Virus record (IMG/VR): IMGVR_UViG_3300020045_008535
Location: 1 to 48,532 of that record
Source of the DNA: a virus
Taxonomy: Duplodnaviria; Caudoviricetes
DNA: 48,532 bases
Strand: one strand, 5' to 3'
Each line of letters starts with the position of its first letter. The first letter of the stretch is position 1. Made by a program: the position numbers and the translations under genes. Below the pieces are notes generated by a model. The model had not been told where the DNA came from and ran no database searches. It worked only from the letters and a program-made list of their open reading frames with translations. Below are positions 1 to 48,532 of this stretch, in pieces.

Positions 1-97
1 TAACATCGGCTTCTGCACTATGGGCATTATCCCACGCTCTATTCCAATATAATCTTGTGGCCGCCGCAAATGTGCGTTCCTCTTTTATCTTAAAAAT
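1..97 (-). repeat. Inverted imperfect copy of 817-913 (inside the exonuclease gene)
   Basis: Reverse complement of 1-97 aligns ungapped to 817-913 with 7 mismatches. Confidence 0.9.
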
Positions 98-435
98 TTT
101 GTGTAACTTTGTTGCAAATGTTGTTGCAAACTAATGACAATAAGGTTTACAGGCTTGCAACAAAAAAATAAAAAGTTGTACTCACATTAAATTGTGCGTT
201 CTCAAAAGGTGTACTCAAAGCGCCCGTACGTTCTTAAAAAATATTAAAAGCATGGAGCAAAGGACTGCAAAAAACACTTCACGATTGGGCAACCGATCCG
301 ACACCTTGACGACCACAAATAAACTTTTTGAGGAACTGAGCCTTTACGGGACAGAGTATATAAAAGTTTTAGTTGGTGTGTGTGCGCTGCCATTTTTTAA
401 ATGAAAACTTTAAACTAAAAACAAAACAAAACAAA

Positions 436-1191
436 ATGACAAAACTAAAACTAACACGTCCAATTGTATTTTTGGATATTGAGTCCACGGGGCTCGACAC
501 ACAAACCGACCGAATTGTTGAGTTATGTGTATGCAAGGTAACGCCACAAAACGAGTACATTACAAAAACGTACAGGTTTAACCCTGGCATTGAGATACCT
601 GAGGAAGCAACTGCAATACATGGTATTACGAATGAAATGGTTAAGGATTGCCCTGCATTTAGCCAATTGGCAAAAGGGATGGTTGGGTTTATTGAGGGTT
701 GCGATATTGCGGGTTTTAATTCAAACAATTACGATTTACCTTTGCTTTATAGTGAGTTAAACCGTGCGGGTGTTGATTGGGATTGGAAACAACACAATTT
801 AATTGATGTTGGAAATATTTTTAAGATAAAAGAGGAACGCACATTGGCGGCGGCCACAAGATTTTATTGCAATAGAGAGTTGGATAATGCTCATAGTGCA
901 GAGGCCGATGTTATTGCAACGGCTGAGGTGTTTTTCTCACAGTTGGAGCGATACGATGATCTTCCCGATGAGGTTGCGGCGTTGGCTCGTTTCTCAAATT
1001 ACGATAAACCAATGTTGGATATGCAAAGCCGTTTCACAACCGATGAGGCTGGCGATGTTATATTAAATTTTGGTAAGCATAAGGGAGAAAAAGCAAAGTT
1101 AAACATTGGGTTTTTGGAATGGATGGTAAATAAAGCCAACTTCCCAAGGGACACAGTTGCTATTGCTCAACAAATTATTAACGGGGATTAA
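436..1191 (+). CDS. DEDDh 3'-5' exonuclease (DnaQ/Pol III epsilon-like) with C-terminal FGKHKG domain
   Basis: FLDIESTG, GFNSNNYDL and HSAEADV motifs; ATG 436 follows an A-rich leader. Confidence 0.9.
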   Translation: MTKLKLTRPIVFLDIESTGLDTQTDRIVELCVCKVTPQNEYITKTYRFNPGIEIPEEATAIHGITNEMVKDCPAFSQLAKGMVGFIEGCDIAGFNSNNYDLPLLYSELNRAGVDWDWKQHNLIDVGNIFKIKEERTLAAATRFYCNRELDNAHSAEADVIATAEVFFSQLERYDDLPDEVAALARFSNYDKPMLDMQSRFTTDEAGDVILNFGKHKGEKAKLNIGFLEWMVNKANFPRDTVAIAQQIINGD

Positions 1192-1192
1192 T

Positions 1193-1525
1193 ATGAGCGA
1201 TAAAGATGATAAAATTCCAAAAGTAATTATTGTTGGATCAGGAGGTAATGAAATTGGCGCAACGTTACTTGCTAAAACGCAACAGGCTAACGGTGGCGGT
1301 GAAGTTGTGGTTTTTGAGACATTACAAGAGTTTGCAAAACAACAACAAGAGATTGAAGATGCAAATAATGTTTCACGTTTAATTAAAAGTTTTGACGCCC
1401 CAAATTTAGAACAACGGATGCTTGGTGCTGAGTTTTACAATACTAAAATGAGAAACAGCAAGCCGAGGAAAGGCAATAACAAAAAGTACGTTAAACGTAA
1501 AAAGGCTAAAAATGGAAAACGATAA
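1193..1525 (+). CDS. hypothetical protein
   Basis: ORF tightly packed in the operon; ATG 1193 preferred; basic C-terminus. Confidence 0.7.
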   Translation: MSDKDDKIPKVIIVGSGGNEIGATLLAKTQQANGGGEVVVFETLQEFAKQQQEIEDANNVSRLIKSFDAPNLEQRMLGAEFYNTKMRNSKPRKGNNKKYVKRKKAKNGKR

Positions 1526-1733
1526 AAAATTAAAAGGTATTATTACTGAGGTAAAAGCAACGCACCCCATTTTTGGTGAAATTATTTTACGACCTAAAAT
1601 ACTTGATTTTAATAAAGTAGGTGAAGCATTTGCATTGTTAAAAAAAGCATTGGAAAATTTAGCCCGTAAAAATAGAAAGCGTTTAACGGCAAAGAGAGCA
1701 AAACAAATGATAAAAAATTATTATGAAAATTAA
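1512..1733 (+). CDS. hypothetical protein
   Basis: Overlapping operon ORF. Confidence 0.65.
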   Translation: MENDKKLKGIITEVKATHPIFGEIILRPKILDFNKVGEAFALLKKALENLARKNRKRLTAKRAKQMIKNYYEN

Positions 1734-2007
1734 TTTATTAAAAGAGTTAAATAGTATTCCTGAGTGCTTAATAACAAAACAAGATTATGAAAAATTAATA
1801 AAATGTTTTCGTGTAAAAGATTTTGATATTGTTGAAGATTTAGTTGGCAGAATATTTTTTGTAAAAATTAAATTAAGGAATTATAAGTGGTATCAGTTTT
1901 TAAGAAAAAAAAGGTTTATTAATGCAATAAATTTAATTCAGAGAATTAAGCCCTCAGGTGTTAGGATTAGATTTTTTATAAATAATGAAGAAATATGGCA
2001 CTATTAA
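1723..2007 (+). CDS. hypothetical protein
   Basis: Overlapping operon ORF, very AT-rich. Confidence 0.6.
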   Translation: MKINLLKELNSIPECLITKQDYEKLIKCFRVKDFDIVEDLVGRIFFVKIKLRNYKWYQFLRKKRFINAINLIQRIKPSGVRIRFFINNEEIWHY

Positions 2008-2663
2008 CCAAAGCACAGTTTGCAGATAAGATTGGCCGTCCGAGCAACTTCCTTTCCGTTTACATAACAAGGAAGGAGGTTGTTATACACTCGGGAGAAG
2101 GAAAAAAGGCTTTGATTGATGATGAACACCCTGTAAATTTTGCATTTTTAGTAAAAAAAGGCGCTCAAGAGCTCACAAAAAAGACTGAAACAGTAGAGAA
2201 AACAACGGATTCAACGGTTTATAATGCCGTTGTTGTTGAGGAATCGAGTGAAAAAAAGGATAAAAAAAAGGTTCCGAGCAACGGCAAAGATGCCAACGAG
2301 GTTTACATGAAAAATTTGGCGCTCATTCAAGAGGAAAAAGAGCGTACAAGTTTGCAAAAACAGCAAGCGGAACTTGAGAAAATCAACCTTTATAACCAAA
2401 AAATGCGTGGTGAATTGCTGCCAATTGCATTGTTTAGGCCATTGTTAGCAAGGAATAATCAGAATTTAACTACAACTTTTAAAAATACTGCCGAGGAATT
2501 GATTTCCAACATGGCAAAAAAGAAAGATTTTAGTTTGGAGGAAAGAGCCGAGTTGTCGGCTCAGTTGTTTAGTGGTATTAATAAAGCAATAACGGATGCG
2601 CACGATATGACGGTGCAAAACTTGGACACAATAATTGATGATTACAAAGAGAGTATAAAATAA
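1995..2663 (+). CDS. terminase small subunit (Nu1-like)
   Basis: N-terminal HTH-like LTKAQFADKIG; coiled coil ending QKMRGELLP; upstream of TerL. Confidence 0.7.
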   Translation: MALLTKAQFADKIGRPSNFLSVYITRKEVVIHSGEGKKALIDDEHPVNFAFLVKKGAQELTKKTETVEKTTDSTVYNAVVVEESSEKKDKKKVPSNGKDANEVYMKNLALIQEEKERTSLQKQQAELEKINLYNQKMRGELLPIALFRPLLARNNQNLTTTFKNTAEELISNMAKKKDFSLEERAELSAQLFSGINKAITDAHDMTVQNLDTIIDDYKESIK

Positions 2664-2683
2664 AAATTAAAACTAAAAACAAA

Positions 2684-3058
2684 ATGAAAAAAACAATTTT
2701 ATCAGTATTTGCAATATTAATTTTTGCATCCTGCACAAACGACAAAGCAAAACAATTAACGCCAGTTTTTAACTACAATGTTAAAATAACAGCAACAGAC
2801 ACAATTCAAAATTCAATTTTACATGGTTTTGTTAAAATAGGAAACACTAAAATAAATTTAAGAAATGGATTTGATAGCACAGTTGTAATTGATACAACAA
2901 TTACAGATGATGCCTCGTTAGGGTTTAGTTATAATATTTATATTTCTAAAATATCACCAAACGATATTTTAAAACTTGATACACTTAACAACATTAGTTT
3001 AATTATTACGGGAAGTAATTTAAACCACACTAAAAATGGTTCTTATTTAGTTTATTAA
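2684..3058 (+). CDS. predicted lipoprotein (moron-like)
   Basis: MKKTILSVFAILIFAS-C lipoprotein signal; low GC. Confidence 0.75.
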   Translation: MKKTILSVFAILIFASCTNDKAKQLTPVFNYNVKITATDTIQNSILHGFVKIGNTKINLRNGFDSTVVIDTTITDDASLGFSYNIYISKISPNDILKLDTLNNISLIITGSNLNHTKNGSYLVY

Positions 3059-3081
3059 AAATCAATTTAACTATAAAAAAA

Positions 3082-3315
3082 ATGAAAAATTATTTAAAAC
3101 AAAACCCGAAAAAATTAATAGCACCATTATTTGTGTTGCTTGTTGGAGTTGCTGCAAACATTGCTGTTAACTATAACTTTGAAAGCTTTTTATTGAGTTT
3201 TCTAGTTGGCTATTTTACAACGATAATATTTTTATTAATGTTATTGCAGGTGTGGGGCGAATGGAAAAATATAGAGGGGTTAACAGAAACAATTAAACAA
3301 TTTTTTAAATGGTAA
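3082..3315 (+). CDS. small two-TM membrane protein
   Basis: Two hydrophobic segments. Confidence 0.65.
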   Translation: MKNYLKQNPKKLIAPLFVLLVGVAANIAVNYNFESFLLSFLVGYFTTIIFLLMLLQVWGEWKNIEGLTETIKQFFKW

Positions 3316-3683
3316 CGGCAATTATTTTTTTAGTGCTGAGCGCTATTTGTAAAGCTTGTGCGGATACTCTTGCGCACCATTATTATAAATCTATTTTCAA
3401 TCAAAAAGGTTGGTCGGCTCGTTTTTGGAATCCAATTCTTTCCTCAACAGAGGCTTACATTATACCACATACAAAATATAAAGTTGATGCGTGGCATTTA
3501 TTTAATAGTGGAATGATATGTTTTTTTATTGGTGCCTTGGTTATGGCTTGGCAAAATGGGGAAGCAATTTTGAATGTGTGGTGGTTTTATTTAATTGCTT
3601 TTTTAAATTTTGGCATTGGATGGAACTTGGTGTTTAACTTATTTTATAATTATATATTAATAAAGCGCAAGGAATGGAACTAA
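3309..3683 (+). CDS. phage membrane protein
   Basis: About three hydrophobic segments; FWNP and DAWHLF motifs. Confidence 0.7.
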   Translation: MVTAIIFLVLSAICKACADTLAHHYYKSIFNQKGWSARFWNPILSSTEAYIIPHTKYKVDAWHLFNSGMICFFIGALVMAWQNGEAILNVWWFYLIAFLNFGIGWNLVFNLFYNYILIKRKEWN

Positions 3684-3892
3684 CTAAAAAACAAATTGAA
3701 AATATTTTGGAATGGCTCGGAAAGAGTTATCCAGTTGATGTTGCGCCTCCTGAGAATATAGAAATAGAGGTGTTAACTTATGAGTTTAAAGTTGTAAAAA
3801 CTGTATGTTATAAAGAGCACAACAAAATAAAATTTTTTGATGTTACTACAAAAAACGTATTGGCGTGGCGCCACATAAAGCATGGAAAATAA
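3674..3892 (+). CDS. hypothetical protein (DUF551-like)
   Basis: W...PP start and C-terminal VLAWR. Confidence 0.55.
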   Translation: MELTKKQIENILEWLGKSYPVDVAPPENIEIEVLTYEFKVVKTVCYKEHNKIKFFDVTTKNVLAWRHIKHGK

Positions 3893-5915
3893 AAATGTTG
3901 ATTACCGCTTAGTACAATTAACGGATCTATTAAAGGCGGGTTTAACTTTTGTATCTGATATAAAGCCGAGCGATTGGACGGAAAAAAAGGTAACAATGAA
4001 AAAGCCATTTCCTGGCGCATTTCGTTATACCAAAACGCCATACGCTCGGGAGATTATAAATCGCCTTTCCTCAACAGACCCTGCGCATACTGTGGCATTA
4101 ATGAAAGGGGCTCAAATAGGTATGTCGGCAGGCGTTATAATACCTGGCATTGGTTGGATAATTGAGAACAACCCTGGCAATACTTATTTGTCGGTTGGAC
4201 ATCCTGACTTGGTTAAAAAGGCAATGAAAAAAGTCGATCATATAATCGACGTAACTGGTTTGCGTAAATTAATAAAACCGCAGGCGCAACGTGCAAAAAA
4301 TCAGGCAACAGGTGACACCAACTCTGAAAAGGAATTCCCTGGCGGTACGTTTAGTGTCGGGAGCGCCAACAACCACAAAGCATTGCGGCAGGAGGATATT
4401 CAATTTGTATTTTTGGATGACTTTGAGGCCGTAAAAAAATCAAGTGAACAATCGGGTGACACACTCTCATTGGTTAAAACAAGGCAAGTGTCTTATTTTG
4501 GTAAATCAAAATTGTTTCTTATAAGTACACCCGAGGTTAAGTCAACCTCAAATATTGAGCCCGCATATTTATTGGGCGATCAACGTAAATATTTAATTCC
4601 GTGTCCATGCTGCGGCGTTTACATTGAAATTAAATGGAGTTATGAATGTCCCGTAACAAAAAAAATGGTTGGCATTACTTGGAAATTAGATGAGGCAAAT
4701 AAATTAATTGTTGACTCAGTTGGTTACAGGTGTCAGGAGTGTTACGAGTTTTTTGATGATAAAAATAAAGACATTTGGTTAAATGAAGGTAAGTGGACGC
4801 CAACCGCAACACCGAGCCAAAAGGGATATTATAGTTACCATATTTCATCACTATACGCACCAATAGGGATGGCCGATTGGTCTTTTTGGGTTAGCGAATA
4901 TTTAGTGGCCTGTCCTCCTGATGGAGAATTAGATGACGGAAAATTAAAAACTTTTTTCAACGTTTGTTTAGGTTTAACCTATGAGCCAAAAGCCGAGAAG
5001 GTTTCCTCTAAAAGGCTGCAAGGTAATACAAGAGATTACCAAGTTGGGGTTGTACCTGAGAAACAAAGTATAAAGGACGGAAATGGGCGAATTGTTATGG
5101 TAACTTGCGCCTGCGATTTAAATGGTACTTTAGAGGATGCTCGTTTAGATTATGAGGTGTTGGCATGGTCAGAAACAGGCAGCACGTACAGCGTTACACA
5201 CGGAAGCATTGGAACGTTTATACCTAACCAAAGTAAAAAACAAAAAGAAGAGGATGATAGAAAACATTGGAGTTATGAGCACGAGCGGGAAAATAGTGTG
5301 TGGAATGAATTTAGGGATTTATTGGCAACACCTTGTGTGTTTGATGATGGTGTAAAAAAAATGCGAATATTTGCAACGGGTATTGATACGGGACATTGTG
5401 AGAAGGAGGCATTTCAGTTTATAGATAAATACACGGCAAAAGGCGCAGTTATATTTGGTTTAAAGGGAGATAAAGAAACTAAATACTTGCCAGAGGCATT
5501 AGATGCAAAGTGGTTTAAGGCGGGGCAAGCAAGGCGAAATTTATACATGGTGTTAGGTGGTGTTATAAAAGATACTTTAAGAAAACAAATGAAATTAAAG
5601 TGGGAGCAAAATAATGGAGAAACACAGCCAATGGGATTTTGTAATTTCCCTGAGCCAAGCGGTGGCCTTTACACTTATAAAAATTTCTTCTCTCATTACG
5701 AAAGTGAGGAAAGAAAGATTGAGAAAAATAATAAGGGAGAAATTTCAGCACGTTGGGAAAAAGTTTCGCCGACAGCACAAAACCACTTGTGGGATTGCCG
5801 TGTGTATAACATGGTGACGGCTGATATTGCGGTTAAAAATATGCTTAACGAGTTAGGTATTAAAAACGGAGTGTGGTCAGATTTTGTTTCTATTGCCTTG
5901 GGTACACAAAAATAA
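3882..5915 (+). CDS. terL: terminase large subunit, lambda GpA family
   Basis: MKGAQIGMS Walker A, VFLDDFE Walker B, ISTP, PCPCCG and CQEC zinc motifs, GIDTG, NHLWDCRVY nuclease motif. Confidence 0.95.
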   Translation: MENKNVDYRLVQLTDLLKAGLTFVSDIKPSDWTEKKVTMKKPFPGAFRYTKTPYAREIINRLSSTDPAHTVALMKGAQIGMSAGVIIPGIGWIIENNPGNTYLSVGHPDLVKKAMKKVDHIIDVTGLRKLIKPQAQRAKNQATGDTNSEKEFPGGTFSVGSANNHKALRQEDIQFVFLDDFEAVKKSSEQSGDTLSLVKTRQVSYFGKSKLFLISTPEVKSTSNIEPAYLLGDQRKYLIPCPCCGVYIEIKWSYECPVTKKMVGITWKLDEANKLIVDSVGYRCQECYEFFDDKNKDIWLNEGKWTPTATPSQKGYYSYHISSLYAPIGMADWSFWVSEYLVACPPDGELDDGKLKTFFNVCLGLTYEPKAEKVSSKRLQGNTRDYQVGVVPEKQSIKDGNGRIVMVTCACDLNGTLEDARLDYEVLAWSETGSTYSVTHGSIGTFIPNQSKKQKEEDDRKHWSYEHERENSVWNEFRDLLATPCVFDDGVKKMRIFATGIDTGHCEKEAFQFIDKYTAKGAVIFGLKGDKETKYLPEALDAKWFKAGQARRNLYMVLGGVIKDTLRKQMKLKWEQNNGETQPMGFCNFPEPSGGLYTYKNFFSHYESEERKIEKNNKGEISARWEKVSPTAQNHLWDCRVYNMVTADIAVKNMLNELGIKNGVWSDFVSIALGTQK

Positions 5916-5999
5916 TTGGGCTCAAATGGAAACAAAGTTGAATAAATAAATTATTTTTGAGTCACTTGATCTTCGTTTATCGTTTGATTACCTCACATT

Positions 6000-6030
6000 A
6001 AAGCCACCGTAAAAAGTGGCTTTTTTGTTT
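6000..6030 (+). terminator. intrinsic terminator after terL
   Basis: AAAGCCAC-CGTAAAAA-GTGGCTTT followed by a T tract. Confidence 0.75.
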
Positions 6031-6093
6031 TGTAACGTTTTAATATATATATTAGTAACCTCTTATAAAATTAATAACTTAAAACAAAATCAA

Positions 6094-6312
6094 ATGACAA
6101 GAGCAAAATTTAATTTATCTGTAACAAAACACGAGGACGGTTCAATGTCTATTTCTGGATCAGCAGTTACAAACGGAAGTGAAGAAAACAAAGCGTTTAC
6201 GGAGTTGACGCCATGTGGAAGTTTCTCAATTTCAATTGCAAAAGATGCACCCGCTCAGGAGAATTTTTCAGAAGGTAGTGCGGAATATTATTTAGATATT
6301 ACTAAGGCATAG
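6094..6312 (+). CDS. small phage hypothetical protein
   Basis: ATG 6094; RAKF...SEENKAF..TP.G...EYYLD pattern; flanked by terminators. Confidence 0.75.
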   Translation: MTRAKFNLSVTKHEDGSMSISGSAVTNGSEENKAFTELTPCGSFSISIAKDAPAQENFSEGSAEYYLDITKA

Positions 6313-6330
6313 TAATAAAAATAATAATTT

Positions 6331-6369
6331 AAAAAAACCCTCAAATAATTTTGAGGGTTTTTTTTTTTT
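6331..6369. terminator. bidirectional terminator
   Basis: A7-CCCTCAAA-TAAT-TTTGAGGG-T12 between convergent genes. Confidence 0.85.
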
Positions 6370-6419
6370 GTATTACATTTACAACGTTTTGTATTTCTAC
6401 CTTTCATAAGGGTTAAAGT

Positions 6420-6827
6420 TTAGTTTAGTTTAGCATTAAAAAGCCAATTGTGAAATTGGCTTTTTAATTTACCAAAAATGCTTAATGTGTTTTTAACTTT
6501 GCCCTCAATTTTATTATCTTTCTCAAACTTTTTTGCCGATCGAACATAATCCTCAACACCAATGTCGCCATTTTTTTGATATGCCTCAATAAGATTTTGT
6601 TTATGGTTCATTAAGGTTGGCTCTTGGTACTTAATAATAAAATTTTTATCGGGAAAATATTCATCACCTAGTTTTTTCCTATACTCTTTTGTTAAATCTT
6701 TTCCTGCAATAACTTTTTGAGCACTATGAAACATTTTTGTACCATCGGCGTTTTTAAGTTGAAATTTTGGTAATGCGGATGCAATTATTGTTAATTGATT
6801 TAATTTTTTATTTGTTATGTTTTTCAT
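6420..6827 (-). CDS. hypothetical protein, divergent from the tail operon
   Basis: 135 aa ORF filling the gap; TACGTTTG promoter upstream on the - strand. Confidence 0.75.
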   Translation of the reverse strand: MKNITNKKLNQLTIIASALPKFQLKNADGTKMFHSAQKVIAGKDLTKEYRKKLGDEYFPDKNFIIKYQEPTLMNHKQNLIEAYQKNGDIGVEDYVRSAKKFEKDNKIEGKVKNTLSIFGKLKSQFHNWLFNAKLN

Positions 6828-6839
6828 ATTAGTTTATTA

Positions 6840-6855
6840 TTTGAGCCCAAACGTA
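6840..6855 (-). promoter_or_regulatory. Bacteroidota -7 promoter with GGCTCAAAT element
   Basis: Minus strand reads TACGTTTGGGCTCAAAT; TAnnTTTG consensus. Confidence 0.6.
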
Positions 6856-6901
6856 ATAATAATATTTTTTAAAACATATTTTTACAAAAAAAAACTTACA
6901 C

Positions 6902-8428
6902 ATGATTTCAGATGCATTAGATGTTAACTTAATATCCGCAATTGTTGGGTACAAATTGGCAAAGGGAGATTTTTCAACCTCATCGCCAAATTTACCGCAA
7001 ACTGTTTGTGTTTTTAGTGAGGCTAACACAGCCAATCAATCAAATTTAGATCTTACACCAACACAATTTACAAACGCTGTTGATGCTGCTAATAAATACG
7101 GTTATGGTTCGCCAATACACCAAATTATGAGAATTTTATTTCCTTACTCAGGTGGCGGATGTAAAGTTCCTGTTTTTGTTTATCCACAGGCTGAGCCAGC
7201 GGGTGCAGCAAGTAAAAAACTTAAAATTGTTACGACAGGTACTGCAACAGGAAATGGTCTTATTTATTTAGTTGTAAATGGCCGTAATTCAATTGATGGT
7301 GTTGCGTATGCAGTTAACATTGCAATTGGTGACACACCAACAGTTATTTCGGGTAAGATGGCAGATGCTGCAAATGCAATTCTTGGTTGCCCTGCAATTG
7401 GTTCTGTTGTTGTTGCTGATGCGGTTTTTGAAAGTAAATGGGCTGGGTTAACTGCCGATTCTATGAATATTTCTATTGATACAAATGGCTCAACAACAGG
7501 TTGTACATTTGCGATTACTAGTACTCAATCAGGACTTGGAACTCCAAGTGTTGCGGCACAATTAGCAAACTTTGGTTCTAAATGGAATACAATTGTTATT
7601 AACGGTTATGGCACACACTCGGCAACAATGACTGCGTTTGAGGGCTTTAATGGTATCCCTGACCCAATTAACCCTACTGGGCGTTATGCTGCCGATAAAA
7701 TGTTACCTTTTATTTGTTTAACAGGTAGTGTTGCGGATAATGATTCTGCGACAACAGATGCAAAATTAAATGATGTTACAATTGCAATTTGCCCTGCACC
7801 ACTTTCAAAAGGTATGCAATACGAGGCGGCTGCAAATATGGCAATTTTATATGGTAATAACTCAAGTAATTCGCCAGAGTTACACATATTAAACCAAGCT
7901 TATCCCGATATGCCAATCCCTGAGGATGGAAACATTGGAACGATGATGGTTTATGCAAATCGCGATGCGTATGTTAAAAAAGGAAATACAACTGTTGATA
8001 TTCAATCAAATAAATACGTTGTTAAAGATTTTGTTACTACATACCACAAGGCAGGTGAAAACCCTCCGCAATTTAGATATTGCCGTGACTTAATGGTTGA
8101 TTTTAACGCTCGTTACTCTTATTTGTTATTGGAAAATCGTTATGTTGTTGGAAAGGTAATTGCTTCGGATAGTGATCCTGTAACAAACAACCCTAATGTT
8201 ATCCGACCTAAACAATGGAAGGCGATTTTAGCTGAAAAATATTTTAAAGACATGGTTGACCGTGCAATGTTTACTGATGCTGCTTTTTCATTAGCTAGTT
8301 TATTAGTTGGCGTTGGTGTTTCTAACCCTAACCGTTTTGAAACTTCTTTCCCTTACAAACGTACAGGCGGTGCCTTAGTAATTTCAACAACTGCCTCAGG
8401 TGGTTTCTCTTTTGGTACAGTTAACTAA
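6902..8428 (+). CDS. tail sheath protein (Mu gpL-like)
   Basis: 508 aa; YGYGSPIH motif, KWAG, late DFVTTY; upstream of tube and tape measure genes. Confidence 0.88.
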   Translation: MISDALDVNLISAIVGYKLAKGDFSTSSPNLPQTVCVFSEANTANQSNLDLTPTQFTNAVDAANKYGYGSPIHQIMRILFPYSGGGCKVPVFVYPQAEPAGAASKKLKIVTTGTATGNGLIYLVVNGRNSIDGVAYAVNIAIGDTPTVISGKMADAANAILGCPAIGSVVVADAVFESKWAGLTADSMNISIDTNGSTTGCTFAITSTQSGLGTPSVAAQLANFGSKWNTIVINGYGTHSATMTAFEGFNGIPDPINPTGRYAADKMLPFICLTGSVADNDSATTDAKLNDVTIAICPAPLSKGMQYEAAANMAILYGNNSSNSPELHILNQAYPDMPIPEDGNIGTMMVYANRDAYVKKGNTTVDIQSNKYVVKDFVTTYHKAGENPPQFRYCRDLMVDFNARYSYLLLENRYVVGKVIASDSDPVTNNPNVIRPKQWKAILAEKYFKDMVDRAMFTDAAFSLASLLVGVGVSNPNRFETSFPYKRTGGALVISTTASGGFSFGTVN

Positions 8429-8453
8429 TTAAAAACATAATAAAAAAAACGAC

Positions 8454-8879
8454 ATGGCATATACAGGCGGCGACATAAAAGAGATTGTTGTATCTCATCC
8501 AAACGTTGGAACAGTTACATTAAAGCCAAAGGCAAACGAGGGCAACACTTATAATTTAGGTGGCTTACGTTCAGATGATGAAACAAATGGTATTACTGGG
8601 GACGGTACTGCTATTCGTAAAATGAACAACACTCGTTGGTCTGTTGAGGCCGTAATTGCTAATGATATGAACATTAACAATGAGTATGAAAAAGTTTGTC
8701 AAATGGCGGGAGACCCTCAGGAAGGAACTTGGACGTTTACTCATATTAACGGAAGTGTTTATCGTGGAACAGGTTTCCCATCTGGCGATTTAGCATTAAA
8801 CGTAAACGATGCAACGTTTACTTTAAAAGCAACAGGCGGTGGAAATGGTATTGCGGGCGGATTATCTAAACAAGTTTAA
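8454..8879 (+). CDS. tail tube protein
   Basis: Position after sheath, size, beta-rich composition. Confidence 0.8.
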   Translation: MAYTGGDIKEIVVSHPNVGTVTLKPKANEGNTYNLGGLRSDDETNGITGDGTAIRKMNNTRWSVEAVIANDMNINNEYEKVCQMAGDPQEGTWTFTHINGSVYRGTGFPSGDLALNVNDATFTLKATGGGNGIAGGLSKQV

Positions 8880-8902
8880 TAACCAATAAAAATAAATAAA
8901 CG

Positions 8903-9307
8903 ATGAGTACAGGAGACAAAGCGGCAGGGTTAGAGGTAGCCAAAGCCGAAGTTAAAAAATGGTTGGACACAAAAAGAATTGGTAACTCCGAAAGAGTCGC
9001 AAGAGAGTTTCAAATTGAGACTTTAGAAAGCGCCGTAATGGATGGGTTGTTAACTCTTAATGAGAAAAACCAATGGGAACAAAAACTTAATTTTCCTTTA
9101 TCGGATGTGAGTGTTGACAAATTAACGTTTAAGGATCGCATGACGGCAAATGAAAATATTGCTGCATCGGCTAACGCAGGAGGCAACCCACAATTGGTAA
9201 TGTCTTGTTTTATTTCACACTTAACAGGCGAAGCCTCAGAGTTGATTAGAAAAATGGACACGGTAGATTACAAAATTGCCTCAGCAATTGGCATTTTTTT
9301 CTACTAA
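8903..9307 (+). CDS. tail assembly chaperone (gpG-like)
   Basis: Between tube and tape measure genes; ends in slippery T TTT TTC. Confidence 0.8.
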   Translation: MSTGDKAAGLEVAKAEVKKWLDTKRIGNSERVAREFQIETLESAVMDGLLTLNEKNQWEQKLNFPLSDVSVDKLTFKDRMTANENIAASANAGGNPQLVMSCFISHLTGEASELIRKMDTVDYKIASAIGIFFY

Positions 9308-9486
9308 ACGAGGAAAGTTTAAACAATATGATTACCTCGGTAGCAGGTGAATATCCGTGGGCGGCGCCGAATGTTATCGGCGCCTTTTTTTGTGATAATC
9401 AAGATCTCTATGGGTTAGAATATTGGTATAATGAGGTAGTTAAAACAGTAAATAAAATAAAAGCAGCAAGGCCACCAACACCATAA
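9301..9486 (+). CDS. -1 frameshift extension of the tail chaperone (gpGT-like)
   Basis: -1 frame is open from the slippery site 9295-9301 to TAA 9486 (LLNEESLNNMITSVAGEYPW...GLEYWYNEVV...). Confidence 0.75.
   Translation, partial: LLNEESLNNMITSVAGEYPWAAPNVIGAFFCDNQDLYGLEYWYNEVVKTVNKIKAARPPTP
9363..9391 (+). terminator. intrinsic terminator-like hairpin within the frameshift extension
   Basis: GGCGCCGA-ATGTTA-TCGGCGCC followed by T7. Confidence 0.65.
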
Positions 9487-9492
9487 AATACA

Positions 9493-11523
9493 ATGCAAAC
9501 ATTTATAGTCCCAACAACATTTACGGCAAGCGACAAGTACTCAAAAACGCTTGATTATATGGGTGCTAAAACCAAAAGTTTTGCAAGTGGTTTGCATTCT
9601 ACCGCAACAGCAAGCGAGAGTTTATTTAGAAAATTAACGCCAGGTTTAAGCGATGTAAGTAAACAATTTTTATCCGTTGCTAGTACCGCAGCAATAACGG
9701 CAGGCGTAATTGCAGGAGGCCGTTGGTCTATTGATGAGATAATGAAATACGAAGACGAGTTGGCAAACTTGCAAGCCGTTACAGGTGCGACAGATGCTCA
9801 ATTTGGAGTTTTCAAAAAAAATATTAACCAAGTGGCATCCGAGACAAAAAAGAGTTCTGTCGAGGTTGCTCAGGCCTTTACAGCAATTGCAAATAACCAA
9901 CCCGAGTTATTAAAAGATGCGGATGCGTTAGGTATGGTTGTAAAACAAAGTATTTTATTAGCCAAAGCAGCAAAGATTGATTTACAGCCTGCGGGCGAAG
10001 CGGTTACACAAGTATTAAATCAATATGGTAAGGGTGCAGAGTATGCCGCTAAATTAGTAAATGTTTTGGCCTCAGGTTCTGTTGCAGGTAGTTCAGAGAT
10101 TAGAGATACCGCAGAGGCAATAAAACAATTTGGTACTGTTGCAGCAACTGCGGGTGTACAAATTGATGAGTCGGTTGCATTAATTGAATTGGGTTCTAAA
10201 TTTGACAAAGGTGCTGAGGCAGGTGTTAAGTTTAGAAATATTTTGCTTAATATGACAGGCGCAAAAGTTTTAGATAAACTTGCGTTAAGAGATCTGAAAA
10301 AAGCAGGTGTAAACCTTGATATTGTAAGTAGTAAAACACTTCCATTAAATACACGTTTATTGGAAATGTCTAAAATAGCAAAGGACACAAATGCTATTAT
10401 GCACGTATTTGGAAAAGAGAACGCCGCTATGGCTGCGGGTGTTTTAACCAATGCGGGAGCATTTGCAGAGATGCAAATGAAAGTTAACACAATTGGAGAA
10501 GCCGAGCGTATGGCTGCTAAAAATTCAGATACATTGCGAAATAAAATAGAGGAAGCAAAAGCCTCTTTTGTAACTTATTTAACATCAAGTGATAATTTAA
10601 GTTCGGGATTAAATCAAGCAAAAAGTATAATGGGATATGTGGCAACTCATATTGATGATATTGTTAGCGCTGGAATAAATTTAATTAAATTTTTTGCTTT
10701 ATGGAAAGCAGCAAACGTTGCTTTAAACCTCTCAACTAAATTATTGAGTGCAACAAATACTGCGTTTTATATTGTGGACATGGTTAAGTATGTTGCAGCA
10801 ACGCAAGGAATGACATTCTCAACTGCCGCATGGACGGTTGCTCAGGAGTCATTAAATGCGGCCATACTAGCAAATCCGTTAGGCGCATTTTTAATAACAA
10901 TTGGTTTAGTTGCAGTTGCATTATATGGAGTGAACAAAGCAATTGAGGCATTTGATGAGCCATTAAATAAATCATTTGAACGACAAGAGCAATTACGACA
11001 AGAGGCTTTTAAAGTTCAGGATTTACGTGACAAATATTTAGGTTTAGGAAAGTCATTAAAAGAGGCTGAGGCATTAGCCTTACAGGGTTCTAAAATAACG
11101 ACTATAACTCAAGCAAAAGAGGCAAGGCAAAAATTAGAATCTTTAGACCCTGAGGTAAGGCAACAGGGAGTTGATGATATGTTTCAAATTCAGCAAAAAG
11201 CAGAACGTTTCAAAAAAGGCGATATGTTTACAAAAGATATTGGTCAACGTTTTGCAAATAGTATGGATACAAAAAGTTTTGTTCCTCAACTTGCTCAAAC
11301 TGAAATGGCAACATCTAAAGATTGGTTAAACATGAAGCCTTCTGTTAGTACAAAAGTTGCTCAATCAGAAAGCAATGTTAATGTTAATAATACTAATAAA
11401 AATGAATTGAAAGTTACGTTTGCAAACCCAACAGAGTTAGGCGCAAAAGTTGAGGGAGAAAATAAATCGATAAGTATGTTGCCAAATACAACATCAACAG
11501 TAACTTTACAATCTGCTAAATAA
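9493..11523 (+). CDS. tail tape measure protein (TP901-like core)
   Basis: Ala/Gly-rich helical protein, GAEAGVKFRNIL motif, hydrophobic ANPLG segment. Confidence 0.92.
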   Translation: MQTFIVPTTFTASDKYSKTLDYMGAKTKSFASGLHSTATASESLFRKLTPGLSDVSKQFLSVASTAAITAGVIAGGRWSIDEIMKYEDELANLQAVTGATDAQFGVFKKNINQVASETKKSSVEVAQAFTAIANNQPELLKDADALGMVVKQSILLAKAAKIDLQPAGEAVTQVLNQYGKGAEYAAKLVNVLASGSVAGSSEIRDTAEAIKQFGTVAATAGVQIDESVALIELGSKFDKGAEAGVKFRNILLNMTGAKVLDKLALRDLKKAGVNLDIVSSKTLPLNTRLLEMSKIAKDTNAIMHVFGKENAAMAAGVLTNAGAFAEMQMKVNTIGEAERMAAKNSDTLRNKIEEAKASFVTYLTSSDNLSSGLNQAKSIMGYVATHIDDIVSAGINLIKFFALWKAANVALNLSTKLLSATNTAFYIVDMVKYVAATQGMTFSTAAWTVAQESLNAAILANPLGAFLITIGLVAVALYGVNKAIEAFDEPLNKSFERQEQLRQEAFKVQDLRDKYLGLGKSLKEAEALALQGSKITTITQAKEARQKLESLDPEVRQQGVDDMFQIQQKAERFKKGDMFTKDIGQRFANSMDTKSFVPQLAQTEMATSKDWLNMKPSVSTKVAQSESNVNVNNTNKNELKVTFANPTELGAKVEGENKSISMLPNTTSTVTLQSAK

Positions 11524-12017
11524 TGAGTTTTGATTTAAAAATAATAGAAACGGGAAATGGAGGTGATTTTGTCAACCTTGGCAACGACCTTGAAATAACT
11601 GATACCATTTACACAATGGTTTATCTTTCATTGTTTGGTGGTAATGTTGAGGAAAGCACGGTTGAGGGGTTTGTTAACCCTCAGTCATTTGATTATTGGG
11701 CAAATAAATTAATGTTTGGAGATGATCCATCGCAGCAATTTAATTCAGAGACAGAGCGCACCTTAAATAATACACCTCTTAATACTTCTGCGGTTGATAA
11801 AATATCTGACGCTGTTAAAACTGATTTAATTTATTTAAAAAAACTTTTTAAAATAACAGTAAAAGTTACATTACCATATATTAACCAAGTAAAGATTGAA
11901 ATATTTTTTGAGGGAATTGAAAACTCAAATAAATATGTTGTTGTTATTAATTTAAGAAAAGAGAACAACGGAGATTTTTCAATATTTGATTTTACAATTG
12001 ATGATTTTTTAATATAA
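11523..12017 (+). CDS. baseplate protein (Mu gp46-like)
   Basis: GNDL...TMVYLSLFGG...YWAN...SETE; precedes baseplate J. Confidence 0.75.
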   Translation: MSFDLKIIETGNGGDFVNLGNDLEITDTIYTMVYLSLFGGNVEESTVEGFVNPQSFDYWANKLMFGDDPSQQFNSETERTLNNTPLNTSAVDKISDAVKTDLIYLKKLFKITVKVTLPYINQVKIEIFFEGIENSNKYVVVINLRKENNGDFSIFDFTIDDFLI

Positions 12018-13192
12018 TGAATAACATTCCAACACTACAACAAATAAAAAACGATATTATTGCGGACATACAAACGCAGTATGGTAATACTATATCGCCA
12101 ATCGGAAAAGTATTTTTAAGAGCACAAGCGGCGGTAAGTGCTGGCAAAATTTGGTCATTATACATGGCACTTGCATTTGTTCAGAAAAACATATTTGTCG
12201 ATACTGCCGACCCTGCTGAAATGGGTGGAACGTTAGATCGTTTTGGGTTTGTTAAATTGGGGCGTACACGTTACCAAGCGACTTCGGGTGTTTATAAACT
12301 ACAAGTCACTGGCTCAATAGGCGCGACAATACCTGCGTCAACTACTTTTAAAAGCGATGACTCAAGTTTATCGCCTGGTTATTTATTTGTATTAGATGCG
12401 GCTTATACGTTATTATCAACAACAGATACTATTGATGTAAGAGCATTAACGGCAGGCATTGAGAGTAAATTAAATGTTGGCGATACGTTAACATCTACAA
12501 CACCAATTGCGTTGGTTAATTCTTTGGCAACAGTTGGGGTAATAACAACACCGCCATTAGCGGCAGAAAGTGTTGAGGATTATAGACAAAAAATCATTGA
12601 CAGTTATAGACTTGAGCCTCAGGGAGGCGCTGCAACAGATTACAGGTTATGGTCTGCCGATGCTCAAGGTGTTGAACGTGTTTATCCTTATGCAACAAGT
12701 GGTACACCATCGTCGGTTGATTTATATATTGAGGCAACTATTGCTGATTCTACAGATGGAAAAGGGACTCCATCCGCAACATTATTAACGGATGTTGAGG
12801 CTGTTGTAAATTTTAATCCAAATACAAGTTTAGCTTTAAATGAACGTGGCCGTAGGCCTTTACAGGTTGTTGTTAATTATTACCCGATTGTTATTAAAGA
12901 TGTTGATATAACAATTAATTCATTTGTTGGGTTAACTCCCGCAATACAAGCCGCATTGTTAACGGCGATTACAAGTATGGTTAATAAGATACGCCCTTAT
13001 GTTGATTCGGCAGATGTTGTTAGTGAGCGCAACGATACAATTGATCAAAATAAAATAATAAGTGCAATATTAAATAATCAGCCAGGGTCTAGTTTCGGAA
13101 CAATTGGAATTACTGTTGATGGAAATCCCGTAACAAGTTATATGTTTGTATTAGGTTCTATCCCTAACTTAAATTCAATTACCTATGTTTGA
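12017..13192 (+). CDS. baseplate J / Mu gp47-like wedge protein
   Basis: FVDTAD, ESVEDYRQKI, PQGGAATDYRLW motifs. Confidence 0.92.
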   Translation: MNNIPTLQQIKNDIIADIQTQYGNTISPIGKVFLRAQAAVSAGKIWSLYMALAFVQKNIFVDTADPAEMGGTLDRFGFVKLGRTRYQATSGVYKLQVTGSIGATIPASTTFKSDDSSLSPGYLFVLDAAYTLLSTTDTIDVRALTAGIESKLNVGDTLTSTTPIALVNSLATVGVITTPPLAAESVEDYRQKIIDSYRLEPQGGAATDYRLWSADAQGVERVYPYATSGTPSSVDLYIEATIADSTDGKGTPSATLLTDVEAVVNFNPNTSLALNERGRRPLQVVVNYYPIVIKDVDITINSFVGLTPAIQAALLTAITSMVNKIRPYVDSADVVSERNDTIDQNKIISAILNNQPGSSFGTIGITVDGNPVTSYMFVLGSIPNLNSITYV

Positions 13193-13868
13193 TAAATTAT
13201 TAAGGTTATCCAAAATATTATTTCCGACTGGTCGAGCATTTAAAATGTTCGATGGTAGTGAATTTGAGAAATTAACTAAAGCACTTTCTAAAAGTGAGGA
13301 AAGGTTTTATAACGATTCAAAGTTTTTATTATGGGCTATATTGCCAGATAACTCAAATTTTACGGCAGATGATTGCACAGATTGGGAAAGGCGTTTAGGT
13401 TTAGTTTATAGTCCGTTATCAAGTGTTACCGATCGTAAAGCTGCAATTTTACGTAAGTTAAATGCGCCAGGGATTAACCCTGCAAAAGGTCATTATTTGA
13501 ATTTAGAACGTGAATTAAATTTGGCAGGTTTTAACGTAAAGGTTTATGAAAATATACCTGTAACAGATCCATCGACGGCAGGGTGGACTATTTTAACAAC
13601 TCCTGTTCAATATGGCAACGGTAATCAATATGCAACAAGTGTTCAGTATGGTGTAAATTTTAGTAATAAAATAGCAAACCATATTGATGAAAGTATGGAT
13701 TTGGATTTTAATATTGGAGGTGATTATCCTTGTGTTTTTTTTATAGGTGGCGCAACGGTTGGATCAAGTGCAAACGTGCCATTAGTTAGAAAAAATGAAT
13801 TTAGAGAATTAATTTTAAAAATAAAACAAGTACAGGACGTTGGGTTGTTGTACGTAAACTATATATAA
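13185..13868 (+). CDS. baseplate wedge protein (Mu gp48/YmfQ-like)
   Basis: LFPTGRAF and DWERRLGL motifs; follows J. Confidence 0.85.
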   Translation: MFDKLLRLSKILFPTGRAFKMFDGSEFEKLTKALSKSEERFYNDSKFLLWAILPDNSNFTADDCTDWERRLGLVYSPLSSVTDRKAAILRKLNAPGINPAKGHYLNLERELNLAGFNVKVYENIPVTDPSTAGWTILTTPVQYGNGNQYATSVQYGVNFSNKIANHIDESMDLDFNIGGDYPCVFFIGGATVGSSANVPLVRKNEFRELILKIKQVQDVGLLYVNYI

Positions 13869-13870
13869 TT

Positions 13871-14857
13871 ATGTCAAAAGGATTAGAAAATTTAGTTAAC
13901 ACATCGGCTGTAAATGCCGATTATCCATGGAAAAATATTAAAGATAATGACGGTTCTGGAAATGGAACTCCATTAGATCAAATTAGCCACGCTGATTATC
14001 ATCAAACATTTAGAAAAATATTAGCTCTTGCTGGCATTACTCCAAATGGTTTGCCTGATAATGTAACTAATGGTTATCAGTATGTTGAGGCATTTAAAAA
14101 AGTATTAAAAAAATATACGGGCGTTTTAGTTATTGATGTTACAACTTCATTAAGTATTTCAGATATAGGAAAATTAATTATTGTTAGTGGCGCAACCGCA
14201 GATATAGATGTTTTTCTTCCAATAACTTCAACTATAAATGATGGGGATTGTTTTACTGTTTTTAATAATGGTGACTATAATGTTTCCGTCAGAAGAACTG
14301 TTCCTGATAGTTTTATATTAATTAACGGAAGTGCATTAGCATTAAATTTAACAAGCCCTCATGATTTCGCTGAGTTTGTTGCAGATAAAGGTAATACAGA
14401 TTGGTATATACCAAAATTTAAAATAACACCAAAAGTTAAAACAGTAATAGCAAAAACAAATGGTACTACATTTTCAGAGGTTGGGTCTTTAGCAACTGCA
14501 ATATTCTTATTTCAAACAGAGATAAAAGATGTTTATAATACTTATGATTCATCAATAGGAAAATTTATTCCTAATGTTGCTGGGTGGTATGAGGTTAATG
14601 TTAATGCTTTATTTAATATTGCCGCTTCTATTTCAAACTATACTATTGAAATGGCGTTATATAAAAACGGTGTTTTTTTAATTATGTTACATACTTCTTA
14701 TCCGTATAATGGAGCATCTGAAATATTAAAAATGGATGGTGATTATATTTTTGAGGCTAATGGTACAACTGATTATTTTGAGATTAGATTAAATACATAT
14801 AATCCCCAAACATGGGGAATGAAAGGTAATATTTCTTATAAGTTTATAGAAGGATAA
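13871..14857 (+). CDS. tail fibre / receptor-binding protein with C1q-like C-terminus
   Basis: Fibre-type N-terminus (GTPLD, AGITPNGLPDN); YDSSIGKFIPNVAGWY and NGTTDYFEI. Confidence 0.75.
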   Translation: MSKGLENLVNTSAVNADYPWKNIKDNDGSGNGTPLDQISHADYHQTFRKILALAGITPNGLPDNVTNGYQYVEAFKKVLKKYTGVLVIDVTTSLSISDIGKLIIVSGATADIDVFLPITSTINDGDCFTVFNNGDYNVSVRRTVPDSFILINGSALALNLTSPHDFAEFVADKGNTDWYIPKFKITPKVKTVIAKTNGTTFSEVGSLATAIFLFQTEIKDVYNTYDSSIGKFIPNVAGWYEVNVNALFNIAASISNYTIEMALYKNGVFLIMLHTSYPYNGASEILKMDGDYIFEANGTTDYFEIRLNTYNPQTWGMKGNISYKFIEG

Positions 14858-15651
14858 TGTTATTAAATATAGACACGACAAATATTTCAGAGCACGCACA
14901 ACGGTTAGTTGACATTAACCGCTCTGCACTTCCTGTGTCTATACGTGGAACACTTAATGATGCGGTATATGATGTTAAGACACGCACCATGCCAAAAAGT
15001 GCTCAGGTATTTAAAAAGCGTCAAAATAATTTTTTTAAAGCTAATAGCAAATTTGATAAAGCAACAGGGTTTAATATTAATAGCATGAAAGCAACTGTTG
15101 GTTTTTACGAAAATAAATTAGTTCATGCCAATACAAATTATGCAGTAAAAGAGTTGGAGGAACAAGAGCATGGCGGCGTTATAGAGCATAAAGCTTTTAT
15201 TGCGATGAAGCCTGCAAGGGTTGGTAATAAAATGGTTCGAGCAAATGCAAGGTTAGCCGCAATTAAAGATAAAATTGTAAAGACCTCAAAAGTAGGAAGA
15301 GGAAAAGGCGGTAAATTAATAAGCGTTAAAAGTAAAAAGCAACAGTTTATCCGTGCTGCTTTTTTTGCTGAAAAAAAATATGGTAAATCTGCGTTTGTTT
15401 TAGGAGGCCGTTCCTCAGGTGGCGGAAAAACATTATCTTTAATAAATGAGATTCGAGGAAGTGGTCGTTACACAAAAAATAAATATAATTTAGAGATAAC
15501 ACGCACCCCATTATATAGTGTTAAAAAAGGTAGGGCGGTAAGTGTTAACCCAACTAATTTTATGAAACGTGCAAGTTTAGAAACAGGGTTACAAATAAAT
15601 AAATTTTTTATTGCTCAGGCAGAAAAACAATTTAATAAATTGAGGAAGTAA
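14857..15651 (+). CDS. basic neck / tail completion protein (gpZ-like)
   Basis: Highly basic; RGTLND start and PTNFMKRA end. Confidence 0.55.
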   Translation: MLLNIDTTNISEHAQRLVDINRSALPVSIRGTLNDAVYDVKTRTMPKSAQVFKKRQNNFFKANSKFDKATGFNINSMKATVGFYENKLVHANTNYAVKELEEQEHGGVIEHKAFIAMKPARVGNKMVRANARLAAIKDKIVKTSKVGRGKGGKLISVKSKKQQFIRAAFFAEKKYGKSAFVLGGRSSGGGKTLSLINEIRGSGRYTKNKYNLEITRTPLYSVKKGRAVSVNPTNFMKRASLETGLQINKFFIAQAEKQFNKLRK

Positions 15652-15652
15652 A

Positions 15653-16879
15653 ATGAGTTGGATAACTAAAATAAAAAATGGGTTAACTATAACAACGGGA
15701 GATGGTAAAAAATTCAAACCGTTTTATATAGATGCTACTGCAAATAAAAATATTGAGTATAATAATACTTTATTTGATTTTGTTAACTTACCTGGCACTT
15801 TAGCAGATAGGCGTTTGCCAAAAGGGGCAAGGTATAATTTAGAGTTTGGATTTCAGGGTTTAAATCATTTAGATGACGCTCAATCATTTGTTGAGTCTGC
15901 GGCAAATACAAAATATTGGACTTTGCAACACCCTCAATATGGCGTGTTGTATGTGCAGCCATTTAGTTTAAATCAGGATAATAGTGATTTAAACATTAGT
16001 AAATTTACAATCCCAATAATTGAAACAATTATTGATGATGTGGCTAAAACAAAAATTGATCCCGTTGATGATATTGCTGTAAAAAAAGAGTTAATTGATG
16101 CAATTAGTGCGGAGGCTGTAACAGAGGAATTAACGGAGGCAGATAAAATATCGGTTAAAAATACAAACCTTAAAAATTTTAATTTAAGTGTTCCGATAAT
16201 TAAATTACCAAAAGAATTTCAGCAAATAATGAACGCATTTAGTGCCGCCAACTCTGCAATTGATTCTGTTACTGCAAACGCAACAATTGCAATGGCTGCT
16301 GCAACAAGTTTAATAACTGCGCCTGCAAAATTTACGGCTAATGTTCAAACTAGAATAAATGATTTTAAAAGTCAGTTTATTGCACTACAAGGAACAATTG
16401 TTGGTGTTACTAGCGTTAGCTCAAAACAAGTTTATCAGCACTTAGGCGCAAGTATTTTGTCATCAATGTGTTTAACTGCATCTTTGCCAGGTAATGGCGA
16501 TTATACAAACGCAAAAAGAGTTTCAGAGATAGTTGATTCTATTAACGAAACATACAGATCGTATTTATTAGATTTAGATTCATTACAATCTCTTAACGGA
16601 GGAAACCCGTTAAGTTATTTGCCAAATTATCAAGTGGTTGTTGCGTTAAACGATATTATAAATACAACAATATCATATTTGTATAACGAGGCAATTGGAT
16701 CGAGAAAAGAAAGGTCTATTATTTGTGAATACGATACTAGTATTATATTATTAGCACACAGGTTTTACGGTTTGGATCCAAATGATAAAAATATTGCTGA
16801 GTTGATTGAGAATAATAATTTGTCAATTGATGAGTATATATTAATAAAAAAAGGAAGAAAAATTGTTTACTATATTTAG
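15653..16879 (+). CDS. Mu gpN-like DNA circularization / tail protein
   Basis: WTLQHPQYG and C-terminal LAHRFYG...N LysM-like end. Confidence 0.75.
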   Translation: MSWITKIKNGLTITTGDGKKFKPFYIDATANKNIEYNNTLFDFVNLPGTLADRRLPKGARYNLEFGFQGLNHLDDAQSFVESAANTKYWTLQHPQYGVLYVQPFSLNQDNSDLNISKFTIPIIETIIDDVAKTKIDPVDDIAVKKELIDAISAEAVTEELTEADKISVKNTNLKNFNLSVPIIKLPKEFQQIMNAFSAANSAIDSVTANATIAMAAATSLITAPAKFTANVQTRINDFKSQFIALQGTIVGVTSVSSKQVYQHLGASILSSMCLTASLPGNGDYTNAKRVSEIVDSINETYRSYLLDLDSLQSLNGGNPLSYLPNYQVVVALNDIINTTISYLYNEAIGSRKERSIICEYDTSIILLAHRFYGLDPNDKNIAELIENNNLSIDEYILIKKGRKIVYYI

Positions 16880-16882
16880 CAA

Positions 16883-18004
16883 ATGGATTTAAAAATAAGT
16901 CATAGGTTAGCGGTGCCTCAAAAATTTGAGCATTATAACAAAGTAAATATTGTATTAAAACACGATTCAGTTGGTAGTGTTTTCTCTTTTGACATTCGTT
17001 TTGATCCTCAAGACCAAAGGCAAGCAGAATTATTTGCCACCTCTCATTATCACGAGGCAATTGTTTCGCATAATGGCGAAACTTTAATAACAGGCTTTAT
17101 TATAAATCAAAAATTTAAGTCCTCAGCAAAAAAACACCCAACAACTTTGGCAGGGTATTCAAAGCCTGGCACTTTAGAGGATTGCGATGTGCCTCCTGAG
17201 TTGTACCCATTGCAGGTTGATGGGTTAACACTTAAAGAGATTGCGGAAAGAATTTGCGCACCATACAGAATAAACGTGGTAGTTGATTCAAGTGTTTCAA
17301 GTTTAGTAAATAAATCTATTAGCAGCACAACACTTGATGAGTCCTCTAATATTAAAGAGATTTTGACAAAGTTGGCAACCCAACGTAAAATAATTGTTAC
17401 ACATAATGAGTTTGGCGATTTATTATTTACAAAGGCTAACACAATGGGTAAAGCTTTATTTAATGTTAATGAGGGATTAATTGGTTATGACATGGACTTG
17501 GTTTTTGATGGCCAAAAATTACACAGTCACATAACAGTTATGAAAGAGGCAGATTCGGAGGGTGGTAATGCGGGAGAAATAACAATTAAAAATCCTTACG
17601 TCCCTGTTGCATATACATACAGGCATAAAGTTTATAAGCAAACCTCAGGTGATGATGTTACTTTGAGTGAGTTTGCGAGACAATGTTTACAGGCTGAGTT
17701 AAAATCGGCTATAAGATTAATTGTTAAAACAAATACTTGGACGGTTGATGGAAAAATAATTAGGCCTAATAATACGATTACGGCCGAAGACCCTGAGTTA
17801 TACTTATACAAAAAAACAACATGGTTTATTGAGGAAGTAAATTTTGAGGGTACAGAGGAAAAACAAATTACAACATTAAACTGTGTATTACCTTGCGTTT
17901 ATGATGATAGTGAGATTGAGAATATTTTTATAAATGCGCACGAGAATTTCCCTCGTTATAATTTTAGTAAAAACAATACCCAAAAATCAACTTTTAAATT
18001 ATGA
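16883..18004 (+). CDS. baseplate hub (Mu gpP-like)
   Basis: LITGFI, GYSKPGTLEDC, TLKEIAERICAPY, IIRPNN motifs. Confidence 0.85.
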   Translation: MDLKISHRLAVPQKFEHYNKVNIVLKHDSVGSVFSFDIRFDPQDQRQAELFATSHYHEAIVSHNGETLITGFIINQKFKSSAKKHPTTLAGYSKPGTLEDCDVPPELYPLQVDGLTLKEIAERICAPYRINVVVDSSVSSLVNKSISSTTLDESSNIKEILTKLATQRKIIVTHNEFGDLLFTKANTMGKALFNVNEGLIGYDMDLVFDGQKLHSHITVMKEADSEGGNAGEITIKNPYVPVAYTYRHKVYKQTSGDDVTLSEFARQCLQAELKSAIRLIVKTNTWTVDGKIIRPNNTITAEDPELYLYKKTTWFIEEVNFEGTEEKQITTLNCVLPCVYDDSEIENIFINAHENFPRYNFSKNNTQKSTFKL

Positions 18005-18531
18005 TAAATTTAGTTAAAGTTATATCAACTGAAATAAAAAACTCAAAGTTATTTGTTAAGATTTTAAGGTACGGCAGAAGCGATATTCAAACGCCTAAGC
18101 AGGTTTCTCCTTATGGCGTAGACAGTAACCCCGTAAAAGACATGGTTGCTGTATATGCAAAATGTGGATCGGATAACAACAACGTTATTATTGGGTACAT
18201 AAATAAAAACTCAATTGCTAAGGTTGGCGAACTGCGCTTGTTTAGTACGGATGCGGATGGTGCTGAAAAGTTTTATTATTATTTGAAAGATGATGGTACA
18301 ACTGAGATTGGCGGTAACTCAAATTTTGCCGTTAAGTACAATGAATTAAAATCGGAATACGATAAAACAAAAAATTATTTAACAACACTTAAAACGGCCA
18401 CAGGTGCAGTTGCAACGGCTCTTGATAGTTTGGTGCCTGGCACAAGCGCCGCATTTAATGCCGCTATGGCAAGTCAGGTTGTTGGGGATTTTTCTCAAAC
18501 TAAAAACGCAAAAATAAAAACTATTGGTTAA
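18001..18531 (+). CDS. baseplate spike (Mu gp45/gpV-like)
   Basis: PYGVDSNP and GELRLFS; follows the hub gene. Confidence 0.75.
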   Translation: MINLVKVISTEIKNSKLFVKILRYGRSDIQTPKQVSPYGVDSNPVKDMVAVYAKCGSDNNNVIIGYINKNSIAKVGELRLFSTDADGAEKFYYYLKDDGTTEIGGNSNFAVKYNELKSEYDKTKNYLTTLKTATGAVATALDSLVPGTSAAFNAAMASQVVGDFSQTKNAKIKTIG

Positions 18532-18545
18532 TTAAAAATAAAACT

Positions 18546-18553
18546 TAACTTTG
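18546..18553 (+). promoter_or_regulatory. -7 promoter element upstream of gpW/portal
   Basis: TAACTTTG just upstream of ATG 18559. Confidence 0.45.
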
Positions 18554-18558
18554 TTAAA

Positions 18559-18876
18559 ATGGTAGTATATACAAGCGCATACGAATACATACATAAAACT
18601 TCTGATTTATTAACTCAAATTAATAAAATTAAAGAAGTTATTTCCGCATTAACACAGGCAATGTTAGATGGGGCACCAACAGGAAATATACTTGAGTACT
18701 CTCTTGACACGGGTCAGAGTAAAATAAAAACAATTTACAAAAGTTCAACAGCAATAGTTGACCAAATTGCTGCACTCGAGAAACTTTGTGATATTTATAT
18801 TGTAAAATATAATAAAATAAATAACGGAAGTATTGTACGCCTTGTTGATTCTAAAAACTTAAAAGGATTTTGTTAA
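18559..18876 (+). CDS. head-tail adaptor (gpW-like)
   Basis: EYSLDTGQS hairpin between helices; directly before the portal gene. Confidence 0.7.
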   Translation: MVVYTSAYEYIHKTSDLLTQINKIKEVISALTQAMLDGAPTGNILEYSLDTGQSKIKTIYKSSTAIVDQIAALEKLCDIYIVKYNKINNGSIVRLVDSKNLKGFC

Positions 18877-18879
18877 GCA

Positions 18880-20535
18880 ATGAATAAATTAGAACAATTT
18901 TTTAATTGGGCTGCTAAAAAAGCGGCAAGTAAAGAGCCCGAGCAAAAGGCATTTTTTAGACCTGACAGAAGTAACAGAGGTTACGTAAATTATCAATCTT
19001 ATTCATTTGATGGTGCAAAAAACTTGGGGGAAGCTGGGCCAATTATAGATTGGCATTTGGATAAAGATGGTTTAAGGCTGCGTTCATGGCAATCTTATAT
19101 TGAGAGTGAAGTAACTCAAACCATTATAACAAAACTTTTAACTTGGGTAATTACAGGAGGTTTGAAATTAAATAGCGAGCCCGCAAAGGGAGTTTTGGAA
19201 AGTGAGGGTATAAAATTTGATCCATTAGAGTTTTCAAAACAAGCCGAACAGCGCTTTAATTTATTTAAAGAATCTGAAAATAGTGATTATGCAGGTATGA
19301 CAAACCTTGACACGATTGCAAATGAGGCTGTGTTAAACGCATTTGTTGGCGGGGATTGTTTGGTAATATTAAGGTATGATAAAACAAAGGGAGTTAATGT
19401 TCAGATAGTAGATGGGGCACACGTTAGAACGCCAATTGCTATGTCTTACAGCATACAGGAAAACGGCGTTTGCATACGTGATGGAATTGAGATGGATACC
19501 AAGGGCAAGCATATTGCTTATTGGATTGTAAATGAGAAAAATGAGCCCGAGCGTGTTGAGGCATTTGGTAAAAAGTCAGGTTTGAGAATGGCATTCCTTT
19601 TTAAAATGAATGGTTACAGACTTGATGAGCACAGAGGTATGCCGTTAATTTCGGTTGTGTTGGAGAAACTTAAAAAGATGGAGCGTTACGAAAGCGCAAC
19701 ATTGGCAAGTGCTGAGGAAAGGGCTAAAATTGCATATTTTATACACAATACAAAACAGGCAACAGGCGAAAGCGTTTTGGCGGCTCAGTATGCAAAAGCC
19801 TCTGCGTTTGATGATAAAGATGATGTTCCTATAACAGATGATGGAAAAACATTAGCAAATACAATTGCCGTTTCAACAAATAAACAGGTATTTAATATGC
19901 CGTTGGATTCTGAGTTAAAAGCATTAGAGAGCGACGTTGAATTAAATTACAAAGACTTTTATACAACAAACATTATTGCCGTGTGCGCCGCTATTGGTAT
20001 GCCGTACCAAGTTGCTTTCTCTTTATATGAGGGCAATTATAGTGCAAGCCGTGCAGCGTTAAAGGATTGGGAAAACACAATTAAAATTTTACGCAAAAAA
20101 ATACAAGTTGGTTTTTATCAACACATTTATAATTTTTGGTTAGAGGTTGAAATATTAAATAGTAAAATTGATGCGCCTGGTTATTTTATGGCAAGGATGA
20201 AAGATAATACTATGGTTATAAATGCGTACAGGAAAGCCCGTTTTGTTGGCGTTAACGTGCCGCATATTGATCCATTAAAAGAGGTTGCAGCAATGAGGTT
20301 GGCGTTAGGTAATAATGCGGATGGAATGCCATTGATGACATTAGAGAATGCAACGGAGTTACTTAATCAAAGTGAGAGCGAAGAAAATATGTTACGTTTT
20401 TCTGAGGAAATAAAAAAGGCCGCAAAACTTGGGATTAAAAGTGAGCCCGTGCAACCTGTGCAAGCGGGAGCCGTAAAGGTTGTTAATAATAACAATAAAG
20501 ATGGTAAAAAGAAACCCGCAAAAAAAACCAGTTAA
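18880..20535 (+). CDS. portal protein, lambda family
   Basis: LRLRSW, DGIEMD..G, RGMPL, NYSASRAAL, HIDPLKEV. Confidence 0.95.
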   Translation: MNKLEQFFNWAAKKAASKEPEQKAFFRPDRSNRGYVNYQSYSFDGAKNLGEAGPIIDWHLDKDGLRLRSWQSYIESEVTQTIITKLLTWVITGGLKLNSEPAKGVLESEGIKFDPLEFSKQAEQRFNLFKESENSDYAGMTNLDTIANEAVLNAFVGGDCLVILRYDKTKGVNVQIVDGAHVRTPIAMSYSIQENGVCIRDGIEMDTKGKHIAYWIVNEKNEPERVEAFGKKSGLRMAFLFKMNGYRLDEHRGMPLISVVLEKLKKMERYESATLASAEERAKIAYFIHNTKQATGESVLAAQYAKASAFDDKDDVPITDDGKTLANTIAVSTNKQVFNMPLDSELKALESDVELNYKDFYTTNIIAVCAAIGMPYQVAFSLYEGNYSASRAALKDWENTIKILRKKIQVGFYQHIYNFWLEVEILNSKIDAPGYFMARMKDNTMVINAYRKARFVGVNVPHIDPLKEVAAMRLALGNNADGMPLMTLENATELLNQSESEENMLRFSEEIKKAAKLGIKSEPVQPVQAGAVKVVNNNNKDGKKKPAKKTS

Positions 20536-20858
20536 TTTTTTTTAACTCTTAGGTTAGCGGGATATTTATCTTTTATATTTAATAATTCTTTTTTTATGAA
20601 TTGTGATACTTTCCTGTAACCCAAATTATCACTAATTGCATCTAACTCATTATATAGCGCCTCACTTACGCCCGTAACTTTTATTGTTTTACCTCTGTTA
20701 TATTTTGAGTTACATTCAATATTGTTTTTAATTAAAAAAACATTGTTGGATGAAATGTTTAAAATTTTACCAATGTTTTTTTGTGATTTACCCTCAAGTA
20801 ATAAAACAAAAACTCTTGCTTTTATTTCCTCGGTTACTGTTGCGTATTTTTTTGCCAT
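20532..20858 (-). CDS. HTH plus ribbon-helix-helix transcriptional regulator
   Basis: GKSQKNIGKILNISSNNV (HTH); TIKVTGVSEALYNELD...VSQFIK (RHH-like). Confidence 0.7.
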   Translation of the reverse strand: MAKKYATVTEEIKARVFVLLLEGKSQKNIGKILNISSNNVFLIKNNIECNSKYNRGKTIKVTGVSEALYNELDAISDNLGYRKVSQFIKKELLNIKDKYPANLRVKKN

Positions 20859-20860
20859 AA

Positions 20861-20880
20861 TATATTTGAGCCCAAATATA
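20861..20880. promoter_or_regulatory. palindromic double -7 promoter or operator
   Basis: TATATTTG-AGCC-CAAATATA gives TAnnTTTG on both strands between divergent genes. Confidence 0.65.
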
Positions 20881-20917
20881 ACAAAATATTTTATTTTAAT
20901 TTATTTTTACAAGCACA

Positions 20918-21931
20918 ATGCCAAAATCAATTTTAATATACGGACAATTCGGACAAGGTTTAGCGACTGAGTTTATTAACTCAATCGATGAGTTGTTAGA
21001 GGAAAATCCAGGTGCTGAGATTGAGGTTCCTATTAACTCAAATGGTGGTGAGGTTGATTATGGTTGGGGAATGATTCATAAGTTTCAGCAATTTCCAAAT
21101 AAAAAATCTATAATTAATCATGGCAAGGCTTTTTCTATGGCCTTGTATTTTAATTGTTATACAGATGATACAAGTTGTTTGGATGTTACTGAATTTTTAT
21201 TGCACCGTGCTGCGTACTCTGAATGGGTTGAGAACGACCCTGAATTATTTAACGAGGATCGTCGCAAGTCTTTAACTCAAATGAATAATAAGTTACGTGC
21301 TGCATTTGAGGCAAAAGTTGACGTTGAAAAGTTTTTGGCGTTAAAGGTGATGAAAGATAAAAATTACACACTTGATGATATTTACTCTTTAGATAACCGA
21401 ATTGACATTCGCTTTACTGCCAAAGAGGCAAAAGCAATTGGCTTGGTAAAAAGCATTGTAACAATTACACCAAAAATTCAATCACAAATTGAGGCAAACT
21501 TTAAGGTTGCCGCTCAATATAACGAGTTTTCAAAAAGCGATAATCAAAATAAAAATAAACCTTTAATAAAAAATAAAATGACAAAAGCAGAATTAAAAGC
21601 CGCACACCCTGAGTTATACGCTGAGATTTTCAACGAAGGAGTTACCGCAGGTGTTACAACAGAGAAAGACCGTGTTGAGGCAATTATGGAGTTTGCAGAG
21701 GTTGACCCTGAACTTGTTAAAACAGTTATTGCAAGCGGAAAAGATTTAACCAAGGCACAAACTAATAATTTGTTGTTAAAGGCTGTTAAAGGCTCTAAGG
21801 TTGATGATATTGCGGCAGATGGAAAAAATGCTATTGTTACAGGTGCAGTAAAAACACCTGAGCAATTAAAAGCAGAAGAGGAAAAAGCGGCAGAGGATAA
21901 ATTCATGTCTGATGTAAAAGCAGGCGTTTAA
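20918..21931 (+). CDS. ClpP-like prohead protease with C-terminal scaffold
   Basis: INSNGGEV, GKAFSMA (Ser), FLLHRA (His), FTAKEAKAIGLV. Confidence 0.9.
   Translation: MPKSILIYGQFGQGLATEFINSIDELLEENPGAEIEVPINSNGGEVDYGWGMIHKFQQFPNKKSIINHGKAFSMALYFNCYTDDTSCLDVTEFLLHRAAYSEWVENDPELFNEDRRKSLTQMNNKLRAAFEAKVDVEKFLALKVMKDKNYTLDDIYSLDNRIDIRFTAKEAKAIGLVKSIVTITPKIQSQIEANFKVAAQYNEFSKSDNQNKNKPLIKNKMTKAELKAAHPELYAEIFNEGVTAGVTTEKDRVEAIMEFAEVDPELVKTVIASGKDLTKAQTNNLLLKAVKGSKVDDIAADGKNAIVTGAVKTPEQLKAEEEKAAEDKFMSDVKAGV
21578..21931 (+). CDS. nested in-frame scaffolding protein (Nu3-like)
   Basis: Internal ATG after an A-rich leader; MTKAELKAAHPELY...EKDRVEAI. Confidence 0.65.
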   Translation: MTKAELKAAHPELYAEIFNEGVTAGVTTEKDRVEAIMEFAEVDPELVKTVIASGKDLTKAQTNNLLLKAVKGSKVDDIAADGKNAIVTGAVKTPEQLKAEEEKAAEDKFMSDVKAGV

Positions 21932-21969
21932 TAAATAAAAAAAAGTATTAACAAAATAATTGAAATAAA

Positions 21970-22416
21970 ATGACACCAAGCAGCTCAATAGCAGTACAAA
22001 CAAACAGCCAATTAACTGTAACGTTTGATACATCAAAAACATTCATTAGAAATAATGATTATAAAAGTGCCGATTATACAAATAATAGCGGTGCGGCTAT
22101 CACTTTAAATGGTGGCGCATTAATGGGGCGTATTGCTGCAACAGGCAAGGTTGTTCCTTTATCAAGCGCATCGACTGACGGTAGCCAATACCCTGTTGGT
22201 ATTTTAGCAACTGATTATTTAGTTGAGAATGGTGCAACTGTAAATGTGCGTTTTTGCAATAAAGGTTCCGTTGTTAAATCAAAAGTATTATTTTCAGTTG
22301 GCGATTCAATGACAACAGTTATTGAGGATAAAACTCTTGAGGATCGTATTGCCTCTGATACTGCTGGCATATTATTAATTGAGTCAACTGAAAATACAGA
22401 GTACGACAACGCATAA
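21970..22416 (+). CDS. head decoration protein (gpD-like)
   Basis: GALMGRI..TGK and DGSQYPVGIL; precedes the capsid gene. Confidence 0.88.
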   Translation: MTPSSSIAVQTNSQLTVTFDTSKTFIRNNDYKSADYTNNSGAAITLNGGALMGRIAATGKVVPLSSASTDGSQYPVGILATDYLVENGATVNVRFCNKGSVVKSKVLFSVGDSMTTVIEDKTLEDRIASDTAGILLIESTENTEYDNA

Positions 22417-22459
22417 TAATTAATTAAAAAAATCACAAACACAAAAAATAAAAAATAAA

Positions 22460-23521
22460 ATGGGACTTATACCAGCATCACAAGCAAGACGATTATTTAA
22501 GCAAGAAACTGTTGCTTTCTTTTCTGACAGACGACCTGTACAGGGATTTTTCCGTAGTTTTTTCAAACAGATTGAAACTGCATCCCGTTTTATCTCTATT
22601 GAGGTAGAGCGTGAAAATGAATCTGTTGCTGTTGATGTGTTACGTAGCACAGGAGGAAACAGAAATAGTTGGGATCGTAAAACTCAAAAAGTTTATGACC
22701 CTGCGGCATACGATGAATTTTTTGACGCAACTGAATTAGATTGTTATGATGATTTATTTGGCGTTGACTCTAATGGCAACATTAGTTCTGTTAATTTTGG
22801 AAAATTCTTAGAGCAAGCAAACAGTAAAATGGAGGGCTTATTTAACAAGATTGACCGTGCTTATGAAATACAAGCAATGCAAGCGTTAGTAAATGGTATT
22901 GTTGTTTTGAAAAATGGCGATAATATTGATTACAAACGTAAGGCCGCTTCATTGGTTGCATATAACGTCGCTCATGATTGGAGTGTAGCAACTGTTGATC
23001 CTAACGATAAAATTAAAGAGGGTTGTGATTTTATTAATGATACGGGTAAAGTTACAAGTAATGTATTTAACGTTATTATGGCGGGTGATGTTTATCAAGC
23101 TTATATAAATAATCCAAAAGTTCAGGCACGTTCTTTACAAGTGCAATGGGGAATGGATGCGTTAGTACCTGCTCAAAAAGACGCAGAGGGTAAAGTTTAT
23201 CACGGAATGATAACTGTTGATAATTATAACTTACGTATTTGGACGGCAAATGGCTCTTATAAACACCCTGATACAGGAGTGCAGACACGTTATATGCCTT
23301 CTAAAAAAATACTTATTTTACCTGAGTTAACAAATAACGTATTAACTTATGGTTTAGTACCTCAGTTAGCAAAGGATGGTGTTCCAGTTAAAAAAGGCAA
23401 GTTTGTTACTTATGAGTACCCTGATGAGCGTAACGCAACGCACGAAATGGGTGTTAAGTCTTGCGGGTTGGCGGTGCCTGTTGCAATTGATCAAGCATAT
23501 ACCGCACAAGTATTATCATAA
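22460..23521 (+). CDS. major capsid protein, lambda gpE family
   Basis: FFRSFF, IDRAYEIQAMQALVNG, IDY, SCGLAVP. Confidence 0.92.
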   Translation: MGLIPASQARRLFKQETVAFFSDRRPVQGFFRSFFKQIETASRFISIEVERENESVAVDVLRSTGGNRNSWDRKTQKVYDPAAYDEFFDATELDCYDDLFGVDSNGNISSVNFGKFLEQANSKMEGLFNKIDRAYEIQAMQALVNGIVVLKNGDNIDYKRKAASLVAYNVAHDWSVATVDPNDKIKEGCDFINDTGKVTSNVFNVIMAGDVYQAYINNPKVQARSLQVQWGMDALVPAQKDAEGKVYHGMITVDNYNLRIWTANGSYKHPDTGVQTRYMPSKKILILPELTNNVLTYGLVPQLAKDGVPVKKGKFVTYEYPDERNATHEMGVKSCGLAVPVAIDQAYTAQVLS

Positions 23522-23537
23522 AATTAAAAAATTAATC

Positions 23538-23560
23538 GGGGGTTAATAGCCCCCACTTTA
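23538..23560 (+). terminator. hairpin after the capsid gene
   Basis: GGGGGTT-AAT-AGCCCCC with a short T tract. Confidence 0.5.
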
Positions 23561-23577
23561 AAACATAAAAAACAACC

Positions 23578-24012
23578 ATGAAAAAAATTATCATTTTATT
23601 AGCTTGCACTTTAACGTTTAGCGTTTTATCTGCACAATCTGATTCAACACGTTTTAAAACTAAAACAACCGAGAGCAACACTTATCGTGTGTTAACTCTA
23701 AGTTCAACAACTGTTACGCCTGTAACTGCAACTGTTACAATTCCAGCATTAACAAAATTTACTAATTACGTTGCCGTTGCGACAACCTCATTGAGCCCAA
23801 CATTTACCGCTAATGTTTCGAGTTCTTACTATGGCGACCAGATGAATTTATTTGTTAAGGCTAATGCGACAGGAACTAGAACAATAACATTAGGCACCAA
23901 TTTAATTGGTACGGCCACAACGCAAACAGTTGCTGCATCTAAAAAAGCATTATTTACGTTTATTTTTGACGGATCTAAATGGGTTGAAACTGCAAGGTGC
24001 GTTGAACCATAA
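23578..24012 (+). CDS. signal-peptide-bearing Thr-rich beta protein
   Basis: MKKIIILLACTLTFSVLSA|Q signal; C-terminal FIFDGSKWVE. Confidence 0.75.
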   Translation: MKKIIILLACTLTFSVLSAQSDSTRFKTKTTESNTYRVLTLSSTTVTPVTATVTIPALTKFTNYVAVATTSLSPTFTANVSSSYYGDQMNLFVKANATGTRTITLGTNLIGTATTQTVAASKKALFTFIFDGSKWVETARCVEP

Positions 24013-24046
24013 TAATTAATTAGTATTAATTTTAATTTATATAACA

Positions 24047-24337
24047 ATGAGCAAAAATATTATTTATGTATGTGCTGTTTTACAGTTACAAGGACTTAGA
24101 AAAAAACCATTTGAGTCAGGTGAAGTTGTAGTTGCGGAGAATTTTCCTGCTGGACACTTTGAGAAATTAATTGCAAGCGGCCATATTACACCAAAAGAGG
24201 TTGATACAACTGAGGCGGACAAAGCCGCAGCAGAGGCAGCAGCGTTAGCAGAAAAAGAGGCCGCAGATAAAGCAGCGGCAGAGGCAGAGGCAGCAGCGTT
24301 AGAGCTTGCAGAGGGAAAAGGAAAACCAAAAAAATAA
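24047..24337 (+). CDS. small head-associated protein with Ala/Glu repeats
   Basis: LIASGHI followed by two ADKAAAEA repeats. Confidence 0.7.
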   Translation: MSKNIIYVCAVLQLQGLRKKPFESGEVVVAENFPAGHFEKLIASGHITPKEVDTTEADKAAAEAAALAEKEAADKAAAEAEAAALELAEGKGKPKK

Positions 24338-24357
24338 AACTTTCACAATAAAACAAC

Positions 24358-24396
24358 AAAAGGGCTATTAATTAAAATTTGATAGCCCTTTTTTTA
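24358..24396 (+). terminator. intrinsic terminator
   Basis: AAAAGGGCTATTAA...TTGATAGCCCTTTTTTT. Confidence 0.8.
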
Positions 24397-24400
24397 GCAA

Positions 24401-24778
24401 ATGGGGTTAATAGATCAAATAAAAAAAGTTTCCGAACTTGTTACAATGAACGGCGGTGGTGATGGTTGGGGCGTTAGTCAAAATTGGACTAGTCCAACAG
24501 GCCAACAAGTAACCATTGTTGGTTTGCACGTTAAACACCACATGGGGTTTGATGCTGATGGAAATGTTGTTAACTCAAAAACTGCAAGCGTTACGTTTAG
24601 CGAAAAGGCAATGATTGATGCAGCTTATAGCATTAGGGTTAACAGCGAAGTGAATTTAGATAAACATAAAGTGTCTGTAAAAGATAGCACGGGAAACATT
24701 TATAACTATATGGTTAAAACATGGCTTCCAGATGAAACATTGGGTTTAATAACCTGTATATTATCAGCGTATGAGTAG
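24401..24778 (+). CDS. head closure protein (gpFII-like)
   Basis: Position, beta-rich composition, PDETLGLITCIL end. Confidence 0.6.
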   Translation: MGLIDQIKKVSELVTMNGGGDGWGVSQNWTSPTGQQVTIVGLHVKHHMGFDADGNVVNSKTASVTFSEKAMIDAAYSIRVNSEVNLDKHKVSVKDSTGNIYNYMVKTWLPDETLGLITCILSAYE

Positions 24779-25379
24779 AATTAATCATATAATACAGCCA
24801 CGGGCGTTTGAGTACATACGTGACCGTATTGGAAGTATATTAGCGGATGAGTTAAATAATCAATTTACAACTTTTGGCGTACCTGAGGCAAAAACAATTG
24901 TTACTGTTGAGGGCGACAAGGTAGTAGACAGCACCGAGATGTCAACTGTATTAGTTGCATTAAGTAAAGTGCCATTTGATAACGCTCATGCGGGAGAAGC
25001 AAGAGGAAGGCATTCATTTAACGTTGATTGTTTTAGTAGAGCAAAGTCAACAGATGCCGTCGATGGCGCCATATTGGCCTCATTTAAAGCACAACGGTTA
25101 ATTGGTTTATGTTATGCTATTTTAAAAGATGCAGCATACGACACGTTAGGTTATGCGCCAGGCTTTATACAAAATGTTACAATAACTAATATTGGAGTTG
25201 GCGATCCAAGCGATAAAGATGCAATGTGTACTGTAATGGCTAGAATGGTTATTGAGGTAACGGCAAACGAGACAACGCAATTATTTACACCAACTTTAAT
25301 AACTGGCTATCAAACAACAATACTTGTTGGAGGTAGTACAACGGCAGGATATCAATATAATCCTTTAACAACAGCATAA
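24771..25379 (+). CDS. tail terminator / neck protein
   Basis: FEYIRDRIGSILADE start; position after head closure gene. Confidence 0.6.
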   Translation: MSRINHIIQPRAFEYIRDRIGSILADELNNQFTTFGVPEAKTIVTVEGDKVVDSTEMSTVLVALSKVPFDNAHAGEARGRHSFNVDCFSRAKSTDAVDGAILASFKAQRLIGLCYAILKDAAYDTLGYAPGFIQNVTITNIGVGDPSDKDAMCTVMARMVIEVTANETTQLFTPTLITGYQTTILVGGSTTAGYQYNPLTTA

Positions 25380-27406
25380 TGGCAGCAAAAAATAAAGTAA
25401 ATATTACTTCGGATATAGTAGCAGAAATTAGGTCGGGAAATAGCGACACAACGGCATTGGGTTTAAGAACTATTTTATATGAAATTTTAGATTCTTATGC
25501 TAATGTAAAAGATGGGGGATTATTATATGAAACGGCTGTTGGTTATAACGGCTTGCTAACATTAACAGACCCTAAAAGTTTTGTTTATAAACAATGGGTT
25601 GAAGATTACGTTTCAAGTAATGTGGGTTTGCCTTTTGTATTAGCAAATAATAACAAAACAGGTGAAAATATTATTCTTAGCGACGATAGCAATTCTGTTG
25701 TAGCAATTTTAAATGGAGAAATATCATTATCATATACAGGAACAACAATAACCTCATCTCTTGTATTAAACGAGGGTTTTGGTGGCTTGTACAACTCTAT
25801 TGGTGGTTTTATGACTTCTGATTACCCAACCACTTACCCAAATATTTTTCAAGTTACTACCGCCGAAAATATAATTAAGCATGGTGCTAGAAATAAATTT
25901 AGTTCATCTGAAAATTTATTTGATGTTGGTGGCATTTATTTTGTTTCAAACATTGGAATTGACACAACTGTAACTGCGGGTTCAGATGTATTAAATATTG
26001 GCGCAACAAATGCTAACGTGATTAATTATGGTAATGCATCTACTATACATAATTTTTTAGGAACTGCGATTTATGAATTGCAGGTTAATAGTTATGTTAC
26101 TGATAAATTAATTACTTTAAATTATGGAGGATCAACTTCAAGTGGCATTGGAGTTGGTTTTGAAATTGAAGAAAATAATACTATTACAGGTTTTTTTAAA
26201 ACAAATGCCGCACGTAATGGGTATAGTATGCAAACGCCAGCTATAAACCATACTGCTAATTTATTACTTGACTTATTAACGTCTGACAAAACATTTAGTT
26301 TTCCTGATAATGGTGGTACATTAGCAATAGAGCCTTATGTTGATGCTAAAGTTGGAGATATTATAGTTGATGGTGTTACTAATGTTGCACCTAGTCAGAA
26401 TGCAGTATTTGATGCTTTAGCCTTGAAAGCTGATATAGGATTAGGAACCACACCTCTTGAACCTGTAATTTCACAAATAAATACCCCCGTAGGAAGTCCA
26501 GCGACAGGTGATAGATATTTAGTAGGAACGGCACCAACTGGCGCCTTTGTTGGTAGTTCAAATAAAATTGCGATTTGGGGGGGGGCTTCATATTCTTATA
26601 TTACGCCAATAACTAACAATACTATTTATGTAACTGCGACATTAACAACATTAAAATATGATGGCTCTGGTTGGGTAGCTTTTCAAGGCACCGCAATACT
26701 TCAAAATGGAAATTCTTTAGGTGTATCTTTAAACATTGGAACAAATGATAACTTTGACGTAAACTTAAAAAGGAATAATGTTACACAGTGGAGCATAAAT
26801 TCATCTGGTTGGTTAGTAAGAACAGTAGGAGGAAAATCAACTTCATTAAATGATGGTTTTGCAAATTTTACAGATAGCTCAACTGCTGGAACTCCAGGAA
26901 TACAAGCTATTCAAACTACTACCTTAAATAGGTTTGCTCAATTTTTAAGAGTTGGGTCTACTGGTGTTGGAAATTTTACAGGAACTAGCATTGCAAGTAA
27001 CGATTGCTTACTTGTAAGTAATGGAGGAACAAGTGCAAATCCTTACCCCGTGTTTACTAGGGGTTCTATTTTATATAATATTTCAGGGCATACGGCTACA
27101 AATATAGGAACAAGGTTAGATACTGTTGGGTTAAGGGTAGGCGCTTTAAATACACTACATACATCAAATACAAATGTTTTTGATGTTAGAGGTAAATTTC
27201 ACCACGATACAAATGACAACGTTGTTGTTGGTTCTGCCGCATTAGCTACAACGGCAACAGATGGATTCTTTTATATACCAACTTGCGCAGGAATACCAAC
27301 GGGAGTTCCAACGGCAAAAACAGGGCGTGTTCCGATGATGTATGATTCAACTAATAACAAGTTTTATATATATAATGGTGCATGGAAATCTGTTGCTTTA
27401 ATTTAG
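25379..27406 (+). CDS. long fibre-like virion protein (mosaic, with DUF2793-like segment)
   Basis: APSQNAVFDALALK, P.TGDRYLV..PTGAF, QNGNSLG...IGTNDN, YDSTNNKFYIYNGAWK. Confidence 0.75.
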   Translation: MAAKNKVNITSDIVAEIRSGNSDTTALGLRTILYEILDSYANVKDGGLLYETAVGYNGLLTLTDPKSFVYKQWVEDYVSSNVGLPFVLANNNKTGENIILSDDSNSVVAILNGEISLSYTGTTITSSLVLNEGFGGLYNSIGGFMTSDYPTTYPNIFQVTTAENIIKHGARNKFSSSENLFDVGGIYFVSNIGIDTTVTAGSDVLNIGATNANVINYGNASTIHNFLGTAIYELQVNSYVTDKLITLNYGGSTSSGIGVGFEIEENNTITGFFKTNAARNGYSMQTPAINHTANLLLDLLTSDKTFSFPDNGGTLAIEPYVDAKVGDIIVDGVTNVAPSQNAVFDALALKADIGLGTTPLEPVISQINTPVGSPATGDRYLVGTAPTGAFVGSSNKIAIWGGASYSYITPITNNTIYVTATLTTLKYDGSGWVAFQGTAILQNGNSLGVSLNIGTNDNFDVNLKRNNVTQWSINSSGWLVRTVGGKSTSLNDGFANFTDSSTAGTPGIQAIQTTTLNRFAQFLRVGSTGVGNFTGTSIASNDCLLVSNGGTSANPYPVFTRGSILYNISGHTATNIGTRLDTVGLRVGALNTLHTSNTNVFDVRGKFHHDTNDNVVVGSAALATTATDGFFYIPTCAGIPTGVPTAKTGRVPMMYDSTNNKFYIYNGAWKSVALI

Positions 27407-27446
27407 TATATTAAATAATAATAATTATATTTATAAAAAAAACAAA

Positions 27447-27647
27447 ATGGCGAAAACTCAAGCAAAAACAGATTTAGAAAAAGCAAAAGAATTAATTGCT
27501 AAAACAGAAAAAGAAAATGCGGATAAGTGTATTGAAATATATAATACAGCTTTAAAACAAATTAATGAATTAGGTTTTACTTTTGTTCCTGCTGGTGAAT
27601 TTATGGGCGATAAGGCTTTAACAAAAATGGTTTTAATTAAAAAATAA
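27447..27647 (+). CDS. hypothetical protein (possible fibre chaperone)
   Basis: Small helical ORF after the fibre gene. Confidence 0.6.
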   Translation: MAKTQAKTDLEKAKELIAKTEKENADKCIEIYNTALKQINELGFTFVPAGEFMGDKALTKMVLIKK

Positions 27648-27662
27648 TAGTACTTTAATTTT

Positions 27663-28001
27663 ATGGCTGAAAAACAGGCTATTAGTTCAAATTTTTATAT
27701 GCAAGTGCTAACAATAGGAAGCATTGCGGTAAGTTCAATTTTTGGTTTTAGGTACATGGTTACAGAGATGAAAGATGCTGCACGTAATGAAATAAAACCA
27801 ATTGTTGAGCGTGTAATTATATTAGAGGAAGCCTGTAAAACACATGGAATTTTAATTGCTGATAATTCCGAGCAAGTTCGAGCGGTTACGGTTAGTTTAA
27901 ATAACTTTTTAGATTATTATACTAGAATGTACCATAAAGAATTTTTAAGGCCTTACGATGTAACTCAAACAACAGAATACTATAAACGTAAACGTAAATG
28001 A
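27663..28001 (+). CDS. single-TM protein in lysis region (holin/antiholin-like)
   Basis: N-terminal TM plus coiled coil; upstream of the endolysin candidate. Confidence 0.55.
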   Translation: MAEKQAISSNFYMQVLTIGSIAVSSIFGFRYMVTEMKDAARNEIKPIVERVIILEEACKTHGILIADNSEQVRAVTVSLNNFLDYYTRMYHKEFLRPYDVTQTTEYYKRKRK

Positions 28002-28540
28002 AAAACGAATTACATATTATCCAAAAAAGAAATTTATTTAGTAACACCACAACAATAAGTGATGTTGAGATTGATGGTAATTTTATTTGTTATTTTTTAG
28101 AAGATAAAGACCGTGGATTAAACAATTCTATGGAATTATCGCAAGTTGAAAAAATAAAAGTAAAAAAAGAAACCTGCATTGGTTATGGTAGTTACGAAAT
28201 CGATATTACGTTATCTGAACGTTTTGGTATTTGGTTGCCATTATTATTAAATACAGTTGGTTTCGGTGGCATTAGACAGCACAAGGGGAATTTTGCTGGC
28301 GACACAGAGGGATGTCAATTGCCAGGAAATAAAAAAGGTGTTGATGCTGTTAGTAATTCGACTGGCGCTTTTTATAAATTATTATTTATTTATTTAAATC
28401 ACTTAACTCTTAATACGGCAATTGCTCAACAATTAGTTGAGTTACATAAAAAAGGCATTTCAGGATCAAAAAAGTTTGGGGAATTATTTACAAAAAATAG
28501 AGTTGCAGGTCAAAAAATATTCATAACAATAACAAAATAA
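27998..28540 (+). CDS. DUF5675-like L,D-peptidase-fold protein, putative endolysin
   Basis: CYFLED.DR and GIRQHKGN...DTEGC (His/Cys); lysis cassette position. Confidence 0.75.
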   Translation: MKNELHIIQKRNLFSNTTTISDVEIDGNFICYFLEDKDRGLNNSMELSQVEKIKVKKETCIGYGSYEIDITLSERFGIWLPLLLNTVGFGGIRQHKGNFAGDTEGCQLPGNKKGVDAVSNSTGAFYKLLFIYLNHLTLNTAIAQQLVELHKKGISGSKKFGELFTKNRVAGQKIFITITK

Positions 28541-28543
28541 AAA

Positions 28544-28846
28544 ATGGGTTGGACAAAAGATATCTGGGACAGTTTTAAAAACAATACCGATGGTTTAAGT
28601 GGCCGTAAATTGGCAGCATTTTGGTCAATTACCATTGTTGCAACCTGTGTAACAATGGGAATTGTTTACATGGTTTATAAAAGAAACGAAAATGATGTTT
28701 TAATTTATTTGCTTTATGCTTTATTCGCATGGTTAATTTTTGGATCTGTATGTTTGGGACTTGTGACAATACCTGAGTTAATTAAGTTTTTAGCAGAGTT
28801 AAAAAATGGAAAACCAAAAGATGATAAAAATGAGCCAAATAGTTAA
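28544..28846 (+). CDS. putative holin
   Basis: Two TM segments, SGRKL, charged C-terminus. Confidence 0.65.
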   Translation: MGWTKDIWDSFKNNTDGLSGRKLAAFWSITIVATCVTMGIVYMVYKRNENDVLIYLLYALFAWLIFGSVCLGLVTIPELIKFLAELKNGKPKDDKNEPNS

Positions 28847-29468
28847 ATATACGTTAATATTAATTGCAGGGCTTATCTTAGGCGCATTATTGTTTTCGCA
28901 ATGTAATGTGAGCCAACAACAACAACAATCCGAGGTTGGCACCGAGTTAAAAAAGCAATACGAGGGGTTACAAAGTGAATACCTTAAATTGCAAGGTAGT
29001 AACGAGAAAATAAACAATGAATTAAAATTACAAGTTGTTAAAACAGAAGAGGCAAACAATAAACTTGCTATTGAGCATAAAAAATATGTTGCCGCCTATA
29101 CAAAAGGGCGTGGGGCTATTATAAACAACCCTAACAACGATTCGTTGCATTTGGCGGCTTACGATACACTAAACGCAAATTGTGAGCGTGTACAGGCACG
29201 GGATAAAAACGTGTTAGATCAATGCAATTATTTAACGGGTATTATGCAAAAAAAAATAAATAACCAAGATAGCACAATAACAAACGGAAATGGAGTTATT
29301 GCCTTGGATAAAATAGCAATTGCATCAACTCGGGACAGTTTGGCAACTGCTAAATCAGAGATAAGAGGTAACAAAAAAAAGGTTGTTAAAGCCTTTTTTA
29401 TAGGCGTGGGCGTTGGTGTTGCTGCAAGGGAGGCTGTCAATGTTGGGATTAAACTCTTTGGTAAATAA
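28830..29468 (+). CDS. putative spanin
   Basis: N-terminal hydrophobic segment ending FSQC, long coiled coil, C-terminal hydrophobic segment. Confidence 0.55.
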   Translation: MSQIVKYTLILIAGLILGALLFSQCNVSQQQQQSEVGTELKKQYEGLQSEYLKLQGSNEKINNELKLQVVKTEEANNKLAIEHKKYVAAYTKGRGAIINNPNNDSLHLAAYDTLNANCERVQARDKNVLDQCNYLTGIMQKKINNQDSTITNGNGVIALDKIAIASTRDSLATAKSEIRGNKKKVVKAFFIGVGVGVAAREAVNVGIKLFGK

Positions 29469-29487
29469 ACCCTTAATCCACCAATAA

Positions 29488-29524
29488 AATATAACCCTTT
29501 TTTAATAAGAGGGTTATTTTTTTT
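29488..29524 (+). terminator. terminator ending the late region
   Basis: ATAACCCTTTT-TTAAT-AAGAGGGTTAT followed by a T tract. Confidence 0.8.
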
Positions 29525-29533
29525 GCCTCTAAT

Positions 29534-29630
29534 AATCAACAACTTACATTTATTTTGCGGCAACTTGTGGCAAAATGTGTTGAGGTATAAAAATAAGTAG
29601 TATATTTGTGTATAATTTAAAACTTACCAC
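29534..29630 (+). promoter_or_regulatory. early promoter 1 (IHF-like site, phased TTGYGG boxes, TATATTTG, AAACTTACCAC leader)
   Basis: Architecture shared with the 34928 and 40917 regions. Confidence 0.75.
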
Positions 29631-29756
29631 ATGAAAAACATAAAGCACAACTCAAACGTAAGACACGCTATTTCTGAGGCGTTAAGTAAAAAAGAGCAAA
29701 AAAAACTTTGGCAGCACGTAGAAAACAGAATGAATAAAAAATTTACTAATAAATAA
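29631..29756 (+). CDS. 41 aa hypothetical protein
   Basis: ATG directly after the conserved AAACTTACCAC leader; below the ORF-track cutoff. Confidence 0.6.
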   Translation: MKNIKHNSNVRHAISEALSKKEQKKLWQHVENRMNKKFTNK

Positions 29757-29759
29757 GCC

Positions 29760-29921
29760 ATGAAAAAAAACATATTTATAGTTGGCCTATTAGTAACATT
29801 ATTTTTTATTATTGTTTTTTGTTTTACTCAACACCAAACAATATTATTACTTGAGGGCAAAGTAAAAAACGATTCAATATCAATACAATCATATAAAGGA
29901 TTCATAAACCCAAACCAATAA
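29760..29921 (+). CDS. 53 aa single-TM protein
   Basis: MKKNIFIVGLLVTLFFIIVFCF; packed in the operon. Confidence 0.6.
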   Translation: MKKNIFIVGLLVTLFFIIVFCFTQHQTILLLEGKVKNDSISIQSYKGFINPNQ

Positions 29922-29923
29922 AA

Positions 29924-30079
29924 ATGGCAACAACAAAGGAAAAAAAGACAAGGAATGAAATAAGAATAACCGATGTCCCTGACAAGTTATTTAAAAAAAT
30001 TAGTGATAATGCCGACAAAGCAAAGCGCTCAAATGGTGCTGAGGTATTGCTATTTTTAGAGTCAAAAAAATACAAATAA
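29924..30079 (+). CDS. Arc-like ribbon-helix-helix DNA-binding protein (51 aa)
   Basis: EIRITDVPDKLFKKISDNADKAKRSNGAEVLLFLE. Confidence 0.75.
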   Translation: MATTKEKKTRNEIRITDVPDKLFKKISDNADKAKRSNGAEVLLFLESKKYK

Positions 30080-30104
30080 CTAAATAATAAATAAAAAACA
30101 ACCT

Positions 30105-30518
30105 ATGGAACTAACAGGATTATTACACGTTGTGTACGATACGCAAAAAGTATCGGAGAAATACCAAAAAAGAGATGTGGTATTAAAAACAGATTTTGAC
30201 TCTCAATGGCCTCAATTTGTGAGTTTGCAATTCTCACAAGACAAATGCAACGCATTAAATGATTTTAGAGCGGGCGACTTTGTTAAAATTCAATTTAACG
30301 TAAAAGGGCGTGAATGGAATAGCCCTCAAGGCATTAAGTATTTTAATACTTTGGAGGCTTGGTCTATATCTTTAATCCCTAAACGTGACGGAGAAACAAC
30401 TACAACCGACACGAAAACACCTGCGGCACAACAAAACAACGCTAACGCAATGCAAGAGAATACGGCTGCGCCTGTTTTTAACTCAAGTATTAGCGATAAA
30501 GATGATTTACCTTTTTAA
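30105..30518 (+). CDS. ssb: single-stranded DNA-binding protein (DUF3127-like)
   Basis: FNVKGREW and YFNTLEAW; acidic DDLPF tail. Confidence 0.88.
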   Translation: MELTGLLHVVYDTQKVSEKYQKRDVVLKTDFDSQWPQFVSLQFSQDKCNALNDFRAGDFVKIQFNVKGREWNSPQGIKYFNTLEAWSISLIPKRDGETTTTDTKTPAAQQNNANAMQENTAAPVFNSSISDKDDLPF

Positions 30519-30530
30519 TTTATAAAAAAC

Positions 30531-31379
30531 ATGGAACAAAATAACAGTTTAATTCTCTTAAATGAGAACGTACCAACATTAACACAGTTGTTGTTGGTTA
30601 ATATGCCAGAGGGAACGACAGAGTTACAGGCAAAACGTAAGGCAATGCGTGAAATTATGAATATTGAAGCAATATTCTCTTTAAAACCTGAGTTGGCCGC
30701 TTGCGATCCAACAAGTATTTTATTAGCAGTTAAACAATGTGTTGGCGACAACCTTACATTGGCACCCTCTGCGGGCTTGGTTTACTTATACCCTCAAAAA
30801 GTACAGGTTGGGACTGATCCTGGCACCAATGCCAAAATTTACAAGCAAGTATTGGTTTATGACCCAACTGCCGAGGGTCGCATTTCAATTGCTCGTCAAT
30901 CGGGTTCTATTTTACACCATAAACGTCCTGAGTGTAAATTCGATTTTGAAGGAAAAGTTGAGTCGGTTAGTTTTGCTTATTTAGTACCAACTAAGGCGGG
31001 TAACTTTTGGGAAACTGTTACGTTTACAAACTCTGATTTCGAGAAATGGAAACAAAAATCAGCCGCTAAATTTGGAGGTAATGCCAATGGTAATTATACA
31101 AGTTGGAAAGGTGGTATTGACCCCGAGTTTGCAGGCAGTAAAGCAATACGCCATGCGCTTAAAAAATTGGGTACAAATAAAAATGAGGAACGCACATACC
31201 AACACCAAGAGTTTCAACATGTTTTTGCTGAGTTAAAAACATTTGATGCAAATTTACAACTTGATGTTCATAAGGCACAACCTGCATTACCTGAGGCGGT
31301 AGAAAAAACCGAAACAGTTCACAACGCTGTTGTTATTGAGAAACCGAAAGAATTAAGTATTAACCCTGATAATTTATAA
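30531..31379 (+). CDS. recT: RecT-like single-strand annealing protein
   Basis: LAACDPTSILLAV...NLTLAP..GLVYLYP; KAIRHALK. Confidence 0.75.
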   Translation: MEQNNSLILLNENVPTLTQLLLVNMPEGTTELQAKRKAMREIMNIEAIFSLKPELAACDPTSILLAVKQCVGDNLTLAPSAGLVYLYPQKVQVGTDPGTNAKIYKQVLVYDPTAEGRISIARQSGSILHHKRPECKFDFEGKVESVSFAYLVPTKAGNFWETVTFTNSDFEKWKQKSAAKFGGNANGNYTSWKGGIDPEFAGSKAIRHALKKLGTNKNEERTYQHQEFQHVFAELKTFDANLQLDVHKAQPALPEAVEKTETVHNAVVIEKPKELSINPDNL

Positions 31380-31383
31380 AAAA

Positions 31384-32523
31384 ATGAACACAAACGATAA
31401 ACAAAATTTGCCTGCTACAAATACGCCCGAGTTTGAGGCCTCGGTCGTAATAGCAGAAAAGCGCAATAATTGGGCTAATTTAGGCGAACGTACTCATAAC
31501 CTAGGTATTGAGTTAGTGAGTACGGCAAACAAGATAAAGGCAGGGTTAGCAATGCCCTCTGACACCTCTCAAATTAACGCAACAGAGGCTGCCTTAAAAA
31601 TCGCAAAACAGGAAACCGTTAAATTGATTGAAACCCGTAAGTCTGTAACCAATTTGGTTAATATAGCATTTTCAAAATTAATGGCACCTGAGAAAGATTT
31701 GTCAGATGTTTATATTCCAAGTATTGAGAAAAAACTAATTGAGTTAAAACGAGAGAAAAAAACAGCTGACGATCTTGAGCAAGCAAAAACGGATGAGAAA
31801 ACACGTTTAAAAACAGAGGCTATTAAATACATTAATGATTACGATTTATTATTCAAACAAGAGATTAATAAAAAAGTAACAGGCGCAATTGAGTATGCGC
31901 TAGGAATGGGAAACATTACAGCCGAGGGGTTGGATGAGTACCTTAAAACTGTACGCAATGTATTTAAGCCAATTCAATTTGTTACACCAATTCAAAAAGC
32001 TGTTTTAAAAAATGTAACGCCTGAAGAATTTTTGGCTATTTGGGAAGAGGTTAAGCCTCAAATAAAAGAGCCTATTTTTTATGTTGGTGCTGAGACAAGT
32101 TTGTTTGAAATGGAGGTTGCAAAAACTTTTGAGTTTTACGATGCAGCTTTATTAAATAAGGCCGCAGCATTAGAGCAATCAAAAAACGCAGCAGCAAAAA
32201 ACGATGAGGAATTAAAAAAACAAAACGCCTCATCAAATGTTGCTGCCTCAATGCAAGGCATGGCAACGGCAACGGCAACTGTTAAAAACGATACTAGGGC
32301 GTTAAAACAAAAATACGACTTGGACATGGTTTCAGATAAGGCAAATAGTTTATTAATTATGGCCTCATTTGGTGCCAACATTGACAAGACGGAACAATAC
32401 GTTAAAGCGGATTGGTTTAATTTATCAGTTAAGCAAATGGGCGCAGCGTTAGTTGCAATTAAAAATGCAGATAACAAAGTTGAGTTTACAGGTATTAAGT
32501 TTAAATTAATTGATAAATTATAG
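31384..32523 (+). CDS. coiled-coil protein in the recombination module
   Basis: Long helical ORF between RecT and the exonuclease. Confidence 0.7.
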   Translation: MNTNDKQNLPATNTPEFEASVVIAEKRNNWANLGERTHNLGIELVSTANKIKAGLAMPSDTSQINATEAALKIAKQETVKLIETRKSVTNLVNIAFSKLMAPEKDLSDVYIPSIEKKLIELKREKKTADDLEQAKTDEKTRLKTEAIKYINDYDLLFKQEINKKVTGAIEYALGMGNITAEGLDEYLKTVRNVFKPIQFVTPIQKAVLKNVTPEEFLAIWEEVKPQIKEPIFYVGAETSLFEMEVAKTFEFYDAALLNKAAALEQSKNAAAKNDEELKKQNASSNVAASMQGMATATATVKNDTRALKQKYDLDMVSDKANSLLIMASFGANIDKTEQYVKADWFNLSVKQMGAALVAIKNADNKVEFTGIKFKLIDKL

Positions 32524-32526
32524 GCC

Positions 32527-32805
32527 ATGCAAAAAGAGTTAATTAAAATTGATGAAAGAGCGGGATATCCAATGTACTGCCAAGCAAGTGCGGTGGATAA
32601 AAATAATGAGGTAATAATTGAGTTTGTTGTTGATGGCGACAAGACGGTTATTGTGCCAGGGCAACATGAAATTGCGTGCAGTTTTTTAAGGCTCTTAAAA
32701 ATTGATGTTTTGGAGGTGTTAGAGGAACGCACGGCAAGAGGACAGCACAATATCCAAAACCCTATTTATTATAAAGTTAGAGGCTTAGTTTTAAGTAAAA
32801 TGTAA
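32527..32805 (+). CDS. hypothetical protein
   Basis: Operon ORF. Confidence 0.65.
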   Translation: MQKELIKIDERAGYPMYCQASAVDKNNEVIIEFVVDGDKTVIVPGQHEIACSFLRLLKIDVLEVLEERTARGQHNIQNPIYYKVRGLVLSKM

Positions 32806-32807
32806 GT

Positions 32808-33407
32808 ATGATAACTTTTAATAATGTACGAGAATATAAAGATATACCCTTTGAGCAATACACACGGCTCAAAGGGTTTTCACACAGTTTTTTAAAATCA
32901 GAGATTAACGGTGTGCAACCTGAGTTTATAATGAATGACAAAATTCGTTTGGGTTCAATGGTTGATGCTTTTTTAACGCAACCTGAGGCGGTAGATTTTA
33001 AAAGCCCTTTATTTGAGCAAGCCCGAGCAATTGCAAGTGAGATAAAAAAACATTTTGCATTCGCATTGCCATTGCTTGAACCTCAATTAAGTTACACGGC
33101 TGATATGGTTTACCAAGGTTTAACGATGCCTGTTTGTGGCAGGTTGGATTGGTTGTTGAGAGGCCACGCCGATATTGATTTAAAGGTAACTAATGTTAAA
33201 ACAGATGCGCAATTTAAAGCGATCATCGACCACATGGGTTACAATAACCAACAATGGAATTACGCACGCATGGCGGGAGTTAAAAAGGCTTATATTTTAC
33301 CGTACTCAGTACCTTTAAAAAAGTGTTTGGGGTTGGTTGAGGTGCCTGTTGGTGATAGTAATGTTTTTTGGGTTGATAAAATTAAACGTTTTGGTTCCGT
33401 AATATGA
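32808..33407 (+). CDS. PD-(D/E)XK exonuclease (RecE/DUF3799-like)
   Basis: SHSFLK, LGSMVD, GRLDW...IDLKVT, Y..Q..NY. Confidence 0.82.
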   Translation: MITFNNVREYKDIPFEQYTRLKGFSHSFLKSEINGVQPEFIMNDKIRLGSMVDAFLTQPEAVDFKSPLFEQARAIASEIKKHFAFALPLLEPQLSYTADMVYQGLTMPVCGRLDWLLRGHADIDLKVTNVKTDAQFKAIIDHMGYNNQQWNYARMAGVKKAYILPYSVPLKKCLGLVEVPVGDSNVFWVDKIKRFGSVI

Positions 33408-34891
33408 TTGAGTTAAGACAATACCAAGTTAACGGCGTACAACTTGCGTCCGAGGGTTTCAGGCAACACAAGCGCCAAATATTTGTATTACCAACAGGAG
33501 GCGGGAAAACGGTTATATTTAGCGATATAGCATACAAGGCAGTCAACAAAGGAAAAACAGTATTGGTGTTAACAGACCGTGTTGAGTTATTTAAACAAGC
33601 AAGCACGGCGTTAGGACGAAATAATATACCTATTTGTAAAATAAATGCCGATAGTAAAATATTGCATAAGGATGCAAAACTTTTTGTTGGTATGGTTGAA
33701 ACTGTTGCAAGGCGGTTGGCTCAGTTACAAGATATTGTTTTTGATTTAATAATTATTGATGAGTGCCATAAAGGAAACTTCTTTAAAATTATTGATGCAT
33801 TTCCTGATTATAATGTTTTGGGTTTTACGGCAACACCAAAAAACAAACACTTGCATAAATATTACACCAATTTAATTGATGTAATTGGTATTGATAAACT
33901 AATTGAACAAGGGTATCTTGCGCCGTGTCACCCGTTCCAAATGGAGGACGATTTCTCGGACGTTAAGCTGCAAAAAAGCGGCGACGATTATAATGAGCAA
34001 CAATTATTTTTGCATTACAATAAATCGAAGCTTTACGCAGGAGTTGTTGAGGAATATTTGAAAAGATGCGCAGGAAGTAAAACGTTAGTATTTAATGTAA
34101 ATATTGAGCATAGCGATACAATGGCTCGTGCGTTTACTGCTGCGGGAATACCCTCTTTTTCAATTACCTCAAAAACAAAAGATTTTGATCGTGTAAAAAT
34201 ATTAGAGGGTTTTAGTCGTGGCGATTTCCCCGTACTCAATAACTGCGGTATATTAACAACGGGTTACGATGAGCCGTCAATTGAAACAATTATTGTAAAC
34301 AGAAAAACGGCCTCTTTGCCATTATGGTTACAAATGTGCGGGCGTGGCGGTAGGATTTACCCTGGCAAGCCTTATTTTACATTATTGGATTTTGGTAAAA
34401 ACCACGATGAACATGGCTTGTGGGATGAGCCTCGTGTATGGAAATTAGAGGAACCAAAAAAGAAACGTAAGGGCGGCATTGGTGCAGCACCATTAAAAAG
34501 TTGTAAGCAATGCAAGGCCGTCATCCCGTTAATGGCTGCCAAGTGCGTTTATTGTGGTTATGTGTACGACATGGCCGATATGGTTTTAAAAGAGGGTGTT
34601 TTAAAAGAGGTTAAAGCAATGCCACGCATACCCGAGCAATTAGTCGACAGGTTTATAGGCGATTTCAGTTTACAGGAGTTGAAAAACCTACAAGAGGCAA
34701 AGCAACACACGGCGCAACTTATATGGCGTGTTGTGCGCTCTAAAGGTGTGGAGGCCGTTAAAGAGTATGCAAAAATGATGGATTACAAATATGGTTGGAT
34801 TATGTCGCAAGTTGCCGATATTGAAAAGGCAAAAGAGGCTAATAAAAAGATTGAATTCACAAATTATAAAATAAAACAGGTTATTAAATAA
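33404..34891 (+). CDS. SF2 DEAH-type helicase (RadD/YejH-like) with zinc finger
   Basis: LPTGGGKT, DECH, TATP, QMCGRGGR, CKQC...CVYC. Confidence 0.93.
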   Translation: MIELRQYQVNGVQLASEGFRQHKRQIFVLPTGGGKTVIFSDIAYKAVNKGKTVLVLTDRVELFKQASTALGRNNIPICKINADSKILHKDAKLFVGMVETVARRLAQLQDIVFDLIIIDECHKGNFFKIIDAFPDYNVLGFTATPKNKHLHKYYTNLIDVIGIDKLIEQGYLAPCHPFQMEDDFSDVKLQKSGDDYNEQQLFLHYNKSKLYAGVVEEYLKRCAGSKTLVFNVNIEHSDTMARAFTAAGIPSFSITSKTKDFDRVKILEGFSRGDFPVLNNCGILTTGYDEPSIETIIVNRKTASLPLWLQMCGRGGRIYPGKPYFTLLDFGKNHDEHGLWDEPRVWKLEEPKKKRKGGIGAAPLKSCKQCKAVIPLMAAKCVYCGYVYDMADMVLKEGVLKEVKAMPRIPEQLVDRFIGDFSLQELKNLQEAKQHTAQLIWRVVRSKGVEAVKEYAKMMDYKYGWIMSQVADIEKAKEANKKIEFTNYKIKQVIK

Positions 34892-34927
34892 AATTATTCA
34901 CATTGATTTACAACACTTTACAAATAT

Positions 34928-35026
34928 TTGTGGATAATTGTGGCAATTTGTGGTGAATTAATTTGTGGGTAATGAAATAATATGTAATTTTACACCATAA
35001 ACATTAACAATTTAAAAACTTACCAC
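34928..35026 (+). promoter_or_regulatory. early promoter 2 (phased TTGTGG boxes, AAACTTACCAC leader)
   Basis: TTGTGG at 34928, 34938, 34948 and 34963. Confidence 0.75.
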
Positions 35027-35341
35027 ATGAACACAACAACTGAAACAAAAAAAATTACTCTTGCAACTATTAAAAGTTTTATTAAAAAAAACTCTGAAAC
35101 TCTTTTTGTTAAAATAGAAAGCGCATTTGATGGAATGGTTGATGGTGTTGAATTTGACAAAAATGCTCAATTTAAACTTGCAACAAAAACAGATAGTCAT
35201 GTTAGTTGTACATTAGGCGTTGAAGGTGTTTGGGTTGTTGGAGGCTCAAGAAATTATTTTAAAGTTTATGAGGATGATAAATTTTTAGGTTATGAGATTT
35301 ATAACTGTTGCGGATCAAGCTTAATTGCAGTAAAAAAATAG
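35027..35341 (+). CDS. hypothetical early protein
   Basis: TLATIKSFI, FDGMVD, YNCCGS. Confidence 0.8.
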   Translation: MNTTTETKKITLATIKSFIKKNSETLFVKIESAFDGMVDGVEFDKNAQFKLATKTDSHVSCTLGVEGVWVVGGSRNYFKVYEDDKFLGYEIYNCCGSSLIAVKK

Positions 35342-35424
35342 TTTAATTAAGGGTTAAATAACTCTTTGCCCCGCAACCGTAAATGGTGCGTGGTTTGGAG
35401 GTCAAAAACTAAAAAATATTCAAA

Positions 35425-35943
35425 ATGAAAAACATTCCAAACTTCAGCACATTTGCATTAACTAACAAAGACCAAAACGTTGTAAACGTTGTAACGGGTA
35501 AAGTTAAAAGTCCTAAAACTGGCACAAACAAATATCAATTGTTTGATGATAACAAAAAAAGCCATACGTTAACAATTGAGCAAATTAAAGGGTTAATTGC
35601 TGCCTCTGAAAACAAAACAAAAAAAACTGAGGTAGTTAAGCCCGCAGCAAAAGAAAAGGCTGTACAGGTTACAAAAACAACTAAAGCAGCCGTTAAAACT
35701 CCTGAGGGCGAAGAGAAAATATCTAAAAAAGACCAAATTTTGGCACTTTACAAAGATGGGAAAACTCCTGCCGAGATTGAAGAGGCAACAGGTATTAAAG
35801 CAAACACGGCATTTGTCGTAATTAAAATTCATAGAATTATGAGTTTACACGCCAAAGGAAAAACACCTGCCGAGATCGCAGAAAAAACAGGTTACAAGGT
35901 TGATTCAGTTAAATGGCAAATTGAGAAAAGCGGTGGAAGATAA
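35425..35943 (+). CDS. DNA-binding protein: NUMOD4-like N-terminus plus two tandem HTH repeats
   Basis: GKTPAEIEEATGIK and GKTPAEIAEKTGYK. Confidence 0.7.
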   Translation: MKNIPNFSTFALTNKDQNVVNVVTGKVKSPKTGTNKYQLFDDNKKSHTLTIEQIKGLIAASENKTKKTEVVKPAAKEKAVQVTKTTKAAVKTPEGEEKISKKDQILALYKDGKTPAEIEEATGIKANTAFVVIKIHRIMSLHAKGKTPAEIAEKTGYKVDSVKWQIEKSGGR

Positions 35944-36850
35944 AGACCTATTTGGAGACCCAATATTAAAGAATGTATTACTCCGTGAAAAATTTATGGA
36001 ACCGCCTTTTAGTATTTTAGATACTAAAGGCGGTGGGTGGCAAAACAGAAAACGCCAATGGAAAACATTAGGAATTCAATCAGAGATTGGCCGTAGTGGA
36101 AAACTCTTGGCGGGTGGCTCAGGTAACACCGAGGAACAAGACCAAAAAATGTCGGATAAATATGGCCGTAAAATAAAAAATGGATCAGGTATTTTTGACA
36201 ATGCAACAAGTATTTTTGATCCCGCACTCTGCGAATTGATGTACTATTGGTTTTGTCCCGATGGCGGTAAAATATTAGACCCTTTCTCGGGCGGCTCAGT
36301 AAGAGGCATTGTCGCCAATTACCTTGGTTTTAAATACTCAGGTGTTGACATTAGACAAGAGCAAATTGATAGCAACAGAGAACAAGCGTTGGCAATTTTG
36401 GAGGTAAATAACCAACCGCAATGGTATGTTGGTGACTCAAATGAGGTTTTAAAAGATTTTGAGCCAAATAGTTTTGAGATGGTTTTTAGTTGCCCACCTT
36501 ATGCAGATTTAGAGGTTTATAGTGACTTGCCTGGCGATATTAGTAATAAAAAATATCATGAGTTTGTTCAGATATACGCTGAGATTATTGAAAAGTCTTG
36601 CCGTTTATTGAAAAGCGGAGGTTATGCAATTTTCGTTGTTGGCGATGTACGTGATAAAAAAACAGGCTATTATTATGATTTTATAAGCGATACAAAAAAA
36701 GCTTTTATAAAAGCGGGTGTTGGTTTATATAATGAGGCTATTTTATTACAGCCGTTAGGTACTGCAATGCTAAGAGCAACAAAGATTTTTTCCTCAGGTG
36801 GCAAATTAATTAAAGTACATGAAAACATTTTAATATTCAAAAAACCATGA
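35933..36850 (+). CDS. amino-DNA-methyltransferase-fold enzyme (CPPY variant)
   Basis: ILDPFSGGS motif I, GVDIR, FSCPPY motif IV, HENILIF; GTG 35933 is the likely start. Confidence 0.85.
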   Translation: MEDKDLFGDPILKNVLLREKFMEPPFSILDTKGGGWQNRKRQWKTLGIQSEIGRSGKLLAGGSGNTEEQDQKMSDKYGRKIKNGSGIFDNATSIFDPALCELMYYWFCPDGGKILDPFSGGSVRGIVANYLGFKYSGVDIRQEQIDSNREQALAILEVNNQPQWYVGDSNEVLKDFEPNSFEMVFSCPPYADLEVYSDLPGDISNKKYHEFVQIYAEIIEKSCRLLKSGGYAIFVVGDVRDKKTGYYYDFISDTKKAFIKAGVGLYNEAILLQPLGTAMLRATKIFSSGGKLIKVHENILIFKKP

Positions 36851-37539
36851 CAAACATTGTTGTAAATGAGTATAAGGGGATAAAAGTTTTGCGTGATGAT
36901 TTACTTACTGGCGGAACAAAAAGCCAATTGTTAAAAGAGTTTGTAAATGATGATAAAAGGTATGTTTATGCGACTCCTGTTTACGGTGGATTTCAAATTG
37001 CTTTATCTGCAACAATTGGCAGCCGTGCCGTTATCTTTTGCGCAAAGCGTGCCGTTAAACACCCAAACACTTTATTGTGTATTGAGAACGGCGCAACAGT
37101 TATTGAGGTTGAACACGGTTATTTAAGTGTTGTTGAAAAAGCTGCAAAATTATATTGCGAGGCAAACAAAGATGCTGTTAAATTAGAGTTTGGAGCAAAA
37201 ACAGATTATTTTAAAACTATTTTAAAACATCGTGTTACCGAGGTAATAAAAACAATTGGTGGCGAACCATCTGAAATATGGTGTGCAATAGGAAGTGGAA
37301 TGTTAGTTGAATGTATTTTGGAGGCAACAAATAATTGTGAGGTTCACGGTGTACAAGTTGGCAAGGATTACAACAACGACAACAAGCGATTAACTATACA
37401 TAAATACCATAAAAAATTTGAGCAAAACAGTAATTTTTATGTTGAGTTTAATAGTACGCCTAACTATGATAGAAAAGCGTTAGAGTATTGTTTTAAATTC
37501 AAAAAGACTGACAATGTTCTTTTTTGGAACGTTATGTAA
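36847..37539 (+). CDS. fold-type-II PLP-dependent enzyme (ACC deaminase / Cys synthase-like)
   Basis: LRDDLLTGGTK (PLP Lys), IWCAIGSG phosphate loop, YDRKA, LFWNV. Confidence 0.8.
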   Translation: MTNIVVNEYKGIKVLRDDLLTGGTKSQLLKEFVNDDKRYVYATPVYGGFQIALSATIGSRAVIFCAKRAVKHPNTLLCIENGATVIEVEHGYLSVVEKAAKLYCEANKDAVKLEFGAKTDYFKTILKHRVTEVIKTIGGEPSEIWCAIGSGMLVECILEATNNCEVHGVQVGKDYNNDNKRLTIHKYHKKFEQNSNFYVEFNSTPNYDRKALEYCFKFKKTDNVLFWNVM

Positions 37540-37545
37540 TATTGC

Positions 37546-37663
37546 TATATTTGTTTAACACAGGTGCATTCTGTGAGGGGTTACTAAGGGAACTAAACGA
37601 AACACACATTTACCTTTTGGGTTAGTAGTCATGCACGGCGAACGCCCCAAAAGGTTTTTTATT
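37546..37663 (+). promoter_or_regulatory. promoter plus structured leader / attenuator upstream of primase
   Basis: TATATTTG 37546-53; stem ACCTTTTGGG/CCCAAAAGGT plus T tract; alternative pairings present. Confidence 0.6.
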
Positions 37664-37674
37664 TTCTAATATAT

Positions 37675-39915
37675 ATGCCTAATAATATATCGTTTTATAA
37701 TAGCCTACCCGCAAAAGGGCAACCGCAATTGTCGTCGGGAACTATGTCGATTAGTGACTTTCTATGGGCTATTAAAGCAGGTAAATGGCGCCAAGAGGTT
37801 GAGGCAATAAGGGCAACAGAGGATAAGGATAAAAGGAATGCTTTAAAAAAACGCTTGGTTTCATTTACAATTAGCGGCGTTTTTAATGAACGAAAAGAGG
37901 CAAATTTAATTGAGCACTCAGGTTTTATATGCATCGATATTGATAATTATACCGATAAGTCACACATTGAAACCGATCCATATACATACGCCTCAGCTTA
38001 TAGCGCATCTGGTAACGGGTTTTTTGTAATTGTAAAAATTGAGTCAAAAAAACATAAAGAGTCTTTTGGTTGGCTTAGGAAGTATTATTATGAAACTTAT
38101 GGAATTGTTGTTGATAATGCACCGCAAAATGTAGCCTCTTTAAGGTATGCGAGTTATGACCCAAACTTTGAGATAAATGAAAAATCAAAAGTATCAAAAA
38201 CATTAGCCAAAGAGTTTAAAAAACAAAAGGGAGGTTTGCCAATTGTTGTTACGGGGGAAAGAGTTGAGGAATATGTTAACGAGGCTTATGCTCGAGGCAT
38301 TAGTATTGCTGAGGGATACGATGAGTACTTAAATTTAAGTTTTGCTCTTGCAAATGGTTTTGGTGAAAATGGAAGAAGTTATTTCCATAAGTTGGCCTCA
38401 ATTTCTCCAAAGTATAAAAAGCAACAGGCCGACCGACAATTTGATATTGCCTTGGCTCGTAATATGCCAGGCATTACAGTTGGAACGTTTTGGTATATGC
38501 TCAAAATGGGCGGCATTAATATTAAAGCAGAAGACAATAACGCTGTTGTTGTTGCCGCAATGGGTAAAAAAGCGGGTAAAACTCAGGAGGTATTAGTTAA
38601 CCAATTAGTTACCGTTAACCATATACCTGAGCAACAGGCAAAACAACTTGTGCAACAAGTTTATGAGCGTGAAGATATTAGTTTGCAGACGATCGCATAC
38701 GATCCCGAGAAGTTAATCGAAACCCTAAAACAGTTTATTGAATCAAACCATTCCTTGCGCCGTAACTCAATTACAAAAATTATTGAGGACAATGGCAAGG
38801 AATGGAGCGACGAGAAAATGAACACAATGTTTATTAAAGCCCGTGCAGTTTTCAATTCCCCAAGCGTTACGCATGACCTTTGCCAACGGATGATACACTC
38901 GGAATTTACGCCCGATTTTAACCCTATTACTGAGTATATAGAAAAAAACAGGTGGCGCAATAGCACGGGAAATATAGATAAATTGTGCGCAAGCATTACA
39001 AGCAATACACCGTTAAAAGATATTTTTATACGTAAATGGTGTTTAAGTATTTTGGCAGCTTATAACGGTATTGCTGTGCGGTCTGTGTTAACCTTGGTTG
39101 GTGGGCAGCGCTCAGGTAAAACGCAATGGTTTCGCCGATTGCTGCCTAAGGACTTGAAACGTTATTACGGTGAAAGTAAATTGGATGCTGGTAAGGATGA
39201 TTATTTGCTAATGTGTACAAAGTTAATTTTAATGAACGATGAGTTTGGCGGTAAATCAAAACATGATGAAAAATTATTTAAAGAATTAACCTCAAAAGAA
39301 GTTTTCTCATTACGTGCGCCATACGGTAGAAACAACGCCGATTATTATCGTTTGGCATTGTTGGCAGGTACATCAAACGACTTGGATATTATGCAAGACC
39401 CAACGGGAAACACCCGTGTACTTCCTGTTGAGGTCATAAAAATAGACCATAAGGCTTACAATGAAATTGATAAAGATGAATTATTTATGGAGTTGGTTAG
39501 GGCTTACGAGGCGGGCGAAGATTGGGATTTTACAAATGATGAGTTTGAGGGTTTAGCAAATTTAAGTAAGGATTACGAGGGTATTAATTACGAAAGAGAG
39601 TGTATTTTACAACACTTTGAGGAAAGCAATGAGGTTGGTGGTATTGTTGAGGAAATGACTGCGGTACAAATAAAGGATTACATTGAAACAAACGGTAGGC
39701 AGCAACTTCGCAATTTAAAGGCACTAGGTATGCAATTGCGTATATTGTACGGAGCCAATAAAATGAAACGTGGATCAGGAAAGGTTTATAAAGTAATTAA
39801 GCGTAACTCAAGTCACTCAACTGTTGTCGGCCATAATAGTCCAATAATTACAGAGGCACCAACACAACCAACAAATGATATTGTCCGTAATGACATGGAT
39901 GATTTACCTTTTTAA
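37675..39915 (+). CDS. primase-helicase (BT4734/VirE N-terminus, PriCT-2, VirE/VapE ATPase)
   Basis: HSGFICIDID, SASGNG, SYDP, GGQRSGKT, NDEF, RAPYGR, DPTGNTR. Confidence 0.9.
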   Translation: MPNNISFYNSLPAKGQPQLSSGTMSISDFLWAIKAGKWRQEVEAIRATEDKDKRNALKKRLVSFTISGVFNERKEANLIEHSGFICIDIDNYTDKSHIETDPYTYASAYSASGNGFFVIVKIESKKHKESFGWLRKYYYETYGIVVDNAPQNVASLRYASYDPNFEINEKSKVSKTLAKEFKKQKGGLPIVVTGERVEEYVNEAYARGISIAEGYDEYLNLSFALANGFGENGRSYFHKLASISPKYKKQQADRQFDIALARNMPGITVGTFWYMLKMGGINIKAEDNNAVVVAAMGKKAGKTQEVLVNQLVTVNHIPEQQAKQLVQQVYEREDISLQTIAYDPEKLIETLKQFIESNHSLRRNSITKIIEDNGKEWSDEKMNTMFIKARAVFNSPSVTHDLCQRMIHSEFTPDFNPITEYIEKNRWRNSTGNIDKLCASITSNTPLKDIFIRKWCLSILAAYNGIAVRSVLTLVGGQRSGKTQWFRRLLPKDLKRYYGESKLDAGKDDYLLMCTKLILMNDEFGGKSKHDEKLFKELTSKEVFSLRAPYGRNNADYYRLALLAGTSNDLDIMQDPTGNTRVLPVEVIKIDHKAYNEIDKDELFMELVRAYEAGEDWDFTNDEFEGLANLSKDYEGINYERECILQHFEESNEVGGIVEEMTAVQIKDYIETNGRQQLRNLKALGMQLRILYGANKMKRGSGKVYKVIKRNSSHSTVVGHNSPIITEAPTQPTNDIVRNDMDDLPF

Positions 39916-39926
39916 AATTTAAAAAA

Positions 39927-40925
39927 ATGAATGTTTTAAGTTTATTTAATGGCATGAACACAGGCCGTCAAGCGTTGGAGAATTTAGGGTTTAAAATTGA
40001 TAAATATTATTCAAGTGAAATAAAACCGTATGCAATTAAATTAACTCAACACCATTTCCCTGACACAATACAGGTTGGCGATATTAATAATTGGCAAAGT
40101 TGGGATATTGATTGGAAAAAAGTTGATTTTGTACTTAGCGGTTCCCCTTGTCAGGATTTAAGTGGTGCAGGAAACAGGGCAGGAATAACAGGTGTAAAAA
40201 GTAGTTTATTTTATGTGTTTATTGAAATATATGAGCATATTAAAAAATTAAACCCTAACGTTTTATTTTTTCAGGAAAATGTTGGAAGTGCCTCCAAAAA
40301 AGACATTGGCATAATGAGTCGAGCGTTAGGAGTTTATCCGTGCCGTATTTGTTCATCTCTTTTAACAGCTCAGTTACGTGACCGTTATTACTGGACAAAT
40401 ATTAAAACAAAAGAAACTTTTTTTGATATTGTTACAGACATACCACAGCCAAGGGATAGAGGCATTTTATTAAAAGATGTAATTGAACACGGTTATGTTG
40501 TTAGGGATAAGTCAAGGGCTATTTTAGAAAGCGAGGGTCGTATAAATACAAATATGGATTTGATGCACAAACGTTATAAAATAACAGGTTTTGGAAATGT
40601 AGTTTATCAATTAAATCCATCTAAAGAAAGCGGAGGATTTCAGCCATATCAAAACAATAGAGTTTATTCAGATAATGGAAAATCTAGTTGTTTAACTGAG
40701 CAACAAGGCGGAAGATTTAAAATAGGATTTGAATATAATGGTGAATTTAAAGTAAGGCCATTAACAAAGGTTGAGTTGTGCCGCCTGCAAGGGTTTCCCG
40801 ATGATTATTGCGATATATTAACCCGTAAAGAGGCGGCAAGTTTGTTGGGTGATGGGTGGACTTTGCCTGTAATTGAGCATATTTTTAGTTTTATAGATAA
40901 AAATAATTGCACTAATAATCAGTAA
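39927..40925 (+). CDS. DNA (cytosine-5) methyltransferase
   Basis: LSLFNG, GSPCQDLS, QENV, QLRDRYYW, RLQGFPDDY, LGDGW. Confidence 0.93.
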   Translation: MNVLSLFNGMNTGRQALENLGFKIDKYYSSEIKPYAIKLTQHHFPDTIQVGDINNWQSWDIDWKKVDFVLSGSPCQDLSGAGNRAGITGVKSSLFYVFIEIYEHIKKLNPNVLFFQENVGSASKKDIGIMSRALGVYPCRICSSLLTAQLRDRYYWTNIKTKETFFDIVTDIPQPRDRGILLKDVIEHGYVVRDKSRAILESEGRINTNMDLMHKRYKITGFGNVVYQLNPSKESGGFQPYQNNRVYSDNGKSSCLTEQQGGRFKIGFEYNGEFKVRPLTKVELCRLQGFPDDYCDILTRKEAASLLGDGWTLPVIEHIFSFIDKNNCTNNQ

Positions 40926-41021
40926 GTTACAGTTATTTTGTGGCAAGTTGTGGAATTTTGCGGCGTTGTATTGAAATAAAATATATCTTTACACCATAAT
41001 AACAATTTAAACTTACCACAA
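40917..41021 (+). promoter_or_regulatory. early promoter 3 (IHF-like site, phased TTGYGG boxes, AAACTTACCAC leader)
   Basis: Boxes at 40938, 40948 and 40958. Confidence 0.75.
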
Positions 41022-41336
41022 GTGAAAAACGTAAAACACACAAAAGGAAAATGGATAAACAATCCGTTTATGAAATTTACAGGATTCAGAAGTATAGAAT
41101 CTGACGGTAAAGTTATTTGTACATTAGAGGCTGTAAAATTTGAAAGCGATGAAGAGCTTGAGGCAAACGCTAAGTTAATATCGGCAGCACCTGAAAACCT
41201 AACAGATAATATTGAATGGCTAAATATTCACGATGAGTTGTTAAAACAAAACATAAATATCCCTAAATCACTTTCTGATAAAATTTTTAATCAAGTTTTA
41301 AAAACTAAAGAAACAATTAAAAAGGCTACAAATTAA
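41022..41336 (+). CDS. phage hypothetical protein
   Basis: KHTKGKW...EANAKLISAAPE pattern common in phage early genes. Confidence 0.8.
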   Translation: MKNVKHTKGKWINNPFMKFTGFRSIESDGKVICTLEAVKFESDEELEANAKLISAAPENLTDNIEWLNIHDELLKQNINIPKSLSDKIFNQVLKTKETIKKATN

Positions 41337-41430
41337 AAACCTTGTCACAGTTGCCGTGGTAAGTACTATGGCAAGCGGATGGGTTGGATAACCGTATAAC
41401 CACCCTTTTTAAAACTAAATACAAAGCAAA

Positions 41431-41811
41431 ATGAATAAAGCAGATATATTTTCAGTAATAGAAAACGGCGAAGAGTTATACAATACAAGTGCTCTTGCAA
41501 GGGCTGTAATTGAGGCACTTTTAAGAGGTGGCGATAAACTAAACATAATAAATACATTGTTAAAACATAGTATTGCAATTGATAAACAATTAATGAACTC
41601 TATTAGTTTAAACCCTGAGCCTGTTAAATTTTTTATGTTAAAACATGAATCACATGATAAAATTAAACAACAAATGATTGATTTAAAAAATAATGGAGAT
41701 ATTGAGGTAAGGCACAAAACAGCCGATGCGTTGTTATGTGATTTATTAAACACATTAGGTTTTAATGATATAGTTAAAGAGTTTAATGAATTAGATAAAT
41801 GGTACGCATAA
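41431..41811 (+). CDS. hypothetical protein
   Basis: Ends H..ADALLCDLL..LGF...KWYA. Confidence 0.75.
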   Translation: MNKADIFSVIENGEELYNTSALARAVIEALLRGGDKLNIINTLLKHSIAIDKQLMNSISLNPEPVKFFMLKHESHDKIKQQMIDLKNNGDIEVRHKTADALLCDLLNTLGFNDIVKEFNELDKWYA

Positions 41812-41812
41812 A

Positions 41813-42019
41813 ATGGCACTAACAGACAACGACATAATGCCTTTCGGGGCTCATAAAGGCAAAAAACTAATTGATGTCCCCGATCATTACCTCCTTTGGT
41901 TAAACGGACAAATTGAGGAAAAAAGTAAATTGCATTGGACACTAAGTGATAAACTACTAAACAAATACATAAATGAGAACGTTAATAAAACCAATAATAA
42001 CACTACAACAGAGCGATAA
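41813..42019 (+). CDS. DUF3820 / exonuclease-X C-terminal-like small protein
   Basis: MPFGAHKGKKLIDVPDHYLLWL. Confidence 0.8.
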   Translation: MALTDNDIMPFGAHKGKKLIDVPDHYLLWLNGQIEEKSKLHWTLSDKLLNKYINENVNKTNNNTTTER

Positions 42020-42299
42020 GCACGGCAAATACAAGGTTACAGCAATGTTATGCAAAAAGACACCTAATGAGTTAACCGTAAAGGCAAAGAGCCATAACGG
42101 CAAAGACAGCCGAGTTTATGGCACAATTAACAGAGAGGGTAAATTTACCCAACGTACAACTCCATACGCACGCCATGCCTCTGTATTGGTTGAGGCAAAG
42201 AGAAAACAAATTGATACGGTTTTAGATTTAGTTTTTGGAACTAAAAGAGATAAATTCCCAACAATAAACAAACATGGCCAAACAGAGTTCACGAAATAA
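41973..42299 (+). CDS. hypothetical protein
   Basis: Operon ORF, basic. Confidence 0.6.
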   Translation: MRTLIKPIITLQQSDKHGKYKVTAMLCKKTPNELTVKAKSHNGKDSRVYGTINREGKFTQRTTPYARHASVLVEAKRKQIDTVLDLVFGTKRDKFPTINKHGQTEFTK

Positions 42300-42501
42300 C
42301 GACAGAGCAAACCAATTAGTTAGAGAGGCTGAGCACCGTGTTAAAATGAGATACGAGCGGTTAATATTAGCAGAGGACACGAGGCGTACAATTGCAGAAC
42401 TTGAGTTAATGCTAATGGAGAAACGGATAAGGACGGACAGCGAACTAATACATATTGAAATGATGAAATTAACAGATAGATTTTTAACCCAAACAGTATA
42501 A
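42274..42501 (+). CDS. hypothetical protein
   Basis: Operon ORF. Confidence 0.6.
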   Translation: MAKQSSRNNDRANQLVREAEHRVKMRYERLILAEDTRRTIAELELMLMEKRIRTDSELIHIEMMKLTDRFLTQTV

Positions 42502-42504
42502 AAA

Positions 42505-42915
42505 ATGAAAACACAAGATTTAGCAGAACAATTATACCCTTACTCTTTTGGTGCAGAAAAAAGAGTTGTTGACGGAAAACGCTCAGCATTTGTTGCGGGA
42601 GTTAAACACCGAGAAACAAAAACTTTTTTTGATGTACACACAATACCTGATGAGGGTGTTGAGGAAATTGTAAGGTTGTTAAATGATTTAGGGAAAACAC
42701 ATAAATTAATACGCCGAGAAATACATAAATCATATTTAGTTGCTTGTTTAATTGCAGGTGATGAGGTGTTTTATTTTACTATACATGACGACGGAAACTT
42801 TGAGTTAATGCGTGGTGAAATATACGACACGGCTCAACAGTTGGAGTTAAACACAATGGCAGTTTTTGAGGCTTATAAATATTTAACTGATACATTAGGT
42901 TATGAAATTAAATAG
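42505..42915 (+). CDS. hypothetical protein
   Basis: Operon ORF. Confidence 0.7.
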   Translation: MKTQDLAEQLYPYSFGAEKRVVDGKRSAFVAGVKHRETKTFFDVHTIPDEGVEEIVRLLNDLGKTHKLIRREIHKSYLVACLIAGDEVFYFTIHDDGNFELMRGEIYDTAQQLELNTMAVFEAYKYLTDTLGYEIK

Positions 42916-43294
42916 ATATGCAGGCCGAGGCTTTGCCTTTGAGAACAAAATTGTTGCTATTGGCAAACATTTTGACAACGGTTACTTTATTCAGTTTTTA
43001 TATCCATTTGTGGACTTTGGAAAACCCGTGTATCAAAAGAAAACAAAACCACGCATTAAAAACCTCGTTACCTTGTCAATATTATTTGCAATACCATACG
43101 CCGTTTTAATGCTGTGTGGTGTGGCGTGGATGGCTCTTTACACTATATACACCGTGTTAGGTGGCGCCAATGTTGTTAATGGCATAAAAGAGTCCAAAGA
43201 GTTAGGCGGTTTTATTAACCTTGTTTCTATTTTTTGCCTCACAGCTTTTTATTTAATTGGTATTATATCCCTTGTATTATGGTTAGTGAAATAA
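42902..43294 (+). CDS. membrane protein
   Basis: Two long hydrophobic segments. Confidence 0.65.
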   Translation: MKLNRYAGRGFAFENKIVAIGKHFDNGYFIQFLYPFVDFGKPVYQKKTKPRIKNLVTLSILFAIPYAVLMLCGVAWMALYTIYTVLGGANVVNGIKESKELGGFINLVSIFCLTAFYLIGIISLVLWLVK

Positions 43295-44472
43295 AATATA
43301 GTGCAGGCCAACAAGAGTTTCTAACTGCTGTACTGAGCGGGGAAAGCGTTTACCTTGACGGCAAAGCAGGCACAGGCAAGTCCTTTATTGTTAAAGAGGC
43401 CATCCGTAAATTGCAACTCTTGCGTAAAAAAGTTGTTGCCCTTGCGCCAACAGGTATTGCAGCAAATAACGTTGGAGGACAAACAATACATTCATTATTT
43501 AATATTAACCCTTTTGGAATACTTGAGTTTAAGGATTGTAATTTTTTAAGAGGCGAACGCCGCCGTTTATTAACTGAAATAGATACAATTTTTATTGATG
43601 AAGTTTCAATGTTACGCCCCGATTTATTGGATGCAATTCATTGGACGTTAATTAAAAACGGTTCCCCAGGGTTGCAGCACAAACAAATTATTTTTGTTGG
43701 CGATATCAAACAGTTACCCGCACCGTTGGATGATAATGCTCGTTCTATTTTATACCGCACCTATGAGGGCGAAGAGTTTTACAACGCAATTGTGTTTAAG
43801 CAACAATTAAAAGTGCGCAACATTGAATTGGTGGACATATTACGCCAAAGCGATACAGAGTTTATTGATGCGTTAAATGTTGTGAGAGAGGGCGGCAAGG
43901 CTGATTATTTTAAACAGTTTGTTACTCAAACACCTCGTGGCATTGTATTGGCGCCACACAATGCAACTGTTGACCGTTACAACCAAATAGGCCTTGAGAG
44001 TTTACAAACTGAGTTGTTTGAGTTTACGGCAAAAGTAGATGGCAATGTAAAAGCCGAGGACTTTAATTTGGAAACCGTTGTACGTGTTAAGCCAGGCGCA
44101 AAAATTATGTATTTGGTTAACTCAAAAAACAACCCTCTTTGTAATGGTACAATTGGCGTATTTAAAAACCGTGCGGGCTTATTTTTTATTGAGGTTGATG
44201 GTATTGATTACGCATTAGAGCGTGTTGAGATTACAAAAAAACAATATGTATTAAATAAGATTACAAACGATTTAGAGTTGCAGGAAATTGGCTCAATTAC
44301 TCAGTTTCCAATCCGTTTGGCTTATGCCCTCAGCATACACAAAAGCCAAGGTTTAACGTTTGATGAGGTGACAGTTGATTTAACTCGTCCGTGTTTCCAA
44401 CGTGGGCAACAATATGTGGCGCTAAGCAGAGTAACAGCGCCAAAGGGTTTAACTATAATTGTAAACAGATGA
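43279..44472 (+). CDS. Pif1/RecD-like SF1B helicase
   Basis: GKAGTGKS, APTGIAA, IDEVSM, GDIKQLP, AYALSIHKSQGLT, YVALSR. Confidence 0.93.
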   Translation: MVSEIKYSAGQQEFLTAVLSGESVYLDGKAGTGKSFIVKEAIRKLQLLRKKVVALAPTGIAANNVGGQTIHSLFNINPFGILEFKDCNFLRGERRRLLTEIDTIFIDEVSMLRPDLLDAIHWTLIKNGSPGLQHKQIIFVGDIKQLPAPLDDNARSILYRTYEGEEFYNAIVFKQQLKVRNIELVDILRQSDTEFIDALNVVREGGKADYFKQFVTQTPRGIVLAPHNATVDRYNQIGLESLQTELFEFTAKVDGNVKAEDFNLETVVRVKPGAKIMYLVNSKNNPLCNGTIGVFKNRAGLFFIEVDGIDYALERVEITKKQYVLNKITNDLELQEIGSITQFPIRLAYALSIHKSQGLTFDEVTVDLTRPCFQRGQQYVALSRVTAPKGLTIIVNR

Positions 44473-44816
44473 GAAAAGAAATTGAAGGACACCCCAATTA
44501 TATTGTTTCCTCTGTTGGGTATGTTATTAAAAAGAGTACAGGCAAACGCATGGCAACAACGTTAACTGAGGATGGTTATGTTATTGTTAGGATTACACAA
44601 AATAATAAAATAAAACGTTTACGCCTACATCGTTTAGTTGCCTTGCACTTTGTGCCTAACCCTGAGAACAAACCCGAGGTTAACCACAAGGACGGCAACA
44701 AATTAAATTGCAGAGCCACAAACTGCGAATGGAATACGAGGCAAGAGAATGCAAAACACGCACAGGAAACAGGGCTTTACACATTTAGAAGAAAAAAGAA
44801 AAAAGTAAAAAAATGA
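44469..44816 (+). CDS. NUMOD4-HNH endonuclease
   Basis: HRLVALHFVPNPENKPEVNHKDGNKLN...N.EW.T..EN..H. Confidence 0.9.
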   Translation: MRKEIEGHPNYIVSSVGYVIKKSTGKRMATTLTEDGYVIVRITQNNKIKRLRLHRLVALHFVPNPENKPEVNHKDGNKLNCRATNCEWNTRQENAKHAQETGLYTFRRKKKKVKK

Positions 44817-45043
44817 AAACTAAATTTTTGAAATGGCTAATGCGATTAGCTTACAAACAATTAAAAATTGCGCAACCAAATTGGACTGTTGGGATACCTG
44901 GCATGAGAGACCCCGAATCAGAATGTTCAATGTATGCGCCACGTAAACGAGTATTTGGCGATATGCTTCCAAATTGTTCAACCGATGGGCATTACCTTTG
45001 TAATGAGTGCGCCTTTAGTAAATTTAATCCTAAAAACAAATAA
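44813..45043 (+). CDS. Cys-rich hypothetical protein
   Basis: C...CSTDGHYLCNEC. Confidence 0.65.
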   Translation: MKTKFLKWLMRLAYKQLKIAQPNWTVGIPGMRDPESECSMYAPRKRVFGDMLPNCSTDGHYLCNECAFSKFNPKNK

Positions 45044-45055
45044 ACAAACTAAGTA

Positions 45056-45322
45056 ATGGATTATAATTATTTAAACGATCTTTTTAAACAGCACGAAAAA
45101 TCTATTTTACGTGAAATACTAATTAAAACAGTTGGTATTGCTGAGCCGCAATATAGAGATTATCAGAGCGTTTTCACAATGCCTGTTAAGGGAAACCCAA
45201 ATGCAAAAGCATTATGGTACAAAAACGATATAATAGGGATTTTAAATTACTCTAATGAGTACGATGAAAAAAACTATAAATACATCTTAAATATAAGTTT
45301 TATTCCTAAAATTAAACCATGA
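45056..45322 (+). CDS. hypothetical protein
   Basis: Operon ORF. Confidence 0.65.
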   Translation: MDYNYLNDLFKQHEKSILREILIKTVGIAEPQYRDYQSVFTMPVKGNPNAKALWYKNDIIGILNYSNEYDEKNYKYILNISFIPKIKP

Positions 45323-45465
45323 CAAATTTCCTCTATTACTCAGCACACGTTGTAATGTCGCCCGTTTACTTATTGTTATGGTGCGAAACTATTACGCCCA
45401 TACTTGAGTACAGAGGTAATTATTTATCACTATTATATTATTAACCAATAAAAACAAAACAAAAA

Positions 45466-45927
45466 ATGGCTTACAATTACGAAATGAGAAAAAAACAATT
45501 AGGGAGATTACAAATTAATGATTTTCAAAACGCTATTTTAGCAGCTTATAAATCAGGCGTTACAAGTAAAGCGCCCCTTGGTTGGAGTTCAGACACTATT
45601 GTATTACATGGGCAAGCGGAGCCAAGCAGAATCTCACTTGTTTCAATTAGAAATTATTGCGGAGATGCCGAATTGCTCATAACAGATAAAAAAGGTAATT
45701 TTTTATTTTATGGAAGATTAGATATTAATTTAGGTGTTAGACGTATTTCATTAAATTATTATGATATTTTTAATAGCGTTTACAAACATATTAGAAGTGA
45801 ACTTCCTCAGGTAACAGATTCTTTTAAATGGTACACCAATAAGACATATTTAACATTTGAGGAAAATTTTAGCGCAGCGGCTAAGCAACAACAAGAGTTA
45901 TTAAAAAAAATTAAAAAACATAAATAA
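45466..45927 (+). CDS. hypothetical protein
   Basis: A-rich leader, 153 aa. Confidence 0.7.
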   Translation: MAYNYEMRKKQLGRLQINDFQNAILAAYKSGVTSKAPLGWSSDTIVLHGQAEPSRISLVSIRNYCGDAELLITDKKGNFLFYGRLDINLGVRRISLNYYDIFNSVYKHIRSELPQVTDSFKWYTNKTYLTFEENFSAAAKQQQELLKKIKKHK

Positions 45928-45943
45928 TAAAAACAAACAACCT

Positions 45944-46342
45944 ATGGCAAACAACAGATTATTGCAATTGAGAGTTAACTACTCTGTAAATTTAAACCCG
46001 CAAACAGGTGGCGCAGAGCCAACGGCGGAATTGATTTTAATATCAGGCGAACCCATTTACCGTATGGGCGAAAAAGATATTGAGCGCCACGTCGTTTTAA
46101 AGTCCGACCGTGTGTTTGTGTCGGCCAATACGCTAAAAGAAAACATTGAAATCCTAACAAAAATACATGGTACATTGTTACAAATGGACGGCATTGCAAA
46201 AAACATTACCGTCCAACCTGCTGAGCCCGAGCAATGCGGTTACTCAAAAGACGGTGCAGAGCCATGCGGACAACCTGTTTATCAATGTGGTGTATGCAAA
46301 ACACATTATGCGGAGTTATTAGATAATGGAAACGATGACTAA
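45944..46342 (+). CDS. hypothetical protein with C-terminal Cys/His cluster
   Basis: C...C...CGVCKTH. Confidence 0.7.
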   Translation: MANNRLLQLRVNYSVNLNPQTGGAEPTAELILISGEPIYRMGEKDIERHVVLKSDRVFVSANTLKENIEILTKIHGTLLQMDGIAKNITVQPAEPEQCGYSKDGAEPCGQPVYQCGVCKTHYAELLDNGNDD

Positions 46343-46523
46343 CCGAGTATTATCAATCATAATTGGTTTAATTATTGGCAACTTAATTATGACACGTATT
46401 GATAAATACAAACTTGAGGCAACAGTACAACAAAAACAAAAAACAATTGATTCACTTTTAATTATAAACAAATATGAAAATTACAAAAACAATTGCCAAC
46501 ACGGCAGCGCACACACTAACTAA
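46326..46523 (+). CDS. small membrane protein
   Basis: One TM segment plus short coiled coil. Confidence 0.55.
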   Translation: METMTNRVLSIIIGLIIGNLIMTRIDKYKLEATVQQKQKTIDSLLIINKYENYKNNCQHGSAHTN

Positions 46524-46971
46524 AGAGTTAGTTAAAAAAAATAACGATGCAGCATTGCAAACAATAAAAACAATTGAGGAACATTTAATCAGCCTTTTAC
46601 CAAAACAGGTTCGGGATGTGTTTAACTCAGATAATAAAAATTATTTGGATGGATACCACCAAGTAAGGTTGTGCGGAAATGGTTTTAATTATGAGTACAT
46701 AAACCTGACAACTAAAATTGCTATGCTTAAGAATAACATTAATTTACCTGAGGACTTAGCGGCTGTAATAAGAAAGCAACTAGACCAACAAAAAAAAGAG
46801 GAAAAACGTATTGAGGAATTAGTAAACGAAATTGCTTTAACATTGATAAACCTGCGTACTTATAAAAACGTGGAAGAAAATTTCAAAGAAGCGTTTGAGG
46901 TATTGCCACCGATCGTCGCAAAAGTTCCTATGAAATTTGATGTAAAAAACATTTTAAAACAATTAAAATAA
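46474..46971 (+). CDS. Nmad5-like protein (nucleotide-modification-associated domain 5)
   Basis: MKITKTI start; L..LRTYKNVEENFKEAFEVLP resembles the T.K.L.E.WPE...LP signature. Confidence 0.6.
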   Translation: MKITKTIANTAAHTLTKELVKKNNDAALQTIKTIEEHLISLLPKQVRDVFNSDNKNYLDGYHQVRLCGNGFNYEYINLTTKIAMLKNNINLPEDLAAVIRKQLDQQKKEEKRIEELVNEIALTLINLRTYKNVEENFKEAFEVLPPIVAKVPMKFDVKNILKQLK

Positions 46972-46978
46972 ACACACC

Positions 46979-47464
46979 ATGAACAAACTAATTACAGGAA
47001 AAAGCCCTGAGACATTTAATGAGCAACTTGAGCAACACGCAAACGAGGGTTGGACAAGCGTAATGGGATATGAGGTTACAGTTGTTAACTCAGGCCATGT
47101 TATTTACAGCGCTATGATGTTTAAACCCGATCCGCCAAAAGAGGAAAAGCCACAAAAAAGAGTTAACAGCCCAACCATAATTAAAATATTAGAGCACCGC
47201 CACAAGCAAATTGAGGTTAAGGGTTACGATATTAAACATGATGTTGATCATAATTACAAAGGGCAATTATTAATGGCCGCACAAACTTTGGTAATTTACA
47301 ACCCAAGCACGAGTTTAATAAATAAACCGCCGTTTGGTTGGGAGTTAAAATATTGGCAGGGTTTAATGACTAGGCCATACAACGACCGTATGGCAATTGC
47401 CGCCTCGTTTATATGTGCTGAGGCCGACCGTTTGGAATACTTGGCCGAGGTTGCCAAAGCTTAG
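46979..47464 (+). CDS. phage hypothetical protein (two-domain)
   Basis: EGW...YSAMM N-domain; RHKQIEVKGY..HD...GQL..AA...AEADRL C-domain. Confidence 0.75.
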   Translation: MNKLITGKSPETFNEQLEQHANEGWTSVMGYEVTVVNSGHVIYSAMMFKPDPPKEEKPQKRVNSPTIIKILEHRHKQIEVKGYDIKHDVDHNYKGQLLMAAQTLVIYNPSTSLINKPPFGWELKYWQGLMTRPYNDRMAIAASFICAEADRLEYLAEVAKA

Positions 47465-47507
47465 CCGCCGCAGCGCCTCCGCTTTTAAGGTTACGTCCAA
47501 AAAATTT

Positions 47508-47543
47508 AAACCCTCGCATTAAATTGCTGAGGGTTTTTTGTTT
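47508..47543 (+). terminator. intrinsic terminator
   Basis: AAACCCTCGCA-TTAAAT-TGCTGAGGGTTT followed by a T tract. Confidence 0.75.
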
Positions 47544-47605
47544 GTATTTACTACATTTCCGCCATGCTTTGCGGTATTATGTGGCATTTTATTTCTACCG
47601 TTTAC

Positions 47606-47878
47606 ATTGATTTTAGTGGCTTGTAACCACATTTTAAAAAATGTTCTCGATAGAATATTTCTAGTGTGAACGCACTGTCATTGGCTTGTAACCACATTTA
47701 TACTAGAATATTGTTTTCTAAGACTTATATATATATAAATATAATTATATAATTATTACTTATAAATATGCAAATAATAAGAAAGTTAAATAATAATTAC
47801 ACTTTATTTTATTCTTAATAATATCTATCAAAAACGATATTCTAGTGTGAATGTGGTTACAAGCCACTGAAATTAATA
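47606..47878. repeat. direct and inverted repeats flanking an AT-rich core; putative replication origin
   Basis: TGGCTTGTAACCACATT at 47618 and 47682, inverted at 47850-47866; 36-bp IR 47682-47717 / 47831-47866. Confidence 0.75.
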
Positions 47879-48051
47879 CCAAAAAATGTTTACACTACGA
47901 GCATAAAAATTAAGCGGTAAAAAAAAACCTCATATTATTTATAAATACACCAAATAAATAGTTTTATAAGTAATAAATTAACATTATTCGAATTACTTAT
48001 AAATCTACTATTTAATTAAATTTATAAGTAATAATTTACTAATTTTGTAAA

Positions 48052-48384
48052 ATGGATAGTTTATTAGAAAAAAAATTAAAAGACATTACACTCGATGAGT
48101 TAATGCAATTTATTAAATTACTGAGCGGCCAAAAGCCAAAAAAATTAAACGCCGATCTTGAGAGTTATATAAATGAGTTATATGAACACGGTGGTTTTTA
48201 TTTCCATTATATAAAGTTCTCGGACATATACCAAACAATGTGCGATAAATTTGGCAATGGTGTATCCAAAAAGCAACTTTCAAACACACTAACACGGTTA
48301 GGCTATAAAAGTAAGGTAAAAGCCATTAAGGGAGGCAGTACAGCACGTTTCTATTACATTAAGGTAAAAGATACGGTTAAATGA
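48052..48384 (+). CDS. winged-helix-like DNA-binding protein
   Basis: FSDIYQ...VSKKQLSNTLTRLGY...ARFY; TAATTTTG just upstream. Confidence 0.6.
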   Translation: MDSLLEKKLKDITLDELMQFIKLLSGQKPKKLNADLESYINELYEHGGFYFHYIKFSDIYQTMCDKFGNGVSKKQLSNTLTRLGYKSKVKAIKGGSTARFYYIKVKDTVK

Positions 48385-48532
48385 GTATAGACCCAACAGA
48401 GGCACGCATACAACAGGAAATGTATGTATGGTACAATAACGCCTATTGCCTACCACACCACAACCCACGCTGTATTATATGGCATACACCCAACGAGGGA
48501 CAACAACCCCTTATAAGCATCGGGCTCCTGCC
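48381..48532 (+). CDS. VRR-NUC-like nuclease, truncated at the window end
   Basis: MSIDPTEARIQQEMYVWYNN...IIWHTPNEG. Confidence 0.65.
   Translation, partial: MSIDPTEARIQQEMYVWYNNAYCLPHHNPRCIIWHTPNEGQQPLISIGLL

Follow-up and report, generated by a model that had tools for sequence, protein, structure and literature searches.

A widespread viral gene pair joining a methyltransferase-fold protein to a gp52-family PLP enzyme, and its possible role in aminopropyl modification of DNA

The window analyzed here is a 48,532-nucleotide stretch of viral DNA (Caudoviricetes; IMG/VR record IMGVR_UViG_3300020045_008535), linear, 93% complete and 35% G+C, which carries tail sheath, baseplate and head genes. 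Three consecutive plus-strand open reading frames (ORFs) at positions 35425-35943, 35900-36850 and 36847-37539 encode, in order, a helix-turn-helix (HTH)-like protein, a S-adenosylmethionine (SAM)-dependent amino-methyltransferase (MTase)-fold protein and a minimal fold-type-II pyridoxal phosphate (PLP) enzyme of 230 amino acids. We confirmed the coordinates and overlaps given in the initial annotation, including the plus-strand ATGA at 36847-36850 in which the MTase stop and the PLP start overlap, and all four motifs that it named (DPFSGGS and CPPY in the MTase, RDD..GGTK and CAIGSG in the PLP enzyme) were found where they had been placed. The more likely start of the MTase is a GTG at 35933, because homologues begin at the DLFG segment; from there the protein has 305 amino acids (35933-36850), and its gene still shares 11 nt with the end of the HTH gene. 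Both the MTase gene and the PLP gene sit in a replication block, with a helicase before them (33404-34891) and a primase-helicase after them (37675-39915). A separate C5 methylase lies at 39927, beyond the primase-helicase; it and the primase were considered as linked partners and set aside, as no linkage was seen across related loci. Rfam gave no match in the window, and promoter and terminator scans stayed at chance level.

The HTH-like protein (35425-35943) had initially been counted as a member of the system. Its tandem HTH-like repeats do exist, with all nine Pfam matches falling below the cut-off, and its N terminus is possibly NUMOD4-like, although matches to NUMOD4/HNH proteins scored below 0.8 and serve as a lead only. 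However, tblastn of 45 related loci returned no match (0/45), a viral scan found no relative, and adjacency to the MTase is confined to near-identical strains (X1 and X6 contigs). We therefore rejected the protein as a third component: the conserved unit is two genes, those of the MTase and the PLP enzyme, and the HTH gene is a local neighbor.

The PLP enzyme (36847-37539) matches phrog_7093 at 5e-22 and Pfam PALP at 5e-5, the latter below cut-off. Its AlphaFold model (pLDDT 93) matches fold-type-II enzymes, of which it is a minimal version, and together with the motifs in place (RDDLLTGGTK, 36892-36921; CAIGSG, 37282-37299) this bears out the fold-type-II identity first assigned to it. A predicted Schiff-base lysine and a Gly-rich phosphate loop are present. 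The lysine, Lys25 (36919-36921), is invariant in 50 sequences and aligns with a lysine in M6 gp52, ViI gp226 and five of six cellular PALP enzymes. Toward the C terminus, a YDxK motif (37465-37476) corresponds to YDLK in M6 gp52 and YExK in ViI gp226; across 32 viral rows that include both of these proteins, Y207 and K210 are each found in 31 and W227 in 29. A profile of the PLP family matches M6 gp52 over its full length (HH probability 97.6, E 3e-12, 212 columns). Identity between the window's enzyme and gp52 is approximately 19%, and BLAST of the two against each other gives no significant match. A quick tree was built from 38 rows; in it, the viral PLP enzymes and one Chitinophaga-genome enzyme split from the five other cellular PALP enzymes (SH-aLRT 98), M6 gp52 is sister to the window's clade on a long branch (SH-aLRT 82), and ViI gp226 forms a group with AlanGrant gp2, itself MTase-linked (SH-aLRT 94). 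PLP enzymes linked to an MTase thus occur in both parts of the tree, alongside the two that have been assayed, and a relation to the ViI/M6-type enzymes, which the initial annotation had cited as background, finds agreement in both profile and tree. These comparisons place the enzyme in one group with M6 gp52 and ViI gp226. According to the available portion of PMC8989533, both of those enzymes decarboxylate DNA-attached amino acids and require a free alpha-amine. Based on its placement among the two assayed members, we predict that the window's enzyme decarboxylates an amino-acid adduct on DNA.

In phages M6 and ViI these enzymes belong to thymidine hypermodification, and the genes of that pathway had been reported missing here. 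Our searches of the 93%-complete record agree. A PHROG scan of 61 ORFs plus 6 and Pfam scans detected none of the three enzymes looked for (dUMP hydroxymethylase, 5-hmdU kinase, amino acid:DNA transferase), and six M6 proteins searched by tblastn against the window gave a best E of 0.04. The scanned ORFs include no member of the thymidylate-synthase family (M6 gp58 reached E 0.037 at best by tblastn, in a stretch of 31 aa), and for the 5-hmdU DNA kinase there was no match to M6 gp54 at E 1 and none to HMUDK. ADDT (PF18724) was not found in the window genome by the same search that detected it in M6, nor in any of 14 pair-bearing records (the window and 13 others, selected for having the pair), with a search whose sensitivity is limited in that it missed the annotated AADT of Montesquieu. 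Conversely, the window's MTase family was found in neither of two AADT phages (M6 and Montesquieu). The module is thus no member of the thymidine hypermodification system.

The MTase matches phrog_12517 over its full length (1e-84), phrog_498 (6e-68) and Pfam N6_N4_Mtase (7e-10), and its AlphaFold model (pLDDT 82) has a class I Rossmann fold, with motif I preceding motif IV. Both motifs are variant. Motif I reads DPFSGGSVRG (36278-36307), in which the F, GG and VRG of FSGGSVRG are invariant across 56 sequences, and motif IV reads CPPY (36491-36502), followed by an LExY that is invariant in the family (to 36520); in the available text of PMC7544214, amino-MTases have FxGxG and (D/N/S)PP(Y/F/W) at these positions and their PPY pocket accommodates the base amine. 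The best solved sequence match is 2ZIE, a putative methylase of the beta class, which has FAGTGTTL where the window has FxGGSVRG and a threonine at the position of the invariant Arg124. The motif I loop would hold the SAM carboxylate, which this arginine could reposition. Among structures, the best VIA matches are the tRNA m2G methylases Trm11/TrmN/Trm14 (Z 18.6-19.3). MccD, an aminocarboxypropyl (ACP) transferase with an MTase fold, ranks 21st (Z 16.3, rmsd 4.5, 189 aligned) amid generic class I MTases, and the fold search as a whole gave no ACP-transferase signal. We found no assayed member of this MTase family in the open literature. The target base may be A, C or G, given that the sequence kin are N4C/N6A methylases and the top fold matches act on guanine N2.

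Is the pairing of these two genes a property of this genome alone? As background, the MTase occurs in 39 of 50,697 phage records, whereas all three records matched by the PLP enzyme have it, so that the pairing is far above chance. Seeding with the window's PLP enzyme gave 42 viral loci: the MTase lay within 500 nt in 29, a divergent MTase was present in 6, there was none in 6, and 1 had a short flank. Seeding with the PLP domain of Erythrobacter phage ZS04 gave 48 loci, with the MTase within 500 nt in 33 and at 530 nt in 1, a divergent MTase in 5, none in 1 and short flanks in 8. Of the 90 PLP loci from both seeds, the MTase lies no more than 500 nt away in 62 and 530 nt away in 1, 11 contain a divergent MTase of the GWGGR/SPPY type, 7 have none and 9 have short flanks; after dereplication at 90% identity, 53 PLP relatives remain, 36 with the core MTase, 7 with the divergent type, 7 with none and 3 with short flanks. 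The nearest PLP start lies -4 to +2 nt from the MTase stop in 21 of the 29 linked loci of the window-seeded set. Adjacent separate genes are seen in Mae-JY30 and AlanGrant, and the pair is also present in the cultured phages ZS04, R6L, Pam4 and Vincenzo and at a locus of Chitinophaga jiangningensis DSM 27406; at least 7 of the 39 cultured-phage MTase records have the PLP gene. Across loci, the two genes are found among replication or packaging genes. The PLP gene is linked to the MTase in 5/5 Bacteroidota genome loci, and since all five of the nearest genome-borne relatives of the window's PLP gene are in Bacteroidota, the host is likely a member of that phylum. Loci with the divergent MTase are giant-virus-like or come from large phages, and Staphylococcus phage Alsa_1 has this MTase too. 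Its motif I reads GWGxR (one lacks the Arg) and its motif IV SPPYxxxExY, so that it has the ExY in common with the core family, along with the motif I arginine, which is kept by most members of this sister family.

The linkage also takes the form of fusion. In ZS04 and Pseudanabaena phage Pam4, one ORF encodes an N-terminal extension, the motif I half of the MTase, the PLP domain and then the motif IV half; R6L gives the same split match, and the PLP domain is inserted within the MTase in 5 of the 48 ZS04-seeded loci. A word search for longer proteins was insensitive (1 match) and was replaced by a profile search, which found 2,083 PLP relatives at 50% clustering. From these we considered 33 long proteins of at least 330 aa, 32 of them from the best 150 matches plus one other (P0121). 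The window's type of MTase is present in 14 of these 33, with the PLP domain inserted in 11 and end-fused in 3. Five are fused to other amino-MTase types (divergent MTase, 3; N6_N4 type, 1; PCIF1-like, 1), five to YunG-like and two to DUF3102 domains, and seven have no second family; fusions to ParB-like domains were also seen. The occurrence of linked and fused genes in other genomes, on which the initial proposal had been made to depend, is therefore well documented. This is a real, widespread and uncharacterized two-enzyme pair that uses an enzyme of the gp52 family.

The converse survey gave a different picture. Among 80 MTase-seeded loci, the PLP gene is present in 16, absent in 49 with at least 1 kb on both flanks, and not seen in 15 with a short flank, so that 64 stand without it. 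Searched over their whole length, 25/25 lone-MTase records showed no PLP gene, 8 of these records being at least 90% complete; this search had no positive control, its local PLP profile missed AlanGrant gp2, and distant PLP genes could be missed by it. Clustering 1,146 neighboring ORFs of lone MTases yielded no substitute partner, as only replication and packaging genes recur. Since lone MTases are common and the PLP gene is rarely found without an MTase, the dependence runs one way, with the PLP enzyme an add-on to a self-sufficient MTase. CPPY, which the initial annotation had pointed out, was weighed as a sign of PLP partnership and rejected: it is present in all 64 classified rows, 27/27 PLP-linked and 37/37 PLP-less, and the motif I arginine is likewise invariant in both sets. 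Linked and unlinked MTases cannot be told apart by any catalytic residue. The only residues flagged both ways, L113/V and F297/M (numbered from 35900), may reflect ancestry, as linkage clusters on the quick tree.

These observations bear on a simple alternative, namely that the MTase is an ordinary orphan m4C/m6A methylase and the PLP enzyme has a job of its own, with a free amino acid, SAM-cycle metabolites or an adduct made by some unrecognized enzyme as its substrate. The absence of the PLP gene from 64/80 MTase loci and the lack of an MTase in the locus for 7 of 53 PLP relatives fit this alternative, as do a CPPY that is one substitution away from SPPY, the match to the putative methylase 2ZIE, and the many window ORFs without a family assignment. 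However, it leaves unexplained why the PLP domain is inserted inside a Rossmann domain, why starts and stops are so tightly coupled, and why the PLP enzyme pairs with several MTase families. Moreover, a contig-wide search that covered 5 of the 13 PLP loci lacking a core MTase found an MTase of these types farther away on the contig for two loci without an MTase neighbor (L038 and L019). On balance, we consider separate action of the two enzymes unlikely.

We instead favor a model in which the two enzymes act one after the other on the replicated phage DNA. First, the MTase-fold protein would transfer the 3-amino-3-carboxypropyl arm of SAM, rather than its methyl group, onto a base amine (+101 Da), releasing methylthioadenosine. 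DNA would thereby acquire an amino acid whose alpha-amine is free, the type of substrate that M6 gp52 and ViI gp226 require. The PLP enzyme would then remove CO2, for a net gain of +57 Da, to leave a positively charged aminopropyl base. For an enzyme that decarboxylates DNA adducts, some amino acid must first be attached to the DNA, and the recurrent partner is a SAM-binding protein with a PPY pocket for a base amine; the simplest way to join the two is ACP transfer and then decarboxylation. Phages with the transferase alone would halt at the ACP base, which would account for the lone MTases. This reading is favored by the linkage, the fusions, the kinship with gp52 and gp226, the failure of our searches to find another amino-acid installer, the precedents of MccD/MccE and CmoX, and the invariant departure in motif I. 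We give it a probability of roughly 45%.

Several observations weigh against this model. Most of the MTases are lone, which stretches the claim over a large family whose members have always been annotated as methylases. Fusions of the PLP enzyme to PCIF1-like, other N6_N4, YunG-like and DUF3102 partners would call for several separate shifts to ACP transfer, an unparsimonious history; partners this diverse are easier to understand with a PLP enzyme that supplies a cofactor or serves a range of installers. The fold search, led by tRNA m2G methylases and with MccD as a generic match, lacks an ACP-transferase signature; gp52 sits on a long branch, and the ADDT-searched records were chosen for having the pair. 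The window genome also avoids CCGG (0 observed versus 141 expected) and CGCG (4 versus 137), so that any protection is not global; avoidance this strong suggests a mark restricted to certain sites. In the favored model, the mark would likely be confined to particular sequences and would likely protect against restriction.

A cofactor-making role for the PLP enzyme leads to the reverse order, in which it would decarboxylate SAM and the MTase-fold enzyme would transfer aminopropyl from decarboxylated SAM in the manner of spermidine synthase. SAM itself has a free alpha-amino acid, a PLP domain inserted beside the SAM-binding half would suit channeling, and one enzyme making the cofactor could serve several MTase families; this order is also possible for MccD/MccE in the accessible portion of PMC10491745. 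Against it, motif I of the MTase lacks an acidic residue at the place where aminopropyltransferases exclude the SAM carboxylate and has the invariant arginine instead. Lone MTases would, in addition, have to rely on decarboxylated SAM from the host. The characterized PLP relatives work on DNA-bound adducts, as far as the available text of PMC8989533 describes. We regard the reverse order as quite improbable, and an aminopropyl product reached by either order, the decarboxylated-SAM route included, as somewhat better than an even chance.

A further set of alternatives changes the adduct or the target. The PLP enzyme could carry out beta-replacement, elimination or ACP transfer in the manner of Mur24, preceded or followed by methylation by the MTase; alternatively, the pair could act on guanine N2, RNA or protein. 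Among the fold-type-II enzymes matched by structure, most catalyze beta-elimination or beta-replacement, PLP-dependent ACP transfer is known from Mur24 in the part of the source available, and protein methylases, in what is accessible of the literature on them, also have PPY motifs. RNA or guanine N2 would suit the tRNA m2G methylases at the top of the MTase search, but beta-class DNA MTases are circularly permuted and so would be expected to rank lower in sequential structure alignments. Also against these alternatives, the genes lie amid replication or packaging genes and are fused to ParB-like domains, and the sole assayed members of the PLP family are decarboxylases in the available portion of PMC8989533. 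Another adduct or target appears doubtful to us.

If ACP transfer followed by decarboxylation is correct, it would extend beyond the window. The large viral "methylase" family with a motif I arginine and C/SPPYxxxExY may consist of DNA ACP transferases, which would make ACP bases when alone and aminopropyl bases when joined by a gp52-like PLP enzyme; we advance this generalization tentatively, at somewhat short of even odds. It would define a SAM-only route to hypermodified DNA that needs no pre-modified nucleotide, and one that spans phages of Bacteroidota, Alphaproteobacteria, cyanobacteria, mycobacteria and Firmicutes as well as giant viruses. It would also mean a new DNA base and a new reaction for a fold read as "methylase", so that many phage annotations would be wrong, and it would explain the presence of a DNA-adduct decarboxylase in viruses that lack the thymidine pathway. 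If real, an enzyme of one or two genes adding a free amine to DNA from ordinary SAM would be a useful labeling tool.

The open literature, with subscription papers outside our scope, yielded no account of the MTase-PLP pair and none of a DNA base carrying an ACP or aminopropyl group. The R6L fusion has been called a CcrM-like methylase, and its PLP domain goes unmentioned in the available part of that report (PMC5463345); the AlanGrant genome note says nothing of these genes (PMC4472886). The accessible text of PMC10853773 adds nothing on the pair, and the available portion of the Hiraoka et al. supplement (PMC8919816) contains no CPPY, GGSVRG or GWGGR protein. In the part of the MetaGPA table available (PMC8670742), restriction-resistant contigs are not enriched for the corresponding Pfam families (PALP, 2 versus 453 contigs; N6_N4_Mtase, 8 versus 1391), which are too broad to decide the matter.

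Four known systems come closest. The orphan N4C/N6A phage MTases (N6_N4_Mtase; 2ZIE, PvuII) have in common with the window's protein a class I Rossmann fold, a PPY motif IV and a DPFxG motif I, whereas the window has the order I-IV rather than IV-I, FxGGSVRG rather than FxGxG, and C in place of D/N/S, and its family further differs in the invariant LExY and in having a PLP partner or insert. With M6 gp52 and ViI gp226, as far as PMC8989533 could be consulted, the PLP enzyme has fold type II, the aligned lysine, the YD/ExK and FW motifs and the full-length gp52 profile match in common, but in the window its partner is an MTase-fold protein and a dUMP hydroxymethylase, kinase and AADT were not found. 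CmoX of Synechococcus phage S-B43, as presented in the available text of PMC12783734, is a phage enzyme with a DNA-methylase fold that adds a larger group as a handle for a second enzyme and uses an active-site arginine to do so, a parallel to what is proposed for the window's protein. It differs in its C5-cytosine fold, in the transfer of carboxymethyl from Cx-SAM and in the ligation of glycine, and that text mentions no PLP enzyme. The logic proposed here is that of MccD/MccE, for which the accessible portion of PMC10491745 describes proposed ACP transfer by an MTase-fold enzyme and then decarboxylation by a PLP enzyme, yielding an aminopropyl group on microcin C. There the substrate is a peptide-nucleotide phosphate, compared with the DNA base proposed here, and MccD is only a generic fold match; if our reading holds, the module would work on DNA as MccD and MccE work on microcin C.

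Among the viral loci gathered by PLP or MTase seeding, the MTase is not always encoded as a single gene. Its N-terminal PPF..W..RK..W segment and its catalytic part are found as separate ORFs in L044, L137-L140, and L143, and in five of these loci the PLP gene lies between the two. Duplication is also observed, as two MTase paralogues occur within a single locus in L096 (1472-4807) and in L121 (2422-4831); in the latter, they flank the PLP gene.

Across the whole window, we observed strong depletion of short words, with no CCGG against 141 expected and 4 CGCG against 137 expected; AGCT, CCAG/CTGG, and GGCC are also depleted. This pattern may reflect restriction avoidance, or else decay at the sites of the C5 methylase encoded at 39927-40925. 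The N-terminus of the HTH protein (35425-35630) resembles NUMOD4 domains of HNH endonucleases, which we regard only as a lead, and a NUMOD4-HNH gene is located at 44391-44816. Past the helicase gene, an AT-rich gap (34894-34970) holds a recurring TTTGTGG and two 9-mers that resemble DnaA boxes (34894-34902, plus strand; 34929-34937, minus strand); such 9-mers are not enriched genome-wide (6 observed versus 12.8 expected). Directly ahead of the primase start is a hairpin-like segment, CCTTTTGGG...CCCCAAAAGG, with a stretch of T residues behind it (37610-37665); TATATTTG lies upstream at 37546. The hairpin-like segment has no match in Rfam.

PLP relatives with 37-54% identity to the phage protein of the window are carried by giant-virus-like contigs (L020, L022-L027, L030, L034, L037, and L041), four of which are GVMAG bins. 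Several lie close to a ribonucleotide reductase-like gene or to a GWGGR/SPPY MTase, a divergent sister of the CPPY enzyme. Among relatives from the profile search, the PLP-family domain is fused to a YunG-like domain, by weak matches, in P0144, P0150, P0202, P0214, and P0215, to DUF3102 in P0213 and P0239, and to a PCIF1-like domain in P0260. These partners are possibly other installers or targeting modules.
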